Positions 1-64,000 of a DNA stretch of 64,000 nt are shown one piece after another. Origin of the DNA: a virus. Taxonomy: Duplodnaviria > Caudoviricetes. Positions within the stretch are counted from its first letter, which is position 1; each line of letters starts with the position of its first letter. The position numbers and the translations under genes are program-made. The notes beneath the pieces are model-generated. The model was not told where the DNA came from, made no database searches, and saw only the letters and a list, made by a program, of their open reading frames with translations. Location of the stretch: the IMG/VR virus record IMGVR_UViG_3300033073_001153, positions 178,608 to 242,607 of that record; one strand, 5' to 3'.

Positions 1-225
1 GAACAGGCTTTTCTAGTACATTATATGTGTTTATATAATTTAACTGAATCTAGTTTATTAGATGAAAAAGTAAACTTATATTCAATAAATCCAAAAGAAC
101 CTTCTTGTGCTACTGTAAAAGATATAAATGATGAAAAAGTAGTCATTTTTCATTTTATAGGAAATTCCGCAAATATAGACTTCAAATTAAACTTTATTAA
201 AAACTTTACAAATGCCAATATCTAA
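1..225 (+). CDS. C-terminal fragment of a probable glycosyltransferase (GT-A, GT8/GT34-like); begins before the window
   Basis: Frame 1 is open from base 1 (EQAFLVHYMC...). The EQAF and IFHFIG motifs resemble GT-A C-termini, and the gene abuts a sulfotransferase. Confidence 0.45.
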   Translation, partial: EQAFLVHYMCLYNLTESSLLDEKVNLYSINPKEPSCATVKDINDEKVVIFHFIGNSANIDFKLNFIKNFTNANI

Positions 226-814
226 CACTCATAAATTATGTTTTGTTCATATACCTAAATCTGCTGGTTCTTCAGTAGAAACAGCATTAGATATGAAACA
301 TTTAGAATGTCTTTATACACATTACAAATATAAATTGTATAGTGTAACGGCGCAACATTTATATCTTTCTGAAATTTGTAAAGAAATACCGGAATCTGAA
401 AAATATGATATATTTACAGTAGTGCGTAATCCTTTCGACAGATTAGTATCAGAGTATAAACATTATCATAAAAATTGGTGGGCAAGAGAGTTTTTTAATA
501 AAAATTTTGACGAATTCGTTAATACTGTTTTTTCTTTATCAAAAGAAGAAAGAATATTTAAATTTGACAATCATTTAGAACCACAAGTTAATTTTTTAAA
601 TAGACCCGATTTAAACGTGAATGTATTTAAATTTGAAGAATTGCCTGTTTTGGAACAATGGCTTTCCGAAAAAACTAAACAAAATATAAAACTTCCTCAC
701 GAAAGAAAAACAGAGAAAACAAATTATAAGGACTTTTATAAAGCCAAAAAAACTTATGAAATTGTTGAAAATTTTTATAAAGAAGATTTAGGAAAATTTT
801 CTTATGATTTTTAA
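212..814 (+). CDS. Sulfotransferase (Sulfotransfer_2 family)
   Basis: PAPS-binding motifs FVHIPKSAGSSV and FTVVRNPFDRLVSEY, plus HLEPQ and a C-terminal YKED..F.Y. Confidence 0.9.
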   Translation: MPISNTHKLCFVHIPKSAGSSVETALDMKHLECLYTHYKYKLYSVTAQHLYLSEICKEIPESEKYDIFTVVRNPFDRLVSEYKHYHKNWWAREFFNKNFDEFVNTVFSLSKEERIFKFDNHLEPQVNFLNRPDLNVNVFKFEELPVLEQWLSEKTKQNIKLPHERKTEKTNYKDFYKAKKTYEIVENFYKEDLGKFSYDF

Positions 815-878
815 CAACTATAATTAAAAATGTATAACTCATTTAGGATAAATAATATATGGACATCTGTCTATTCAT

Positions 879-1166
879 ATGCCTACTTTAAACTTTGATC
901 CAGAATTAACAGCTTATTTTACGGAATATAGCTCTAATGTCGGCGTGACGCAATATGGAGTATTTTCTGATAATTCAGAGAATACAGGTGTTGTTGTCTT
1001 AAATGCCATGTTTTCACAAAACTCTAAAAATAGTGGTGATGTATATGGTGATGCAGTTTTCAATAATTATTCCGTAAATGAAGGAATGGTTCATGGAAAT
1101 GCATATGTTACATCTACTGCGACCGTACCTGCCAGCAGCGTTGCTGGTACAATAACTCTTATTTAA
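879..1166 (+). CDS. Small beta-helix-like repeat protein
   Basis: Repeats of about 16-17 aa of the form F-x3-S-x-N-x-G-x-V; the same motif opens the next ORF. Confidence 0.6.
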   Translation: MPTLNFDPELTAYFTEYSSNVGVTQYGVFSDNSENTGVVVLNAMFSQNSKNSGDVYGDAVFNNYSVNEGMVHGNAYVTSTATVPASSVAGTITLI

Positions 1167-1172
1167 TAAATT

Positions 1173-3344
1173 ATGTCAAATCCAAACTCTCAACTCGACG
1201 GACTAGGAAGTTTTAATCAATCCGCTCAAAATGCAGGAACTATCAAGTATGGAGCATTCTTAAATGCTTCAAAAAACCTTGGTATGATTGCATTAAGTGC
1301 TACATTCGGTAATACTTCACAAAACTTAGGAACAATTGGTGATATACTTCCAATAACAACTGCATCTATCGTTCAATCAAATTCTGCTAATTGGGACACT
1401 GCATATACCGCAGTAGTATCAAATAGCGCAATTTGGGCACTTAGTGGTAGCGGTGTATCAGAACAATTGGTAGGTGATGTAGTAAGTGCTGTTATTAACA
1501 CAGATAGCTTCGTACAAACTACTGATCCCAGACTTTCTGATATAGCATTAGGTGTTGATGCATATAATCAATTAGGATCTTTATCTTCTTCAGTTTCCGA
1601 ATTACAAAATGAACACGATTCTCTTTTAAATAGTGTTCAATCTAATAGTGCAGCATGGATGTCTAATGACACTTCAAATTCCGAATCTTGGGATGCGGTT
1701 ACTTCATATATTAGATCAAATTCAGCTTCTTTAGTTTTTACTAATGACAGCAGATTAGCTGATGTTCCTAATGGAAATGTTGCTTACACTTATTTACAAT
1801 CTGTTTCTGGTGACTTTATCTTAGAAGGAGATAGCAGACTAAGTGATGCACGTACTCCAGTTGCTCATAACCACGATGCTTCTGCTATAACTAGTGGTAA
1901 ATTAGATCCAGCAAGATTACCAGTTATTCCCTCACAAGAACAAGTTCTTATAACTGGTGTGATGTACACAGCAGATTCTTCTTATAGTAGCGGAGATGAT
2001 CATTTCACTCATTATCTCTCTTCTATTAATCAAGGAACTATCGTTACTACTACTGATGGTTATCGTTGGGTATACACTGGTTCTGGAGACAAACGTTATG
2101 ACAGTTCATATGTATTACTAGCAGATATAACTCCCGATTGGAGTGTTATTTCTAATAAACCAGCATCTTTCCCAGTTGATGCACATACTCATGTTATTTC
2201 TTCTATTACTAATTTAGAAAATAGATTAGAAACTCTCCAAGATAATATCGATGCCAAACAAAATAGCGGAGATTATGTATTAAACAGTGATTCTCGTTTC
2301 ACTGTATTAGCTACTAATAGTGCTCAATGGGGAGAAAGCACAGTACAAGGTTATAATGCATATACCTATGTAAATTCTAACTCTGCTTCATTAGTTTTAA
2401 CAAGTGATTCTAGACTCACAGATGCACGTACACCAGTTTCACATACTCATAATATTAGTGGAGTTGTTGGACTTCAATCTGCTTTAGATGATAAAGCTTC
2501 CTCATCTGATCTTAATGGAAAAGCAAGTTTATCTGCATTTAATGTTTTAAATACATTAGTAGAAGAAAATAGCGGAACTTGGGAAGGAGTTGGAATAGTT
2601 TACAATTATGTAAAAACTACTTCTGCTGCTGCTGTCTACAGTGATGATGTTCGTTTAGCAAGAGCTAATACTGCTTATACATATGTAAACACAAATTCTG
2701 GTAATGTAAGTAACGGAACTACTGCATATACTTATGTAAATACAAATTCGGCTAATCTTGTACTAACTAATGATAGTAGATTATCTAATACATCTACTGC
2801 ATACAGCTATGTTACTGCAAATTCAGCGAATATTGTAATGACATCAGATAGTAGATTAACTAATGGAACTACCGCATATACTTATGTAAATTCCAACTCA
2901 GCTAATCTCGTACTAACTACTGATACTAGATTATCTAGAGCAAATACAGCATTTACTACTATTACTGCAAATTCTGGTAGTTGGGCTTCAGGAGCAATCG
3001 GATCAATTAACTATACAATTGATGGTGGCGGAAGTGCCATTACAACTGGCAGTAAAGGATTCGTACAAGTTCCAACTAATTTTGTAATCCAAGAATGGAA
3101 TATTTTTGCTGATTTAGAAACAACTTCATTTACTGTTGATGTTCGTAAAGCATCTTATGCAAATCTTCCAACTACTAGCACAATTACAAATTCTGATTTC
3201 TTAACATTAACTAATCAACAAAAGAATCGTAATTCATCTGTAAGTTGGACAAATATTAGTGCTGGAGAGTTTGTGGAATTTTATGTCACTGATGCATCTA
3301 ATGCTTCTATGATTAATATTTCTCTCAAAGGTATTCGTAGTTAA
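1173..3344 (+). CDS. Fibre-like virion protein
   Basis: Ser/Thr/Asn-rich, with DSRL(S/T)DARTPxxHxH and TAYTYVNxNSANLVLTxDxRL repeats. The C-terminal domain is shared with the 13297-16257 protein. Confidence 0.7.
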   Translation: MSNPNSQLDGLGSFNQSAQNAGTIKYGAFLNASKNLGMIALSATFGNTSQNLGTIGDILPITTASIVQSNSANWDTAYTAVVSNSAIWALSGSGVSEQLVGDVVSAVINTDSFVQTTDPRLSDIALGVDAYNQLGSLSSSVSELQNEHDSLLNSVQSNSAAWMSNDTSNSESWDAVTSYIRSNSASLVFTNDSRLADVPNGNVAYTYLQSVSGDFILEGDSRLSDARTPVAHNHDASAITSGKLDPARLPVIPSQEQVLITGVMYTADSSYSSGDDHFTHYLSSINQGTIVTTTDGYRWVYTGSGDKRYDSSYVLLADITPDWSVISNKPASFPVDAHTHVISSITNLENRLETLQDNIDAKQNSGDYVLNSDSRFTVLATNSAQWGESTVQGYNAYTYVNSNSASLVLTSDSRLTDARTPVSHTHNISGVVGLQSALDDKASSSDLNGKASLSAFNVLNTLVEENSGTWEGVGIVYNYVKTTSAAAVYSDDVRLARANTAYTYVNTNSGNVSNGTTAYTYVNTNSANLVLTNDSRLSNTSTAYSYVTANSANIVMTSDSRLTNGTTAYTYVNSNSANLVLTTDTRLSRANTAFTTITANSGSWASGAIGSINYTIDGGGSAITTGSKGFVQVPTNFVIQEWNIFADLETTSFTVDVRKASYANLPTTSTITNSDFLTLTNQQKNRNSSVSWTNISAGEFVEFYVTDASNASMINISLKGIRS

Positions 3345-3367
3345 TTAAATTAATAATTTAATCTAAT

Positions 3368-3403
3368 AAAAAGAAGGAGTGGGAAACTGCTCCTTCTTTT
3401 TTT
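3368..3403 (+). terminator. Rho-independent terminator
   Basis: AAGAAGGAGTGG-GAAA-CTGCTCCTTCTT hairpin followed by a T-run, just after the 3344 stop. Confidence 0.85.
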
Positions 3404-3451
3404 ATTTATAAGATGAAATTCTAGCATTTTGATGTAAATACTCAAAAAGCA

Positions 3452-3745
3452 ATGGAACCTAGTAGAACTATTTTAATAAAACGAAGAAAAGTCGGTCCAA
3501 GTGGTCCGCCGAATTCGTTACATAATGGAGAATTAGCTTTTAATGAAATTAATAGAGTTCTTTATTATGGTTTGGGAAACGATGGTAATGGAATTGCCGA
3601 AGAGATAATACCTATAGCAGGTGGATTTAATTCATTAATAGAAAACGCAACAGTAACTACTCTTTCGAGTGTTAGCGCATCAGAGGATTATTTAATAATA
3701 AATATAAATGGCCAACAGAGGGCATTGAGATTATTTGATTTCTAA
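3452..3745 (+). CDS. Small protein with Mtd_N-like (major tropism determinant N-terminal) fibre-anchor domain
   Basis: ILIKRR...P..L..GELAFNE...LYYG pattern; TAAATA upstream at 3435-3440. Confidence 0.55.
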   Translation: MEPSRTILIKRRKVGPSGPPNSLHNGELAFNEINRVLYYGLGNDGNGIAEEIIPIAGGFNSLIENATVTTLSSVSASEDYLIININGQQRALRLFDF

Positions 3746-3781
3746 AAAAGAAAATATGATCAAAAAAGGATAAATAATAAT

Positions 3782-4042
3782 ATGCCCTATATTCATAAGT
3801 TCACTAAAGAGTTGGAACAGTTTGGGTTATGTAGTTTCCGATTAAATTTATCTGATCCCGATCTTATTCTTCCAGAATTAAATATTCCAGTTGTTTTTCG
3901 TAGTGGAGAAGATACTGAAGAAGCTATGACACAATTAGCTACACGTATGATACAAGAACAAACTGAATTATTCTTGCAATCATTAGTAGCAGAACAACCA
4001 GTTACTGAAGTACAACCAGTTTCTGATGAATTTCAAATTTAA
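3782..4042 (+). CDS. Hypothetical protein
   Basis: 86-aa ORF with TAAATA 5 nt upstream. Confidence 0.7.
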   Translation: MPYIHKFTKELEQFGLCSFRLNLSDPDLILPELNIPVVFRSGEDTEEAMTQLATRMIQEQTELFLQSLVAEQPVTEVQPVSDEFQI

Positions 4043-4057
4043 TATTTTTAACTAAAA

Positions 4058-6772
4058 ATGGCTACATATTTTTCAATCAATGATGGTAATTTTGATAGTG
4101 GTAGTGTATTTACAACTACAATAGGAGGCGTATCTACTGGTACTGCTGGATTTTGGGTTGGTACTACATATTCTTATGCGACAACTGTTGCTACTTCGGA
4201 TGGTTCTACATATGCTGGAGTTGCTCTAAATTTATCCGCAAGAAGTGCTAATCCTACGGGCACTATTGATATTACATTAAGTGCAAATAACGGAACTACT
4301 ACAGGAACTATTTCTTATCCTGTGAGTGGAATAACTTCATATAATAGTAGTAATAATATAGTTCCCGGTTATCCTGTAGGATGGGTGTATTTTTCCTTTC
4401 CTACTTCATTTAATGTACCAAATACAAGAACCATGACTGTTGGAGTTAAAACATCCACTACCAACCAAGTTGCTTTAATAGGTACTACAAACTTAAACAA
4501 TTTAAATAGATTTTATGTCACCACAACATATGGTACTCCCGGTAGCGTTGATGGTGTTCATGTTACTGGTAGTTTAACTACTAATGGATTAGTTTCAAAA
4601 ACCGTAAATTATAATTCGGCTTCTACTTTATTAACAAATCTCTATATTCATAATGGAGGTGTGTTAAATTTTGATCCTACATTAAACACGATACTTGAAA
4701 TTCAAGGAGCACAAGGTATGCAAGTGACTCCTGAAGGAACTGTTAATATAGGAACTTCTAGCAATCCAGTAGCATCAGATAAAACTTGTCAAATATTATT
4801 ATCACAAACCAGTTATATAAATGTACATAACGGAGCAAATTTCAGAGCTTATGGTGCTTATAAAACTCCTTATGCATATATTAATTCTAATATTAATGCT
4901 GGTGTAAGTATCATACCTACTTCTACTGATGTATCAGGATGGAGAACTTCCGATGAAGTAGTAGTAACACCAAATGATGTAACAAATAATACATTTGAAA
5001 TAGGTAATACATTCTCTTCAAAAGGAGTTGGTACTATAACATTAGGAAGTGCTACTACTTATTCTCATATTTCTAGTGATATTATACCCGGAGTTATAAA
5101 TGTAGCACGTAATGTTTCTATTAAAGGAAATAATTCAGGGGTTACACAATATGGTTACATAAGATTTTTAGATGGATCTGTAAGTAATATAAACAACGTA
5201 GAATTCAAGAGTTTAAAAAATACAACTTATAGAGGAATGCATTTATTGACTGATTCCACAGGTTATATTACTTTAAGTAACTGTGTATTTAATGGTGATT
5301 ATGTAACAACCGCACCAGCTATAACAGTTCCTGCTGTAGCTTTATTACCAACAAAAAACCCACTTTCTAATGTTTTTATAGATAATTGTACATTCTTTAA
5401 ATATGGAAGTGGTGCAGTATTATCAAATACTATAGAATTGACTGGATTATCTGCAAATGCTTTCACATTTACAAATAATATTGTATTAAGTTCTGGTCAA
5501 AACGGAATGTTAATAGATAGATTAAGTTCCTCAAATCTTAATATTAAAAATAACTTTTTAATTGGTAATAAAATTCACGGATTACGTGTTCTTAATCCAT
5601 ATGTATTAAGTGGAACAATAGGTAGTGTTGGATGCATGAATCTATCTTGCGGAGCAGTAGTTTCCGGTGTTAATAGTGTAGGAAATTATGATGGATTAGG
5701 TGGATTATATAATAAATTAGAAGGTATTAATGTTTCTGGTCTCATATCTAGATTATCAACCACTACATTTAGTAATTTAACAGCAAATAATAACAATACT
5801 TCAGGATTTTCTTTATCTGGAAATAGTAACAATTTACTATCTCCTGTGAAATTAAACATTAATGGTTTAATAGCCAATAATAATAGAGCAGAAGGGTTTG
5901 AGGCGTATTCCGTATACGGAAATCTCAGTTCAATGTCATTTACTGACAATCTATCTGGAAATATTTACATTTCCATAGGAAACGGTTCCATAACATTTGA
6001 TGGACTTTCTTCTTCAAATACAGGTTCAGTTTCTGGTCAAAATAGTAATATTCATATTTTAAGCGGACAGAATTACGGAGCAACTTTATTCAAAAATTCT
6101 AATTTAAAAGGAAGTAATGTAAATGCTATAAAATTCTACAATACTAAGCTTGAACAATTTTCTATGGATTCTTCCACATTAAGTTCTAACTTAGAAGATA
6201 TTGGAAGTTCTAGTTCATTAAATTACTTACAAGGTTCTTATCAATTTAATAATTGTACATTTGGTACAGGTATTCTTTCATCAACAATTCAGAATTATCA
6301 ACCAGAAGTTTTTCTAGAAAATGGGTTTGTAGTTATGAAAGAAAACGGAGTAGCTGATAAACACTATCGTTTACTTCAAGCTGGTAAAATTTCATTAGAT
6401 ACTACAATAGCATACGGAACTAATACAGTTTCAGAAAAACTAGAACCAACTTCAACAGTTACTAAATTACGTTGCGGATCTAAAATGATTCCAGTCAACA
6501 AAGATTCATCATACACAGTTGGATGTTATGTTCGCAAATCTAGTGGATATTCTGGAGATGCTCCACGTTTAATACTTAGACGCAATAGTGCTTTAGGATA
6601 TGAAGATACTGTTTTAGATACTTCTACAGGTTCAGACAGCACTTGGGAATTATTAAATGGCGTAGTACCCGCAGCTTTAGATAAAGGAATTTTTGAAGTA
6701 TATGTAGATTGTTCTGGTTCTACTGGATGTGGTTCTATAAACATCGATAATTGGTCTTTAACTTCAGTTTAA
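4058..6772 (+). CDS. Large virion protein with G8-like domain and parallel beta-helix (putative depolymerase or adhesin)
   Basis: LYIHNGGVLNF...GTVNIGTSSNPV (G8-like), NVARNVSIKG, Asn/Gly-rich beta-helix repeats. Paralogue of 6795-10127. Confidence 0.6.
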   Translation: MATYFSINDGNFDSGSVFTTTIGGVSTGTAGFWVGTTYSYATTVATSDGSTYAGVALNLSARSANPTGTIDITLSANNGTTTGTISYPVSGITSYNSSNNIVPGYPVGWVYFSFPTSFNVPNTRTMTVGVKTSTTNQVALIGTTNLNNLNRFYVTTTYGTPGSVDGVHVTGSLTTNGLVSKTVNYNSASTLLTNLYIHNGGVLNFDPTLNTILEIQGAQGMQVTPEGTVNIGTSSNPVASDKTCQILLSQTSYINVHNGANFRAYGAYKTPYAYINSNINAGVSIIPTSTDVSGWRTSDEVVVTPNDVTNNTFEIGNTFSSKGVGTITLGSATTYSHISSDIIPGVINVARNVSIKGNNSGVTQYGYIRFLDGSVSNINNVEFKSLKNTTYRGMHLLTDSTGYITLSNCVFNGDYVTTAPAITVPAVALLPTKNPLSNVFIDNCTFFKYGSGAVLSNTIELTGLSANAFTFTNNIVLSSGQNGMLIDRLSSSNLNIKNNFLIGNKIHGLRVLNPYVLSGTIGSVGCMNLSCGAVVSGVNSVGNYDGLGGLYNKLEGINVSGLISRLSTTTFSNLTANNNNTSGFSLSGNSNNLLSPVKLNINGLIANNNRAEGFEAYSVYGNLSSMSFTDNLSGNIYISIGNGSITFDGLSSSNTGSVSGQNSNIHILSGQNYGATLFKNSNLKGSNVNAIKFYNTKLEQFSMDSSTLSSNLEDIGSSSSLNYLQGSYQFNNCTFGTGILSSTIQNYQPEVFLENGFVVMKENGVADKHYRLLQAGKISLDTTIAYGTNTVSEKLEPTSTVTKLRCGSKMIPVNKDSSYTVGCYVRKSSGYSGDAPRLILRRNSALGYEDTVLDTSTGSDSTWELLNGVVPAALDKGIFEVYVDCSGSTGCGSINIDNWSLTSV

Positions 6773-6794
6773 ACTTTTAAATTTTTAATATATT

Positions 6795-9700
6795 ATGGCA
6801 AATTATTTTTTACTTAGAGATGGTCTTTTGGGAGACACTGGGACATATGGTATAAGTATGTCTGGAGCAGAAAAATTAAACAATAGTACAGGTTATAAAT
6901 TAACTACAAATGATAGTTGGAGTACTCAGTTATCTGGAGCAAGTTCTAATATTATAGATTCTATTGCTATACATTTAAGTGGTAGATCTGCTAATCCAAC
7001 AGGTACATTAACTCTTCAAATTAGCAGTAGAACATTTTCTCCTACTACTCTAGGAACCTATCCAATTAGTTCTTTTACTTCATATTATGGGGTAAATGAT
7101 CAAATGTCAAACTACCCATTAAATTGGCAATTATTAAAATTATCCACACCATTTACTAATACAAATACTTTTTTCAGAGTAAATCTAAAAACAAGCAACT
7201 CTGATCAATTATCATTAATGGCATTAAGTACTGTTAATGGAATAAGTTACGATTTGATGTGTATAAGAGATACATATGTAGCTTCTCCTCCAAATATTTT
7301 ACATATAGGAAGTAAATTAGATGGGTATAGTACAGAAAACAGAACAATAACTGCTTCTACTGGAACTTATAATGATATTTATATTCATAAGAACGGAAGC
7401 TTAGTTTTCCCTACTTCTTCTACTACATTATCAGTTATAGGAACAAGTGGAATACAAATCACTTCAGAAGGAACCTTACAAATAGGTTCTTCTTCTAGTC
7501 CAGTTGCAGACACTACAACTCATCAAATATTACTTTCTTCTACTATAGGAGTAAATAATTATTCTGTATTGAACACATACGGTGCATATAAACTACCATA
7601 TGCTACATTTTCTGAAGATTATGCAGCAGGAACTAATGTGTTTATTACATTAGAAAGTCTTTCTACAACTTGGAAAGCAAATGACAATGTGGTATTATTA
7701 CCAAATACTACAACAAATAATACTATAGATACAAGTACCGTAAATAGCTTTTTAACTGAAAAAAGAGTTGTTACCAATTCAAGTACATCATTTGCACATC
7801 CTGTAGTAAGTTATCTTCCGAACATTGCAAATTTAACAAGAAATGTAAAAATAGGAGGATTTTCTTCTATTGCTAAAGGAACTATAAAATCTTTAAATAA
7901 TTCTAATGTAAATCTAAATAATACGGAATTCTTATGCATAAGAGGAAGTTTAGCTAGTGATAATAGTAGTTATGTTTCATTAAGTGGATGCACATTAAGT
8001 GGTTTCGGTGGTGAAACTTTACATAGTTCAACTAATACAAATTCAACAGAATTTAGCGGTAGTAGATTAGTTGGTCCAATCGGAGTTACTGATTTTGATA
8101 TAAATCCCGGTACAGATTTTACTATTGAAATGTACGTAAAAACATATACAGTAGCAGGTACTATACAAGATATATTTTATTATGGAACTGCCTCTCCTCT
8201 TGCTAATAGTGATTATGGAATTTTAACTAGAATACAAGGCAATAAATTTACTGCTGCTTTTTATGTCGGTGCTGCTGCAACTGCTGTATTAACAGCAAAT
8301 GCCATCAATGAAAATACTTGGCATCATGTTGCTATAGTAGCTAGTAATAGTGCTCTTAAATTATATATTGATGGAACATCATTAGATCAATCTACTCAAG
8401 TAAATTATAATTATAATAATACTACATTCAGACCTATTATTGGCGGAAATCTTGGTGGTAATCTTTGGCTTCAAGGTAAAATTTCAAATTTACGATTTGT
8501 AAGAGGAAAAGCAGTATATACATCAAACTTCACTCCTCCTACTAGTGCATTAGGTTTGATAACTGAAAGTGGTGTTACTAATCTAGTATTAGCATGTCAA
8601 TCTCCAGATTTTGTTGATACTGGTGATTTAAAATTACCATTATCTGGTTATAATATTAATAATATTAAGTTTGATGCCGATTCTGTTTTTGGATCACAAT
8701 ATAAAAACTGTAATATTAATAATTGTGTAACATTTAAAACAAAATACGGAATAACTTTAAATAACGGAATTTCATCAAATAATACAATAAACAATAACTT
8801 AATTTTAAGTTCTATGTATTCTGGAATTTATATTAATAATGGAGGCATGGGAAGTATTTCTAGCTCTAATAATAATATATCTGTTGGACCATCCACATAC
8901 GGAACATATTTAGAAAATAACGCAAATAATAAAACATTAAATGGTATCATAAATTATGATAATACATATGGTACATATATTAAAACCGCACATTCTGGAG
9001 TAATAAGTAATATTACTAATACTTATAATACCAGTGGTGGTGTTTATGTTGATGGAAATACACAAAATTTGAGTTCAACTATTTTCAGAAATATAACTGC
9101 ATCAAATAACAAAACGGTTGGTTTTATTGTATCTGGAAATTCTATTAATCATTTATCTCCAGTTATACTGAATATAGATGGTTTGGTTGCAAATTCTAAT
9201 TTAAATGGTGGTTTTGAAGGTTACTGCATTGCTGGTAATTTAAGTTCTATTCAATTAAGTGGAAATAGCGGAAATTATGCAATGAAAACTTCTATTGGTA
9301 ATTATTATACTACTATAGATGGTATTACTGCATTAACTAATGATGTTGTTGGAACTTCTGCTGCTATTGGAATACTTTCAGCAATTAATTATTATCCAAC
9401 CGTAATAAAGAATTCTAAAGTAGGAAAAGCAGTTGGATCTTCTGTATATGGTGCTGCTATTAGTTTAGATAGCACTAAATTCTCTCAATTTAATGTGTAT
9501 AATTCAACAGTAAGTGGAGGATCTAGTGATTTTCAATTAAGAAACACAAACGGTGTAATCGAAGGATCATACTTAATTGGAAATACAAATATTGGTAATC
9601 TTCCAGTAGGTGCTGGTGTAACTTCTTCTAACTATCAATCTGATGTGTTAAAAACTACTGGATTTGCATTCACAAACATGAACAATGCAAGTGGATATAA

Positions 9701-10127
9701 TGTTACATATCTTGCTGCGGGAACTCGTCAAATCGATTCTACTACAACTTGTAACATTAACGAATCAACTTCACCTTCTGAACGTTTAACTCCTCAAAGC
9801 ACTACATTAAAACTTCGTAGTGGAAGTAAATTCGTAGCATTAAATGCAGGAGAATCAACTGCAATTAATGTTTATGTAAGAAAATCTACTTTAGCTACAA
9901 ATGGTGCTGCTTATAATGGAAATTCTCCTCGTTTAATGTTAAAACGTAACGGAGCTATGGGAATCAATTCTGATATTGTGATGGATCAACTTGATACAAC
10001 TTCAGAAAACTTCCTAAAACTTGGTGGAGTTTCACCAGCAGTAACAGATAGCGGAGTTCTTGAGTTTTATGTCGATTGTGATGGAACTCAAGGATGGATT
10101 AATATCGACAATTGGACAGCAAACTAA
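6795..10127 (+). CDS. Paralogous G8-like/beta-helix protein with an inserted LamG (concanavalin-like) domain
   Basis: Same N- and C-terminal motifs as the 4058 ORF, plus DFTIEMYV...NTWHHVAIV...LYIDG...GKISNLRFVRGKAVYTSNFTPPT. Confidence 0.7.
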   Translation: MANYFLLRDGLLGDTGTYGISMSGAEKLNNSTGYKLTTNDSWSTQLSGASSNIIDSIAIHLSGRSANPTGTLTLQISSRTFSPTTLGTYPISSFTSYYGVNDQMSNYPLNWQLLKLSTPFTNTNTFFRVNLKTSNSDQLSLMALSTVNGISYDLMCIRDTYVASPPNILHIGSKLDGYSTENRTITASTGTYNDIYIHKNGSLVFPTSSTTLSVIGTSGIQITSEGTLQIGSSSSPVADTTTHQILLSSTIGVNNYSVLNTYGAYKLPYATFSEDYAAGTNVFITLESLSTTWKANDNVVLLPNTTTNNTIDTSTVNSFLTEKRVVTNSSTSFAHPVVSYLPNIANLTRNVKIGGFSSIAKGTIKSLNNSNVNLNNTEFLCIRGSLASDNSSYVSLSGCTLSGFGGETLHSSTNTNSTEFSGSRLVGPIGVTDFDINPGTDFTIEMYVKTYTVAGTIQDIFYYGTASPLANSDYGILTRIQGNKFTAAFYVGAAATAVLTANAINENTWHHVAIVASNSALKLYIDGTSLDQSTQVNYNYNNTTFRPIIGGNLGGNLWLQGKISNLRFVRGKAVYTSNFTPPTSALGLITESGVTNLVLACQSPDFVDTGDLKLPLSGYNINNIKFDADSVFGSQYKNCNINNCVTFKTKYGITLNNGISSNNTINNNLILSSMYSGIYINNGGMGSISSSNNNISVGPSTYGTYLENNANNKTLNGIINYDNTYGTYIKTAHSGVISNITNTYNTSGGVYVDGNTQNLSSTIFRNITASNNKTVGFIVSGNSINHLSPVILNIDGLVANSNLNGGFEGYCIAGNLSSIQLSGNSGNYAMKTSIGNYYTTIDGITALTNDVVGTSAAIGILSAINYYPTVIKNSKVGKAVGSSVYGAAISLDSTKFSQFNVYNSTVSGGSSDFQLRNTNGVIEGSYLIGNTNIGNLPVGAGVTSSNYQSDVLKTTGFAFTNMNNASGYNVTYLAAGTRQIDSTTTCNINESTSPSERLTPQSTTLKLRSGSKFVALNAGESTAINVYVRKSTLATNGAAYNGNSPRLMLKRNGAMGINSDIVMDQLDTTSENFLKLGGVSPAVTDSGVLEFYVDCDGTQGWINIDNWTAN

Positions 10128-10139
10128 AAATAAATAATT

Positions 10140-10331
10140 ATGGCTAATCAAAATCCTGACGGAAAAGTAAATTATTGGTATGAAGGTGTATCTTCCACCT
10201 TGATCAAAAGTACTTCAAATGCTCCTATTGGTGCTTTGAATTATTGGTACAATGGAAGTCCCCAAGGCTTTCTATTAGATTCCAAATTAGAATCAAAAGC
10301 AAGAAATTTCGCAGTTCTTATTGGTTTCTAA
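10140..10331 (+). CDS. Small protein with duplicated NYWYxG motif
   Basis: GKVNYWYEG and GALNYWYNG; TAAATA upstream; terminator downstream. Confidence 0.65.
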   Translation: MANQNPDGKVNYWYEGVSSTLIKSTSNAPIGALNYWYNGSPQGFLLDSKLESKARNFAVLIGF

Positions 10332-10353
10332 AAAAAAAACAAAACACAAACAC

Positions 10354-10393
10354 AAATATCTCCTACTGGTTCGCTGGTAGGAGATATTTTTTT
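10354..10393 (+). terminator. Rho-independent terminator
   Basis: AAATATCTCCTACTGG-TTCG-CTGGTAGGAGATATTT followed by a T-run. Confidence 0.9.
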
Positions 10394-10433
10394 GCCATAA
10401 GTGCTTTTTTAATTTAAAACCATAAATAATAAG

Positions 10434-11546
10434 ATGGATGATATTCTTGCAAAGCATTTAGCAAAAACATTGCTTTTTAAAGAAACTAAAAAATCGCCTT
10501 TAAAAAAATCTGATAATAATTACAAATACAAATTAATAGATGGAAAATACTATATAAATGTAGGGTCTAAATTATTTATATCAGAAAAAATAGGTATTTG
10601 GAAAAACAAAGATGTTGTAAAAGTAAATGATAGCAACTTTATCGTAATGGAAAATAGTAATACTATGATTCCATTAAATCATTTATCTAGAGAAGAATTT
10701 GAAAATAATTTCACAAGTATTGAAAATATTCCTAGAAATAAAAATTCAAATTTTCAATCAAAACCGTCTTTTTTACAATCTAGTAAAAAAGAAGAACCTG
10801 AAAAGCTCAAAAGTAAAATAGATTCGACAAAAAAAGAAGAACCTTCTTTCAAAAAAGAAAGAATAACAAATCCAATAAAATCAAAAGAAATTGAATCTCC
10901 ATCAAAAACTTCCGAATCTACATTAAAATATACAGATTCCGAAGAAATTACAGAACCTTCATTAAAAGAACCAACAGAATCAGAAGAAACGTCTACTGAA
11001 AAATATATAGATAATATTAAATCAGAAGAAATAGAAGAAGATGCCGAAGAAACTGCTGAAACAAATTCTTTTTTTGATTTATTAGATAAGAAAAAAGACG
11101 ATCCAAGAGTTAAAAAATTCTTTAATTATCATGCAGATGCAATGAAAAAAGAATTTACGCAAATTATAGAAAAAGTAAAATCTTCTCAAATGTCAAGAGC
11201 AATGGAAAGTGGGGGAGGAACAAATGCTGTTCAATATGCAAATGGCGGCACAATGGATGGAGATTTAAATGTTACTCATAGAATTGTAGCAGAAACTATA
11301 AATGATTTTGACGGAAGACAATTACTTTTTAAGAGAACATTCAATATAACTGGAGATGGATCAAATAAAGAATTTACATTTAATCATAATTTAAATACAA
11401 AAGACATTTTAATTAATGTTTATGATTCTGTAACTAGTCAATTAGTGTTTGTTACAAGTGTTAATACAGATTTAAATAATACCACAATAGAATTCCCAAA
11501 CAATCTACAAGTAGGTGAAAATTACAGAGTAATTTTAATTGCATAA
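10434..11546 (+). CDS. Hypothetical virion protein: charged N-terminal region and conserved C-terminal fibre domain
   Basis: ESGGGTNAVQYANGGTMDGDL...NHNLNTK...GENYRVILIA, shared with the next ORF. Confidence 0.7.
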   Translation: MDDILAKHLAKTLLFKETKKSPLKKSDNNYKYKLIDGKYYINVGSKLFISEKIGIWKNKDVVKVNDSNFIVMENSNTMIPLNHLSREEFENNFTSIENIPRNKNSNFQSKPSFLQSSKKEEPEKLKSKIDSTKKEEPSFKKERITNPIKSKEIESPSKTSESTLKYTDSEEITEPSLKEPTESEETSTEKYIDNIKSEEIEEDAEETAETNSFFDLLDKKKDDPRVKKFFNYHADAMKKEFTQIIEKVKSSQMSRAMESGGGTNAVQYANGGTMDGDLNVTHRIVAETINDFDGRQLLFKRTFNITGDGSNKEFTFNHNLNTKDILINVYDSVTSQLVFVTSVNTDLNNTTIEFPNNLQVGENYRVILIA

Positions 11547-12241
11547 TTAGCTTTTTTGAATGTTTCGTCTAAATAATGTTAAATGAAAGTCTCTCTAGAA
11601 GGTCAAGAAATTAAAAATTACCAGTTCACTTATGAAGGAGTGAATATGTTGGGCTTTGATTCTATAGATGAAATATATTTTGATGTTTTTGAAATTAAAA
11701 CAAAGCAATATCAAATTATAAAAGAAAAAAAAGAAGAAAAAAACGGTTTACCAGTAGTAGAATTAGACGTAACTGTAGATAATGTAGTTTTCAAAAACGT
11801 AAAATTCCAATTAACGAAAGAAAATGTTGTAAAAATAAATCAAAATACATTAAACAGAAGAAATGCTTCTATTATAGAAAATAAAATACCATTAATTAAT
11901 AAAAATAATAAACCTGCCTTAATTAAAGAACAAAATTTATCAAAAAAACCTATCGAAAAACCTGTAAAAGAAGAATTAAAAAAAATTATACAAAAAGAAT
12001 CTAAAACAGGATTAATAAAGCAGCTTATCAAGGAAAATACCGAAGAATTATTTAGAGAATTATTATTAACTGATAACGGAGATAAACAAATACAAAAATT
12101 TTTCGAAGGATATACAAATAGTTTCAAAAAAAGTTTCGTAGAAATGGCAGAAAAAATTGCCAGACGTGAATCTCTTCGTTTTAGTGAAAGCGGAGGAGGT
12201 TCAAATGCTGTTCAATATGCAAATGGCGGCACAATGGATGG
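11221..12241 (+). repeat. 40-nt perfect direct repeat (11221-11260 and 12202-12241)
   Basis: CAAATGCTGTTCAATATGCAAATGGCGGCACAATGGATGG is present identically in both paralogues. Confidence 0.85.
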
Positions 12242-12527
12242 TGATTTAACAGTAACACAAACCATAGTAGCAGAAAGTATTACAGACACAAAAGGAAGAC
12301 AATTAGTTTCTAAATTAGTTTTTAATATAATGGGAAATAATACAACAAGAACATATACACTTAATCATAATTTAGATACTAAAAATATTATTATAAATGT
12401 TTATGATATAAATACAGACGAATTGGTATTCGTTTCTTGTAAAAATATAGATAATAACAATACTACCATACAATTTCCAAATAATTTAATTTCTGGTGAA
12501 AATTATCGAGTAATTTTATTTGCTTAA
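11583..12527 (+). CDS. Paralogue of 10434-11546
   Basis: ESGGGSNAVQYANGGTMDGDL...NHNLDTK...GENYRVILFA. Confidence 0.7.
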   Translation: MKVSLEGQEIKNYQFTYEGVNMLGFDSIDEIYFDVFEIKTKQYQIIKEKKEEKNGLPVVELDVTVDNVVFKNVKFQLTKENVVKINQNTLNRRNASIIENKIPLINKNNKPALIKEQNLSKKPIEKPVKEELKKIIQKESKTGLIKQLIKENTEELFRELLLTDNGDKQIQKFFEGYTNSFKKSFVEMAEKIARRESLRFSESGGGSNAVQYANGGTMDGDLTVTQTIVAESITDTKGRQLVSKLVFNIMGNNTTRTYTLNHNLDTKNIIINVYDINTDELVFVSCKNIDNNNTTIQFPNNLISGENYRVILFA

Positions 12528-12545
12528 AACTAAATACTAAAACAT

Positions 12546-13217
12546 ATGTCAAATGTACGAATTCTCCAAGATGTAGTAATTTATAATTCATTAACAGCTT
12601 CCAGTAATTTATATGTAACAGAAAACGCAGTTGCAAAAAATTTAGCTGTAGGTGATTTTGGTAATGTTTCCCCAGATCCTACAAAAACACTTTATGTATC
12701 AGGAGATACCTTCATAGATGGTATGTTAACTGTTACTGGAAGTGCTAATTTTGTTAATACCACTTTTAGTACTACCAGCGCATTAAGTGTTGTAAACAAT
12801 GGAACTGGTCCTAGTATTGTTGGTATCCAAAATGGAGAAGAAGCAATTGCTGCTTTTTACGATGACACTGATATTGCACTTTGGGTTGATGGTGTAGCTT
12901 CTCGTCCCGGTTATGTTGGTATTGGTACAAAAGAACCAAACGAAAAATTAACAGTTGTAGGAAATATTTCTGCAAGTGGAAGAATTTATGGAAATGGAAT
13001 GCTCAGTAAATTCGTTTCTGCATTTGGAAATACTACTGATACTGTTTATACTATCACTCATGATTTAGGAGTACAAGATGTAGTAAGTACTGTTATTGAT
13101 AATTCTACTTTTGAAGTGGTTTATCCATCAGTAACATATACTGCTATGAATGAAATTACAGTAGAATTTTCAAATATTCCCGGAGATAACGCATATAAAG
13201 TTATTATTGTTGGATAA
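12546..13217 (+). CDS. Fibre-like structural protein
   Basis: VGIGTKEPNEKLTVVGNISASG fibre motif; FVNTTFSTTSALSV shared with the 13297 ORF; C-terminal ITHDLG domain like the two preceding genes. Confidence 0.7.
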   Translation: MSNVRILQDVVIYNSLTASSNLYVTENAVAKNLAVGDFGNVSPDPTKTLYVSGDTFIDGMLTVTGSANFVNTTFSTTSALSVVNNGTGPSIVGIQNGEEAIAAFYDDTDIALWVDGVASRPGYVGIGTKEPNEKLTVVGNISASGRIYGNGMLSKFVSAFGNTTDTVYTITHDLGVQDVVSTVIDNSTFEVVYPSVTYTAMNEITVEFSNIPGDNAYKVIIVG

Positions 13218-13240
13218 TTACTTAAAAATATATTTTTATA

Positions 13241-13276
13241 ATAACTCGTTCATTGATTTGAACGAGTTATTTTTTT
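13241..13276 (+). terminator. Rho-independent terminator
   Basis: ATAACTCGTTCA-TTGATT-TGAACGAGTTAT followed by a T-run. Confidence 0.8.
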
Positions 13277-13296
13277 ATTTTTTGATAAATAGTTGT

Positions 13297-16257
13297 ATGT
13301 CACGGTTTTTATCACCTAATGAAACTATTCAAGGAATAGCATCTGGAAAAGATTCTTATTGGGATAATGTTTATGCACACAATATTCTTTCTGGTAATGA
13401 AGGGTTTTTTACTCAAAATATATCAGCATACGAATTTATTGGAAAAGGGAGTGGGTTAACTGATGTATACGGAACAGATGGAACTAAATTGCCATTAAGT
13501 GGTGGTGTATTAACAGGACAATTAGATGGTACTACAGGAATTTTTACTACTTCATTAAGTGCTCCTAATTTAAGTGGAAGTTTTTATGGTGATGGAAGTG
13601 GTTTGACAAACGTAACCGGAATTGATGGCACTAAACTACCATTATCTGGAGGAAGAGTAGATGGAGATTTAGTAATTAACGGATCGCTTACTGCATTAAG
13701 TAGTGCTACTTTTGTTAATACGACATTTACAACTACTAGTGCATTGAGTGTTCTTAATTATGGTATTGGTCCTGCTTTGTATGTTTTTCAAACAAGTGGT
13801 CTATATGATATTGCTTCTTTTTATGATCAAGATTATGGTGAAGTTTTTCACATTGGTAATGACGGAAAAATAGGAGTTAAAGAATCAAGTCCAAATAAAG
13901 AATTAACAGTTAATGGAGAAATCAGCGCAAAAGGTGATATATGGGCTGATAAATTTCGTGGAGATGGAAGTCTTTTAACAAATATAGTAGGAACAGATGG
14001 TACTAAATTACCACTAAGTGGCGGTGTATTAACTGATTCTTTAACAGGAACTGTAGGGTTGTTTACAACTTCATTAAGTGCTCCTAATTTAAGTGGAAGT
14101 TTTTATGGAAATGGTAGTGGTTTGACAAATATAGTAGGAACAGATGGAACAAAACTACCACTAAGTGGGGGAACATTAACTGGTGGGATTACTGGAACTA
14201 CGGCTATATTTAATTCATTAAGTGTTGGAAGTATTAGTGGAAATTTTTACGGAGATGTATCAAACGGTACAAATGCTCCTCATTACTATGTAACATGTCG
14301 TACTGCTGTAAATCAAAGCGGAGAAATGAATATTAGTGTAAACCCGCATACATTTACATATTTTACTACTGGTGCTTTAACAGCAATAGATGGAGTAATT
14401 CCAGCAGTAGGTGATATTATTTTATTTGGAGGACAAACCACATCAACTCAAAGTGGTCCTTGGAAAGTTGTTAATGCTGGATCGGTAGGAGTTTCAGCAG
14501 TATTAGAACGTCCTGTATTTTTTAGAGGAACTGTTAAATTCGGAACATCTTTTACAATTTCTAAAGGAACAAGTTTTCAAGGAAGTACTTACAATCTTTT
14601 TTCTGCTCCTGCTGGAATTAATGATATTACAGTAGGATCTACAAATGTATTTTTTGGGATATCTTTTACTAGAGGAGCAAACAATGCTACAAATTCTACT
14701 AATACATTTACAGGAACACAAACTTTAGCAGTAGGAACTACTACACTAGCACCTTTAAGATTTCAAGCAGGTACATTATTAACCACACCAGTTCAAAATA
14801 CTGTAGAATGGGATGGTAATTTCATGTATCTTACTACATCTGGAGCAAATAGCGCAAGAACAACAAACGTAGTTTTTGTTTCCGCACCTGCTACTGGTTC
14901 TTCTTATGGATTAGCAGGACAAGTTGCTTATGATTCTAGTTTCTTCTATGTTTGTACTGCTACTAATACATGGTTAAAAGCACCATTAACAACATCTGGA
15001 GTATTAACAGATGGAACTAAATTACCATTAAGCGGTGGTATATTAACTGGATCATTAACAGGAACAACTGGTTTATTTACTACTTCATTAAGTGCTCCGA
15101 ATTTAAGTGGAACTTTTTATGGTGATGGAAGTAAATTAACCGGAATAATTACATCTGTAATAGATGGAACTAAATTACCATTAAGTGGTGGCGTATTAAC
15201 CGGACCATTAACTGGTACTGTTGGTTTATTTACTACATCGTTAAGTGCACCAAATCTTAGTGGAAGTTTTTATGGAAATGGTAGCGGTTTAACAAACATA
15301 ACAGGAACAGATGGAACCAAATTACCACTAAGTGGTGGTACTTTAACAGGTTCCTTGACAGGAACTGTAGGGTTGTTTACTACTTATTTGAGTTCTGTTA
15401 GTGTTAGTGGAACTTTTTATGGTGATGGTAGTAAATTAACAGGAATTTTAGGAACAGATGGAACTAAATTACCATTAAGTGGTGGTACATTAACTGGTTC
15501 ATTAACAGGAACAACTGGATTATTTACTACTTCATTAAGTGCTCCTAATTTAAGCGGAACATTTTATGGAAATGGTAGCGGTTTAACAAATGTAACAGGA
15601 ACAGATGGTACTAAGTTACCGCTAAGTGGTGGTGTATTAACTGATTCCTTAACAGGAACAACTGGATTATTTACTATCTCATTAAGTGCTCCTAATTTAA
15701 GCGGAACATTTTATGGTGATGGAAGTAAATTAACAGGAATAGCTGGTGGTGGTGGCGGAACAGATGGTACTAAACTACCATTAAGTGGTGGTACATTGAC
15801 TGGAGGAATTACTGGAACAACTGCAACTTTTACAAATTCAGTAAGTTCGCCAAATATTAGTGGAACATTTTATGGTGATGGTGGAAATCTTTATAATATA
15901 CAATCACAAATAAACTTTATATTCGATGGAAGTGGTAGTACTGTTGCTCTAAATTCAATAGGAACAGTTCAAATACCATACAATATAAAAATTGTATCAT
16001 GGACATTATTATCTAATTTATCATCAACTACAGAAGTTCAGGTATTAACTTCTAATTATGCTAATCATCCAACATATACTCTAATATCAGGAACTACAAA
16101 TTCTCCAAAATTAGTTAATTCAACTAAAGCAGAATCTTCTTCTATGACAGATTGGGTTACTGCAATACCTGCAAATTATTATTTGCAATTTAAAGTAAAT
16201 TCCAATGATTCAGCAACTAATTTAACAATTGCTCTTAAATGTTTAAGAAGTAGTTAA
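13297..16257 (+). CDS. Long fibre protein with ten DGTKLPLSGG repeats (start revised from 13207 to ATG 13297)
   Basis: Repeat of about 49 aa, GTDGTKLPLSGGxLTGxLTGTxGLFTTSLSAPNLSGxFYGxGSxLT. A terminator and TAAATA (13286-13291) lie within the longer ORF call. Confidence 0.75.
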   Translation: MSRFLSPNETIQGIASGKDSYWDNVYAHNILSGNEGFFTQNISAYEFIGKGSGLTDVYGTDGTKLPLSGGVLTGQLDGTTGIFTTSLSAPNLSGSFYGDGSGLTNVTGIDGTKLPLSGGRVDGDLVINGSLTALSSATFVNTTFTTTSALSVLNYGIGPALYVFQTSGLYDIASFYDQDYGEVFHIGNDGKIGVKESSPNKELTVNGEISAKGDIWADKFRGDGSLLTNIVGTDGTKLPLSGGVLTDSLTGTVGLFTTSLSAPNLSGSFYGNGSGLTNIVGTDGTKLPLSGGTLTGGITGTTAIFNSLSVGSISGNFYGDVSNGTNAPHYYVTCRTAVNQSGEMNISVNPHTFTYFTTGALTAIDGVIPAVGDIILFGGQTTSTQSGPWKVVNAGSVGVSAVLERPVFFRGTVKFGTSFTISKGTSFQGSTYNLFSAPAGINDITVGSTNVFFGISFTRGANNATNSTNTFTGTQTLAVGTTTLAPLRFQAGTLLTTPVQNTVEWDGNFMYLTTSGANSARTTNVVFVSAPATGSSYGLAGQVAYDSSFFYVCTATNTWLKAPLTTSGVLTDGTKLPLSGGILTGSLTGTTGLFTTSLSAPNLSGTFYGDGSKLTGIITSVIDGTKLPLSGGVLTGPLTGTVGLFTTSLSAPNLSGSFYGNGSGLTNITGTDGTKLPLSGGTLTGSLTGTVGLFTTYLSSVSVSGTFYGDGSKLTGILGTDGTKLPLSGGTLTGSLTGTTGLFTTSLSAPNLSGTFYGNGSGLTNVTGTDGTKLPLSGGVLTDSLTGTTGLFTISLSAPNLSGTFYGDGSKLTGIAGGGGGTDGTKLPLSGGTLTGGITGTTATFTNSVSSPNISGTFYGDGGNLYNIQSQINFIFDGSGSTVALNSIGTVQIPYNIKIVSWTLLSNLSSTTEVQVLTSNYANHPTYTLISGTTNSPKLVNSTKAESSSMTDWVTAIPANYYLQFKVNSNDSATNLTIALKCLRSS

Positions 16258-16535
16258 GAATCAAGAGATGGTGGTGATTTAATTCGTTCTACGTAATCAT
16301 CACCATCTTTTTTCATTACAGAAAGCCATTTAAATACTTCTTTTGAAAATTCATGCTGTTTTGAATCTTCTACATTTGAAAGATAACGATCAAAAATTAG
16401 ATACATTAATCCACCTACCCATGCCGGGTCAATTTCATGTGATTGGACATCTTCTATAGCTGGATTCCACTCTCCAAATTCATTTTTTAATCGATGAATT
16501 TTGAAAATTAATTCTGTTTCAACAAAATCGCTCAT
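16254..16535 (-). CDS. Hypothetical protein
   Basis: 93-aa ORF coupled to the upstream gene. Confidence 0.7.
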   Translation of the reverse strand: MSDFVETELIFKIHRLKNEFGEWNPAIEDVQSHEIDPAWVGGLMYLIFDRYLSNVEDSKQHEFSKEVFKWLSVMKKDGDDYVERIKSPPSLDS

Positions 16536-16807
16536 TATCTGTTTTTTCCTAAAGTTTTAATAGAACAAAAACAATTTTCGTAAATATCACATTTAATACA
16601 AGTTCTATCACTATCTAAAAATCTATTAGGAAATAAACATGTTCCTTTTGTAAGGAATTCTACTTCTGCTTTATCTTTCTTTAAATTAACTGGAAATGTT
16701 CTTTTACCAACAAAATTATAATCTTCCGCCGCTTCTAATAAATTATTCAATTGAATAGATTTTTTAGTATTATACTTACCCCTTTTTTTGTTTTCTTCTT
16801 CTTTCAT
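16535..16807 (-). CDS. Small basic protein with Cys-rich C-terminus
   Basis: C-x12-CxxC-x5-CxC cluster. Confidence 0.65.
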   Translation of the reverse strand: MKEEENKKRGKYNTKKSIQLNNLLEAAEDYNFVGKRTFPVNLKKDKAEVEFLTKGTCLFPNRFLDSDRTCIKCDIYENCFCSIKTLGKNR

Positions 16808-16813
16808 TTATTT

Positions 16814-17305
16814 TTAGATTTCAGGAATTTCTTTATTTTTCTTTTTTCCTTTTTTATTGCCTATAGATTCGTTTCTATAATCATATTCTTCGTAATCTTC
16901 CCATACATCTTCTGGAGTTGGAGTAATTGTATTAAAATAATCATCTTCAGTAGGAAGTACAGTACTAAAATTATTAAATTGATCTAGTGATTCCACAATA
17001 GGATCTATTAAAGAAGAATTATTCCAACAATTTTGATAAAATTCTAATCCTTTTGATACTGCTTCAAAACATGCATATAAATAAGTATTTTTCTTATCAT
17101 AAAATACTTGTCTATATAATGAAAATGCTAACTCATCTCCAATTTCTTTATACTTATCTGCAATAGAAGGAGACAATTTCTTCAAAATTGAAGATCTCAC
17201 TGTGGATGCATCCTGTTTCTTGCTATCGAATTTTAAATTTTCGATAAAAATCCAGAAGTTTTGTGTTGCTTCTTTCCCGAATTTATTAATTATTTCTTGC
17301 TGCAT
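16814..17305 (-). CDS. Hypothetical protein
   Basis: 163-aa ORF in operon context. Confidence 0.7.
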   Translation of the reverse strand: MQQEIINKFGKEATQNFWIFIENLKFDSKKQDASTVRSSILKKLSPSIADKYKEIGDELAFSLYRQVFYDKKNTYLYACFEAVSKGLEFYQNCWNNSSLIDPIVESLDQFNNFSTVLPTEDDYFNTITPTPEDVWEDYEEYDYRNESIGNKKGKKKNKEIPEI

Positions 17306-17359
17306 TTAGGTTTTAATAATAAAGGTTGACATGTTCAGTATTATATTACCATAATGCCT

Positions 17360-18067
17360 CTATTTTTCAACTCGTTCTTTTTTGTTTTTTAAAATATCTC
17401 TTACAGTTGGCTTCATGTAAATACATGCATATTCTTGCCAAAATGTTTTTTCTGAAAATTCTCGTAGATAAAAAATTCTTAATCCTGCACATTTTTTACC
17501 TGACAACTTTTCATGCATATGTGCATAAATAGACATTTGAATAGTATAAGTTGTAAATTCACACTGGGGTAGATATTCGATTGGTTCGTAGAAATACTCG
17601 TTATATTTGTTATCAAAATTAAAACGCTTGTTCGTTTTAAAATCCATTACATGAAAAATGTCTCCATTCTCTACAATAAGGTCTGCGGTTCCTGCTAGTT
17701 TATCTTCATGTGAATAAAGAAGAACTTCACTGAGTACATTTGAATCTGGTTTTAAAATACCATTTGTTTTTTTGATAAAAGAATTCACGAGTTCTTCGTA
17801 ACCCTTTTCAATTTTATTAAATTTAATATAATTCTCCATGACTAAATGGACATTCGTACCACGAGTTTGTGCGGTTGTGGTAATTTCACTCCATTTGTCA
17901 AGAATTTCTTGTTGAGATTTTCCTTCTCTTTGAGCTACGTGTTTACTCCATTTGTCACTGTCAAATTTCTTTTTAAAAGAATTGATTAACGTAGTTACAG
18001 AAGTGTACGTTTCTCCAGTTTCAGTGTTGGTGTAAGTATGTGTATCGTGATCTAGAATTACAGGCAT
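17360..18067 (-). CDS. PD-(D/E)XK exonuclease (RecB/Cas4/lambda-exo-like)
   Basis: SVTTLI, RGTNVH, SE..LY, AGTADL, DFKT and Y.IQMS.YA motifs. Confidence 0.85.
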   Translation of the reverse strand: MPVILDHDTHTYTNTETGETYTSVTTLINSFKKKFDSDKWSKHVAQREGKSQQEILDKWSEITTTAQTRGTNVHLVMENYIKFNKIEKGYEELVNSFIKKTNGILKPDSNVLSEVLLYSHEDKLAGTADLIVENGDIFHVMDFKTNKRFNFDNKYNEYFYEPIEYLPQCEFTTYTIQMSIYAHMHEKLSGKKCAGLRIFYLREFSEKTFWQEYACIYMKPTVRDILKNKKERVEK

Positions 18068-18073
18068 TTTTAC

Positions 18074-18102
18074 ACTTTAATCAAAAGAATAAAAAATGTA
18101 AA
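18074..18102 (-). promoter_or_regulatory. Sigma70-like promoter for the exonuclease operon
   Basis: TTTACA-17 nt-TAAAGT on the - strand, ending 6 nt before ATG 18067. Confidence 0.5.
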
Positions 18103-18114
18103 GAAAAAAAATCA

Positions 18115-21100
18115 CTAAGCACCTATAATCGAAACAGTATCTCCTAAATTTTTAGACTCGTATATATATCCTAAATTTCCTCCAAATACTCCAAATATTA
18201 GTATTTTTCCATCAGATGACATTGCTACAGAACTCCATCTTCTATTTGTTTCTTTAGCTGTCCATGTATTACCAGAATCTGTTGAAATATATATTTGTCC
18301 ATATTCTACAACTGCTGCTTGTATTGTCCCATCAGATGACATTGCTACAGAATTCCATCTTCTATTTGTTTCTTTAGCTGTCCATGTATTTCCAGAATCA
18401 GTAGAAATATATATTTGTCCTCCATCTACAACTGCTGTCTGTTTGGTTCCATCTGATGACATTGCTACAGAACTCCAATTTCTTTCTGTTTCTTTAGCTG
18501 TCCATGTATTTCCAGAATAAATCTCTATTCGGTTACCTGTAATTGCTGTTCGTATTTTTCCATCAGATGAAATTGCTAATTTTTCAACGGGTTTTTTAAG
18601 TGAAGTTATCAGATCACTTGTCCAAGTATTTCCAGAATCTGTAGAACTATATACTTCTCCATTCGATATACCTATCATTATTATTTTTCCATCAGATGAC
18701 ATTACTACTTGATACAAACTTGTAATTACATCTCCTAGTTTTTTAGGTGTCCAACTATTTCCCGAATCTTTAGAAATATATAAATTATCATCATTTAAAG
18801 CAACTGCTGCTTGTATTTTTCCATCAGATGACATTGCTAAGTAACGCCATGTTCTTTTTGATTCTTTAGGTGTCCAAGTATATCCAGAATCAGAAGAAAT
18901 ATATATTTGTCCATCCGAAACAACTGCTGTTTGTTTGGTTGCATCAGATGACATTGCTACAGAAACCCATGATTTTGGTTTAATAAATAACTCAAATATA
19001 GATTCTTTAACTTTCCAAGTCTCTCCAAAATCAGAAGAAACATAGATTTGTCCACCATCTACAACTGCTGCTTGTATTTTTCCATCAGATGACATTGCTA
19101 CGGATTTCCAATTTCTTTTTGTTTCTTTAGGTGTCCATGTGTTACCAGAATCTATAGAAATGTATATTTTGTCACTGTTAGCAACTGCGGTTTGTTTGGT
19201 TCCATCAGATGACATTGCTACAGAATACCATGCTCTTTTTGATTCTTTAGGTGTCCAAGTATTTCCAGAATCAGTAGAAATATATATTTGTTCATTAACA
19301 GCAACTGCTGTCTGTTTGGTTCCATCAGATGACATTGCTACAGAACGCCAACTTCTATTTGATTCTTTAGGTGTCCAAGTATTTCCAGAATCAGTAGAAA
19401 CATATATTTGTCCGAAATTGTTAGTAGTAACTGTTGGTCCTGCAACTGCTGTTTGTATTTTTCCATCAGATGATATTGCTATACTATTCCAGTATCTGTC
19501 TGATTCTTTAGAAATCCAAGTATCTCCAGAATCAGTAGAAATATAAATTTGACCAAGGTTAGAAACTGCGGTTTGTTTGGTTCCATCAGGTGATATTGCT
19601 ACTGAATAAGATTGTGTACCTAATAATTTAGGTGTCCAATTATTTCCATAATCTGTAGAAATAAATATAAAATCATCAGGTCCAACTGCTGTTTGTATTT
19701 TTCCATCAGATGACATTGATACGGACCTCCAAGTTCTAATTGTTTCTTTAGCTATCCATGTATCTCCAGAATCAGTGGAAATATATATATATCCATTTCT
19801 TGCAACTGCTGTTTGTATGGTTCCGTCAGATGACATTGCTATATCACTCCATTGTCTATCTTTTATTACTATCTTCATAGTATTCGGATTAATTTTTGGA
19901 TTAATAATTGTTAAAACTTCTTTCAAATTGACTGTATCACTATCAACACTCCCATAAGAATTACTAACTACACAATTGTAATTATCAAAATCAGTATTTG
20001 TTACTGAATTTATTGTATAAGTGCTATTTGTTGCTCCAAGGATAGGAGATCCGTCTTTGTTCCACTGATAACTTAATGGTGTGCTACCACCAGCAACTAC
20101 ACTAAATGTAACATTAGATCCTGTACTTACTGTTTGCGAAACTGGTTGAGTCACTATTGTAGGTAATATACCCACTATTAAATCAACTGAATTACTTGTT
20201 ACGCTACCTATTAAATTACTTACAACACAATCTATACCATTTACATCTTTAGTTGGATTACTTATTGTGTATTTTCTGTTAGTTTCGCCCGCAACATTCA
20301 CACCATTTATTCTCCATTGATAATTTAATGGTGTACTTCCAGTTGCATCTACTTCAAAAGTAACTTGCACCAATGCGGTCGTTACTTGTGATTTGGGTTG
20401 AAGCGTAATTGTAGGTACTACTAAAGTAGTAACTTCCCAATCAGTAAATTCACTCAATTCACTTAATACAAAAGTGCTATCTTCTGCTAAGATAGAATTA
20501 CTATCACCTATACTTAATACAGCATTTTTACTAGTTATACTTTCTGAAAATGTATTTGCTACACAATAATAAGTAGCAATATCACTTAATTGTGAAACAA
20601 ATATTAATGAAGTTTGATCATCTGTAACAGAAATAGGAGTTCCATCTTTTCTTCTCCATTTATATGATATAATACCAGTACCTCCGTAAGCACTAGCAGT
20701 AAAAGTAACAGTTTCTCCTAAATTTACAGAAATATCGGAAGGTTCTATATACCATGTTAATTTAGTAGGAACTACTATAGGAGGAACTACCGTAGCACAT
20801 GCAGATAAAACTCTAATTTTATCAGTAATGGTATTTATTTCATTTTGAAGTTTGGCACAACATCCCGCATCAGCAATTAATATCAATTCACATGATAATG
20901 GAGTACATTTTGTAATATATGTTTTTGCAGTAGATTTATCATAAACAATATCACCATGTACAGCTTCTGGTGGAACAATTGGGGGTTCTCCTAAAAAATT
21001 TTTGACGTAATTTCTGTTTGAAACTAAAATTCCACCTTGTGTGTTTCCATTTCCAATATATAGCCGTTGTTTGTCAATAGAATATACAAGTTCGCCTTCT

Positions 21101-21174
21101 TCAAAGGTTACTAATTTCCTTTGAATATCTGTTCCTCTTCGAACTTTTATTTTTCCTATTCTACGATCAATCAT
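18115..21174 (-). CDS. Receptor-binding or adhesin fibre: Mtd_N-like, 3 Ig-like domains, 14 BNR/Asp-box repeats
   Basis: KIKVRRGTD..EEGELVY N-terminus; QP.S.TV..G..VTF.V...LSYQW...Y.CVV Ig pattern; SxDxGxTW Asp boxes. Confidence 0.8.
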   Translation of the reverse strand: MIDRRIGKIKVRRGTDIQRKLVTFEEGELVYSIDKQRLYIGNGNTQGGILVSNRNYVKNFLGEPPIVPPEAVHGDIVYDKSTAKTYITKCTPLSCELILIADAGCCAKLQNEINTITDKIRVLSACATVVPPIVVPTKLTWYIEPSDISVNLGETVTFTASAYGGTGIISYKWRRKDGTPISVTDDQTSLIFVSQLSDIATYYCVANTFSESITSKNAVLSIGDSNSILAEDSTFVLSELSEFTDWEVTTLVVPTITLQPKSQVTTALVQVTFEVDATGSTPLNYQWRINGVNVAGETNRKYTISNPTKDVNGIDCVVSNLIGSVTSNSVDLIVGILPTIVTQPVSQTVSTGSNVTFSVVAGGSTPLSYQWNKDGSPILGATNSTYTINSVTNTDFDNYNCVVSNSYGSVDSDTVNLKEVLTIINPKINPNTMKIVIKDRQWSDIAMSSDGTIQTAVARNGYIYISTDSGDTWIAKETIRTWRSVSMSSDGKIQTAVGPDDFIFISTDYGNNWTPKLLGTQSYSVAISPDGTKQTAVSNLGQIYISTDSGDTWISKESDRYWNSIAISSDGKIQTAVAGPTVTTNNFGQIYVSTDSGNTWTPKESNRSWRSVAMSSDGTKQTAVAVNEQIYISTDSGNTWTPKESKRAWYSVAMSSDGTKQTAVANSDKIYISIDSGNTWTPKETKRNWKSVAMSSDGKIQAAVVDGGQIYVSSDFGETWKVKESIFELFIKPKSWVSVAMSSDATKQTAVVSDGQIYISSDSGYTWTPKESKRTWRYLAMSSDGKIQAAVALNDDNLYISKDSGNSWTPKKLGDVITSLYQVVMSSDGKIIMIGISNGEVYSSTDSGNTWTSDLITSLKKPVEKLAISSDGKIRTAITGNRIEIYSGNTWTAKETERNWSSVAMSSDGTKQTAVVDGGQIYISTDSGNTWTAKETNRRWNSVAMSSDGTIQAAVVEYGQIYISTDSGNTWTAKETNRRWSSVAMSSDGKILIFGVFGGNLGYIYESKNLGDTVSIIGA
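18130..19860 (-). repeat. Coding tandem repeat of about 120 bp (40 aa), 14 units
   Basis: Recurrent TCCATCAGATGACATTGCTACAGA and CCAGAATCAGTAGAAATATA at about 120-bp spacing. Confidence 0.9.
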
Positions 21175-21175
21175 T

Positions 21176-22186
21176 TTAGTTTATTTTTAAATTTACGCTA
21201 TCACTTATAACATCTCCTGCTGGATTACTGACTTTACATGTTATGCTATTTATATCTACTGTTGCGTTTGTTTTCGTATAACTAGAATTTGTTTCACCTG
21301 ATATATTTAGACCAGCAATTCTCCATTGATATGTTATAGGAGGAGTTCCAATTGCTTGTATACTAAACGTAGCATCATTTCCAGAATTTATACTAATTGA
21401 AACTGGTTGTTTTGTTATTATAGGAGCTGTTAAATTATATACCCATTCAATAAATTCATCTAATTCGGATAACACATATGTGCCATCTTCTTGTAATATA
21501 AAATTGCTTCCAATATCTAAAACTGCGTCTCTACTAGTAATCGAATCTATAGTATTACTAGCTACACAATAATAAGTAGCAATATCAGATATTGCTAAAT
21601 TTGTTATTGTTATATCTTTTTGATATATATTTGGAGTATTAATTGTTGATCCGTCTTTTCTTCTCCACTCGTATGTTATACTACCAGAGCCGATAGCACT
21701 TGAACTGAATGTAATTGTATCATTTAAATTTACGGAAACATCAGTTGGTTGAATTGCCCAAGTTAACTTAGAAGGTGGTGTTGGAGGTGTTGGAGGTTTA
21801 TCATCCAAACAAGCAGTCATTGTTGATAATTTTGTATATAAATTTTTTATTTGATTTTTTAATAAAATACAACAATTACCATCTCCAATTAATAAGAGTT
21901 CGTGTTCCGTACCATTCCAATTAGTAATATATGTTCTTAAATTTGATTTATCATAAACAATATCTCCTGCTAATACTTCATTTGGAACGATTGGAGGAAT
22001 TCCTAATCCTTCTGCTATGTAATTTCTATTAGAAACAGGAACACCTCCTAACGTAACATCATCACCTACGAAAATTCTTTTTTTATCAACAGAATAAATA
22101 ACTTCACCTTCTTCAAAGACATTTGTTATTCTTTGAGAATCGGTTCCTCTGCGAACCTTTATTTTACCTATTCGTTGATCAATCAT
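21176..22186 (-). CDS. Mtd_N-like protein with 2 Ig-like domains (paralogue of the 18115 N-terminal part)
   Basis: MIDQRIGKIKVRRGTD, CC coiled-coil, Ig motifs. Confidence 0.75.
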   Translation of the reverse strand: MIDQRIGKIKVRRGTDSQRITNVFEEGEVIYSVDKKRIFVGDDVTLGGVPVSNRNYIAEGLGIPPIVPNEVLAGDIVYDKSNLRTYITNWNGTEHELLLIGDGNCCILLKNQIKNLYTKLSTMTACLDDKPPTPPTPPSKLTWAIQPTDVSVNLNDTITFSSSAIGSGSITYEWRRKDGSTINTPNIYQKDITITNLAISDIATYYCVASNTIDSITSRDAVLDIGSNFILQEDGTYVLSELDEFIEWVYNLTAPIITKQPVSISINSGNDATFSIQAIGTPPITYQWRIAGLNISGETNSSYTKTNATVDINSITCKVSNPAGDVISDSVNLKIN

Positions 22187-22191
22187 AAATA

Positions 22192-22596
22192 TTATAAATT
22201 AGCAATAGGCCAAAAATTTTTAATACCACTCAAAGTATTAGGCAATTCCATTTTTGTGATGTCTCTCAAAAATTGTTTTTTAAAAGCAATTTCTTTCTGT
22301 AGATTTATATCTTCTTTTTCTATTGCTATAATGAATTCTTTGTCAAGTTTTTCGAGGAGTGGTTTTCTAGCTGATCTTAATCTATTGTAATGAATTTGTT
22401 TTGCTTTTTCTATGTTAATTTTAGCACCAATATTTTTATCAAATTCATATGCATCAAAAAATTTATCATCAAAATCAAAAGATTCTACAATTTTATATTC
22501 TACGTCTTTGGGAATGTCTTTTATTGAATCATTTACATTTCCACAAGGAGTAAGTACAGCCAATTTATTATTCAATTGAGGATATAATATAATCAT
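22192..22596 (-). CDS. Putative tail fibre assembly/chaperone protein
   Basis: KAK.IH...LR.AR.PLLEKLD..F...KQFLRDIT...WP pattern, directly after a fibre gene. Confidence 0.55.
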   Translation of the reverse strand: MIILYPQLNNKLAVLTPCGNVNDSIKDIPKDVEYKIVESFDFDDKFFDAYEFDKNIGAKINIEKAKQIHYNRLRSARKPLLEKLDKEFIIAIEKEDINLQKEIAFKKQFLRDITKMELPNTLSGIKNFWPIANL

Positions 22597-22598
22597 AA

Positions 22599-23927
22599 TT
22601 AATTACCAAATACAATTACCGAAACATAATCTGTGTCTGTATTATTATCAACTTCACCTACCATAATATGAAGTTGTGTAGTTGAATGTGGTGGATGTGT
22701 TACAGTTGATCTTCTAGATACGCTTGGTGTATGTTCATTACTTACTCCTTTAGCACTTCCAGCAAAAGCATAATTTTCATCTGTCATAGCATTTTGAAAA
22801 TTAATAGTATAACAAGCAGTTTCAGTCTTAGTCACAGATGATACATTATACGATGAATATATTGTTAAACTACCAGTACCAGTACGTATTCCATTAAAAC
22901 ACACCCATGCTTTAGCACTAGTAATATTAGCGGGCACACCACTAGGTAAACCACTTGCAACCCAAGTATTAGTAGATCCATCGTATGTTAATACTTTACC
23001 ACCTGTTGGACTCGGTGGTTTTTCTATAAAATTTAAAGTATTTACAGTTCCAGTAATTGTTTTTAATGCTTTAATACATGGTAATAATGCTACGTTACGA
23101 GGACGGGTTATGCCAGTAAATGCACCCGAATTTGAATAATCTCCTTTCAAATCGCTGTTGCCGCCACTTCCACTACCATTACGAATTCTAACTCCATTGT
23201 AGTCCAATATACTATAATCATCAGCACCCACTATTACTTGGGTTTGTTCTCCTAAAATATTATCAGGCGTGGTAATAGACCAAGTGTTATCTCTTTCTTG
23301 ATCCCATACTGTTATCGTTCCTTTTTGATTACTTCCGAATATGCGATCACTATCCACTCCTCTTCCATGATCCCATCCACGAATAAATTCACCTCGTAAA
23401 TCCGGTAATCTAAATTTACCTGCTACTTCTCCGCCTGTATTGTATTTTGTTCCTATAACATAATACAAATCAGTATAATCAGATATATCTACTACTCCAC
23501 CGCTACATTCCAAATAACTAGTAGGAACAGCAGAAGCAGCAAACCAAGTTATTGTTCCTATTGGAGTAGTATCTTCCCCATAACCGGGTTCCCATGTTTT
23601 TGTAGATCCATTATAAGTTAATATTTCTCCTCCAGTTGCACCTCCATCATCTAATTTATCTAATCCTACTGAACTAACAGTTACTAAAATAGTACCAGAA
23701 CTAGTAATAGGACTACCAAATACTCCAATAGATCCATCATTAGAAGATACCGAAACACTAGTTACCGATCCAGTACCCCCTCCAGAATTTTTTACATAAT
23801 TTCTTATTTGATCTAATGTAGCTTTATATGTATTACGTCCACCCAAACCAATATCTTGTGAAATTGCTAATTCGTCAGTTCCTTGTGGAGTTACAACTTG
23901 TGGTAAAGCTGTGATTTTTGTTCCCAT
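22599..23927 (-). CDS. Tail fibre with phage tail-collar domain
   Basis: PIGTITWFA...YLECSG...LYYVIGTKY...FRLPDLRGEFIRGWD...TRPRNVALLPCIK; C-terminal AKAWVCFNG domain. Confidence 0.85.
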   Translation of the reverse strand: MGTKITALPQVVTPQGTDELAISQDIGLGGRNTYKATLDQIRNYVKNSGGGTGSVTSVSVSSNDGSIGVFGSPITSSGTILVTVSSVGLDKLDDGGATGGEILTYNGSTKTWEPGYGEDTTPIGTITWFAASAVPTSYLECSGGVVDISDYTDLYYVIGTKYNTGGEVAGKFRLPDLRGEFIRGWDHGRGVDSDRIFGSNQKGTITVWDQERDNTWSITTPDNILGEQTQVIVGADDYSILDYNGVRIRNGSGSGGNSDLKGDYSNSGAFTGITRPRNVALLPCIKALKTITGTVNTLNFIEKPPSPTGGKVLTYDGSTNTWVASGLPSGVPANITSAKAWVCFNGIRTGTGSLTIYSSYNVSSVTKTETACYTINFQNAMTDENYAFAGSAKGVSNEHTPSVSRRSTVTHPPHSTTQLHIMVGEVDNNTDTDYVSVIVFGN

Positions 23928-23940
23928 AGGATTATTTAGT

Positions 23941-24405
23941 TTATTTAACTCTGATTGTATCAGTGTTATCCATTAAAATATTATCACTAAATACCGGAAC
24001 ATTATCTAGATCAGTAGCCAAGAAATTGTCTGGATTGCAACATTCTGATGATATTCTTTGTAGTAAAGTATTAATAATATCTATATGTTTTTTAATATCA
24101 GAACAACAGTCACTAAGTGATGATATTATTTTTATAGAATCACCATTAAGATCTACTATATATGTAGTTTTATCTATTTCATTAAAATATAAATCTTCAG
24201 ATTCTGCTCCAATTGGTTTAATATCATTTAATGTAAAATAATTTTTATTGGATATTTTGATTCCACCAACTGTAGTATCATCACCTACATATACACGTTC
24301 GGTATCTTTCAGAAATACAAGTTCACCTTCTTCGAAAAGTGTTACTTTTCGCTGATTATCATTTCCTCTACGGATTTTTAACTTTCTTAGGCGTTTTTCT
24401 TGCAT
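23941..24405 (-). CDS. Short Mtd_N-like protein
   Basis: KLKIRRG...EEGELVF...RVYVGD..TVGG, followed by CC motifs. Confidence 0.7.
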   Translation of the reverse strand: MQEKRLRKLKIRRGNDNQRKVTLFEEGELVFLKDTERVYVGDDTTVGGIKISNKNYFTLNDIKPIGAESEDLYFNEIDKTTYIVDLNGDSIKIISSLSDCCSDIKKHIDIINTLLQRISSECCNPDNFLATDLDNVPVFSDNILMDNTDTIRVK

Positions 24406-24408
24406 AAA

Positions 24409-25482
24409 TTACCACTTGATGCAATATAATGCTACTATATTTTTGGGTCGGGTTTCAGCTCCTCCTGTATATCCAGTAAATGCTACATCTCCTCCATCTT
24501 CAAGAACATCTCCACTAAAATTTCCAGATGGCTCATTTCCACCTTGTTCAAATACTCCACCATGTCTGTGATTTTCAAATTCATCTTCCTGAACTGTTCC
24601 GTCTAATGGTCTTTCACCATCTGGATCTAAAAATGTATGAGTGGCTTCATCATTTCGTTTATAATCAACACCACGAACAAATAATCCGCGATAATCAGGA
24701 ACTTGGAACATATTACCAGTTTTTAAAACTGAATAATTATAACGAATTACAGAAAAAAGTTCTGGTAAAGAACGTTTGTCATGCAATTTCCCATCACATG
24801 GAATCCATCCATTCGGAATTCCCATATAAGGAAACATACAAATCATACCAACCGGAAGAACATTACGATTTGGATCTCCATAGGTTTCTGGTTGTCCGGG
24901 TGGTGGTGTAGTTCCGGGTGGTGGATCTGTTTTTATATTAGTAACCCGAAGTGATTTGATATTAACTTCGCCTGTAGCACGATTTATCCATAATGGTGAA
25001 TTTAAATCAGTATCATTGTAACTGTTTTTAATGTAAAAATTACTAGTTGTATCGTTTTTAACAATTATAGAAAAAAGATTTTTTTCAGAAACTGTTGGAT
25101 TGCCAAATATTAATTCATAATCAGAAGAAGTTTCTCTAATTCTCAATTTTCCAACTTCTGCTGTACTAAGTGCTCTAACAGAAACAGAAGATCCAGAAGA
25201 AAGAATATTAACATCATTTATATTTCCACCACTTAATAAAGTTATATCTCCTTGAATAGTCACATTATTTCCTGCTGATAAATTACCAGAACATGATAAT
25301 GGACCACTTACATCCATTCCTATAGTATCTCCACCTAAAATCAATGCAGAAGCAGTACCGTTACCATCATAAACTACTTGTTTTGCTAAAGAAGGTTCAA
25401 TACTTTTAGGAAAATGCAACAATCCTCTGAATGTTGTCGATACTCGTTTTCCTGTTAAATTATTTGCTGTTTCTTCTGCCAT
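24409..25482 (-). CDS. Short tail fibre or baseplate protein with tail-collar domain
   Basis: PVGMICMF...GWIPCDG...ELFSVI...VPDYRGLFVRG...ETRPKNI..LYCIK. Confidence 0.85.
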   Translation of the reverse strand: MAEETANNLTGKRVSTTFRGLLHFPKSIEPSLAKQVVYDGNGTASALILGGDTIGMDVSGPLSCSGNLSAGNNVTIQGDITLLSGGNINDVNILSSGSSVSVRALSTAEVGKLRIRETSSDYELIFGNPTVSEKNLFSIIVKNDTTSNFYIKNSYNDTDLNSPLWINRATGEVNIKSLRVTNIKTDPPPGTTPPPGQPETYGDPNRNVLPVGMICMFPYMGIPNGWIPCDGKLHDKRSLPELFSVIRYNYSVLKTGNMFQVPDYRGLFVRGVDYKRNDEATHTFLDPDGERPLDGTVQEDEFENHRHGGVFEQGGNEPSGNFSGDVLEDGGDVAFTGYTGGAETRPKNIVALYCIKW

Positions 25483-25500
25483 AAAATTATTTAGTTAAGG

Positions 25501-27426
25501 TTATTCAATTGGGTAGATGTTAGTTCCATTTTGTAAATCTACCCAAGTTTTTAAATTCTTTAATCTAACCTGTGTTAAATTTAATAAATTTATTTGAAAT
25601 TGATATAATTTATTAAATATCCTATTTATAACATTTGGCTGAACAAATTCGTTGTCATTTATAAATGAATTATATTCAATATCTATGTTTAATGTGTTTA
25701 TTTCTTCGTCTGTTAAGTATATATAATCTTTATATTTCAAATCTCCGTACTTATCAAACTCAGCATAAAATCTACCTTTTAAATTATTTTTAAATTGTAA
25801 TATATTTTGATAAAGTTTATATAATTCTTTGTTTAATACCAAAGCTTGATTATATTCAATATTTTCAAATTTAATAGATTTATAGTTATAATAAGGAAGA
25901 TTATCATTTTTTAATAAAGACAAATAATCAGTTCGTTCATTAAGATGAGAAATATAAGTATTTCCCATAAAATATAAATCGTCTTTATTTTTATCACTTG
26001 CTGCGATATAAATATCGTTTGTCGTTAAATTGATTGTAAAATATTCAGAATAATTCCATTTTTCATAATCTCTTAATTTATCCCATTCTAGATCTATTAA
26101 ATTCCATATAAATATATCATCTGGATAAAATTTATCTCTGTTAAAAACTGCAAAAGTTTGATCGGGTTTTGTGAAAAATTTCTTGAATACCGAATTATTT
26201 GTAATTACATAAAATACATTTGAATCTTGTTCAGATATAGCCATTCTATTAAATTGTGCATCTGTATCTTTAAATATAACATCTGTAAATACGTATGTTT
26301 TAATTAAATGATAATCTTCGAATTCAAATAGTCCATATTGTGGATCGTTTTCATCATATGAATCTTTAAATAAAGCATAAACATGATTATTCATTTTTCT
26401 ATAACGAATGTCTAATATAGAATATTTTCTAGTTTTTGGTACTTTTACAATTCTTTTAGAAACAAAATTATTATCATATATTTTTATTACATTATTTCCA
26501 GAATCATAAACCCAAACTTCCCCATTATTTGCACCTAATACTGTACAATTTTTAAATTTATTAACTCTATCAACAGAACCAGTTCCTCCAATCGGTTCTA
26601 TTAAATATTTTTTGTTTTCAAAAACTTGATCATTTGTTATATATCCAGTTATATCATATTTAAAAACTTGACCTCCGCCATTTATTTTAGAATCACTTAC
26701 AAATATAAATTTACCATCATATTTGATGTCTTCTAAATTTTTACAAGTTTCATTCGAATAATTATCAATAACATTTGTATAAAAAGTAAATGCTGCTCCT
26801 GATAACTGCCCATCTTCTGAAATAGTACTAGTCAATCCTATAAAATAAGTATCACTAATTCCGAATATTCCTATTCCTTCTTTATTTTCAAAAGGAATAA
26901 CAACAAATCTTTTCATTACATCAAATTCTTTATAAGCAGATAATAAGGGATTATCTCCTAATGGCCCAAATCCAAATATTCTATTATTAGCTACTTGTTT
27001 TGCTTTTGTTTCCCAATTAAAACTAGAAGTTCCAATTAAATTGCATAATGTATTCACATTATTATCAACTGGAACATCTGTACTTCCCATATAAAGTTGA
27101 CTATACAAATATATTAAGTTATCGTGAAAATATTCTATTTTTTTGTTTAAAGTAGAAAAACTAACAATTTCACTAGGTTGTATTGAAATGTCATCAAAAG
27201 AATACGGAAGTTTTAATACATCAAAAATGTTCCTATCTTTAAAATTATTAGATCTATAATAATCTGCGGAATATTCGGAAACTGAATTTAATATTTGTGA
27301 ACTTTCTGAAAAATAACGATCAGTATATACTTCTCCCTTATCATTTACATTAAAATAACCAACATATTGGGTTCCATCAACTTTTGTGAATTCTCCACCA
27401 GATGTATAATTAAATTTAGTTTGCAT
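25501..27426 (-). CDS. Putative baseplate or structural protein
   Basis: 641-aa ORF in the tail operon, with NHL-like VWVYDSGNNVIKIYD. Confidence 0.6.
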   Translation of the reverse strand: MQTKFNYTSGGEFTKVDGTQYVGYFNVNDKGEVYTDRYFSESSQILNSVSEYSADYYRSNNFKDRNIFDVLKLPYSFDDISIQPSEIVSFSTLNKKIEYFHDNLIYLYSQLYMGSTDVPVDNNVNTLCNLIGTSSFNWETKAKQVANNRIFGFGPLGDNPLLSAYKEFDVMKRFVVIPFENKEGIGIFGISDTYFIGLTSTISEDGQLSGAAFTFYTNVIDNYSNETCKNLEDIKYDGKFIFVSDSKINGGGQVFKYDITGYITNDQVFENKKYLIEPIGGTGSVDRVNKFKNCTVLGANNGEVWVYDSGNNVIKIYDNNFVSKRIVKVPKTRKYSILDIRYRKMNNHVYALFKDSYDENDPQYGLFEFEDYHLIKTYVFTDVIFKDTDAQFNRMAISEQDSNVFYVITNNSVFKKFFTKPDQTFAVFNRDKFYPDDIFIWNLIDLEWDKLRDYEKWNYSEYFTINLTTNDIYIAASDKNKDDLYFMGNTYISHLNERTDYLSLLKNDNLPYYNYKSIKFENIEYNQALVLNKELYKLYQNILQFKNNLKGRFYAEFDKYGDLKYKDYIYLTDEEINTLNIDIEYNSFINDNEFVQPNVINRIFNKLYQFQINLLNLTQVRLKNLKTWVDLQNGTNIYPIE

Positions 27427-28848
27427 TTAGCGAAATTCTATGTTGTTTATTGTTGTTGTAATTGGTAAAACTTTCTTCAATTTTTCAAAAATTATATCTT
27501 TTAATCTATTTTGAAGAACAGAATTTGTTATTTGTGAATTTTTAATAATTAAATTAATTTTGTTACTCTTATTTCCAGTAGTATCTAACTTAAATTGTCT
27601 TTCAATTCCATCTAATTCATTTCTTTGATCACATGGTAAAGATACTACTAAATCTTGAATATCGATTCCATTTAACATTTCAAATTCAATTTGATTATTA
27701 GTTAATGCTTTATTGAATATTTTAAATCTTTTTAAAGTAGCATTATTTATATAATAGTAATTTGATTGATTTAAATAATTAGATAATGAAATATTATTAT
27801 TAAAATAAGTTCTACCAACATTCATACTATCTGTAAAAATATCTTGGAAAATATATCTTCCTTTTTGTATATTTACGGTTTGTATTTCTTTTCCATCAAG
27901 GAAAACCGAAACTTTTCCGTTTATTCCATCCATTCTAAATGCAAAATGATGTTTTTCAGAAGTAAACAAATACGTACTTATAGGTATTTCTATTCTAGTA
28001 ATATCTTTGTTATTGAAAACATTTTGTAAAACAATTTTAAATGTCAATTGATTTTTGGATTTGTAAGTATTTTTTAAATATTCGTAATTTGTTAAATTAT
28101 AATTAATTCTTCTACTATCACCATAACTATAATATTCGCCTGTTAGTGGAAGAAATGCGGCTTCGTAAATACTTTTACTTGATTCGTCTATTTTTCCTAA
28201 AAACATTTGTGATGCCGCCAAAAGATTTTTCCCCGTTTCGTTTTTTATTTTGCCTAAAACTATCGGATAACTAGAAAGACCCGAATTTGTATATTCACGA
28301 ACATAATCAATTTTAAGCAATTCTATTTCATCATTTGGCATAACTGATAAAGAATTGAATATACTACTAACTGCTGGTATTACTGAAATTGTATAACTCT
28401 TAATACGATCTTTGGAAAATTTAGATATTTTATTTTTATTATGAATTACATAATAATTATAATCTTCATCTATCATAAAATCACGTATTTCTGATGAAGA
28501 TGACAAATGTACTACATATGCAACTTTATTATATGATTCTTGTACTAATTTATTATTGTCTTTTATATAAAGAACGGTGTCGTCAATAAATGGCTTTGCA
28601 TCATATCCAGCAAATCCATATAATACGTTATCGTACTTTAATATCGAATAAATATCATAAGGATAATACATTTTTAAATTGTAAGTATTTTCTGTTATTG
28701 TGTTATATACAACAATACTACCTTTTACATCTTTCAATATACATATATTTTTTTTATCATATGTAATTGATACATATGTTTCATTTGAATTTCCTAATGA
28801 ATCGTATAGTGTAGAACTTGATTTAAATTTAGTAATTAATGGCTTCAT
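27427..28848 (-). CDS. Putative structural protein with the C-terminal part of a LamG-like domain
   Basis: HHFAFRMDG..G.VSVFLDG...FKIFNKAL. Confidence 0.6.
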   Translation of the reverse strand: MKPLITKFKSSSTLYDSLGNSNETYVSITYDKKNICILKDVKGSIVVYNTITENTYNLKMYYPYDIYSILKYDNVLYGFAGYDAKPFIDDTVLYIKDNNKLVQESYNKVAYVVHLSSSSEIRDFMIDEDYNYYVIHNKNKISKFSKDRIKSYTISVIPAVSSIFNSLSVMPNDEIELLKIDYVREYTNSGLSSYPIVLGKIKNETGKNLLAASQMFLGKIDESSKSIYEAAFLPLTGEYYSYGDSRRINYNLTNYEYLKNTYKSKNQLTFKIVLQNVFNNKDITRIEIPISTYLFTSEKHHFAFRMDGINGKVSVFLDGKEIQTVNIQKGRYIFQDIFTDSMNVGRTYFNNNISLSNYLNQSNYYYINNATLKRFKIFNKALTNNQIEFEMLNGIDIQDLVVSLPCDQRNELDGIERQFKLDTTGNKSNKINLIIKNSQITNSVLQNRLKDIIFEKLKKVLPITTTINNIEFR

Positions 28849-28884
28849 TTCGCAAAATATTTTTATATAATTATATTAAATTAA

Positions 28885-30984
28885 TTAACCATTTTCAGAA
28901 TTAAATAATGGATCAACTATAGGATCTACTAAAGGATCAATAAAATCTTCGGTAAATACATCTTCTATATAATCTCCAGTATAACCAACCAACGGAATAT
29001 CTTCTATAATATCAGTATTTTCAGAATTTATTGTATAATATGAATCCAAATGATCGGTTCTGTATAAATCTTTTATAATAGAATTTCCAACATTTTGTTC
29101 ATTTTCTAAAGAAGCATAATCTAACATTTCAAAATTTGTATTATATACAGAAACTGTTTTATTATTTTGGATCATTATGAATGGTGTAACTTTTTCATCA
29201 TCAAAAAGACCTATTCCTTTATCATTTAAATTTCCAAAAATTTGATGACCAAATTTTTTAGACCAATCATCGGATTTCATTTCAAATGTTATTGTGAATT
29301 CATGTGAATTGTTTATTCCTGTATAATTAGAAAACATATCATATGCATTTCCATCTAAAATGTATTCTATTTCATCTACATTTTTAGTAGTAGTTGCTAT
29401 TTCTGCTTCGTTATGATTTTTTAAAATTAATCCATTTTGTATTAAACTTTTTTCTATACTAGAAACAATAGAATCTACATATTTGTTTCCAATACGATGA
29501 TAAATATATTCAGTATTTGGTAAAATGGTCAAATCGCTTCGTTTATCAAAAAATGCAGTTCCATATAATGCCGCATGTCCTGTTTGTGGTGTATTGTTAT
29601 ATTCTTCTTCCAAAGAATTATACACAAAAGGAACATCATAATATTCAGATGCTGATAATTTTTCGTGAAGTAATGTATATATAGGATCTACGTAATTAAA
29701 ATTAAAAGAAGTAGACAATGCCGCAGCATATGATGTCTTTTCTGGATAATAATATCTATCTAACCAAGTAGATTCTCCATTTTTGTCTTTATGTAACCAA
29801 GAACACAAATAATGTCCACTTAAACTTCCTTTGTCTGTATCTTTTTGAAAGATTTTATCAGACATATATGGGTTTTCACCAGCAATAGATCCGGATTTAT
29901 TCCATTTTAAATCATTTATATTAATTTTTTCATATGGATATAAACTTTCTGGTGATACAAATATAGTATATTTGTCAGTTTCAAATTTATAATCTGCATT
30001 ATAAAATTCATAACTTAAAGTGATTCCATAATCACCAGTTTCTTGATCGTTTCCTGTAAACAATCTTACATATTTTCTATTATCTACATTCGGAACACCG
30101 TCATTTGTTTTTTCTAAAAAATTAGAACGATAACTATAATCTTTATGTGTTTTTTGATTCTTTAAATTTAAAATATTTGCCTGTAAAGTATCTCCAGATA
30201 CATAGCTATATTGAGTAGAAATTAAAAAATTATTTTCTAAATTATTAATACTCTTTTCTGGATTTATTTCATATGCATTTTTATGTGTAAAATTATATGA
30301 TACCCAAGATGTATTTAATTTTGGTGAAATTTTTTGAATGTAATAATTTACATTAAAATATTTTGTTTTAAAATTTTCTATATTATTATCAAAACCTAAA
30401 GTATTTCCTAAATTGACAATTAATTTAGAATTCTTGAAAAGAGCAATTTTTTCATTTTCTTTATCAAGAATATAATTAAATACAGAATTTTCTGATGATA
30501 GTAATGAAAATTTTAATATTTGATTTTCATAATTTAAATAATATTTTATAAGTTCTTTAGATCTATGTGCTAAAATAGCACTCAATCCAGTAGAAAGTAA
30601 TGTAATTTCAAAAATTCTATCTCTAGAATCTATAAATTTTTGATCTTTCGTAGTGAAATAATAAGATGTATCTCCTGCACTATTTGCTGAAAATGTTAAA
30701 AATAAATTATTAGCATCAGAAATAGATGTATTAAATGATAAATTACCACTAACTTCAGTTAATTGTTCTATTTCTAAAATATCAGAGGCTTTTTGTTTAT
30801 TTGTTAAATATAAAGCGGAATAATTATTAATTTTTCTATCAGAAATTTCTTTTAAATAATCTTCTTTAAAGAAAGTATATCCTTCTTCTGTTTTATCTTT
30901 TGTGCCAAAAAATTTAACATCAAGATCTCCTACATAAGAAGTTGATAGTGCTATAGAATTAGATGTTAAATCAGTAATCTCCAC
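28885..30984 (-). CDS. Putative structural or baseplate protein
   Basis: 699-aa ORF, GTG start 5 nt after TAAATA; acidic C-terminal tail. Confidence 0.6.
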   Translation of the reverse strand: MEITDLTSNSIALSTSYVGDLDVKFFGTKDKTEEGYTFFKEDYLKEISDRKINNYSALYLTNKQKASDILEIEQLTEVSGNLSFNTSISDANNLFLTFSANSAGDTSYYFTTKDQKFIDSRDRIFEITLLSTGLSAILAHRSKELIKYYLNYENQILKFSLLSSENSVFNYILDKENEKIALFKNSKLIVNLGNTLGFDNNIENFKTKYFNVNYYIQKISPKLNTSWVSYNFTHKNAYEINPEKSINNLENNFLISTQYSYVSGDTLQANILNLKNQKTHKDYSYRSNFLEKTNDGVPNVDNRKYVRLFTGNDQETGDYGITLSYEFYNADYKFETDKYTIFVSPESLYPYEKININDLKWNKSGSIAGENPYMSDKIFQKDTDKGSLSGHYLCSWLHKDKNGESTWLDRYYYPEKTSYAAALSTSFNFNYVDPIYTLLHEKLSASEYYDVPFVYNSLEEEYNNTPQTGHAALYGTAFFDKRSDLTILPNTEYIYHRIGNKYVDSIVSSIEKSLIQNGLILKNHNEAEIATTTKNVDEIEYILDGNAYDMFSNYTGINNSHEFTITFEMKSDDWSKKFGHQIFGNLNDKGIGLFDDEKVTPFIMIQNNKTVSVYNTNFEMLDYASLENEQNVGNSIIKDLYRTDHLDSYYTINSENTDIIEDIPLVGYTGDYIEDVFTEDFIDPLVDPIVDPLFNSENG

Positions 30985-30988
30985 TCAA

Positions 30989-31462
30989 TTATTTAATAAT
31001 CAAGTTAAAATTATCACCTTTAGCTGTATCTATTATAGAAAAAATAGAATTTTGTGAATTATCTAAAAATTGAGCAGCACCTATTTCTAAAACTTCATAT
31101 TCAGAATAAAAAGATTCTTTTGCTATCTTAACTATTGCCTGATATTTAAACTGATTAAAATTAGAATAAGTTATGTATATTGTAGGATAATATACAATAT
31201 AATAATTATTTAAATCTGGATAATATTTCCTTTTAAATACTTCGGATACTACTTTTCTATCGTCTCCAAAGGTAAATTCTTTAATTAAAAGTGGACTATC
31301 ATCATTAAAATCAATTATAATTTTAGCTACAGAATATTCTCCTTCGGCTAATTGAGTTAAATCAAAAGAAATTTCCGTTTCTCCTTTAAAAAGTCTAATG
31401 TTTTCGACTTTTCCTCCTAAAGTTCCGTTATATTGTGCTCCTAATGTATAAATGGTATTCAT
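30989..31462 (-). CDS. Hypothetical structural protein
   Basis: 157-aa ORF tightly packed in the operon. Confidence 0.65.
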   Translation of the reverse strand: MNTIYTLGAQYNGTLGGKVENIRLFKGETEISFDLTQLAEGEYSVAKIIIDFNDDSPLLIKEFTFGDDRKVVSEVFKRKYYPDLNNYYIVYYPTIYITYSNFNQFKYQAIVKIAKESFYSEYEVLEIGAAQFLDNSQNSIFSIIDTAKGDNFNLIIK

Positions 31463-31464
31463 TA

Positions 31465-34188
31465 TTATGAAAATGATAATATTCCGTTGTTATAATTTAA
31501 AATTGCATTAGAATTTATGTCATTTAAACTGATTCCATTGTCATAAATACTAGGCTTATCGTAAAAATTTATTGTTTTGAATACTTCTGTTCCAGAAAAA
31601 TTAAAGAATTTTATATCATGATCTAATATTTCAGAACCATTGTAAGTAAACTTAAACTGATATATATACCCAAATTCGTTTTCATCTTCAACAGTTGCCA
31701 ACACACAATACATATTATTTCTAGAATTGTATGTTAATACTGGTTGGTTTATTCTAAAAATTTTAATATCATTTAAATTAGAATTATTTTGATAAGAACT
31801 TAACTCTAAAATTGAAGTTATTTCAGTTTTATTACAATTAGTATAATCTATACTATATATTTTAGGAATTATGCAAAAATTATTAGATTCTCCGCTCAAT
31901 ACGCTGAGAGAAGCCACCATAGCATAATCTCTATTTTCAAAAATAAATGGATCTGATATATTATAAATAAACTTACTTATATATCCTGTAGAAAATGAAT
32001 TGCTAGAAGTTCCAGAGTACACAAATTTATTATCTACGTAGTTTATTTTTTCAAAAATAATATTATTTTTTGTTCTAATCCAAATAAAATCATTGAAAAT
32101 GTTAAAATCTAATATTTCAGTAAAATCATCATCATATTTATTTTGAAATTGAACAGATAAACTCTCTAATAATGTGGAAACTTTTCCAGAAACAACATCT
32201 CTGACATAAATCATTCCATATGAATGTTTTATATCATAAAAATTTTTACCATCATCAGAAACATTATCAGAAGATATCGTAAAACTATTAGATAATAATT
32301 CTTTTATTTTAAAATGTGTTTGTGTTTCAAAATCAAATTCTTCATCACAAGTATCTGTTATCAATCCCCCATCAAATTCTTTATATTTTAAAGATGATAA
32401 TATATAATTATTATTAAATTCTGGTTTAAATCCTGTAGAAGTTCCACTCAAACCTCTTTCCATTATTCCTTTGTAATATCCGCCTACGCTTCCTTCTATT
32501 CCTATATTATAGTAATAATCAGACGCAAATACATTAGGATCTACCCATTTTTCATTTCCTATTGAAACTTTTTCCGGTAACGGACCATTTTGAAAAAATC
32601 TAATAGGTCCGCCATCATAATATTCACATACATCCACACTTAACGAATCATAAATTGTTGTATCAATTAAATTACGCTTAGATTTATCTTTAAATAATCC
32701 ATATTGATTTCCATATATATCAGTTCCCCATTTAACTAATATTCCTTTATCATATAATTCAGAAAAATTAGTTTTTAATCCTTCCTCGTTTGTATTTAAA
32801 TTATTATGTAACTGATTTTTAGAAAAATAACTATAAAAATCTTGTGTGAAAGGATTTGAATTTATATCTCCTTCTGCATAGAAAGTACTTTCATTTTTAA
32901 CAGATCTTGTATAATCACAAATATGTATTAAAGGATACTCAGAATCAAAAACTCTACTCAATCCAGAGGTATTACCGTATCTATCCGGATCTGGAAAAAT
33001 ATAAAGTTTATTTGGTTCTAATTTAGATTCATCTATTTTAAATTTTTTATCTGGAACTGAATAATAAAGAATGCTATTCTTTTCTGGTGTAAAAAATAAA
33101 CCAATTCTTCGACACGATTGAAGATCAGATTCTTCTTCTATTGTTGCAGTTGTAGGAAAATGTCTATTAAGTAGATTACCAGAAGGATTTTCTGCCTCAA
33201 ATAATATAGAAGAAGTAACATCAGTAATTGTACTTCCTGTTGTTATATAATAAAAATCACATCCAATATATTTTTTTATTAAAGCTCTTCTTAAAGTTAC
33301 TAATCTTTCTGCTTTAGATTTATTACTTGTTACTAAGTCATAAAGCTTTTCGTCTGGTTTACAATCTAGATTTACTTTATTTAAATCATAATTAATAGTA
33401 AATATACGTCCTAATTCAGATAAGAAAACAATTACATTTTCAAACAATTGATTAGTAACTGCTTGATCAAAATTAATGAAAATATTAGCATCAATTTCAT
33501 TTAAGTTAGAAGAATAAAGTTTTTTTCTTAGTTCAGTTTTAACATCATATGTTTCGTATGATTCATTTGGATCATTATCTAAATAACTAGTATATAAATC
33601 ATACAATTCTTCTACTTCAATGTTGAGATCTTTTAATAATTCTTCTTCGTTTACTAATTTTTGATAAGATCCTACTTCTAAAATATCAGAAAACACCACA
33701 TCAGTTACGGTTTCGTAAACTGCTTTTTCTAAACTTAATGGTATTCCCTTTATTTTATTCTTTTCTATTTTAAATTTTAATTTTTCTCTTTTTTGAGAAT
33801 AAAAATCACAAACTTCTCTTATTTTTTTAGAATAAAAAGGAATTATAATATCTAGATCATATGGATCATTAAAATCTATATTAGAAAGAAACCGTTTTTC
33901 ATCTAATGTGGAGTATTTTAGAGTTATATCTTTAAGTAAACTTAAATATCTTTCTTGTATAATATTATCAGTTTCTTCTTTTGTGTTATTTTTCTGTATA
34001 TTCCATTGTTTTATGTAATCTACATACAAATCATTTAATTGTAATGGAGATAAATTTGCATTTATATTTTTTATAAAATCGAAAAAAGAAAACGGAGCCA
34101 TAGTGTCCAAATAATCTTGTCTAGGAGTATCTGGATTTATTATGGAATTTGTTGGCGTTATTTTCGAAAATATAAATGATTCCGACAC
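31465..34188 (-). CDS. Putative baseplate protein
   Basis: 907-aa ORF downstream of gp6, with TAAATA upstream. Confidence 0.6.
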   Translation of the reverse strand: MSESFIFSKITPTNSIINPDTPRQDYLDTMAPFSFFDFIKNINANLSPLQLNDLYVDYIKQWNIQKNNTKEETDNIIQERYLSLLKDITLKYSTLDEKRFLSNIDFNDPYDLDIIIPFYSKKIREVCDFYSQKREKLKFKIEKNKIKGIPLSLEKAVYETVTDVVFSDILEVGSYQKLVNEEELLKDLNIEVEELYDLYTSYLDNDPNESYETYDVKTELRKKLYSSNLNEIDANIFINFDQAVTNQLFENVIVFLSELGRIFTINYDLNKVNLDCKPDEKLYDLVTSNKSKAERLVTLRRALIKKYIGCDFYYITTGSTITDVTSSILFEAENPSGNLLNRHFPTTATIEEESDLQSCRRIGLFFTPEKNSILYYSVPDKKFKIDESKLEPNKLYIFPDPDRYGNTSGLSRVFDSEYPLIHICDYTRSVKNESTFYAEGDINSNPFTQDFYSYFSKNQLHNNLNTNEEGLKTNFSELYDKGILVKWGTDIYGNQYGLFKDKSKRNLIDTTIYDSLSVDVCEYYDGGPIRFFQNGPLPEKVSIGNEKWVDPNVFASDYYYNIGIEGSVGGYYKGIMERGLSGTSTGFKPEFNNNYILSSLKYKEFDGGLITDTCDEEFDFETQTHFKIKELLSNSFTISSDNVSDDGKNFYDIKHSYGMIYVRDVVSGKVSTLLESLSVQFQNKYDDDFTEILDFNIFNDFIWIRTKNNIIFEKINYVDNKFVYSGTSSNSFSTGYISKFIYNISDPFIFENRDYAMVASLSVLSGESNNFCIIPKIYSIDYTNCNKTEITSILELSSYQNNSNLNDIKIFRINQPVLTYNSRNNMYCVLATVEDENEFGYIYQFKFTYNGSEILDHDIKFFNFSGTEVFKTINFYDKPSIYDNGISLNDINSNAILNYNNGILSFS

Positions 34189-34193
34189 ATCAA

Positions 34194-37100
34194 TTATTTA
34201 ATGTTTTCAACTCCTTTTACTAAAGCAAAGGATATCATATCTTCTCTTATATTATTCCATTCTTCCACAGAAGAAATATATTCATTTATAGTAGTATCTC
34301 TATCAGCCCAATTTATAACTCCTTCTGTTTGAATAAAATTAGGAGTAGGAATGTACTGATAAAATATATAATATTTAGATATATCTTCTGGCTGATATGT
34401 ATCAGGAAGCTGTAAACCCCATCCCCAATATGGATGATATGTACTTAATGCATATGTTTTATTAACAGGATCTATAAAATTTATATATTCAGTACTTAAT
34501 AACTTAGTGTTTAATAAAGTATAATTTTCGCTAAATTTTTCGTAAGCTATTATATCATACCCTCCAGCAGTTAAAGAAGCGGTCAAAACCGTAGTTAATA
34601 AATCTAATTCCAACCCCTTATTATATCCATATATTACTTCTCCACCATTTTTAATAATTTCTTGATTGTAATATCCTCTATCATTAAAATTTTGTGTGAA
34701 ATAATCACGACTTCCTTTTAATTTTGTAAAAGGTATAGAAAAAATATCAACCAACCGTCCAACTTTTGCAGGAAAATTAAATTGTTCTCCGCTATATGAT
34801 AAAAATTCTTCATCAAGCATTTCATGCATAGATTTTAATGCTCTGATGTTACAAGAATCAATACTATTAATATTACTGCAAAAATTTGCTATTTTTTCAT
34901 AAACACTTTTTCCTAAATCTGTCGGTTCTGACGATAAAGTTCCCAAAGATTCACCAATAAATTCAAATACTTTATTAGATTCCAACAAATAATCCTGAAA
35001 ACGATAAGAAATTAATTGATTTTTAGGATCAAAATTTTCATTTACTTTTCTTATATCATATTTTCCGTCATCTTTGTCATAAATAGTAAATTTATTACTT
35101 TTCCCCGTTACTTTATTAGTTTGAGCAAGTATATGACAATATTTGTTTATGTGTCTAAATCCATTCCAATCTCCATATCCATTTATTTTATCTTGAATAC
35201 GATTTGGATCGTATGATCCAATTTTTAAAAAATCTACATAATTAGATACAAATCCATATGTATCAATATCAGCATTAAAATAATGCAATTTTCTATTAAC
35301 ATTATCAATAACTAAAATATTATTATCAGTAGTAGCCGCAATACCTTCTAAATCACTTATATAATTAGAAGATAAATCAGAAGAATTAGACTGTAAATAA
35401 AAATTTTGAAATGTATCAAATGTGGTATTTATTCTTACTACTTCGTTTCTGTTTCTTGTAGCCCAAATGTTTTCCATCGGATCTACTGTGATATTCCACA
35501 AACTTCCACTTATAGAATAATATGTAATATCAGAACCATCACTGCTTATTTTAACAATTTTGTCATTTTTAGTACTTAATACTTCTGAATGTGTTGTATT
35601 ATCTTTGATAATGCACCAAGCATTTCCTTTTAAATCTGTAACTAATTCAGTATTTTGATAAGATGGAGAAAATACTTTACAAAATAAGAAATTTCCATTT
35701 ATATCATATTTTTCAACGAATGCAGATAATTGATTAGAATAAGAAACCCAAACATTATTTTGTTTATCTGTATCTACAGAAGCAGGTGTGACTGTATTTT
35801 CATAATCTACTACTCTATTTGCTAAAGAAGGTGTTATAACCTTGTCAACTAAATTAGATATATTATTAATTCTAATAGTACTTATAGAATCATAAAGAGT
35901 TACCCAAACATTTCCAAATTTATCGCTACAAATATTAGAAGGCGAAGAATTTTCTGGTATATCAAATTTATCATAAACCACCTTCATTGTACTTGGTATT
36001 AATTTTACAATCTTTTGCCTGTCTCCATCAACAACCCATGCAAATGCCTCTTCTGAAGCGTCTGGGCGGCGTCTTGTGGTGACACAAGATGTATAAATAC
36101 CAGACAAACCGGGAATGTCATATACTTTATCTTCTAAAGTTTTTTTAGTTTTATCTGTAGGATCTATTTGAACTGTTAAATTATGAACCTTTTCAAATTG
36201 AGGTTGTCCTATAATACCGTAAGAAGTGTTTACAATGTATAATTCATCTCTATCAAACGCAACTTCCCCATATATATGAACATTTTCTTGAATATTAGGA
36301 GAAATTAAATATCCTTTGAAATAACCTCCGAATTCTTCAGATGATAAAATTCCATAATTTGAATAAAACTCTACATTTGATATTTTTTGATTTCTTTCAT
36401 CTCTCAATTCTAAATATATTTGTCCTGCTAAAATATCAGGAGAATTAGTCAATTTAAATGTAGGAGCATATTTCGAATTTGTTACTACATTATCTTCGTT
36501 GACATCTTTTACACGAACAACAAAAGGAATTTTAGTATCTGTTCTTTTTTGTGTGTTAATATCAAATGTGTGTATTCTATTTCCTTCTCCATCTGAATCT
36601 ATGCCATTAGAAGTAATGGTCAAATGACTTGGATTTAATTGTTGAATTAAGACAGAAAATGAATTAGAATCGGATATATCATTTAAAATTGAATATTGTG
36701 ATTCTTTATAATCGTCACTTATTTTAAATTTTGATGTATCAAATGATGTATAAATTGTAGCAGCAACACTTTCATACATATTATCGACTAACTTTGGAAC
36801 ATCATCTATATAATAAAATAATTTTCTACCAGAAGTTCCTACAAAACAAGATCCTGAATCATTTTTATTACAAAAAATTAACTTATTATTAAAAAGTTTA
36901 ACATATAGTTCCGTATTGTCTTCTGTTTTTAATGAATTTACTGGAGTTCTTTCTTCTTTTTCTGTAATGGTGTTCAAAACCATTGTTTCAAACCTAGAAG
37001 ATGGTTTCAAATGTCCCCATTTATCTTTATCATATTTATTTTTATCTAAAAGGGGTGCATTATTTCCACTAACATTTAAATTTATAGTATATCCATAACT

Positions 37101-37517
37101 AGATAATATTGGATAACTTTGCCAACTGTTAAAACGATAAACAACGAATGGATTCTGTAACGTACCTGCTTCTGTTTTGTTATTAAAACCAGATAAAACC
37201 AAGGTATCCGATACAAAATCTTTAACTAAAATAGATTGTGAAAAAGAAGACTCATATCCATTACCATTTTTTCCTAAAACATAACATTTAACATTATACC
37301 AATTAGGATATTTAAAATTGTGTACTGCTGTTACTGATTCTGATGTAGTCCCATCACCAAAATCCCATAAAATTCTATATTTAGAATAATCAATACTAGT
37401 TCCATCATCAAATACAGGAATAAATGTAAATGGAGTTATAGGTAACGTATATCCACTAGTAGTATAAGTTCCAGTATGATCTAATGTATAAAAATATATG
37501 TACCTAGAATCTTCCAT
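34194..37517 (-). CDS. Large baseplate protein with PKD domain and beta-propeller (positional gp7 analogue)
   Basis: WDFGDGTTS PKD motif; DKFGNVWVTLY, DKQNNVWVSY and DLKGNAWC propeller repeats; follows gp6. Confidence 0.6.
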   Translation of the reverse strand: MEDSRYIYFYTLDHTGTYTTSGYTLPITPFTFIPVFDDGTSIDYSKYRILWDFGDGTTSESVTAVHNFKYPNWYNVKCYVLGKNGNGYESSFSQSILVKDFVSDTLVLSGFNNKTEAGTLQNPFVVYRFNSWQSYPILSSYGYTINLNVSGNNAPLLDKNKYDKDKWGHLKPSSRFETMVLNTITEKEERTPVNSLKTEDNTELYVKLFNNKLIFCNKNDSGSCFVGTSGRKLFYYIDDVPKLVDNMYESVAATIYTSFDTSKFKISDDYKESQYSILNDISDSNSFSVLIQQLNPSHLTITSNGIDSDGEGNRIHTFDINTQKRTDTKIPFVVRVKDVNEDNVVTNSKYAPTFKLTNSPDILAGQIYLELRDERNQKISNVEFYSNYGILSSEEFGGYFKGYLISPNIQENVHIYGEVAFDRDELYIVNTSYGIIGQPQFEKVHNLTVQIDPTDKTKKTLEDKVYDIPGLSGIYTSCVTTRRRPDASEEAFAWVVDGDRQKIVKLIPSTMKVVYDKFDIPENSSPSNICSDKFGNVWVTLYDSISTIRINNISNLVDKVITPSLANRVVDYENTVTPASVDTDKQNNVWVSYSNQLSAFVEKYDINGNFLFCKVFSPSYQNTELVTDLKGNAWCIIKDNTTHSEVLSTKNDKIVKISSDGSDITYYSISGSLWNITVDPMENIWATRNRNEVVRINTTFDTFQNFYLQSNSSDLSSNYISDLEGIAATTDNNILVIDNVNRKLHYFNADIDTYGFVSNYVDFLKIGSYDPNRIQDKINGYGDWNGFRHINKYCHILAQTNKVTGKSNKFTIYDKDDGKYDIRKVNENFDPKNQLISYRFQDYLLESNKVFEFIGESLGTLSSEPTDLGKSVYEKIANFCSNINSIDSCNIRALKSMHEMLDEEFLSYSGEQFNFPAKVGRLVDIFSIPFTKLKGSRDYFTQNFNDRGYYNQEIIKNGGEVIYGYNKGLELDLLTTVLTASLTAGGYDIIAYEKFSENYTLLNTKLLSTEYINFIDPVNKTYALSTYHPYWGWGLQLPDTYQPEDISKYYIFYQYIPTPNFIQTEGVINWADRDTTINEYISSVEEWNNIREDMISFALVKGVENIK

Positions 37518-37518
37518 T

Positions 37519-39345
37519 TTAAATCACCTCTATTTTGTTAATCAAATTTGAAATTTCATAAAAGAAAGGAAATTCGAAAAATTTTAATGTTATATTTTGT
37601 CCCAATGAAGTTACAGGAGAACTAGTATATAAGGGATTCCAATAGATAAAATTTAATTTAGATACTTTATATTCTAATGAATTTACAGTTCGTACAGTTT
37701 CTAATGATTTGACTCCTGTTAAATTTAATATATCAAAACTTAACTGGGATAAATCCAAAAATTGACCTAATTCGTTATTACTTTGTGAAAAAAAGTTTAT
37801 TATATAAGAAGCCACAGAACCTTTTATTTGTTCTTTCGAAATAATTTCATTTGGATCTCTAGTTATTCTTATCTTTGTTTCTTTTCTTATGTCTGGTGTT
37901 ACTTCAGTTTCACTCAAAGCAGGCAATCCAATATCAAATGCTATATAAATAGGATCAGAAATAACTACATTTTGATTCACCATTTTAACAGTGTTTAATT
38001 TATTAATAATAGATTGCTTTTGTGCAAAAAATAAATCTACTGGAGTTGTTTCATTTACAATAGCACCCAATCTAGGAACACAAAATAGATAAACATTATT
38101 AAAATCACATGCATCATTAAAAGAAACTTGATTAAACAATAATTTATCGTCTAAATTAGGACGTTCTAAACCTAAATCATAAAAATAAGCCAAATATTGA
38201 GAAGTATAATCTTTATTAGAGACTGCTTTTACACTTTGAATTATATTTGAGAAGTTCTTATCAACAAATGATTCATAATCATATGTAGTAACTGCACGAT
38301 TTTGAGAAGAAAATGTTAAAGGTGCATTTTTTCTAATATTTTCTACACTTTCTATAAAAGTAGCAGGAACTGATTCGTATTGATTATCAAATTTTAATTT
38401 TAAAATATCATTAGCAGTTATATAATTTGAATTTTCGTTTTTTATATTTTCAAAAATTTCAGAAAACAAAGGAGTATTAAACAATATCATTTTTCCTGCT
38501 TTTGAAGCATTTGTTCCGACAACTCCACGTCTTCCGTCACTTTCTAGATAATATATAGAAACGTAATCACCTTTGTTTAATTTTTTCCCATTAATATCAT
38601 TTCCAAATTTAATTTCATAATGACCATACTCATTTAAACGCTTTTCAAATACTTTTGAAATGCTATTTGCAATATATAATGTATTAACTTCTTTCCATTC
38701 AGACCATTTTTCTGTATTAACATCTCTTACAAATACAAATATATTGTTATAATCCACCATCTTGTAAGAAACATCACCAGAATAATCTATATTGACTGTG
38801 AATTGTTCGAAATTTTCACCAATTCCAACATAAATCGGATATTCCCTAAATATTCCCTGATATAAAAGATTATTAGTTCCTATAGAATCTATTAATTCTT
38901 CGGTTGTGGTTGTTTTTTGGAAGTTAATGTCAGTATTAAAAGAATACGGAACATTTCCTAATATAATATTAGAAAATCTAGGTATTGTGTAAGAATATCC
39001 ATAAGCTAATGAAGCTTCTGCACTTACAGAAACATTTAAACTAGCCGTACAATTTCCCGTTGGCTTGTATCCTATCAAAGATACGATTTTATTCATGTTT
39101 TCAAATAATTCAGCTTGTGAAAACATCGAATCTGATGCAGTTTGATTCAAATAAAATAATAAAACATGATAAGAATAAGCAATAACATCAACTAAACCAT
39201 TCATGTTGCTTCCTTCATAATCTATGTCAGGAAACAAACCACTACTTTTAATACGATTTGTTATTAATTGTTTTAAACTAACCGCATCAAATGCTGCATA
39301 AGCATTTCTTGGTAAATTAAATTCTGTGAAAGTTGAAGTACTCAT
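37519..39345 (-). CDS. gp6: Baseplate wedge subunit gp6-like
   Basis: D.DYEGSN...L.DV.AY, LIGYKP, YEIKFGND..GK, ES.E.IRKNAP..FSSQNRAVT..DYE. Confidence 0.9.
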   Translation of the reverse strand: MSTSTFTEFNLPRNAYAAFDAVSLKQLITNRIKSSGLFPDIDYEGSNMNGLVDVIAYSYHVLLFYLNQTASDSMFSQAELFENMNKIVSLIGYKPTGNCTASLNVSVSAEASLAYGYSYTIPRFSNIILGNVPYSFNTDINFQKTTTTEELIDSIGTNNLLYQGIFREYPIYVGIGENFEQFTVNIDYSGDVSYKMVDYNNIFVFVRDVNTEKWSEWKEVNTLYIANSISKVFEKRLNEYGHYEIKFGNDINGKKLNKGDYVSIYYLESDGRRGVVGTNASKAGKMILFNTPLFSEIFENIKNENSNYITANDILKLKFDNQYESVPATFIESVENIRKNAPLTFSSQNRAVTTYDYESFVDKNFSNIIQSVKAVSNKDYTSQYLAYFYDLGLERPNLDDKLLFNQVSFNDACDFNNVYLFCVPRLGAIVNETTPVDLFFAQKQSIINKLNTVKMVNQNVVISDPIYIAFDIGLPALSETEVTPDIRKETKIRITRDPNEIISKEQIKGSVASYIINFFSQSNNELGQFLDLSQLSFDILNLTGVKSLETVRTVNSLEYKVSKLNFIYWNPLYTSSPVTSLGQNITLKFFEFPFFYEISNLINKIEVI

Positions 39346-39348
39346 GTT

Positions 39349-39828
39349 TTAGTTCCTAAATATATATCCATTACGGCTCAATGTACCAAACATAGATATG
39401 TTATGTATATTTAGAGTTGGTACGTTATAGTAAATGTTAATATCAAATTCATTTACATCTTCTAAAATAGTTATATTAACATTTACTATTTTAACTCTTG
39501 GTTCAAATCTAGCAACTTGTGAATATATTTCATCTCTTATGTATTTTGCTATATCAACCGTAGCTGGAATGAACAAATATTGTTTAAAATCCAATCCATA
39601 TTCAGGATTTAATATCTTTTCGCCCGGAGTAGTTGTAAAAAGATTATATAAAGAATTTTTTATCGCATCTATATCATAATCTACTTTGAAATCGTTAATT
39701 TCTCTGTTTTCAAATAAGTTAGAAGATATATTATACTTTTCTTGTAAATCTAAATGAAGATCGGCATATAAATATGTCTTACCAGCATTACTTTTTTGTG
39801 GTAATCTATTTAATATTATCTTTCCCAT
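39349..39828 (-). CDS. gp25: Baseplate wedge subunit gp25-like
   Basis: YADLHLD...AIKNSL.NLF.T.PGEK.LNP.YG...FEPRV. Confidence 0.9.
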   Translation of the reverse strand: MGKIILNRLPQKSNAGKTYLYADLHLDLQEKYNISSNLFENREINDFKVDYDIDAIKNSLYNLFTTTPGEKILNPEYGLDFKQYLFIPATVDIAKYIRDEIYSQVARFEPRVKIVNVNITILEDVNEFDINIYYNVPTLNIHNISMFGTLSRNGYIFRN

Positions 39829-39833
39829 TAAAA

Positions 39834-39855
39834 TATTTAATGATAGGACTAAATA
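39834..39855. promoter_or_regulatory. Back-to-back divergent TAAATA late-promoter motifs
   Basis: TATTTA at 39834-39839 (5 nt from the gp25 ATG) and TAAATA at 39850-39855 (5 nt from ATG 39861). Confidence 0.65.
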
Positions 39856-39860
39856 TTCTT

Positions 39861-40418
39861 ATGGAAAAAAAGTTTATTAAACTTATTGAGACAACAATTA
39901 CCCGTGTTACACGTGGTGGGTTTCTTTTAGGTGATTATGTAGAATTTGTTAAGAATTATACATCAAAAAAAGAATACAAAGATCTCAATGATTCCGTAAA
40001 AGAAGCTATCGACGATCTTGCTAAATCAAAATTAAACGTAAGAGTTGTTGGAATTAATGATAAACAACCTCTAAGATATCCCGGAAATGCCGATTTAATG
40101 ACCGGAGATGTTGTATTAGCTCTTGCTGAAGATCAAGGAGGCGGAAGAACTCATGGAAATGTATTTGTTCCCTCTTGTTTGTGTAAAGTAGTCGATCATT
40201 ATCCAAATCAAGCTCCACTTCCAGATGAATGGAATTATGATAACAAAGAAATTCATAAACCAGTAGAAGTTAAAGCCGTAGATGGTGGTTCTTCTGGTAT
40301 TACTTACGAATTACCAAAAACTGATACAAAAATTAAACCGTCTTCTTCAAAGAAAAAGACGGTTAATGAAGAATCTTATACTTCTGATTACTTATCAGGT
40401 ATGGAATATCTTCGATAA
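39861..40418 (+). CDS. Hypothetical late protein (start revised from 39774 to 39861)
   Basis: MEKKFIKLIE start follows TAAATA by 5 nt; the longer call would overlap gp25. Confidence 0.7.
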   Translation: MEKKFIKLIETTITRVTRGGFLLGDYVEFVKNYTSKKEYKDLNDSVKEAIDDLAKSKLNVRVVGINDKQPLRYPGNADLMTGDVVLALAEDQGGGRTHGNVFVPSCLCKVVDHYPNQAPLPDEWNYDNKEIHKPVEVKAVDGGSSGITYELPKTDTKIKPSSSKKKTVNEESYTSDYLSGMEYLR

Positions 40419-41135
40419 AGTAACCATACACACAAAACTATTGATTTCTACATCCATAACGAACGAATGACGATCCATGTGATGTCCAATAGTCATAATT
40501 GCTTCTTTTTTCTTTAAAGAATCAATGTTTTTAGTGTAAATTAAGTTTAAAAGATTCTTCAAAAGATTGTGATAATCAGCTTGGAATACGTTTTCATGCT
40601 TAATTACAAATTCACGAAAATCTAAATCATCACTTTTTTGAATTTTTTCTAGCAATTCTTCGATAAATTCGTTAGGAAGTGACGTATCTCTAATATTAAG
40701 TGTTCCAGATATGCTATATTTTTGTAATTCATTCAGAATTTTTCTAAAATCTGGAAAATTATTCCTAATTAATGTCTGAAATAAATAAACTTGCTCTTTT
40801 GGAATCTTAATTTTTTCTTTTGTTAAGATTTTAGCACAATGTTTAGCTACATCATTAATGTTATGCTCTAAATTAACAGTTTGGCATCTGCTTTGAATAG
40901 CATCAATGATTCTATGTTTATAATTTGCTGTTAAAATAAACCTAGTATTATGAGCATATTCTTCAAGGGTATTTCTGAGTGCTCTCATTCCATCAGATGA
41001 AAATCCGTCACAATTCGAAGTAAGAACTTGTTTATTCCCCACAAAAAAATTGTGGGTTTCATCAACACTAAGGTCGTATACGTGGGACTTTGCTTCTAGT
41101 TTAGTAATTTTTTTAATTTTTAAAGTATTTATCAT
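40395..41135 (-). CDS. gp44: Split-intein C-half (41 aa) fused to clamp loader gp44 C-terminal part (alternative start 41159)
   Basis: MINTLKIKKI...VYDLSVDETHNFFVG...LTSN (blocks F/G), then CDGFS..MRALRNTLEEY...RFILTANY...IQSRC...NFPDFRKILNELQ. Confidence 0.9.
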   Translation of the reverse strand: MINTLKIKKITKLEAKSHVYDLSVDETHNFFVGNKQVLTSNCDGFSSDGMRALRNTLEEYAHNTRFILTANYKHRIIDAIQSRCQTVNLEHNINDVAKHCAKILTKEKIKIPKEQVYLFQTLIRNNFPDFRKILNELQKYSISGTLNIRDTSLPNEFIEELLEKIQKSDDLDFREFVIKHENVFQADYHNLLKNLLNLIYTKNIDSLKKKEAIMTIGHHMDRHSFVMDVEINSFVCMVTLSKIFHT

Positions 41136-42480
41136 GATAAATTTTTTTAATAGTAGCATCCTTGATCATTTTATTAAACTGTTCAATATTATCCTCATCT
41201 TTTAAAATTTTGTCAACATCAATATAATCTAAAATATTAGTCTCATTTATCCAAATGAATTTTATTCCCGTTTCTTTACAATAGTTTTGTAAACACATCA
41301 TCTTGTCAATTTCAATATTATATCGATTTCTGGGCTTTAATTCATACATCGTATTAGTACTTTCATCAAAAAAATCACTCACATATGTTTTGTTTTCTCC
41401 TTTAACTCGGATTGTTTCGTATACCATATGTCTATTTGAATAATAAAAACAAGCTTCCCAAGAACTTCTGAATCTTATAATAGTTCCATCTTCAAACTTT
41501 ATTTTAGAGTCCCAATGAGTCCATGTATTTGTAATAGGCGGTGTAAATCTTCCTTCTTCTATAGTTTTTTTCATACTAATAGAAGACTTTTTACTACATT
41601 CCATTTTATGCTTCTTTCCTTCTTCGGTTTTATAAAAATCTAACATCTTTTTAGATTTTTCTTGCCTTCTTTGAATACCTTTTTCACTTTGATTAAATTT
41701 TTTCCCAACTTCGGATAATTTTTTTCTATGTTCTGGAGTTCTAAATGCCGAACGATCTGTAAGGTGTATCCATACACGTTGTTTTATCTCTTCTAATGTA
41801 TATTTTTTAAAGCCAACCCATCCTTTATATGAAGATGTATATGAAAATTCTTCTTCCGTTAACAATTTTCCAGAATATGCACTATAATGCGGTTCTTGTA
41901 GCAAGAACATAAATCTATTCAAAGAAATTCTAGACATTTTTGCTTTAAAAGCTCCTACCCATATTCCATTAGATTTATATACTTTATTAGTTAAAGGACA
42001 CCAAAATTTCTCATTTTGGCTTTTATATTGATTCAAAAGATTTTGTATTTCTTCTTCAGAAAAATCTCTAGGAACAATACGTATAGTAGGCTTATTTATT
42101 TTTTTAAATAAGCGTAATTGTTTATTTCTTTGTGAAATAATTTCTTTATTTTTTTCTCTATACTCTTTATTTTTCTTAGAAAGAATTTCTTTATTTTTAC
42201 GATAATATTCTCGATTTTTTTCAAGAATTTCTTCTTTATGGGTTTCGCGATATTCTCTTGATCTTATTTTATTTTTTTCTAAATTTTTTCTACGATAAAT
42301 TCTAGCTCTCTCTCTATGAGATTCTATATTCTTCTGTCTTAATTCTTTAGATTGTTGCTTTATCTTTTCTTTATTTTTCTGATAATACTCACGTCTATAT
42401 TGAGCACAGTGTTCTTTATTTTCTAATCTAAATTTTTTAGATCTTTCGTTTTTGGATAATTTTTTGGGTTCTTCTTCCAT
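41113..42480 (-). CDS. Free-standing putative homing endonuclease (TnsA-like PD-(D/E)XK C-terminal domain)
   Basis: N-terminal REYYxKNKExI repeats, NUMOD3-like HRKKLSE, and C-terminal FRSSWE...YET...YVSDF...YELKP; own TAAATA at 42488-42493. Confidence 0.75.
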   Translation of the reverse strand: MEEEPKKLSKNERSKKFRLENKEHCAQYRREYYQKNKEKIKQQSKELRQKNIESHRERARIYRRKNLEKNKIRSREYRETHKEEILEKNREYYRKNKEILSKKNKEYREKNKEIISQRNKQLRLFKKINKPTIRIVPRDFSEEEIQNLLNQYKSQNEKFWCPLTNKVYKSNGIWVGAFKAKMSRISLNRFMFLLQEPHYSAYSGKLLTEEEFSYTSSYKGWVGFKKYTLEEIKQRVWIHLTDRSAFRTPEHRKKLSEVGKKFNQSEKGIQRRQEKSKKMLDFYKTEEGKKHKMECSKKSSISMKKTIEEGRFTPPITNTWTHWDSKIKFEDGTIIRFRSSWEACFYYSNRHMVYETIRVKGENKTYVSDFFDESTNTMYELKPRNRYNIEIDKMMCLQNYCKETGIKFIWINETNILDYIDVDKILKDEDNIEQFNKMIKDATIKKIYHDKYFKN

Positions 42481-42526
42481 ACCCTATTATTTAGTGTAAT
42501 GTATGAAGTCATACCATCAACCTTGA

Positions 42527-43159
42527 TCAATTTATGGTAATTATTTCATAAATTCCTTCATTCATGATGTCTATTAACTTTTTTCTAATTGGTAAATTAG
42601 ATATTTTATCCTTTACATACCATTTGTGATCAGAAGTACAACACACAATTTCTCCATTTTCAAATTCAATCTCATACACTTCTTGAGACCCTTTATCTAT
42701 CTTATAGAAAGGTCTCCATTCGATTCTATTTTTAGAAAAATTAAATGATTTCACCAAATCATTACGATCATCAACATTTTTGATCTCTACTTGCTGTTCT
42801 GATCCATTTCTGAGAATTGTTATAAGAGTATCTTCATGCAAGCATTCGTCTAATATGACGGACTTAATACCGCCATCCATAGATTTGGTTTGGGAGAATC
42901 CAACAATCTTATGCCGAACGGTATCAATTCCATTTTCATCAGAAGCATTGATATATAAGTAATCACAACCTAGAATATCATTAACGATAATCTTTGCTAT
43001 GCTACTTTTTCCGATTCCCGGAGTTCCCGTAAATAATATATGAGGAATATCCTTTTTTTGTTTAAAAGATTCCAACAAATCTCTTATTTCATCCGAAATA
43101 CAAAGATCTTCAATCTTTTTTGGACGATATTTTTCACACCACAAACTAGAAAAGTCCAT
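42527..43159 (-). CDS. gp44: Clamp loader gp44 N-terminal part (105 aa) fused to split-intein N-half (105 aa)
   Basis: LWCEKYRP, Walker A GTPGIGKS, INASDE, Walker B VILDE, then CLHEDTLI (block A) and CTSDHKW (block B TxxH), then stop. Confidence 0.9.
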   Translation of the reverse strand: MDFSSLWCEKYRPKKIEDLCISDEIRDLLESFKQKKDIPHILFTGTPGIGKSSIAKIIVNDILGCDYLYINASDENGIDTVRHKIVGFSQTKSMDGGIKSVILDECLHEDTLITILRNGSEQQVEIKNVDDRNDLVKSFNFSKNRIEWRPFYKIDKGSQEVYEIEFENGEIVCCTSDHKWYVKDKISNLPIRKKLIDIMNEGIYEIITIN

Positions 43160-43164
43160 ATATT

Positions 43165-43611
43165 TTATCGTCCAGATGAACCGAATCCTTTATCTCCACG
43201 TGAAGTGATGTCTTTGCTTTCTACCCAACAAGTTTCTGGTTCAAGAAGTTTATAAACTACAAGTTGTGAAATTCTATCACCTTTTTTAACATGATAATCT
43301 GTTTGGGTGTTGTTTATTAAAGAAATCCCCAATTTTCCACGATAAGAATTATCAATAACTCCAAAAAAACTCGTAATACCATGTTTGAAGAACATTCCTG
43401 ATCTAGATTCTACACGAATCCAATAACCCGGAGTAATAAATCCAATATCTAAGCCAATAGGCACATTTGCTGTACCATTTGCGGGGATTAAAGCATCTTC
43501 TACCGCATAAACATCATATCCAGTATCTCCAGTTAATAATTCTTTGTTATTTCTTTCTGGAAGACGAGCATCTTCGTGAGTTTTTACAAAACAAATTTTA
43601 ATATTTTCCAT
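43165..43611 (-). CDS. dut: dUTPase (trimeric)
   Basis: TGYDV, RSG, GVIDNSYRG, GDRISQL and RGDKGFGSSG motifs. Confidence 0.95.
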   Translation of the reverse strand: MENIKICFVKTHEDARLPERNNKELLTGDTGYDVYAVEDALIPANGTANVPIGLDIGFITPGYWIRVESRSGMFFKHGITSFFGVIDNSYRGKLGISLINNTQTDYHVKKGDRISQLVVYKLLEPETCWVESKDITSRGDKGFGSSGR

Positions 43612-43617
43612 TTTTCT

Positions 43618-43645
43618 AGTATAATGATTTTTTAGTTGAACACAA
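43618..43645 (-). promoter_or_regulatory. Sigma70-like promoter for the dut-gp44 operon
   Basis: TTGTGT-16 nt-TATACT on the - strand, ending 6 nt before ATG 43611. Confidence 0.5.
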
Positions 43646-43668
43646 GATAAAAATATCTAAATATAGAT

Positions 43669-44130
43669 ATGTCCGACGATTCAGAACTAGATGATACGGT
43701 AAATTCTCTTTTAAATCAACTAAAAACTGTGCCAACTGTTGCTAAAAAAGCAAAAGAAGCTTCTAACGACAACATTTCACGAGAAAGTTTGGAAAAATTT
43801 GTCGTACAATATGCTTCTAGGTTAGTAGAAAACGCTACGGAATCTGTAGAATACATTAAAGATAATGTTCAAGCTGCTCCTACCGCTGAAGATGTGGTTT
43901 CTCTTTCTGAACTCATAAAATCCACAGCAGGAGCTATCGAAATCTTAAATAAGATCGTAATAAACAAAGAAAAACTCGAAAATTCTGTCAAGATTAAAGA
44001 AATGGATATAAGCAGTAAGCGTGAAGAATTAGAAGTAAAAACTAATGTATTTCTTGCTTCAAGAGAAGATGTATTAAAACAACTTATCAATAAAACAAAA
44101 GTAATAGAAGCTACTACTGAAGAACTTTAA
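43669..44130 (+). CDS. Possible terminase small subunit (gp16-like)
   Basis: Helical LVENATES...LSELIKS...AIEILNK and C-terminal TNVFLASREDVLKQL resemble T4-like gp16; late motif upstream. Confidence 0.4.
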   Translation: MSDDSELDDTVNSLLNQLKTVPTVAKKAKEASNDNISRESLEKFVVQYASRLVENATESVEYIKDNVQAAPTAEDVVSLSELIKSTAGAIEILNKIVINKEKLENSVKIKEMDISSKREELEVKTNVFLASREDVLKQLINKTKVIEATTEEL

Positions 44131-45953
44131 ACTGGTTTATTTGGATTTGGATTCTTCCAAGCTTTAGTACTTCCATTACATCCCGGATGAGTTACAAATG
44201 AATCATAAACAGTTTCATTAGCGTCCCATTTTACATATTTAATGTATTCGGTATCCATTATTTTTTTGTAATTACTATTTGAAAAATATCTAACACGTTC
44301 CCAATCATTTTTAGATAAAAACATCGGAGCATATTGTGATGCTTCCTGAACATTCCACTTATCTGGGGGTTCTTTTGTATCTGCTATTTGAATCGTCAAT
44401 TTTAATTGATCGCTTCTTCCTGCTAATTTGCTCTTAAATGCATTAGTAGGTAAAAATTCATCTATTAAAAACTTATATTTAGACCCTAATAATCCACTAC
44501 CAGATTGATCCGCTACTTTTCTACGTTCAATCCAAGTATTTCCTCCTTTATCTGTGCAAGTAATAATAAGCACATCACCTTTTTTTACCATTCCACTATT
44601 TAAAGTTTCAGGAGCAACCGCAATACTTTTCAATGGAATTAACATATTTCCTGTATTTCCATAACCTTTTTCTGAACCTGTATCTGGACATTCATCCATT
44701 ATATAGCCATACTTGGTTAGTTTAACTTCTCCAAAGTTAAATTCATATTTTTTACCATTAGTTGGAGGTGTTTCTGTTCCAGATCCAGATGCTTCTACTA
44801 AATTTCCAGTAGCAGCAGTCCCGCCAGTAATAACTTGTTCAGCACCTTTAGATGGACCATCGTATGTATCGTATTTTGGTGCTTTTGGTGAATCATCATA
44901 TGTTCTGTAATCTGGAGTTTTAGGAATATCTAATGTATTTCTATATGTTGTTTCTGCTGCATACTGTGCAGGTGCTAAACTTCCTAAAATATCTACTAAT
45001 GATTTAACATTTCCATTTTTAACTCCTACATATTTTCTTTTAGCATATGCGGCATTCATTATTGGATCATATGCATTAAAACGCATTCCATTTGTATACA
45101 TTCTATAACAATCCCCTAATTGTCTTTGAATTTTAGACTGAATTACAGAATGCACGGTCGAAGTTGTAAAATAACTTTGCGTATCACCTGTTAAAGGCAT
45201 TCTGAAATATTCGCTATCAGGAGTTTTACCTGAACTCACTCCGCTTTTTACTCTTTCTCTGTCTTCTTTAGAAAAAAATGGCTTTACTCCGTCTCTGTAT
45301 AAATTTTGTGTTAATATTTTAAGCTTAAAAAATTCTGTTCTTACTTGAGGTTTTATCTTGTTTAAGATATTAGTTGCAATGTTAGTAGGAGCATGTAATA
45401 AATCATCTCCCGCTTGTGCTAAAATAGACGCACTGTCACTCAATGCTCTTCCAAAATCTCCTAAAGTTCCAATACTAGTAGAAGTTGGTTTAAAATAATT
45501 ACAAGGAGCTTTACATCCTTGCATAAGCTTTGCTAATTTATCTAAAAAATTAGAATCATTTTGCATTGGACGATTGTTAATTGTTATTGGATCTACTTTA
45601 AAATTAGATATAGAATAATTATTATTAGAAACGTATTTAAAACATTCTTCTACCTCTAATTTTACTGTATTTGAATAATATTCTGGATAAGTATTAACTT
45701 TTCTAACAAAAAAATTAATTGTTTGTACATCTAAATCAGGAGCATTTAAAATGAAAGTTTTTGTAAACTTTCTAAGACTTGCCATTGGATTAGAAGATTT
45801 TTTAACTGCTTTCCATGCATACATCAATTCTACTTCTTGTGGAAATGCGCTTGCAAATTCACAATAAGATGTATTCTTTTCTAAAAAAGATGGATCTGGT
45901 CCTATAGATATAGCTTCTAAAAATTCTGGAAATGTATTTCTATAAAATAACAT
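44127..45953 (-). CDS. Baseplate-associated protein with 3D/DPBB-like cell-wall lytic domain
   Basis: LTKYGY...G.GNTG...SIAVAP...KGDVLII...VADQSG...IDEF at about 44450-44735. Confidence 0.5.
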   Translation of the reverse strand: MLFYRNTFPEFLEAISIGPDPSFLEKNTSYCEFASAFPQEVELMYAWKAVKKSSNPMASLRKFTKTFILNAPDLDVQTINFFVRKVNTYPEYYSNTVKLEVEECFKYVSNNNYSISNFKVDPITINNRPMQNDSNFLDKLAKLMQGCKAPCNYFKPTSTSIGTLGDFGRALSDSASILAQAGDDLLHAPTNIATNILNKIKPQVRTEFFKLKILTQNLYRDGVKPFFSKEDRERVKSGVSSGKTPDSEYFRMPLTGDTQSYFTTSTVHSVIQSKIQRQLGDCYRMYTNGMRFNAYDPIMNAAYAKRKYVGVKNGNVKSLVDILGSLAPAQYAAETTYRNTLDIPKTPDYRTYDDSPKAPKYDTYDGPSKGAEQVITGGTAATGNLVEASGSGTETPPTNGKKYEFNFGEVKLTKYGYIMDECPDTGSEKGYGNTGNMLIPLKSIAVAPETLNSGMVKKGDVLIITCTDKGGNTWIERRKVADQSGSGLLGSKYKFLIDEFLPTNAFKSKLAGRSDQLKLTIQIADTKEPPDKWNVQEASQYAPMFLSKNDWERVRYFSNSNYKKIMDTEYIKYVKWDANETVYDSFVTHPGCNGSTKAWKNPNPNKPV

Positions 45954-45955
45954 AA

Positions 45956-47506
45956 TTAAACTCCTTGTTTTAAAAAATCCTCTAAACTTACCGAATCACT
46001 TTCATTACCATCAACTAATCTATATGGTTTTATTGTTTCTAATTCATTCTGATAAGTATTAAATTCAAAAATATGTTTAACTGATGTAATAAGATGCCTT
46101 CCTAAATTATTTAGATCCCATTTAGTAGTTACGAATCTTCCATTTTTATTTTCAGCAGTTTTTATTACATCTACAAATGATAAAGATTTTCTATGTGTTT
46201 TTCCTATTAATTTATATTGATAAACATTGTTTAAATACAACAAAGAAGCCATTTTTTGATTTAAATATTTCTTTTCGTCTAGAGCAGGAGGAAGAACTCC
46301 TTTGTTTGTGTCGAAATTATTCTTTTTATTTGGATTTGGGTAAAAATTAGGAAATGCTTCTAATTTTGTGTTTTCTGTATTACCGAATCCATCTTTAAAT
46401 GGTTTAACAAACAATTCATAAAAAGTTTTCATAAATGTTTCACTGTTTAATGTTGTTAAATCATATACCATAGATTTGTATCCTCTGGAACTAGACAAGA
46501 TTCCGCTATTTCCTGCTAAATCTACATTATATTTACATGTTGGAGAATCTACATAATATTGTATAATTCTAGACTCTTCGAAAGTTACTGGAAAAGTTTC
46601 CCATAAAATTGCAGGACTTTCTTTTCTATTTTCACCTTTGGAAAATTCATTTTGACTTGGAGAAGGAAATTTTAAAGTTTCGATAACATATTTCTTATTA
46701 TTTTCGAATAAATTTTTCAAAGATATTAATAAAAATTTCTTTTGATACCTATCAAATTGAAGAACACACGGAGATTTTTTATACGAATGAAATGACATTA
46801 CGTAATTTAAAACTTCCATGTATGACATTCCCCCATATGGATTTAAAGTAACCGAAACATCACTTTCTTCATCAAAAACTTTTTGATTAGAAAATGGATC
46901 TGTATAAAAAATTTCATCAGTTATTTGATTATCATTATATACTGAATATAATATAGCTTTGATAACATCACCAGTTGGTTTTGCATTTCCTCCATTTGTT
47001 TCCATGTAATTTCCACCCAATGCACCTGCTTTTTTTAACGCAAAAATATTACAAATATTTTCAGTTAACATGTATTGAGAATATTCAACCAATGATAATT
47101 TTTTACATATACTTTTATTAAACACTATATCTACACTTTCTGTTATAACAAAATTAAATTTCAAACCAACATGCTCTTTATTACTTTCATTAACCGAATC
47201 TTTTTCAAAATCTCCATTAACACATGGTATTATTTCTATATCAACAATATCACGACCGTTTCCTAAAAATACATAAGGACTAGGTGATTTTTCAATAACA
47301 GTAGAATCATTAGATATTATTAAAGTTGCCGTGTGAAAAGGATTAAATATATTATCTTCTATAGTTAAATGAATTACGGAATTTCTTTGTAAAAAAATAC
47401 AATCACCATTATTATTATATAATGCTAATTTGAAATAGTATTCTTCATTTCCATATTTTGCATAGAAATGTTTTTCTTTTACACTATTTGAAACATCAGT
47501 AAGCAT
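45956..47506 (-). CDS. Putative baseplate hub protein (gp27-like)
   Basis: LTIEDNIFNPFHTATLII N-terminus and G.HLITSVKHIF C-terminus, as in hub proteins; follows gp53. Confidence 0.55.
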   Translation of the reverse strand: MLTDVSNSVKEKHFYAKYGNEEYYFKLALYNNNGDCIFLQRNSVIHLTIEDNIFNPFHTATLIISNDSTVIEKSPSPYVFLGNGRDIVDIEIIPCVNGDFEKDSVNESNKEHVGLKFNFVITESVDIVFNKSICKKLSLVEYSQYMLTENICNIFALKKAGALGGNYMETNGGNAKPTGDVIKAILYSVYNDNQITDEIFYTDPFSNQKVFDEESDVSVTLNPYGGMSYMEVLNYVMSFHSYKKSPCVLQFDRYQKKFLLISLKNLFENNKKYVIETLKFPSPSQNEFSKGENRKESPAILWETFPVTFEESRIIQYYVDSPTCKYNVDLAGNSGILSSSRGYKSMVYDLTTLNSETFMKTFYELFVKPFKDGFGNTENTKLEAFPNFYPNPNKKNNFDTNKGVLPPALDEKKYLNQKMASLLYLNNVYQYKLIGKTHRKSLSFVDVIKTAENKNGRFVTTKWDLNNLGRHLITSVKHIFEFNTYQNELETIKPYRLVDGNESDSVSLEDFLKQGV

Positions 47507-47508
47507 AT

Positions 47509-47859
47509 TTAAATTTTTTGCTTAATAGAATTTAAAACATTTTCTAAATATTCTGGTTTAATTATTTTAATTTTAGATCCACCAGATAATAAACGTACAG
47601 GATTTCTAATATTATTCACTGCCATAATTAACCACCATAAATGTTGTGTTTTGTATATATCATTACTTAGTGTTGTTAATGGCATTTCTGATTGTACTAT
47701 AAAATATTGAAATACATCATCATCTAAATCAGAGGGAATTGATACTTTACTTAAAATATTATAAAATACATATGAATCATTATTTTCATTTGTTAATTCA
47801 TACGAATTAAAAATATTTTCATATCTTTCTGGTTCGTTTGTTAATGTAATTTTTTTCAT
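47509..47859 (-). CDS. gp53: Baseplate wedge gp53-like LysM protein (start probably 47859)
   Basis: LSNDIYKTQHLWWLIMAVNNIRNP...KIKIIKPEYL. Confidence 0.75.
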   Translation of the reverse strand: MKKITLTNEPERYENIFNSYELTNENNDSYVFYNILSKVSIPSDLDDDVFQYFIVQSEMPLTTLSNDIYKTQHLWWLIMAVNNIRNPVRLLSGGSKIKIIKPEYLENVLNSIKQKI

Positions 47860-47879
47860 ATAATAAATATGTATTATTT

Positions 47880-49208
47880 TTACCAATCTCCATCAACAGC
47901 ACCAGCATTTTTCCAATCTTCTTCTCTACCACCAAACATTTTTGTTTCGTTTTTAAACATTTCTTTAATTACAGTACCTACTCCATATCTTTGTGAAACA
48001 TCAATTCCAGAATCTCCCATTTCTGGAATAAAAAAGTTATTAACTTCAGAAGTAAGTGACTTAAATTCTATATGAACTTTAAATGCATCTGGAATAATAG
48101 CCTTTTTACCATTTGAGTTTGTTAATATACGCTTAGTACCTTCATGTTGAACTTGTAAACTGCTTATATAAGAATATGGATAAAATCCTCTGCCGGGAAT
48201 TGTTAATTCATATATACATGGAGGATCTACTAGTATTCTATTAAACCGATGTGGTGTATTTCTTATAACCAAATTTGTTATTAGTTCTAAATTCTTTAAA
48301 TAAGAATTAGGATTTATTGTATTAAATAAATAAAAATCAACAGAAGTAGTATAAGAAGAATCACCAAATCTATAAAATTGTGGTCTTTGTATATACATAC
48401 CCGGTTCTGTAATAGATGCCAAATTAATTAAATTTGCTGCCATTGACACAGTTTCAGATAAATTTTTTAATGATTTTTGCATCCAAGTATCTCCTTCATA
48501 AGAATCACTAAAATCATTTCCAATATTAACAAAATTAGGATCAAAATGAGGAAATCTATAAGTTTTTCCAGTTGGTTTTCTAATATAAAGATATGAGTAA
48601 TTTTTTTCTAAATCATTATTATTCCAACTTGCTGCGGAATTATCTAATACTTTAATTTGTTCAGCCATTTTGCTTCCTATATTTTTAGCATTTTCTGCTA
48701 TTTTCCCCATCAAATTTTGTTTATTTTCACTTATAAATTTAGCAAATGTATTATCTTTAAAATTAGCTATTTTCTCATAAAAAGAACTACCTACTGCATT
48801 AAAATTTGATTCTATAACATCTGGAAATAATAAAGCAGATGTCATTAAAGAAGTAACATAAGAATTTCCTGCTAATTTAAATTCTTTTATTTCTACATAA
48901 GGTATTTCATCTGCACTAGATATTTTATTTCTAGAATATGTCCAATCATAATCTCTAATAATATCTACAGTACTATTAACTACTTTTTCTTGTGGAGTTC
49001 TAGACATTTCTGTTTCTGGTCTAGTACCTCCATTACTTACGTTTTGTTTTGTTGGCTGTTTTTCTTGATATGATGACTGATCTTTTGATTTTTCTGGTTC
49101 AGAAGCTGCTGGATATGGAGGTCCAATAAATTCGGGATTAGTAGGAACAGCTTTTGGTGGTGCTGGTACTACATTTTGTCCAATAATTGGCATGAACTTT
49201 CCGGGCAT
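47880..49208 (-). CDS. Putative baseplate tail-tube cap (gp48-like)
   Basis: Tube-fold C-terminus F.LFNT...PPCIYEL...YISSLQV...IEFKSL, lying between the tape measure and gp53. Confidence 0.5.
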   Translation of the reverse strand: MPGKFMPIIGQNVVPAPPKAVPTNPEFIGPPYPAASEPEKSKDQSSYQEKQPTKQNVSNGGTRPETEMSRTPQEKVVNSTVDIIRDYDWTYSRNKISSADEIPYVEIKEFKLAGNSYVTSLMTSALLFPDVIESNFNAVGSSFYEKIANFKDNTFAKFISENKQNLMGKIAENAKNIGSKMAEQIKVLDNSAASWNNNDLEKNYSYLYIRKPTGKTYRFPHFDPNFVNIGNDFSDSYEGDTWMQKSLKNLSETVSMAANLINLASITEPGMYIQRPQFYRFGDSSYTTSVDFYLFNTINPNSYLKNLELITNLVIRNTPHRFNRILVDPPCIYELTIPGRGFYPYSYISSLQVQHEGTKRILTNSNGKKAIIPDAFKVHIEFKSLTSEVNNFFIPEMGDSGIDVSQRYGVGTVIKEMFKNETKMFGGREEDWKNAGAVDGDW

Positions 49209-49225
49209 ATCAATTATTTAATACC

Positions 49226-51193
49226 TTAATCTTGGAATGACATTGAAGTTAATTTCATATTGTTTATGAAATTTTCTTTTGTGGAAAAATTAGGAGTTTT
49301 GATACTAGAACTATTTTGTGGTATTGAAACGCCCCCGGACATCCCTCCATTTGATACTAATTGATACAACAAATTACCATTTATTTTTAATTGCTCTAAT
49401 TGTGCTTCTTGTACTGATAATTCTTGTGCATGTAAATCTAATATAGCTTTCTGAATTCCTGTATCAGATTTCAAATTCATATTGTAATTCTGATTTATTT
49501 CAGATTCCATTTTAATTTTTTCTAATTGCTTATAAGAATTAGAAAAAGAATCCAAGGCATTCGTAAAACTCAACAAAGGTGTGGTTAGTAATATTAAATC
49601 ATTTACTATATTTTTAATTTCTATACCACCAGATAGTGATTTCAATCCTTCTGCAAGATATTTTATGCCTGTTCCAAGAGATAAAAGTTTATCAGCATTA
49701 AGAGTTTCAAATTTCTTTATAAAAGAAACTGGATCTAATCCTATAAAACTACTTAATTTATCAGCTAATGCTCCAGCAGTTCCCATCATAGTTCCGCCTA
49801 ACATTGCTACCAATCCCGCACCAATTGCTATCATTCCCTTAGATACACTAATTAAATTATCTCCATTTACATTTCCAAATTTAATTAAAGCATCCGCAGA
49901 CATATCCATTACTTTAGCCAATGCTAACATAACACCACCTGCTATAAGTGTTGTTATCTCTCCAGTAAATTTCGTAATTCCTGTAATTATACCAAATGCT
50001 GCTACTAAAGAACCAAATGCTATCCCAGCTCTTTTTAAACCTTGGTCTATAGAATCCCAATCTTTACCAGAAAACTTTTCTAAATTATCAGCTAAATAAC
50101 CAATCAAATACACTAATTCAAACATTACACCACCTGATATTAATGTGTTAATGACTCCTCCAAATTTTGTAATTGTAGCAACTATTCCGAATAATGCTAT
50201 AAAAGATAAAACTGCTATTCCTGCTCTTTTCAAACCATTGTCTATTGATGACCAATTTTTACCAGAAAATTTCTCTAAATTTTTAGCCAAATATCCAATC
50301 AAATAAACCATACCCGCTAAAATTCCACCAGATATTAAAGTATTGATCTTTCCTCCAAATTTAATAATTGATGTAACTATTCCAAGAAATGCTATAAAAG
50401 TTAACATTGCTAATCCTCCTCGTTTCATTCCTTGATCTATTTCGCTCCAATTATTTTTACTATATTTTTTTAAATTCTCTGCCAAATATCCAATCAAATA
50501 TACTATACCACCTAAAACAATAGTAGCTCCTATAATATTAAATGATATTTTAGAAATTAAGAAAAATAGTCCAATTATTCCTCCTATTAAAAGTAAAATT
50601 TTAAAAGTTTTTCCTATATCGACTTTTCCAGCATTTGCCAATGCACTTATTATTAAGAAAAATCCAGTTCCCAACACAGCTAATCCTGCTATGTTTTTTA
50701 ATTTGTCCATCAAACTTTCCGATTCTGTTTTTTTCTTTTCTTTTGGAAGCGTTTGTGCACCCACTAAACGCTTTATATTATAAAGCATTTCTTCTTGATA
50801 CTCTTGTGTGTTAAATGCGTAATGCAATAAGTCTGATTTAAAATCAAACCATTCCATTTGGCGAAGCAAATAATTAGTATCACTCCTCGAACCTTTTCTA
50901 GAAAAGGCACCACCTCCTCCCATTCCAAAAATATCTTTAAATATTTTTGCGGTTTTCTTTGAATTTTCTTCGTTAAATCCTAATCCTAATACTTTTTTAT
51001 ATATTTGAGCAGCTACTTCTGATTGTATTTTTGCAGATATTTTTAATCTTTCTGCTTCGTCTTTATCAACTTTACCTTTTCTTGTTACTTTGCCAGTAGG
51101 ATCAGTTACATTTGTAAATGTAAAACCTCTATTCGCAATATTTTTTAATTGCGAAATAACACTATCTAACTTAGCTTCTAATGTAACACTCAC
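49226..51193 (-). CDS. Tape-measure-like protein (gp29 analogue)
   Basis: Helical and Gly/Ala/hydrophobic-rich, with three 65-aa repeats; follows the gp26/gp51-like genes. Confidence 0.65.
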   Translation of the reverse strand: MSVTLEAKLDSVISQLKNIANRGFTFTNVTDPTGKVTRKGKVDKDEAERLKISAKIQSEVAAQIYKKVLGLGFNEENSKKTAKIFKDIFGMGGGGAFSRKGSRSDTNYLLRQMEWFDFKSDLLHYAFNTQEYQEEMLYNIKRLVGAQTLPKEKKKTESESLMDKLKNIAGLAVLGTGFFLIISALANAGKVDIGKTFKILLLIGGIIGLFFLISKISFNIIGATIVLGGIVYLIGYLAENLKKYSKNNWSEIDQGMKRGGLAMLTFIAFLGIVTSIIKFGGKINTLISGGILAGMVYLIGYLAKNLEKFSGKNWSSIDNGLKRAGIAVLSFIALFGIVATITKFGGVINTLISGGVMFELVYLIGYLADNLEKFSGKDWDSIDQGLKRAGIAFGSLVAAFGIITGITKFTGEITTLIAGGVMLALAKVMDMSADALIKFGNVNGDNLISVSKGMIAIGAGLVAMLGGTMMGTAGALADKLSSFIGLDPVSFIKKFETLNADKLLSLGTGIKYLAEGLKSLSGGIEIKNIVNDLILLTTPLLSFTNALDSFSNSYKQLEKIKMESEINQNYNMNLKSDTGIQKAILDLHAQELSVQEAQLEQLKINGNLLYQLVSNGGMSGGVSIPQNSSSIKTPNFSTKENFINNMKLTSMSFQD

Positions 51194-51219
51194 TAATAAT
51201 ATTTATGAGTGTAATTCAG

Positions 51220-51966
51220 TTATTCTTTCGAAAATAAACGAGCATCAATTGGTAAAGTTTCACCGTCAACTGTAATATAATTCATTTCTTCTTTTCTAAA
51301 GTTCTGAATATATTCTAAAATTTGATTATTAATAGTAGCAGGAAGATTTTCCACAACAGTTAAACGATCTTTAATAGGCAATTCTTTCATGTTTATTTCG
51401 TCAGATCCTACTTTAATCTTAGAAACAAATTTCAAAATCTCATAAACAAACAAAGAACCCACGGTTTCACTCAAATCTTCTTCTTTGCTCTTCTTCAACT
51501 TTTCTAACTGAAAATTATTAATTTTTGTATCTTCATCCAAAGACAAAACACTCAATTCCAAAGAAATTTTCTGTTCTTCGAAATTTAATTCAACATTTTT
51601 AATATTAGAAAACTTCAAAGGTGTTTTTAACAAACCATCAATATTAAAAATAACATTTTTATTATCAATATTTAATGTAAATACAGAACCAAATGACTTA
51701 CTTCTTAGTGCTAATATAATTGGAATCTTATCTACTACTAAAAAATCATACTTTTCTATTGAATTATCAATAATAATTTGATTTATTACATTACTAATAG
51801 TAATTCCTCCCAATGCTCCGTCCATTCCACTCTTAATCAAATCCTTCTGTTGCTTTACAGAAATAGATTTAAATTTCATATTCTTATTCACTGAAGGAAC
51901 ATGAACACTAATCAAATCTGATTCATTAATTTCCTTTAATTTTGAAAGAATACTAGTTACACTCAT
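51220..51966 (-). CDS. gp26: Baseplate hub assembly protein gp26-like
   Basis: VPS..K.MKFK.ISVKQQKDLIK...DK..IILALRSKS.G. Confidence 0.7.
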   Translation of the reverse strand: MSVTSILSKLKEINESDLISVHVPSVNKNMKFKSISVKQQKDLIKSGMDGALGGITISNVINQIIIDNSIEKYDFLVVDKIPIILALRSKSFGSVFTLNIDNKNVIFNIDGLLKTPLKFSNIKNVELNFEEQKISLELSVLSLDEDTKINNFQLEKLKKSKEEDLSETVGSLFVYEILKFVSKIKVGSDEINMKELPIKDRLTVVENLPATINNQILEYIQNFRKEEMNYITVDGETLPIDARLFSKE

Positions 51967-52005
51967 AATAATGATTTACTATTAAATTCTCAAAATACAA
52001 GTTTC

Positions 52006-52884
52006 TTAGTTAAATTTTGGAATTTTTGGCATGGATGGCATGGAACCACTTGCTCTTTGGCCTTCTTCTTGTCGTTTCATGTCTTGATTATAAAAATTTA
52101 TGAAAATCTTACACTCATTTGGAGTCATTTTCATAAAATTATCACTCGATACATTCAATTTAGACATCATATTGAACTGCAATTCGTAAAATCCCATCAA
52201 ATCATTACCAAATGTACTCTTTAAAAAAGAAAACATAGTCTTATCAAATACTCTTAATGGTATATTTTCTATTCCTAATCTCTCATTACCTTTAATAATG
52301 TTTAATTTTTCTGATAATTCTTGGCAGATATCTACAAAATTTAATATTTCTTGTGAAAGATTTGCTGGTAAATTACTTATTATTGTGTCTTTTTCTTCTT
52401 CTGTCAAGAAGAAAAATTCTATATTTTCGTTTTCTATCTTAACCTCTTTTATTAATTCCTTATAAATTTGATCAATATTTTCCAAATTTAAAGAATTTGG
52501 TATTGACAAAGACAAATAAATGTTATTATAATTAATACTGTTAATTAATTTTATATTTTTTATATTATTAATTAAATTATCTCTTATTGAAGAGATACTT
52601 AAATCTATATTAACATTTTCTTTATTTAACAATCCTAATTTATCTCCAAGTAATACAGATCTTAAATCTAATAATATTAAAAATTTTTCTATATTAGTTA
52701 ATTTACTTATAATTTTTTTATTCTGTACTTTTTCTTTTAATATTTCTTCAAAATAATTTAATAAACCTTCTTCATCATTATTTGTTATGAATTTTAATAT
52801 ATCCAAATAATTACTATTATTTAAATTTTGATATCTTATTTCTTCTTTTAATATAGGAAGAAATAATTTAGAAGAAAACTGCAT
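52006..52884 (-). CDS. gp26-like domain fused to gp51-like C-terminus
   Basis: LPIL..EIRY...EKFLILLDLRS..LG; C-terminal LMGFYELQFNMM...FMKMTPNECKIFI. Confidence 0.55.
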   Translation of the reverse strand: MQFSSKLFLPILKEEIRYQNLNNSNYLDILKFITNNDEEGLLNYFEEILKEKVQNKKIISKLTNIEKFLILLDLRSVLLGDKLGLLNKENVNIDLSISSIRDNLINNIKNIKLINSINYNNIYLSLSIPNSLNLENIDQIYKELIKEVKIENENIEFFFLTEEEKDTIISNLPANLSQEILNFVDICQELSEKLNIIKGNERLGIENIPLRVFDKTMFSFLKSTFGNDLMGFYELQFNMMSKLNVSSDNFMKMTPNECKIFINFYNQDMKRQEEGQRASGSMPSMPKIPKFN

Positions 52885-52908
52885 ATAATACTAAAATAGT
52901 TATTATTA

Positions 52909-54726
52909 TTATCTTGTTCTAGTATTAATGATACGCTTAATAATTACATATTCGATAGGTTCTGGTTCGTAATTATAGTCTTTAAACATGTCTAATACTA
53001 ATTTGTATAATAATTGCTTTACTTCTTGAGTAATTTTTGTTATTTTTATTATTGATAATGTAAGATTAATTAATTCGGTGATAATATTTTCATCTATTTC
53101 ATTATCTTGTAAAATTTTTTCTTTTGAGAATCTTTTGTCATTAGATTTTACTATATTAAATACAGTTTTAATATCTTCTAATTTTTGTGATCTTCTTTGT
53201 CTGGCTTTTATGGGTTCTTTTCTTTTCTTTATTTTAGTTTCTGTATCATTACTGATTCTATTTTTTACTAAATCTATAAATAATGCTTTGTGTTTATTAG
53301 TTAAACCAAAGAATCCGTCTATTGCTGTTGCCCAAAATTCATCTACATTACTCATTCCATAAGCTGACTTATGACTACTTCCTTTTCCACGCCAATTTAT
53401 AGTTTTACTAATATAAGTACGCAAGTCTGCATACTTTGGATCGCTAAGAGATTTTCCTGCTAAATTGTTATATTTTTGAGTAATTAATTGTTTTAATGCA
53501 TATGGCTTTATTAAACTACTTATGCTAATATCTTTTGGTTTAAATTTATTATAAACCCACAAAATTTCATATGATTTGTCTTTATTATTTAAAAAATCTA
53601 ATATATTGTTAGGAGAAAAATTATTAATTATATCAATAACTGATTTTTTTATATAACTGCCATATTCTGATACGACATCTTGAATTACATCATCAGGAAC
53701 CTTTATATATTCGTATGTTTTAATTGTTTGGAAAAAACTAATTATAGAATCTTTGATATTTTTATCAATATCTTCTTCGGAAGGATTATTGTATCCATTT
53801 ATAACTTGTTTAATTGCATCTTTTATACTTTTATAAGACGTTTGTATGATATTATCTAATTTATTTAAATCATTTAATGGTATAACAATTTCGTATCTTC
53901 TTCCTGTATTTGAGTCAAAATATCCGACTAACCATCCAGTATTACCTTTTTCGCAATAAACCGATTGTCCTTCTTTTAAATCATAATTTAAATCATTTTT
54001 TAATTTTCCACGAAATGTTAATGAATGAGGAATTAAATTAACAGTTTTTTCATCTATATCTATTTTTTTTAATAAAGTAGTATTAATTAATTCTCCAATT
54101 CTAACTACATAAGATTTCCAAAAATCTATAATTTTTATACTAAATTTGTTATCATATTCTTTAGAAATTTCGGGACTTTTAATTAAATTTTCTTTAGAAA
54201 GTACTAAATTACTATATAAATCTTCTACTGATTTTTTAAATGCTTTAGAATTTTGAAAAAACCAAAGATGCGCCCATTCATGAACAATTGTATTTGATAT
54301 AACATCTGGATTTGTTCTATAATTATGTATGAAATGCCTCATATCAATAGCCATATAATGCTTATCTGTTCTTGCATATCCAGCCACATCACCACTTACC
54401 CCCGTATTTTGATTCACATTTTTACTAGCATCTACAAATACTAAATTACTATGCATTCTAGTAAATCCTATTTTTCCTAAGCTGCTCTGAGCTTCACGCA
54501 AAATGCTCTTCAAATGATCACCAAAATGCTCTAAAAATTGTTCAACTCCTTCTGAAGTTTTCATTCGTTTAATAACAGTAAATTGCATTAATTCTTGATT
54601 TTCTAAAATAGACTTATCAAAGAAAATGCTAAACATTGGCAAATCCGCCAAATGAATAAAATTCTTATAGCTTTTAACACTACCTTCGAAAAGTAGGTTA
54701 TTAAAAAAGTTCTTAAACGATATCAT
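52909..54726 (-). CDS. Zincin metallopeptidase-like protein
   Basis: IVHEWAH (54268-54282) and distal YGMSNVDEFWA (53329-53361). Confidence 0.6.
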   Translation of the reverse strand: MISFKNFFNNLLFEGSVKSYKNFIHLADLPMFSIFFDKSILENQELMQFTVIKRMKTSEGVEQFLEHFGDHLKSILREAQSSLGKIGFTRMHSNLVFVDASKNVNQNTGVSGDVAGYARTDKHYMAIDMRHFIHNYRTNPDVISNTIVHEWAHLWFFQNSKAFKKSVEDLYSNLVLSKENLIKSPEISKEYDNKFSIKIIDFWKSYVVRIGELINTTLLKKIDIDEKTVNLIPHSLTFRGKLKNDLNYDLKEGQSVYCEKGNTGWLVGYFDSNTGRRYEIVIPLNDLNKLDNIIQTSYKSIKDAIKQVINGYNNPSEEDIDKNIKDSIISFFQTIKTYEYIKVPDDVIQDVVSEYGSYIKKSVIDIINNFSPNNILDFLNNKDKSYEILWVYNKFKPKDISISSLIKPYALKQLITQKYNNLAGKSLSDPKYADLRTYISKTINWRGKGSSHKSAYGMSNVDEFWATAIDGFFGLTNKHKALFIDLVKNRISNDTETKIKKRKEPIKARQRRSQKLEDIKTVFNIVKSNDKRFSKEKILQDNEIDENIITELINLTLSIIKITKITQEVKQLLYKLVLDMFKDYNYEPEPIEYVIIKRIINTRTR

Positions 54727-54758
54727 TATTTGATTATTTAGTATCTAATCAAAAATAT

Positions 54759-55478
54759 TTATCTCGTGGAATACGACGGATCAAGTTGATATGTGTAATT
54801 TTCAAATGCCCATGTTACCGTAGTAGTTGGTGCTTCTGCTGGCTCTGCGTCGTATTTTAATGACTTATCAGAAGTTTCAATAGGTACACATCCTTTGAAA
54901 AAATGCTGTTTTCTTATTGGCTTTAAATTTCTTTCATCTTTTTGTCTCGCCATTTCTTGAATAACAATCGTACATTTAATAGAGTTTTTAACTCCTGTAT
55001 TAATTAAACCTTTATATGAAGCGGCAATTACCCAAGGTTTTATTAAACCATCTACGAAATCTAAGTTTGTATCAAGAAATTCTATTACTAAATTTCTTTC
55101 TCCCATCGAATAGCGGTCTCCACCCACAAATCCCTTCAAATAGCCACCCATCGTGTCAATACCAGCACCATTGACCGAAAATGATTCTTTCGGTAATTTT
55201 ACAGATTGAGCGAAATATAAACCTAATCCATCTAATCTCGGCTGAACATTGTCATCTAATAACCTATCCTGTAAAGATGCAGGAATATAAAATCTATCGG
55301 CATCAACTTGAGTGTATTTTTTTATAATACTAAACAAAGTTCTTGCTCCATTACTATCGTAATCGTCTGGAACTATAGCTAATGCCCATTGAGTAGTTAA
55401 TGGAATATTGTAATTCCAATAACCACCCATCAACTCTAAAAAGTTTTTTACTAAACTATTAGTAGTGACGACTGCCAT
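54759..55478 (-). CDS. Tail tube-like protein (gp54/gp19 paralogue)
   Basis: FAQSVKLPKE...L.IEFLDT...IKPW...F.GCVP...L.YD...VTWAFENY. Confidence 0.7.
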   Translation of the reverse strand: MAVVTTNSLVKNFLELMGGYWNYNIPLTTQWALAIVPDDYDSNGARTLFSIIKKYTQVDADRFYIPASLQDRLLDDNVQPRLDGLGLYFAQSVKLPKESFSVNGAGIDTMGGYLKGFVGGDRYSMGERNLVIEFLDTNLDFVDGLIKPWVIAASYKGLINTGVKNSIKCTIVIQEMARQKDERNLKPIRKQHFFKGCVPIETSDKSLKYDAEPAEAPTTTVTWAFENYTYQLDPSYSTR

Positions 55479-55480
55479 CT

Positions 55481-56071
55481 CTACCTATTTAGAGCAGGAA
55501 CAATATTATTTGATAAAGAAGTGCGATCAAAGAAATGATACGCAATGCTAACATTAAATGATTTAACGGCACCTACACCTTCGGCAATTTCATAAGAAAC
55601 TTCGCCTACGTTACGGATAGAACATCCAATTAAACGATATTGATAAATTGCATCTAAATTTTTGTTTAATTGTAAAAGAGTCATAATTGAATTAGCATTT
55701 GCAATAGATCCACCATTTTGTCCGCTACCAGCAATACCAAATACGTTACCAAATGTTCTTGTTGATTCATTCATCAATAGTTCACGAACTGATGAGGTCT
55801 CTGGACAATACATTTCAATTTCATATGATTCAGAACCGGGAAATTCATGCGCTCCGGGAATATTAAAAGTCTGACCAGCATATTTTACAGTTTGATTAGT
55901 AATATTACGTGCTGGTAATTTTGCAGTTTTTGCATATAAAAGATCTTCTGGTCTTAATACTACACCTTGATCGAAAACAATAGATTCTACACGGAATAAG
56001 AAATCACGGGCGAAATCATTTACTACTGCCCTTGTGAAAAATGAATTAATTGTCTGATTTGGAACGTCCAT
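55481..56071 (-). CDS. gp19: Tail tube protein gp19
   Basis: FARDFLFRV...KTAKLPAR...V.YAG..F.IPG...QL...YRL.G...VGEV.Y...F.V..AYHFF. Confidence 0.85.
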   Translation of the reverse strand: MDVPNQTINSFFTRAVVNDFARDFLFRVESIVFDQGVVLRPEDLLYAKTAKLPARNITNQTVKYAGQTFNIPGAHEFPGSESYEIEMYCPETSSVRELLMNESTRTFGNVFGIAGSGQNGGSIANANSIMTLLQLNKNLDAIYQYRLIGCSIRNVGEVSYEIAEGVGAVKSFNVSIAYHFFDRTSLSNNIVPALNR

Positions 56072-56102
56072 ATGATTATTTATTATTTAGAGTTGAAATT
56101 AT

Positions 56103-57941
56103 TTAAGTTTCATAAACAAATAACATTGTTCCGCAATCCCACACTCTACGATAATCATTATCCATCATGTTTTCTACTTCGGTTTTAGAAGCATCGTAAT
56201 TTTCCAACAGTTTATGCTGTTTGTGCTTTTGTGCAGTAAATCTAGACACTTTCTTTTCTCGTTTTACGTAAAAATAAGAAGGAGGAGTATTATGAATATA
56301 TTCAAAACCTAATTTTCTATATACATTTCCATTGCTGTATCTCAAATCTGCATAAGACAAAACATTATTTGGACTATATTTTTTAATAAAATATTTAAAC
56401 AATTTTGAAGCTCCTCCTAAAATTGTATGATTTTTTAATCCACAAAATCTTACCATTTCCCATTCATATTTTTTATTAAAACGAGGTTTGGAAAATGTCA
56501 TTATACATACAATCTGATTGTTATATTTTAAACCTAATCTAATTTTAGAATTATCCATTCCTTGTAAATGATTATTATTTAAGAAATCATTCTTTTCATT
56601 ATTAGTTAATTCTACTATTTCGCACTTTCTTGCAAATATTTTATTCGTAATTCCTAATTTACTTTTTATAATAGATTTCCAAATATCTCTACTATTCACA
56701 TTTATCCATTCGGTAGAGCATATCTGCAATAAATTGATATCTCTTTCTTTTGCTGCTTTATACTTTTCTATATGATTAAATTTTCCTTTTGATTCTAAAT
56801 GTAAATTATTTATCGGATATTTATTTCCAAACGAATGCCAAACATGACCATTATATTCAATTGCTAATTTTCTTTCTGGTATAAAAATATCCAATTCTTT
56901 TTTAGAATTATCGAATATTCTTTGATTTTCTAAAATTTGATAAGAACATACTTCTTTAACAAAATTTGTTACTGACTTTTCTTCATATGAAATACCAGCA
57001 GGGCAATAACATCCTCGACATATTAAATTCTTCCAATCTCCATCTGCTATATCTCTGTCAAATATACCATCGCATTTATTACATTTCAATTTTACTTTTG
57101 CTTTCGATATTCTTATTAATGGATCTTCATCTAATATCTGAAAACCTTGTTCTTCTAATCTTTGTTTAATTATATTAAAATGATTTCTAGCGAAATTATC
57201 TGATGCTAATTTATATGTGCATCCATTAGTATGACATACTTTATTATATCCCAAAAAGAAATTCTTGAATGAAGTATATTCAGTTTTACATATTTCGCAC
57301 TTTTTACAATTAGTGTTGTTCAAAATATTATATATTCTTTGCGAGAATTTATAGTTGTTATGATCTAATGGAACATCATTAGTTAATTTTATAATATTTT
57401 TTAAAATTGTTTTATTTTCTATGTAATCCGAAGATCTAACAAATCCTCTATATCCCCTTGAATCCGAATTATTGTATTTTTTTATTTTTTCTAGACGTTC
57501 ATTAATGAAATTAATAATTTCTTCGTTAGAAACATCGTTATTTTCTTCTGAATTTAAAAAATTTATAAATTCTTGTTTGCAATTATCTTTATATTTCACT
57601 AAACTTTTTCCATCATTATTTAAACTAGGATTCATTTTTCTAGAACAATTTCTACATGATTTTCTATATCCTTTTATATTAGATAAGAATTGTATATTTT
57701 TCCCACATATACAAATCTTTTTTTCTGTTATGTCGTTTTCTAAACAATAAATTCTTTCCGATAAACCAGATGAAGAATCCAAAAATTGTGTATTATTAAT
57801 TATATACTCTCTTTCTGGACTAATTTTAAAAGATTTTAAAACAAATTTCATTGCAGTAAGCTGCCCATGCTTATCTGTCAAATTTTTATAAATATATTCT
57901 ATTACTTTTTCTTTAGAGAGATTGTTTTCCTTTATAGTCAT
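56103..57941 (-). CDS. Hef-like free-standing homing endonuclease
   Basis: ELDIFIPERKLAIEYNG..WHS nuclease motif; IFARKC...NHLQG...GGASKL...SYADLR...RVWDCG; Cys pairs in the N-terminal half. Confidence 0.8.
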   Translation of the reverse strand: MTIKENNLSKEKVIEYIYKNLTDKHGQLTAMKFVLKSFKISPEREYIINNTQFLDSSSGLSERIYCLENDITEKKICICGKNIQFLSNIKGYRKSCRNCSRKMNPSLNNDGKSLVKYKDNCKQEFINFLNSEENNDVSNEEIINFINERLEKIKKYNNSDSRGYRGFVRSSDYIENKTILKNIIKLTNDVPLDHNNYKFSQRIYNILNNTNCKKCEICKTEYTSFKNFFLGYNKVCHTNGCTYKLASDNFARNHFNIIKQRLEEQGFQILDEDPLIRISKAKVKLKCNKCDGIFDRDIADGDWKNLICRGCYCPAGISYEEKSVTNFVKEVCSYQILENQRIFDNSKKELDIFIPERKLAIEYNGHVWHSFGNKYPINNLHLESKGKFNHIEKYKAAKERDINLLQICSTEWINVNSRDIWKSIIKSKLGITNKIFARKCEIVELTNNEKNDFLNNNHLQGMDNSKIRLGLKYNNQIVCIMTFSKPRFNKKYEWEMVRFCGLKNHTILGGASKLFKYFIKKYSPNNVLSYADLRYSNGNVYRKLGFEYIHNTPPSYFYVKREKKVSRFTAQKHKQHKLLENYDASKTEVENMMDNDYRRVWDCGTMLFVYET

Positions 57942-57946
57942 ATTAG

Positions 57947-57954
57947 TATTTATA
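57947..57954 (-). promoter_or_regulatory. Full T4-type late promoter TATAAATA
   Basis: TATTTATA on the + strand, 5 nt from ATG 57941. Confidence 0.7.
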
Positions 57955-57963
57955 TCATAAATT

Positions 57964-58005
57964 AAAAAAATACGGAAGAATAAACTTCCGTATTTTTATT
58001 TTTTT
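57964..58005 (-). terminator. Intrinsic (possibly bidirectional) terminator after gp18
   Basis: AAAAATACGGAAG-AATAAA-CTTCCGTATTTTT with A/T runs on both sides. Confidence 0.85.
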
Positions 58006-60645
58006 TTATTGACCTATTAATTCACTGAAGTTAGCCCCAGTTGATGTAGCATAGAAGTTCACTAAAATGAATTCTGCTGCACGTACTGGTTTCAAATAAA
58101 TATCTACAACTAGTTCATTTTGATCAATTACTGCTGGAGTATTGTTAACAGAGCTACAAATAATCATATATTCATATAATCCTTGTGTGTTTTTAGCTCT
58201 CTCAAAAATTGGAGTTAATACTGAAACTACACGATTTCTTGTGAATAATGTATTTGGTTCGAATACGAAATATTTAACGGTACGCTTAGTTGCTTTTTCT
58301 AAATATAAGAAAAGACGACGAACATTGATACGATCAAATGCACTTGGTTGACGTAATAGCGTCTTTTGACCGAAAATATTAAATCCATCATTAGGGAAAA
58401 AAGCTACTGGATTACAGCTCACTTTATACAACATATCACGTTCCTTCTGTTTAGGTGTGATAGCAAGTGCTAGAGCATTTGTAACTTTACCACGAATAAA
58501 TCCAGCAGGAGCATACCAAGGCTCAAAATTCTGGTCTACTTGAGCCATATCAGCGGCAGCAAATGGAGAAAATGGAACCCAGATGTTCATTCCAGCAAAT
58601 ATATCATTAATTTTTACCCAGTTACCATAAGTGGTAGCATAACTTGTATTAGCAGTACCAAATAAATGACGAATTGGATTATAGATATATTGTGAAAATG
58701 ATTTAGTAGTATCTGACATCACTAAATTATTAGCACCAGTAACGAAAATCTGACGAAGTGGATCTGCAATGAATAAACAATCTTTTCTTAAATTTTCGCA
58801 GAAGTTTGCAAAAAGTTGGAAAATAGTGTTGTAATTATCACGAACGTTGTGACGATCATCAGTAGGAGGTACTAGGTCATTCTTAGTCATAGCAGAAAGA
58901 CCTTCTACTAATCCTTGTGAAACTTGAGTATCATCGAAAAATCCTGTATGATTTGCACATGCTGTTGCGTAGATAGTTCCTAGACCTGCTTCCACTACTA
59001 AATCTAATGGGAAAACTTCGTCATTTTCTACTTTACGAAGTGTACGATCAATCTTTAATGGAAGAGATCCAATATTTTTTCCATTAGTTGTGAATGTGGA
59101 GAAACAACCAGCAGGAAATAATGCATCAGCATAATCCATCATTGATTCTAAACTAGCTACATCATTAATATGAAAACCAAATTTAGAATAATTACTCTCA
59201 TAAGATTCTTTTAGTGCTTCTACTGAATTATGAGAAAACACACGTACTTGTTTAGTTGGAATACCTTCTGCATTTAACCAAGTTCCGCTATTTTTGCCAT
59301 TGATATAGCTATTAATAAATGTTACTACATTATTTGAAGTGTTTACTACATTTTCCATGTAGAAAGTATTTGCAATACCACCATTTTGGTTATTGATTTG
59401 ACGATAAAAATCAAATGAACCACTACGAGATTCTTCAAATGCAAAATCTAATTTAATTGCATCTGGATTATAAGGACTTGTACGAAGTTTGAATAGTCCG
59501 AAAGAAACTGTATCGTCAAACTTATCACTTGACATATCTGGGAATGAATCAGATACCTTTTCTAAGATTTCAGAAAGGCTTCGTGAATTACGATTATTAC
59601 CAGAATCAGTAGTTGCTGATAGAGGAAATGCTAATTTAGAAGTAGGAACTTCGACATAACCACTTCCTACTACTAATCCACTAGCTGCACTACTACCAGT
59701 TGTATAAATTTTACGAATAGAAGTATGGTCAGTATTAGCTAGTAGGTTTGTATTATCTGCAATACCCACATAATGCCCTTCAAAACGATTATTAATAGTA
59801 GATTGAATTTTATTAACAATAATAAGTCCAGCTTTGCCGAAATCTGCTACACTATTAATATAATTAACATCATCAGAACTAGAAGACCAAGTTGAATTTG
59901 TATTAGTAAATCCAGAACCATCAATAACTGATTGATATTGTGTTACATTAAGATCAAAAAACTTAGGAGCACCTAGAATAAAGGTACAGTTTGATTTGGT
60001 TAAATCATTAGATACAACCGTATCATTAGAAGTAACAAAGAAACTAGTGAGTGCTTGTGTTTGTAATGCAACAGCACTATTAGAAGGAACTGTTATATTA
60101 GCGTTGTAGTAATTAGTTAAACCAGCAACGAAAGCAGCACCTTCTGTAGCAGTATACTTTTCATATCCGGGAATACCATTAGCAGTTAAAGAAACTAATT
60201 GTGCAGATAATGTTGGACTGGCAGAAATTTCATAAACAACAGTGTCTAATTGAAGAAATGATTTATCAATTGGTTTTGTATTACGAGTTACTTGCACACC
60301 AGTAAGTTCAGATACTGTAACTACTGGATAAACAAGTGCTCCGTAACGTGAACCATACCCTTCGCCACCTTCTTCACCATAAGGCATACGACTTACAAAT
60401 AAATTTCCATTAGAACTATTTAAAATTTGACGAGCACCATAGTAAAAATAGCGTTCTGCTGGATTTGTTGGTGTTCCGTATACTTGTTCTAATTCTTGTA
60501 CAGATGTAATTTGAAGAACTTCATCACATGGACCTTTTGTGGCAAAGCCTGTCATGAAAATATTAGTTCCTACTGGTAATATGGGAGATAATGTGAGATC
60601 CTTTTCAAAGATTTCTACTCCGGGTGATTGGATAGTTCTTGCCAT
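58006..60645 (-). CDS. gp18: Tail sheath protein gp18
   Basis: SPGVEIFEKDL, GFATKGP, PWYAPAGFIRG, GQKTL...SAFDRINVRRLFL, FVFEPN, IYLKPVRAAEFI. Confidence 0.97.
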   Translation of the reverse strand: MARTIQSPGVEIFEKDLTLSPILPVGTNIFMTGFATKGPCDEVLQITSVQELEQVYGTPTNPAERYFYYGARQILNSSNGNLFVSRMPYGEEGGEGYGSRYGALVYPVVTVSELTGVQVTRNTKPIDKSFLQLDTVVYEISASPTLSAQLVSLTANGIPGYEKYTATEGAAFVAGLTNYYNANITVPSNSAVALQTQALTSFFVTSNDTVVSNDLTKSNCTFILGAPKFFDLNVTQYQSVIDGSGFTNTNSTWSSSSDDVNYINSVADFGKAGLIIVNKIQSTINNRFEGHYVGIADNTNLLANTDHTSIRKIYTTGSSAASGLVVGSGYVEVPTSKLAFPLSATTDSGNNRNSRSLSEILEKVSDSFPDMSSDKFDDTVSFGLFKLRTSPYNPDAIKLDFAFEESRSGSFDFYRQINNQNGGIANTFYMENVVNTSNNVVTFINSYINGKNSGTWLNAEGIPTKQVRVFSHNSVEALKESYESNYSKFGFHINDVASLESMMDYADALFPAGCFSTFTTNGKNIGSLPLKIDRTLRKVENDEVFPLDLVVEAGLGTIYATACANHTGFFDDTQVSQGLVEGLSAMTKNDLVPPTDDRHNVRDNYNTIFQLFANFCENLRKDCLFIADPLRQIFVTGANNLVMSDTTKSFSQYIYNPIRHLFGTANTSYATTYGNWVKINDIFAGMNIWVPFSPFAAADMAQVDQNFEPWYAPAGFIRGKVTNALALAITPKQKERDMLYKVSCNPVAFFPNDGFNIFGQKTLLRQPSAFDRINVRRLFLYLEKATKRTVKYFVFEPNTLFTRNRVVSVLTPIFERAKNTQGLYEYMIICSSVNNTPAVIDQNELVVDIYLKPVRAAEFILVNFYATSTGANFSELIGQ

Positions 60646-60763
60646 AAAGATATTTAGTATTTTTTAAATTAATTTTTTTAGAGTGGTAGCAAAATTGTCT
60701 CAATACGCCTAAATAGTCATCTATTATATATAAATCATTCTGCATAATTTAGATTTCTCAGAC

Positions 60764-60786
60764 ACAAGGGACTATAAGCTCCTTGT
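60764..60786 (-). ncRNA. Hairpin at the TnpB 3' end, candidate part of the omegaRNA/right end
   Basis: On the - strand, ACAAGG-AGCTTATAGTC-CCTTGT immediately follows the tnpB stop. Confidence 0.4.
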
Positions 60787-60789
60787 TTA

Positions 60790-61950
60790 TTACAACCAAT
60801 AGAACCCTTTTCTATTCAGTTGCTTTAATCGTTCTTGTTTACCAATAGGTTTCAAGTCAAGACTAATATTCTTGGAAGCATTTAAATCCGCATCATCTGT
60901 ATGACCACATGATTTGCATTTAAACTGCTTACCAGTCCTATTACTCTTACGAGTCCATCCACAAGAGAAACATCTTTGGCTTGTATAAGTTGGTGGAATC
61001 TTAACTACTTGGACACCAAGTGAGTCGAGTTTTCTATCCAAACTCTCAAAGAGTTTTCCATAATTCCAATGGGAAAGTATTCTTCTGGTTCTTTTACCTT
61101 TACGAAGATGTTTAATGTTTTCTCTACGAACAGTTGTTACACCATCTAAGTTGATCTGATTAACAACCCAATTAATGTAGTTTGTTCTGTGTAGCTCTGC
61201 ACGTCTGAAGGATTTTGATCCTTTTTTACGTTTGGCTAATTTCTGACAAATTGTTTCATAAGAATGACCATGATTATCTTTTGAAATCTGTTGACCATCT
61301 GAACAAGAAATAGCATCGGTTTGACCTATGTCTATTCCTAATGTAGTGCCAGTTTGTTTTTGTTCTGGTTCTAGCAATTCAAATAAAAATGTTATGTTCT
61401 TCTTAGATAACTGAACAGTTTGCTTGATTTTTCCGTTATTGTTAAGTTTATTAAAATGTTTATGAGATTTGAAAGGAATCTCAATCTTCATCTTATTACC
61501 AAATGAAGACAATATAATCCAACCATCAAATGATGTTTCATTTTCTATAATTATTTTCACAAACCTAGAGTCTAAAACTGGTTCTACTTCATTAATATTT
61601 GGCTTAGAAGACTTTACCTTATTATTAATAGATTCGAGTTTTCTAGCTTGTTTGAACTTACATTCATTATTAAGTTTATTAATCATGAATTGTCTCTTAG
61701 TTTCTTTGGTTTTTGTACCTTTAACAATTGCTGCTGTTTGTTTACCAGCACATTGAATTGCTCTAGCACTTAACCAACTATCTACTTGTGATGTGATTTC
61801 TTTCGGAAGAAGGGTTGGAAACTCTTCCATTTCCCACAAAATATCTATAAATAACCCAACAACTCTACGATATTCCATTAAAAACAAATGTAGATTATCT
61901 AATTTATTCTTGTTGGAAAATTTTAAAGTTGTTTTAGTAGATCTAATCAC
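60790..61950 (-). mobile_element. tnpB: TnpB (IS200/IS605/IS607 OrfB) RNA-guided endonuclease, no adjacent TnpA
   Basis: RuvC-I LGIDIG, RuvC-II RRENI, Zn ribbon YTSQRCFSCG...FKCKSCG, RuvC-III DADLNASKNI. Confidence 0.92.
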
Positions 61951-61955
61951 TACTA

Positions 61956-62216
61956 TTATTTAGTCTGTGATATGTTATTTTCTTCATTGTTTTGTGCTTT
62001 TTTATAAAAAAACTTTGCTCTACAAGAAACACAACAAAATTCTGAATTAATTCGTTTTGGTCTAGATTTCCAAGAAATTGGTCGAAAACACTCTTTACAT
62101 AGCTTAGGATCTAGTTCATAATTTAATTGTTTCTTAGATTTCCTATGTTTTGCAGTATGTCCTCCTAATTGTTTCAGACACTTAAATTCTTCATTGCATA
62201 CTTTACAAACATACAT
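61956..62216 (-). CDS. Small zinc-finger protein (C2H2 plus CxxC...CxxxC)
   Basis: CKVC-x12-HTAKH and PKLCKEC...FCCVSC. Confidence 0.65.
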   Translation of the reverse strand: MYVCKVCNEEFKCLKQLGGHTAKHRKSKKQLNYELDPKLCKECFRPISWKSRPKRINSEFCCVSCRAKFFYKKAQNNEENNISQTK

Positions 62217-62315
62217 ATCCTATGTTAACATTTATATAAAAATCTTCAACATATTTTAATTTTTCCAATAAAATTAGTAAAAAATTGAAACAATTCATAT
62301 GTATTTTTTTTAAAT

Positions 62316-62891
62316 TTACAATGGAAGTAAAACTGTTTCTATTCTACGAAATACAAATTCGAAAGTTGTTTCTATTTCCCCACCATCTCTGTAATTATAA
62401 CTAATTTCACCTAAAGAGATCGGAAAAGCTGATTTATATGTCCATTGAATCACATCATTATGATATTCATCTTTTGCAGTTATAGTAAAATCACTTGAAT
62501 ACTGTCCTAATCCTACGTTTTTTTCTTCTTCTGGATATTCATAGTATCCCCCACGTTCAGTTCTTAATAATTCTAGCCATTTGTGTATTACCCAATAATT
62601 TTTAAATTCATTATCTATAGTGAAATTAACACTTACTGGATCATAAGAAGGTTTATTATGTGAAGAAACATACACAGTACTTCCTGCATATCTGACTTCT
62701 TCTTGCGGAATAACATTTCTAGGAACCACTGTTCCATATATAGACATTTGAAGACTCTCTAAATTTAATTTAGAATTTTTTCTGTCTTCTTTCGAATTAG
62801 AATTTCTTAATGCTTCTGGTAGAAAAATAGTCAATACAAACTTATCTTTCCTAGATTTGTTTAATAATGACTGATCAAATACATTTCCCAT
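62316..62891 (-). CDS. gp3: Tail completion / tube terminator gp3-like
   Basis: YDPVSVNFTIDNEFKNY..IHKWL...AFPISLGEISY...F.F. Confidence 0.7.
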   Translation of the reverse strand: MGNVFDQSLLNKSRKDKFVLTIFLPEALRNSNSKEDRKNSKLNLESLQMSIYGTVVPRNVIPQEEVRYAGSTVYVSSHNKPSYDPVSVNFTIDNEFKNYWVIHKWLELLRTERGGYYEYPEEEKNVGLGQYSSDFTITAKDEYHNDVIQWTYKSAFPISLGEISYNYRDGGEIETTFEFVFRRIETVLLPL

Positions 62892-62899
62892 TTATATAT

Positions 62900-64000
62900 T
62901 TATGGAATTAGTGGTCTCCATCCTCCATTTATTAAATCATCCATATCTGTGTTATCTGAATTAATTCCGCCAAAAATCATAGGCATTGCATCTCCTCCAA
63001 TTCCATCTTTTTCGTTTGTGTATATAGATAATGGATTGCTGAAATATCTTATTCCATAATCCATCGTTTTTATCACACGAGGTTTGCCATATTCGTCTTT
63101 TTCTACTACATCAAAGTATACATTAACAAGATCTTCGTGTAATATCATAAGTGCCCAGACTAATGACATCACTCGGTCATCATGTGCTCCGTGTTTTGCT
63201 TCCCATTTTCCAGATTTTGTTTTAATAAAATCTTTCATCTCTAATACAGTATTAACATCATTTAATTGTACTGTTTTTACTGTATTAACCCAATATCTTT
63301 GATTCATTATACCATGATATCTTGTATTAGTATGAGAAATAATACCCAATACAGTAGACTTTCTACTAGCAACTCGATCCACACCCCAGTTTACTATATT
63401 ATCATACGAAAATTCTCTTTTAAGATTATCAACTACTTGTGCTCCACAGTTATTTCTTTCAATCATTGCTAATGGATCACCCCAGTGTTGTAATATTTCA
63501 CGTAATTTTGGTGTGAATTCAGTCGGTGATATTTTATTATTATGATATACTGCCACTTGTTTAATTCTAGTTGGTTCTGTAATATCTAATACTTGTACAA
63601 CAGAAGCATCTTTTCCAACACCTTCTGCTACATCTACTCCAGCTACATAAATTTTATCTGGATTTGGCTTTTCCCAAAAATGATAACAACCATCATCTAA
63701 TACATATAATGGTTGTAATGTTTGCTTACGCATATCGTCGAATAAAGTTTGATCAATTGCAGATTCACCTACTTCATCAAACTCGCAACAAAATTCACGA
63801 GAAAAAATCGAAGGGTCTCCCAATGCTGCTATTGTATCATTTTTCCATTTTTCATCTCTTCCGGGCACATCACTCCACAAAACTTTCATATTTGCCCAAT
63901 TATTTTCTCCTTTTACAGAAGCATCATAAAGTTGGTATAATAATCCCGAAGTGTCTTTTGGTGTAGATGCAATAATAATTTTAGCCTTTTTAGATGAAGA
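62900..64000 (-). CDS. gp17: Terminase large subunit gp17, C-terminal part (5' end outside the window)
   Basis: Frame open to the window end (KIIIASTP); WSDVPGRD, F.REF.CEF, GVDVAEGVGKDAS, IERNN and HDDRVMSL motifs. Confidence 0.95.
   Translation of the reverse strand, partial: SSSKKAKIIIASTPKDTSGLLYQLYDASVKGENNWANMKVLWSDVPGRDEKWKNDTIAALGDPSIFSREFCCEFDEVGESAIDQTLFDDMRKQTLQPLYVLDDGCYHFWEKPNPDKIYVAGVDVAEGVGKDASVVQVLDITEPTRIKQVAVYHNNKISPTEFTPKLREILQHWGDPLAMIERNNCGAQVVDNLKREFSYDNIVNWGVDRVASRKSTVLGIISHTNTRYHGIMNQRYWVNTVKTVQLNDVNTVLEMKDFIKTKSGKWEAKHGAHDDRVMSLVWALMILHEDLVNVYFDVVEKDEYGKPRVIKTMDYGIRYFSNPLSIYTNEKDGIGGDAMPMIFGGINSDNTDMDDLINGGWRPLIP

What the first reader, a model, noticed from the sequence alone, without database searches (positions are those of the whole stretch)
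40395..43159. Fractured clamp-loader gene with a naturally split intein at the Walker B motif
Seen in sequence: gp44 is encoded as two ORFs in different frames. The first gives gp44 residues 1-105 ending VILDE, then an intein N-half that starts at Cys (codon 42842-42844, CLHEDTL), contains block B TSDH, and stops after 105 aa. The second starts with an intein C-half of about 41 aa ending LTSN (Asn codon 41013-41015), followed by Cys+1 and about 205 aa of gp44. Splicing would restore VILDE-CDGF and a clamp loader of about 310 aa. Established: fractured genes with split inteins flanking a free-standing endonuclease are known from phage gp41, NrdJ and IMPDH. Inference: the essential AAA+ ATPase is made by protein trans-splicing. 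I do not recall a split intein described at this site in gp44, so this may be a new orthogonal intein pair. The penultimate residue is Ser rather than His, as in cyanobacterial DnaE split inteins.
Basis: partly seen in the sequence, partly recalled or inferred. Interest (0 to 1): 0.92.

Follow-up and report, generated by a model that had tools for sequence, protein, structure and literature searches.

The report
Split intein in phage clamp loader
A 243-kb phage encodes its only DNA-polymerase clamp-loader ATPase as two genes that each carry half of a self-splicing intein, with a selfish nuclease gene between them; the layout is a known kind, but I found no paper describing it in this host protein or with this nuclease type.

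Summary
On the minus strand lie three ORFs. The first is gp44 residues 1-105 plus a 105-aa IntN. The second is a 455-aa free-standing nuclease. The third is a 41-aa IntC plus gp44 residues 106-310.

All splicing residues are present: Cys1, TxxH, the block F Asp and His, the terminal Asn and Cys+1. A natural contiguous allele, 77-83% identical, folds as a Hint domain (pLDDT 92) and matches solved inteins. Both intein halves are under strong purifying selection (dN/dS 0.04-0.15). The genome has no second gp44.

Syntenic relatives show every state: no intein, a contiguous mini-intein, split with nuclease, and split with the nuclease deleted. Dozens of metagenomic phages carry the split form. Assembly error is therefore excluded.

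The nuclease is TnsA-like PD-(D/E)XK. It is neither of the two families (GIY-YIG, Vsr-like) reported for fractured genes.

Trans-splicing itself is inferred, not shown. The arrangement is the "fractured gene" kind of Dassa et al. 2009. I found no paper describing it for gp44.

This scan has already noted the same arrangement on other DNA: 17 notes in at least 13 genomes. I class it as a new member of a known kind, of moderate interest.

The parts
42845..43159 (-). gp44 N-extein, residues 1-105 (P-loop GTPGIGKS, Walker B VILDE)
   Evidence: phrog_168 clamp loader 1.7e-30, profile positions 9-109. RFC-S 2CHG residues 4-111 at 1.3e-21, and T4 gp44 3U5Z at 8e-12.
42530..42844 (-). IntN, 105 aa, from Cys1 (42844-42842) to ..EIITIN; stop TGA at 42529-42527. 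Block A CLHEDTL, block B CCTSDHKW. Net charge -4.
   Evidence: Pfam Intein_splicing positions 2-74, 20.4 bits, below the cut-off for a half domain. 77% identical to the contiguous allele that folds as a Hint domain. Cys1 and TxxH present in 48 of 48 relatives. dN/dS 0.06-0.15. Charge.
42481..42526 (-). 46-nt spacer before the nuclease gene. It holds a TAAATA-like late-promoter core and a weak hairpin that could cover the start codon.
   Evidence: Sequence. L009 has an exact TATAAATA here. The window fold is not better than shuffles (z -0.30), and TATAAATA is not enriched in the window, so this is only suggestive.
41113..42480 (-). Free-standing endonuclease ORF, 455 aa including the stop codon. 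Residues 10-129 form long basic helices (KNKE/YR repeats), followed by a middle helical region and a C-terminal nuclease domain.
   Evidence: phrog_15427 'endonuclease' 7e-14. A family of 46 clusters has no Pfam annotation on record. AF2 model pLDDT 90.7. dN/dS about 0.18-0.28 against L010 and L009.
41215..41583 (-). TnsA-like PD-(D/E)XK nuclease domain (residues 300-422). Invariant residues are E342 (FRSSWE), D369/D372 (DFxD) and E380-x-K382 (YELKP).
   Evidence: Top VIA hit is TnsA 1T0F_A, Z 8.4, rmsd 3.1 A over 118 residues. Foldseek gives TnsA probability 0.98. 29 of 46 family members hit PF08722 Tn7_TnsA-like_N, best 2e-5. Invariant columns.
41188..41216 (-). Sigma-70-like promoter match TTGACA-17-GATAAT inside the 3' end of the nuclease gene, 52 nt upstream of the IntC ATG.
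   Evidence: 11 of 12 consensus matches. Conserved in L004, L009, L010 and L022; in L004 it lies in the remnant kept after the nuclease was deleted. Absent in L001, L007 and L037. Promoter function is inferred.
41013..41135 (-). IntC, 41 aa, from ATG 41135-41133 to Asn 41015-41013. Block F VYDLSVDETHNF, block G VLTSN. The first 17 residues have net charge +4. It overlaps the nuclease stop (41115-41113) by 23 nt.
   Evidence: Pfam Intein_splicing positions 122-150, 23.5 bits. Start inferred from relatives. 83% identical to the contiguous allele. dN/dS 0.04-0.12. Charge.
40398..41012 (-). gp44 C-extein, 205 aa, starting with Cys+1 (41012-41010, CDGFSSDGMRAL). Includes sensor 1, the SRC motif, the lid and the collar. 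Stop at 40397-40395.
   Evidence: phrog_168 4.6e-34, positions 98-308; Gp44_lid 5e-10. RFC-S 2CHQ from residue 106 and T4 gp44.
40336..40364 (-). Terminator-like hairpin (13 pairs) plus a T-run, 31 nt after the gp44-C stop.
   Evidence: It is the only such site in 40200-43700; shuffles give a mean of 0.8.

Best explanation
The phage's only gp44/RFC-type clamp-loader ATPase is a fractured gene. Two polypeptides are made from neighbouring minus-strand ORFs: gp44(1-105)-IntN (210 aa) and IntC-gp44(106-310) (246 aa). The acidic IntN and the basic N-terminal part of IntC associate into one class-1 Hint domain. That domain then performs standard protein trans-splicing: an N-S acyl shift at Cys1, trans-thioesterification to Cys+1, cyclisation of the terminal Asn, and an S-N shift. 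The result is a 310-aa clamp loader with its Walker B region restored as VILDE-CDGF. The gene between the halves encodes a TnsA-like PD-(D/E)XK nuclease that most likely acts as a free-standing homing endonuclease. Its insertion into the loop of a contiguous mini-intein (VN-EFNV-INT in the relative L008) created the split. Its 3' end overlaps the start codon of the downstream half, and in this clade probably supplies a promoter for it as well. Shown: the anatomy, residue conservation, the fold of the contiguous allele, selection, single copy, and the distribution of states. Inferred: that splicing happens, that the nuclease homes, and the expression signals.
For: Anatomy and junctions. Exteins are complete and abut exactly. 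Splicing residues are intact in the window, and Cys1 plus TxxH are present in 48 of 48 relatives; the C-terminal ends read SN|C or HN|C in 18 of 18. Natural contiguous mini-intein alleles exist at the same site (P0047-P0052, about 455-470 aa). The L008 intein gives an AF2 model with pLDDT 92.2 and pTM 0.86; its best PDB matches are all inteins (Ssp DnaB, Npu DnaE at 26% identity, NrdJ-1, Spl DnaX, gp41-1). Sequence match to Npu DnaE has E 0.001, with the same Ser-Asn end. dN/dS is 0.04-0.15 in IntN and IntC between split alleles at near-saturated dS, and the intein dN is lower than the extein dN. No other clamp-loader gene exists in the 242,607-bp record, which CheckV rates 100% complete. L004 lost the nuclease but kept both halves intact, plus about 100 nt of the nuclease 3' end. 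The same layout occurs in distant jumbo phages (L001 = LR756500.1, L007, L022). Charge complementarity. No intron model matches.
Against: There is no experimental or proteomic evidence of a spliced product. Each half scores below the Pfam gathering threshold on its own (20.4 and 23.5 bits against 35.8), though this is expected for half domains. The two halves of the window itself could not be co-folded; the fold evidence comes from a 77-83% identical contiguous relative. The penultimate residue is Ser rather than His, which is non-canonical but shared with Npu DnaE. No Shine-Dalgarno sequence is evident before either candidate IntC start, and the start (41135 or 41159) is inferred from relatives. 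The hairpin and late-promoter signals before the nuclease gene are not statistically distinguishable from shuffles.
Confidence: 0.85

Rival explanations
1. The halves associate through the intein fragments but do not splice. The clamp loader would then work as a non-covalent two-chain protein, with the intein acting only as a dimerisation module.
For: Splicing is untested. The penultimate residue is Ser, not His. Genes in pieces without inteins do function in some phages, for example the SbcD-like case in PMC2677866.
Against: Every residue needed only for chemistry (Cys1, TxxH, block F Asp and His, terminal Asn, Cys+1) is conserved in all relatives examined. A 146-residue Hint domain lodged beside the Walker B residues would probably block the ATP site. 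The Ser-Asn end is the same as in the fast-splicing Npu DnaE.
Confidence: 0.07
2. The gene is a decaying pseudogene, disrupted by a mobile nuclease, and the phage uses another clamp loader.
For: A selfish nuclease sits inside the gene.
Against: dN/dS is 0.04-0.36 in all four segments. Both ORFs are intact. No other gp44-like gene exists in a complete 243-kb genome. The arrangement is conserved across 46 or more clusters and in distant phages.
Confidence: 0.03
3. The frame breaks are assembly or sequencing errors in a contiguous large intein with an internal nuclease domain.
For: The window comes from a metagenome-derived virus record.
Against: The stops, restarts and ORF overlaps recur in independent assemblies from ENA, JGI, Logan, GenBank and IMG/VR. 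The nuclease has its own start and lies in a different frame. L004 lacks the nuclease entirely.
Confidence: 0.01
4. The middle segment is an intron that is removed from the RNA, giving a contiguous intein-containing mRNA.
For: Homing endonucleases often reside in group I introns, including Vsr-like ones in recA introns.
Against: No group I or group II intron model matches at E up to 1 in 40000-43700. The N-half ends with an in-frame stop that is conserved in relatives, and IntC has its own conserved Met. L039 and L004 keep split halves separated by only 50-262 nt.
Confidence: 0.01

Closest known systems
Fractured genes with split inteins and a free-standing homing endonuclease (Dassa et al. 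2009, PMC2677866: gp41-1 to -9, NrdA, NrdJ-1, IMPDH-1, DnaE, ligase, terminase)
   Same: The architecture is identical: N-extein plus IntN ORF, endonuclease ORF, then IntC plus C-extein ORF, all on one strand in aquatic phage DNA. The host is a replication enzyme. One allele lacks the nuclease, as gp41-7 does. There is a late-promoter-like element before the nuclease.
   Different: The host protein (gp44 clamp loader) is not in their list. The nuclease is TnsA-like with a canonical E..D..ExK motif, not GIY-YIG or Vsr-like. Here the contiguous, split and intein-less alleles are all available in syntenic relatives.
Npu DnaE naturally split intein (PDB 4KL5, 2KEQ)
   Same: It is a class-1 Cys1/Cys+1 intein with about 102-105 aa IntN and 36-41 aa IntC. 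It has the same split position, the same Ser-Asn C-terminus, the VYD..V...HNF block F, and an acidic IntN with a basic IntC. Foldseek E is 1.2e-8 at 26% identity.
   Different: The host is different (DnaE, whose halves are encoded far apart in cyanobacterial chromosomes). Sequence similarity is only weak (E 0.001).
Cyanobacterial DnaX (PolIII gamma/tau) intein at site a, just after Walker B (Novikova et al. 2016, PMC4760082; Spl DnaX mini-intein PDB 7CFV)
   Same: It is an orthologous AAA+ clamp-loader ATPase with the same kind of position, immediately after the Walker B acidic residues.
   Different: Those inteins are contiguous and cellular. Sequence similarity to Spl DnaX (E 0.0096) is no closer than to DnaE or KlbA inteins, so common descent is not shown. 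Archaeal RFC-S sites a-d do not include this position.
TnsA endonuclease of Tn7 (PDB 1T0F, 1F1Z; Pfam PF08722)
   Same: It has the restriction-endonuclease-like fold with E, D and ExK catalytic residues. It is the best structural match to residues 300-422.
   Different: TnsA is a transposase subunit that works with TnsB and TnsC. Here the domain sits at the C-terminus of a free-standing protein with long basic helices, placed where homing endonucleases sit. I found no paper describing TnsA-like homing endonucleases.

Membership tests
Class-1 intein (Hint domain) | Cys or Ser nucleophile as the first intein residue, directly after the N-extein | tested here: met
   Cys1 follows VILDE. Cys is present in 48 of 48 relatives.
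Class-1 intein (Hint domain) | Block B TxxH | tested here: met
   TSDH in the window. TxxH is present in 48 of 48 relatives.
Class-1 intein (Hint domain) | Block F Asp and His, block G terminal Asn, and a Cys/Ser/Thr +1 residue | tested here: met
   VYDLSVDETHNF ... VLTSN|C. The ends read SN|C or HN|C in 18 of 18. The penultimate Ser is non-canonical but is also seen in Npu DnaE.
Class-1 intein (Hint domain) | Hint fold | tested here: met
   Tested on the natural contiguous allele from L008, which is 77% (IntN) and 83% (IntC) identical to the window. pLDDT is 92.2, and the top 50 PDB matches are inteins, BIL or Hedgehog domains, TM up to 0.85. The window's own two chains were not co-folded.
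Class-1 intein (Hint domain) | Exteins are contiguous relative to intein-less homologues | tested here: met
   Covers phrog_168 positions 8-109 and 98-308. The halves abut at the RFC-S DE|A junction. Intein-less alleles L015-L021 and L024-L028 read through ..DE(A/S/N)D...
Class-1 intein (Hint domain) | Protein splicing activity | not testable with these tools
   Needs expression, or proteomics for the junction peptide.
Fractured gene with naturally split intein (Dassa 2009) | Two ORFs, each an extein part fused to an intein part, on the same strand and adjacent | tested here: met
Fractured gene with naturally split intein (Dassa 2009) | Free-standing endonuclease ORF between the halves | tested here: met
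   A 455-aa ORF with a nuclease domain.
Fractured gene with naturally split intein (Dassa 2009) | Endonuclease of the GIY-YIG or Vsr-like (EDxHD) family | tested here: not met
   No Pfam match to either family at E up to 1. The motif is E..D..ExK. The best fold match is TnsA at Z 8.4, while I-Bth0305I is only Foldseek rank 32 with E 0.54. This is a difference in a component, not in the architecture.
Fractured gene with naturally split intein (Dassa 2009) | Hairpin with a late-promoter element before the endonuclease start | tested here: inconclusive
   TAAATA-like cores are present in the window, L009 and L010. The window fold has z -0.30, and the motif is not enriched.
TnsA-like PD-(D/E)XK nuclease (PF08722) | Restriction-endonuclease-like fold matching the TnsA N-domain | tested here: met
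   1T0F_A gives Z 8.4, rmsd 3.1 A over 118 residues and ranks first of 48,161 chains. The next rows are coiled coils that match the N-terminal helices. Z is middling by the tool's own caveat.
TnsA-like PD-(D/E)XK nuclease (PF08722) | Profile match to PF08722 | tested here: inconclusive
   The window protein has no hit at E up to 0.1. 29 of 46 family members do, with a best value of 2e-5.
TnsA-like PD-(D/E)XK nuclease (PF08722) | Catalytic acidic residues and Lys (E, D, ExK) | tested here: met
   E342, D369, D372, E380 and K382 are invariant in 46 sequences.
Homing endonuclease (functional class) | Site-specific cleavage of nuclease-less alleles, with copying by repair | not testable with these tools
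   Support is indirect only. The distribution among syntenic relatives is sporadic. Relatives sit between pieces of TerL and UvsW genes in T4-like phages. The extein residues next to the site are hypervariable.

The most novel reading that the evidence does not exclude
The TnsA-like nuclease may be a previously unrecognised family of free-standing homing endonucleases whose target is the loop-coding DNA of contiguous mini-inteins. If so, it repeatedly converts contiguous gp44 inteins into split ones; the IntN tree needs at least 3 contiguous/split changes on well-supported branches. It may also make itself hard to lose, because its 3' end carries the start codon overlap, and in this clade a promoter, for the downstream half. 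That would explain why two independent deletions (L004, L037) kept exactly that end. Together with the P-loop and sensor-1 inteins seen in relatives, gp44 would be a natural series for watching split inteins arise.
Probability: 0.3. Interest if true: 0.7.

Novelty: new member of a known kind. Interest (0 to 1): 0.5.

Why it matters
Naturally split inteins from fractured phage genes (gp41-1, NrdJ-1, IMPDH-1) are among the fastest protein-ligation tools, and orthogonal pairs are in demand. This family offers many natural variants with Npu-like features: Cys1/Cys+1, a Ser-Asn or His-Asn end, and a 105/41 split. The native flanks are DE|CD.

For biology, it shows an essential AAA+ ATPase whose Walker B region exists only after protein splicing. 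It also offers a rare set of syntenic relatives that hold every evolutionary state: no intein, contiguous, split with nuclease, and split with the nuclease deleted. With these, the origin of split inteins by nuclease insertion can be tested directly. Finally, it points to a TnsA-like nuclease family acting where homing endonucleases act.

Tried and rejected
- **Nucleotide search.** A blastn search of the locus against 50,697 phage records found nothing. Protein-level searches were needed.
- **Apparent contiguous matches.** tblastn seemed to extend into IntN in Rhizobium and Acidovorax phages. This was spurious: their gp44 genes are ordinary 315-aa genes.
- **PDB sequence search with the nuclease.** It matched only coiled-coil noise. 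Foldseek on the whole 455-aa model gave no hit at E <= 0.001. The TnsA match came from VIA and from family-wide Pfam scans.
- **gp62.** A search for PF16790 in the genome returned nothing, and the control genomes returned nothing either, so it says nothing.
- **Regulatory hairpin.** The hairpin before the nuclease is not better than shuffles. TATAAATA is not enriched in the window.
- **Embedded promoter.** The TTGACA-17-GATAAT match is conserved only in the window's clade and L022. It is absent in L001, L007 and L037.
- **Link to DnaX inteins.** A specific relationship to cyanobacterial DnaX inteins is not supported by sequence.
- **Co-folding.** IntN with IntC of the window itself could not be folded together, because the fold tool takes one natural chain only.
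- **P0009.** Its contig has no DNA on file.
Full report
**What is there**

The window is the last 64 kb of a 242,607-bp virus record that CheckV rates 100% complete. Three consecutive ORFs lie on the minus strand.

- ORF 43159-42527 (210 aa). Its first 105 residues are the N-terminal part of a gp44/RFC-type clamp loader: phrog_168 at 1.7e-30 on profile positions 9-109, and RFC-S 2CHG residues 4-111 at 1.3e-21. This part ends in the Walker B strand VILDE.
- Residue 106 of that ORF is Cys. The next 105 residues start CLHEDTL, contain CCTSDHKW, and end in a TGA stop.
- ORF 42480-41113 encodes 455 aa.
- ORF 41159-40395 overlaps the end of the 455-aa ORF. Relatives begin this protein at the Met before (I/L)NTLKIKK, so the start in the window is most likely ATG 41135.
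- From that start there are 41 residues ending VLTSN. Then come Cys and 205 residues of clamp loader: phrog_168 positions 98-308, Gp44_lid, RFC-S from residue 106, and T4 gp44.

The two extein parts meet exactly at the DE|A junction of RFC-S, so no host residue is missing.

**Are the inserted pieces an intein?**

Each half alone gives a sub-threshold Pfam Intein_splicing match. IntN matches model positions 2-74 and IntC matches positions 122-150.

The stronger evidence comes from natural contiguous alleles. Six gp44 proteins of 454-607 aa carry the same element uninterrupted at the same DE|C site. Five are 454-471 aa; the 607-aa one also has a second intein in the P-loop. One of them, from locus L008, lies in a syntenic relative with the gene order dUTPase, gp44, unknown gene, gp25, 608-aa gene.

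- Its 149-aa intein is 77% identical to the window's IntN and 83% identical to its IntC.
- It folds with pLDDT 92.2 and pTM 0.86.
- It matches solved inteins only: Ssp DnaB mini-intein, Npu DnaE (26% identity), Npu DnaB, the NrdJ-1 split intein, Spl DnaX and gp41-1, with TM up to 0.85.
- HMMER aligns its ..LTSN|C end with ..IASN of Npu DnaE. The penultimate Ser therefore has a precedent in a very active split intein.

Conservation agrees. In 48 of 48 relatives whose pattern could be parsed, the residue after DE is Cys and block B is TxxH. The C-terminal ends are SN|C or HN|C in 18 of 18. IntN is acidic (net -4), and the first 17 residues of IntC are basic (+4). Dassa et al. likewise found opposite local charges on the two interface strands of their split-intein models.

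**Is it real and maintained?**

The same three-gene layout occurs in several independent assemblies:

- GenBank LR756500.1, an unannotated 462-kb uncultured phage.
- Contigs from ENA, JGI, Logan and IMG/VR.

A word-indexed search found 46 clusters of N-halves of about 205-230 aa. An exhaustive search at the 50% cluster level found 32 representatives at E <= 1e-10. These include N-halves, C-halves and contiguous forms.

Selection was measured between the window and four syntenic relatives, with synonymous sites near saturation (dS 0.9 to above 3).

| Segment | dN/dS |
|---|---|
| IntN | 0.06-0.15 |
| IntC | 0.04-0.12 |
| Nuclease gene | about 0.18-0.28 |

The intein halves change less at the protein level than the exteins do. 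The genome has no other clamp-loader gene: only the two halves match phrog_168 strongly. No intron model matches the region. Assembly error, pseudogene decay and RNA splicing are therefore unlikely.

**States among relatives**

Syntenic or near relatives show four states.

- **Intein-less.** L015 and L016 are 81% identical in the C-extein, and L016 is a 236-kb contig. They read ..VVILEE-NDSAS... L017 reads ..IILDE-SDSWS.., and L019-L021 read ..ILDE-ADSLSG...
- **Contiguous mini-intein.** L008, L013 and L014, with the loop VN-EFNV-INT.
- **Split with nuclease.** The window, L009, L010 and L018.
- **Split without nuclease.** L004.

In L004 the nuclease gene has been replaced by a palindromic stretch. 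About 100 nt of its 3' end survive, directly upstream of the IntC start. This shows that the split form persists and stays under selection without the nuclease. In the split alleles the cassette sits exactly where EFNV lies in the contiguous allele. This is the usual position of endonuclease domains and of split sites in inteins.

An IQ-TREE of 44 IntN sequences places the five contiguous alleles apart from one another among split ones. Well-supported branches force at least three changes of state. The alignment is short (105 columns) and the bootstrap had not fully settled, so this result is rough. The few extein residues next to the site differ sharply between otherwise similar alleles (DGFSSDG, DGVTVEG, DSASVEF, DSWSESA). 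That pattern is expected around a homing site, but it is not proof.

**The middle gene**

Its family of 46 clusters has no Pfam annotation on record, and members are named only 'hypothetical protein'. Many members lie on the same contigs as fractured gp44 halves, judged by matching contig lengths.

- The AF2 model (pLDDT 90.7) has long basic helices (residues 10-129), a helical middle part and a C-terminal alpha/beta domain.
- That C-terminal domain (residues 300-422) matches TnsA best: VIA Z 8.4, rmsd 3.1 A over 118 residues, rank 1 of 48,161 chains. Foldseek gives probability 0.98.
- 29 of 46 members hit PF08722 Tn7_TnsA-like_N, best 2e-5. The window copy itself does not.
- E342 (FRSSWE), D369/D372 (DFxD) and E380-x-K382 are invariant. 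This is a canonical PD-(D/E)XK site.

This differs from the two families Dassa et al. found in fractured genes, GIY-YIG and Vsr-like. Relatives of the domain also sit between pieces of a UvsW helicase gene in Proteus phage PM2, and at the junction of two terminase large-subunit ORFs in Shigella phage JK32 and related phages. That placement fits a gene-fracturing homing endonuclease. Cleavage and homing are inferred, not shown.

**Expression signals**

The nuclease start is preceded by a 46-nt spacer with a TAAATA-like core; L009 has an exact TATAAATA there. A possible hairpin could cover the start codon. The fold is no better than shuffles (z -0.30), and the motif is not enriched in the window.

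A TTGACA-17-GATAAT match lies inside the nuclease 3' end, 52 nt before the IntC ATG. It is conserved in L004 (within the retained remnant), L009, L010 and L022, but not in L001, L007 or L037. A strong hairpin plus a T-run follows the C-half. I treat all of these as hints only.

**Comparison with what is known**

The architecture is that of the fractured genes of Dassa et al. 2009 (PMC2677866). Their hosts were gp41, IMPDH, DnaE, NrdA, NrdJ, ligase and terminase, with no clamp loader.

Novikova et al. 2016 (PMC4760082) describe contiguous inteins in cyanobacterial DnaX immediately after Walker B, and in archaeal RFC-S at four other sites. The phage site corresponds in position to the DnaX site. 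However, the intein is no closer in sequence to Spl DnaX than to DnaE or KlbA inteins.

Six literature searches found no description of a split intein in gp44 or in a phage clamp loader, and none of TnsA-like homing endonucleases. The library omits most subscription journals, so absence is not proven.

This scan has noted the same arrangement before on other DNA: 17 notes in at least 13 genomes. These include Walker B splits with a TnsA-like nuclease, atypically split P-loop inteins, and three-piece genes. I saw the three-piece form myself in L037 and L039.

**Verdict**

I put the probability that the two products are joined by protein trans-splicing at about 0.85. It is a new member of a known kind: a new host protein, with a nuclease from a family not previously tied to fractured genes. 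It is widespread rather than unique. Interest is moderate, at 0.5. Its value is as a source of orthogonal split inteins, and as a natural series for studying how split inteins arise.

Noticed in passing
L037:4526-6857 and L039:1827-5355: In other metagenomic phages gp44 is cut into three pieces. A short IntN (about 27-38 aa) follows the P-loop GK, and a long IntC (about 130 aa) precedes the middle piece. The middle piece ends in the Walker B IntN, and IntC plus the C-extein follow. This needs two different split inteins, and the first is atypically split.
   Followed up: partly
L039:4099-5355: The third gp44 piece in L039 carries yet another intein, seemingly contiguous, after RFILT|C in the sensor-1 region. 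That makes three inteins in one clamp-loader gene. [quoted passage not shown]
   Followed up: no
L004:4646-4909: The nuclease gene has been replaced by a long, near-perfect palindrome of about 150 nt that reads as similar ORFs on both strands. About 100 nt of the nuclease 3' end are retained. L037:5984-6139 is a second, independent remnant of the same 3' end.
   Followed up: partly
L015:3186-4145 and L016:3186-4145: The closest intein-less gp44 alleles read VVILEE-NDSAS at Walker B, with EE instead of the usual DE. The residues next to the intein site are hypervariable among otherwise 76-81% identical exteins.
   Followed up: no
L011:1115-4226 (Shigella phage JK32) and L012:1080-4737 (Proteus phage PM2): Relatives of the TnsA-like nuclease domain lie at the end of the first of two 'terminase large subunit' CDSs in JK32 and related Krischvirus phages. 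In PM2 they lie between pieces of a UvsW-type helicase gene. These may be gene fractures by the same nuclease family, with or without inteins.
   Followed up: partly
L030:1545-5021: An IMG/VR contig has a DnaE PHP domain split by an intein whose IntC is 46% identical to the window's. Only about 50 nt separate the halves. A different PD-(D/E)XK-like nuclease gene lies upstream, and a further intein-like insertion lies downstream.
   Followed up: no
G000:C1:52356-52730, 71371-72576 and 321-698 (outside the window): The same genome has further Intein_splicing matches at three places. Earlier notes place the first two in the portal and ThyX genes. The phage is therefore intein-rich.
   Followed up: partly
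G000:C1:109236-109763 (outside the window): A second locus in the genome matches the basic KNKE/YR helical repeats of the nuclease N-terminus (tblastn E 4e-9). This may be a shared DNA-binding module in another mobile nuclease.
   Followed up: no
window 39774-40418 (+): A 214-aa ORF of unknown function converges on gp44-C and overlaps its last 24 nt. The pairing is conserved in relatives (L004:5639-6223, L008:3836-4414). The terminator-like hairpin at 40336-40364 lies inside its 3' end.
   Followed up: no
L037:1593-4191: The same contig that holds the three-piece gp44 also has a fractured IMPDH gene. A NUMOD3-containing ORF lies between the halves, as in IMPDH-1 of Dassa et al. 2009.
   Followed up: no
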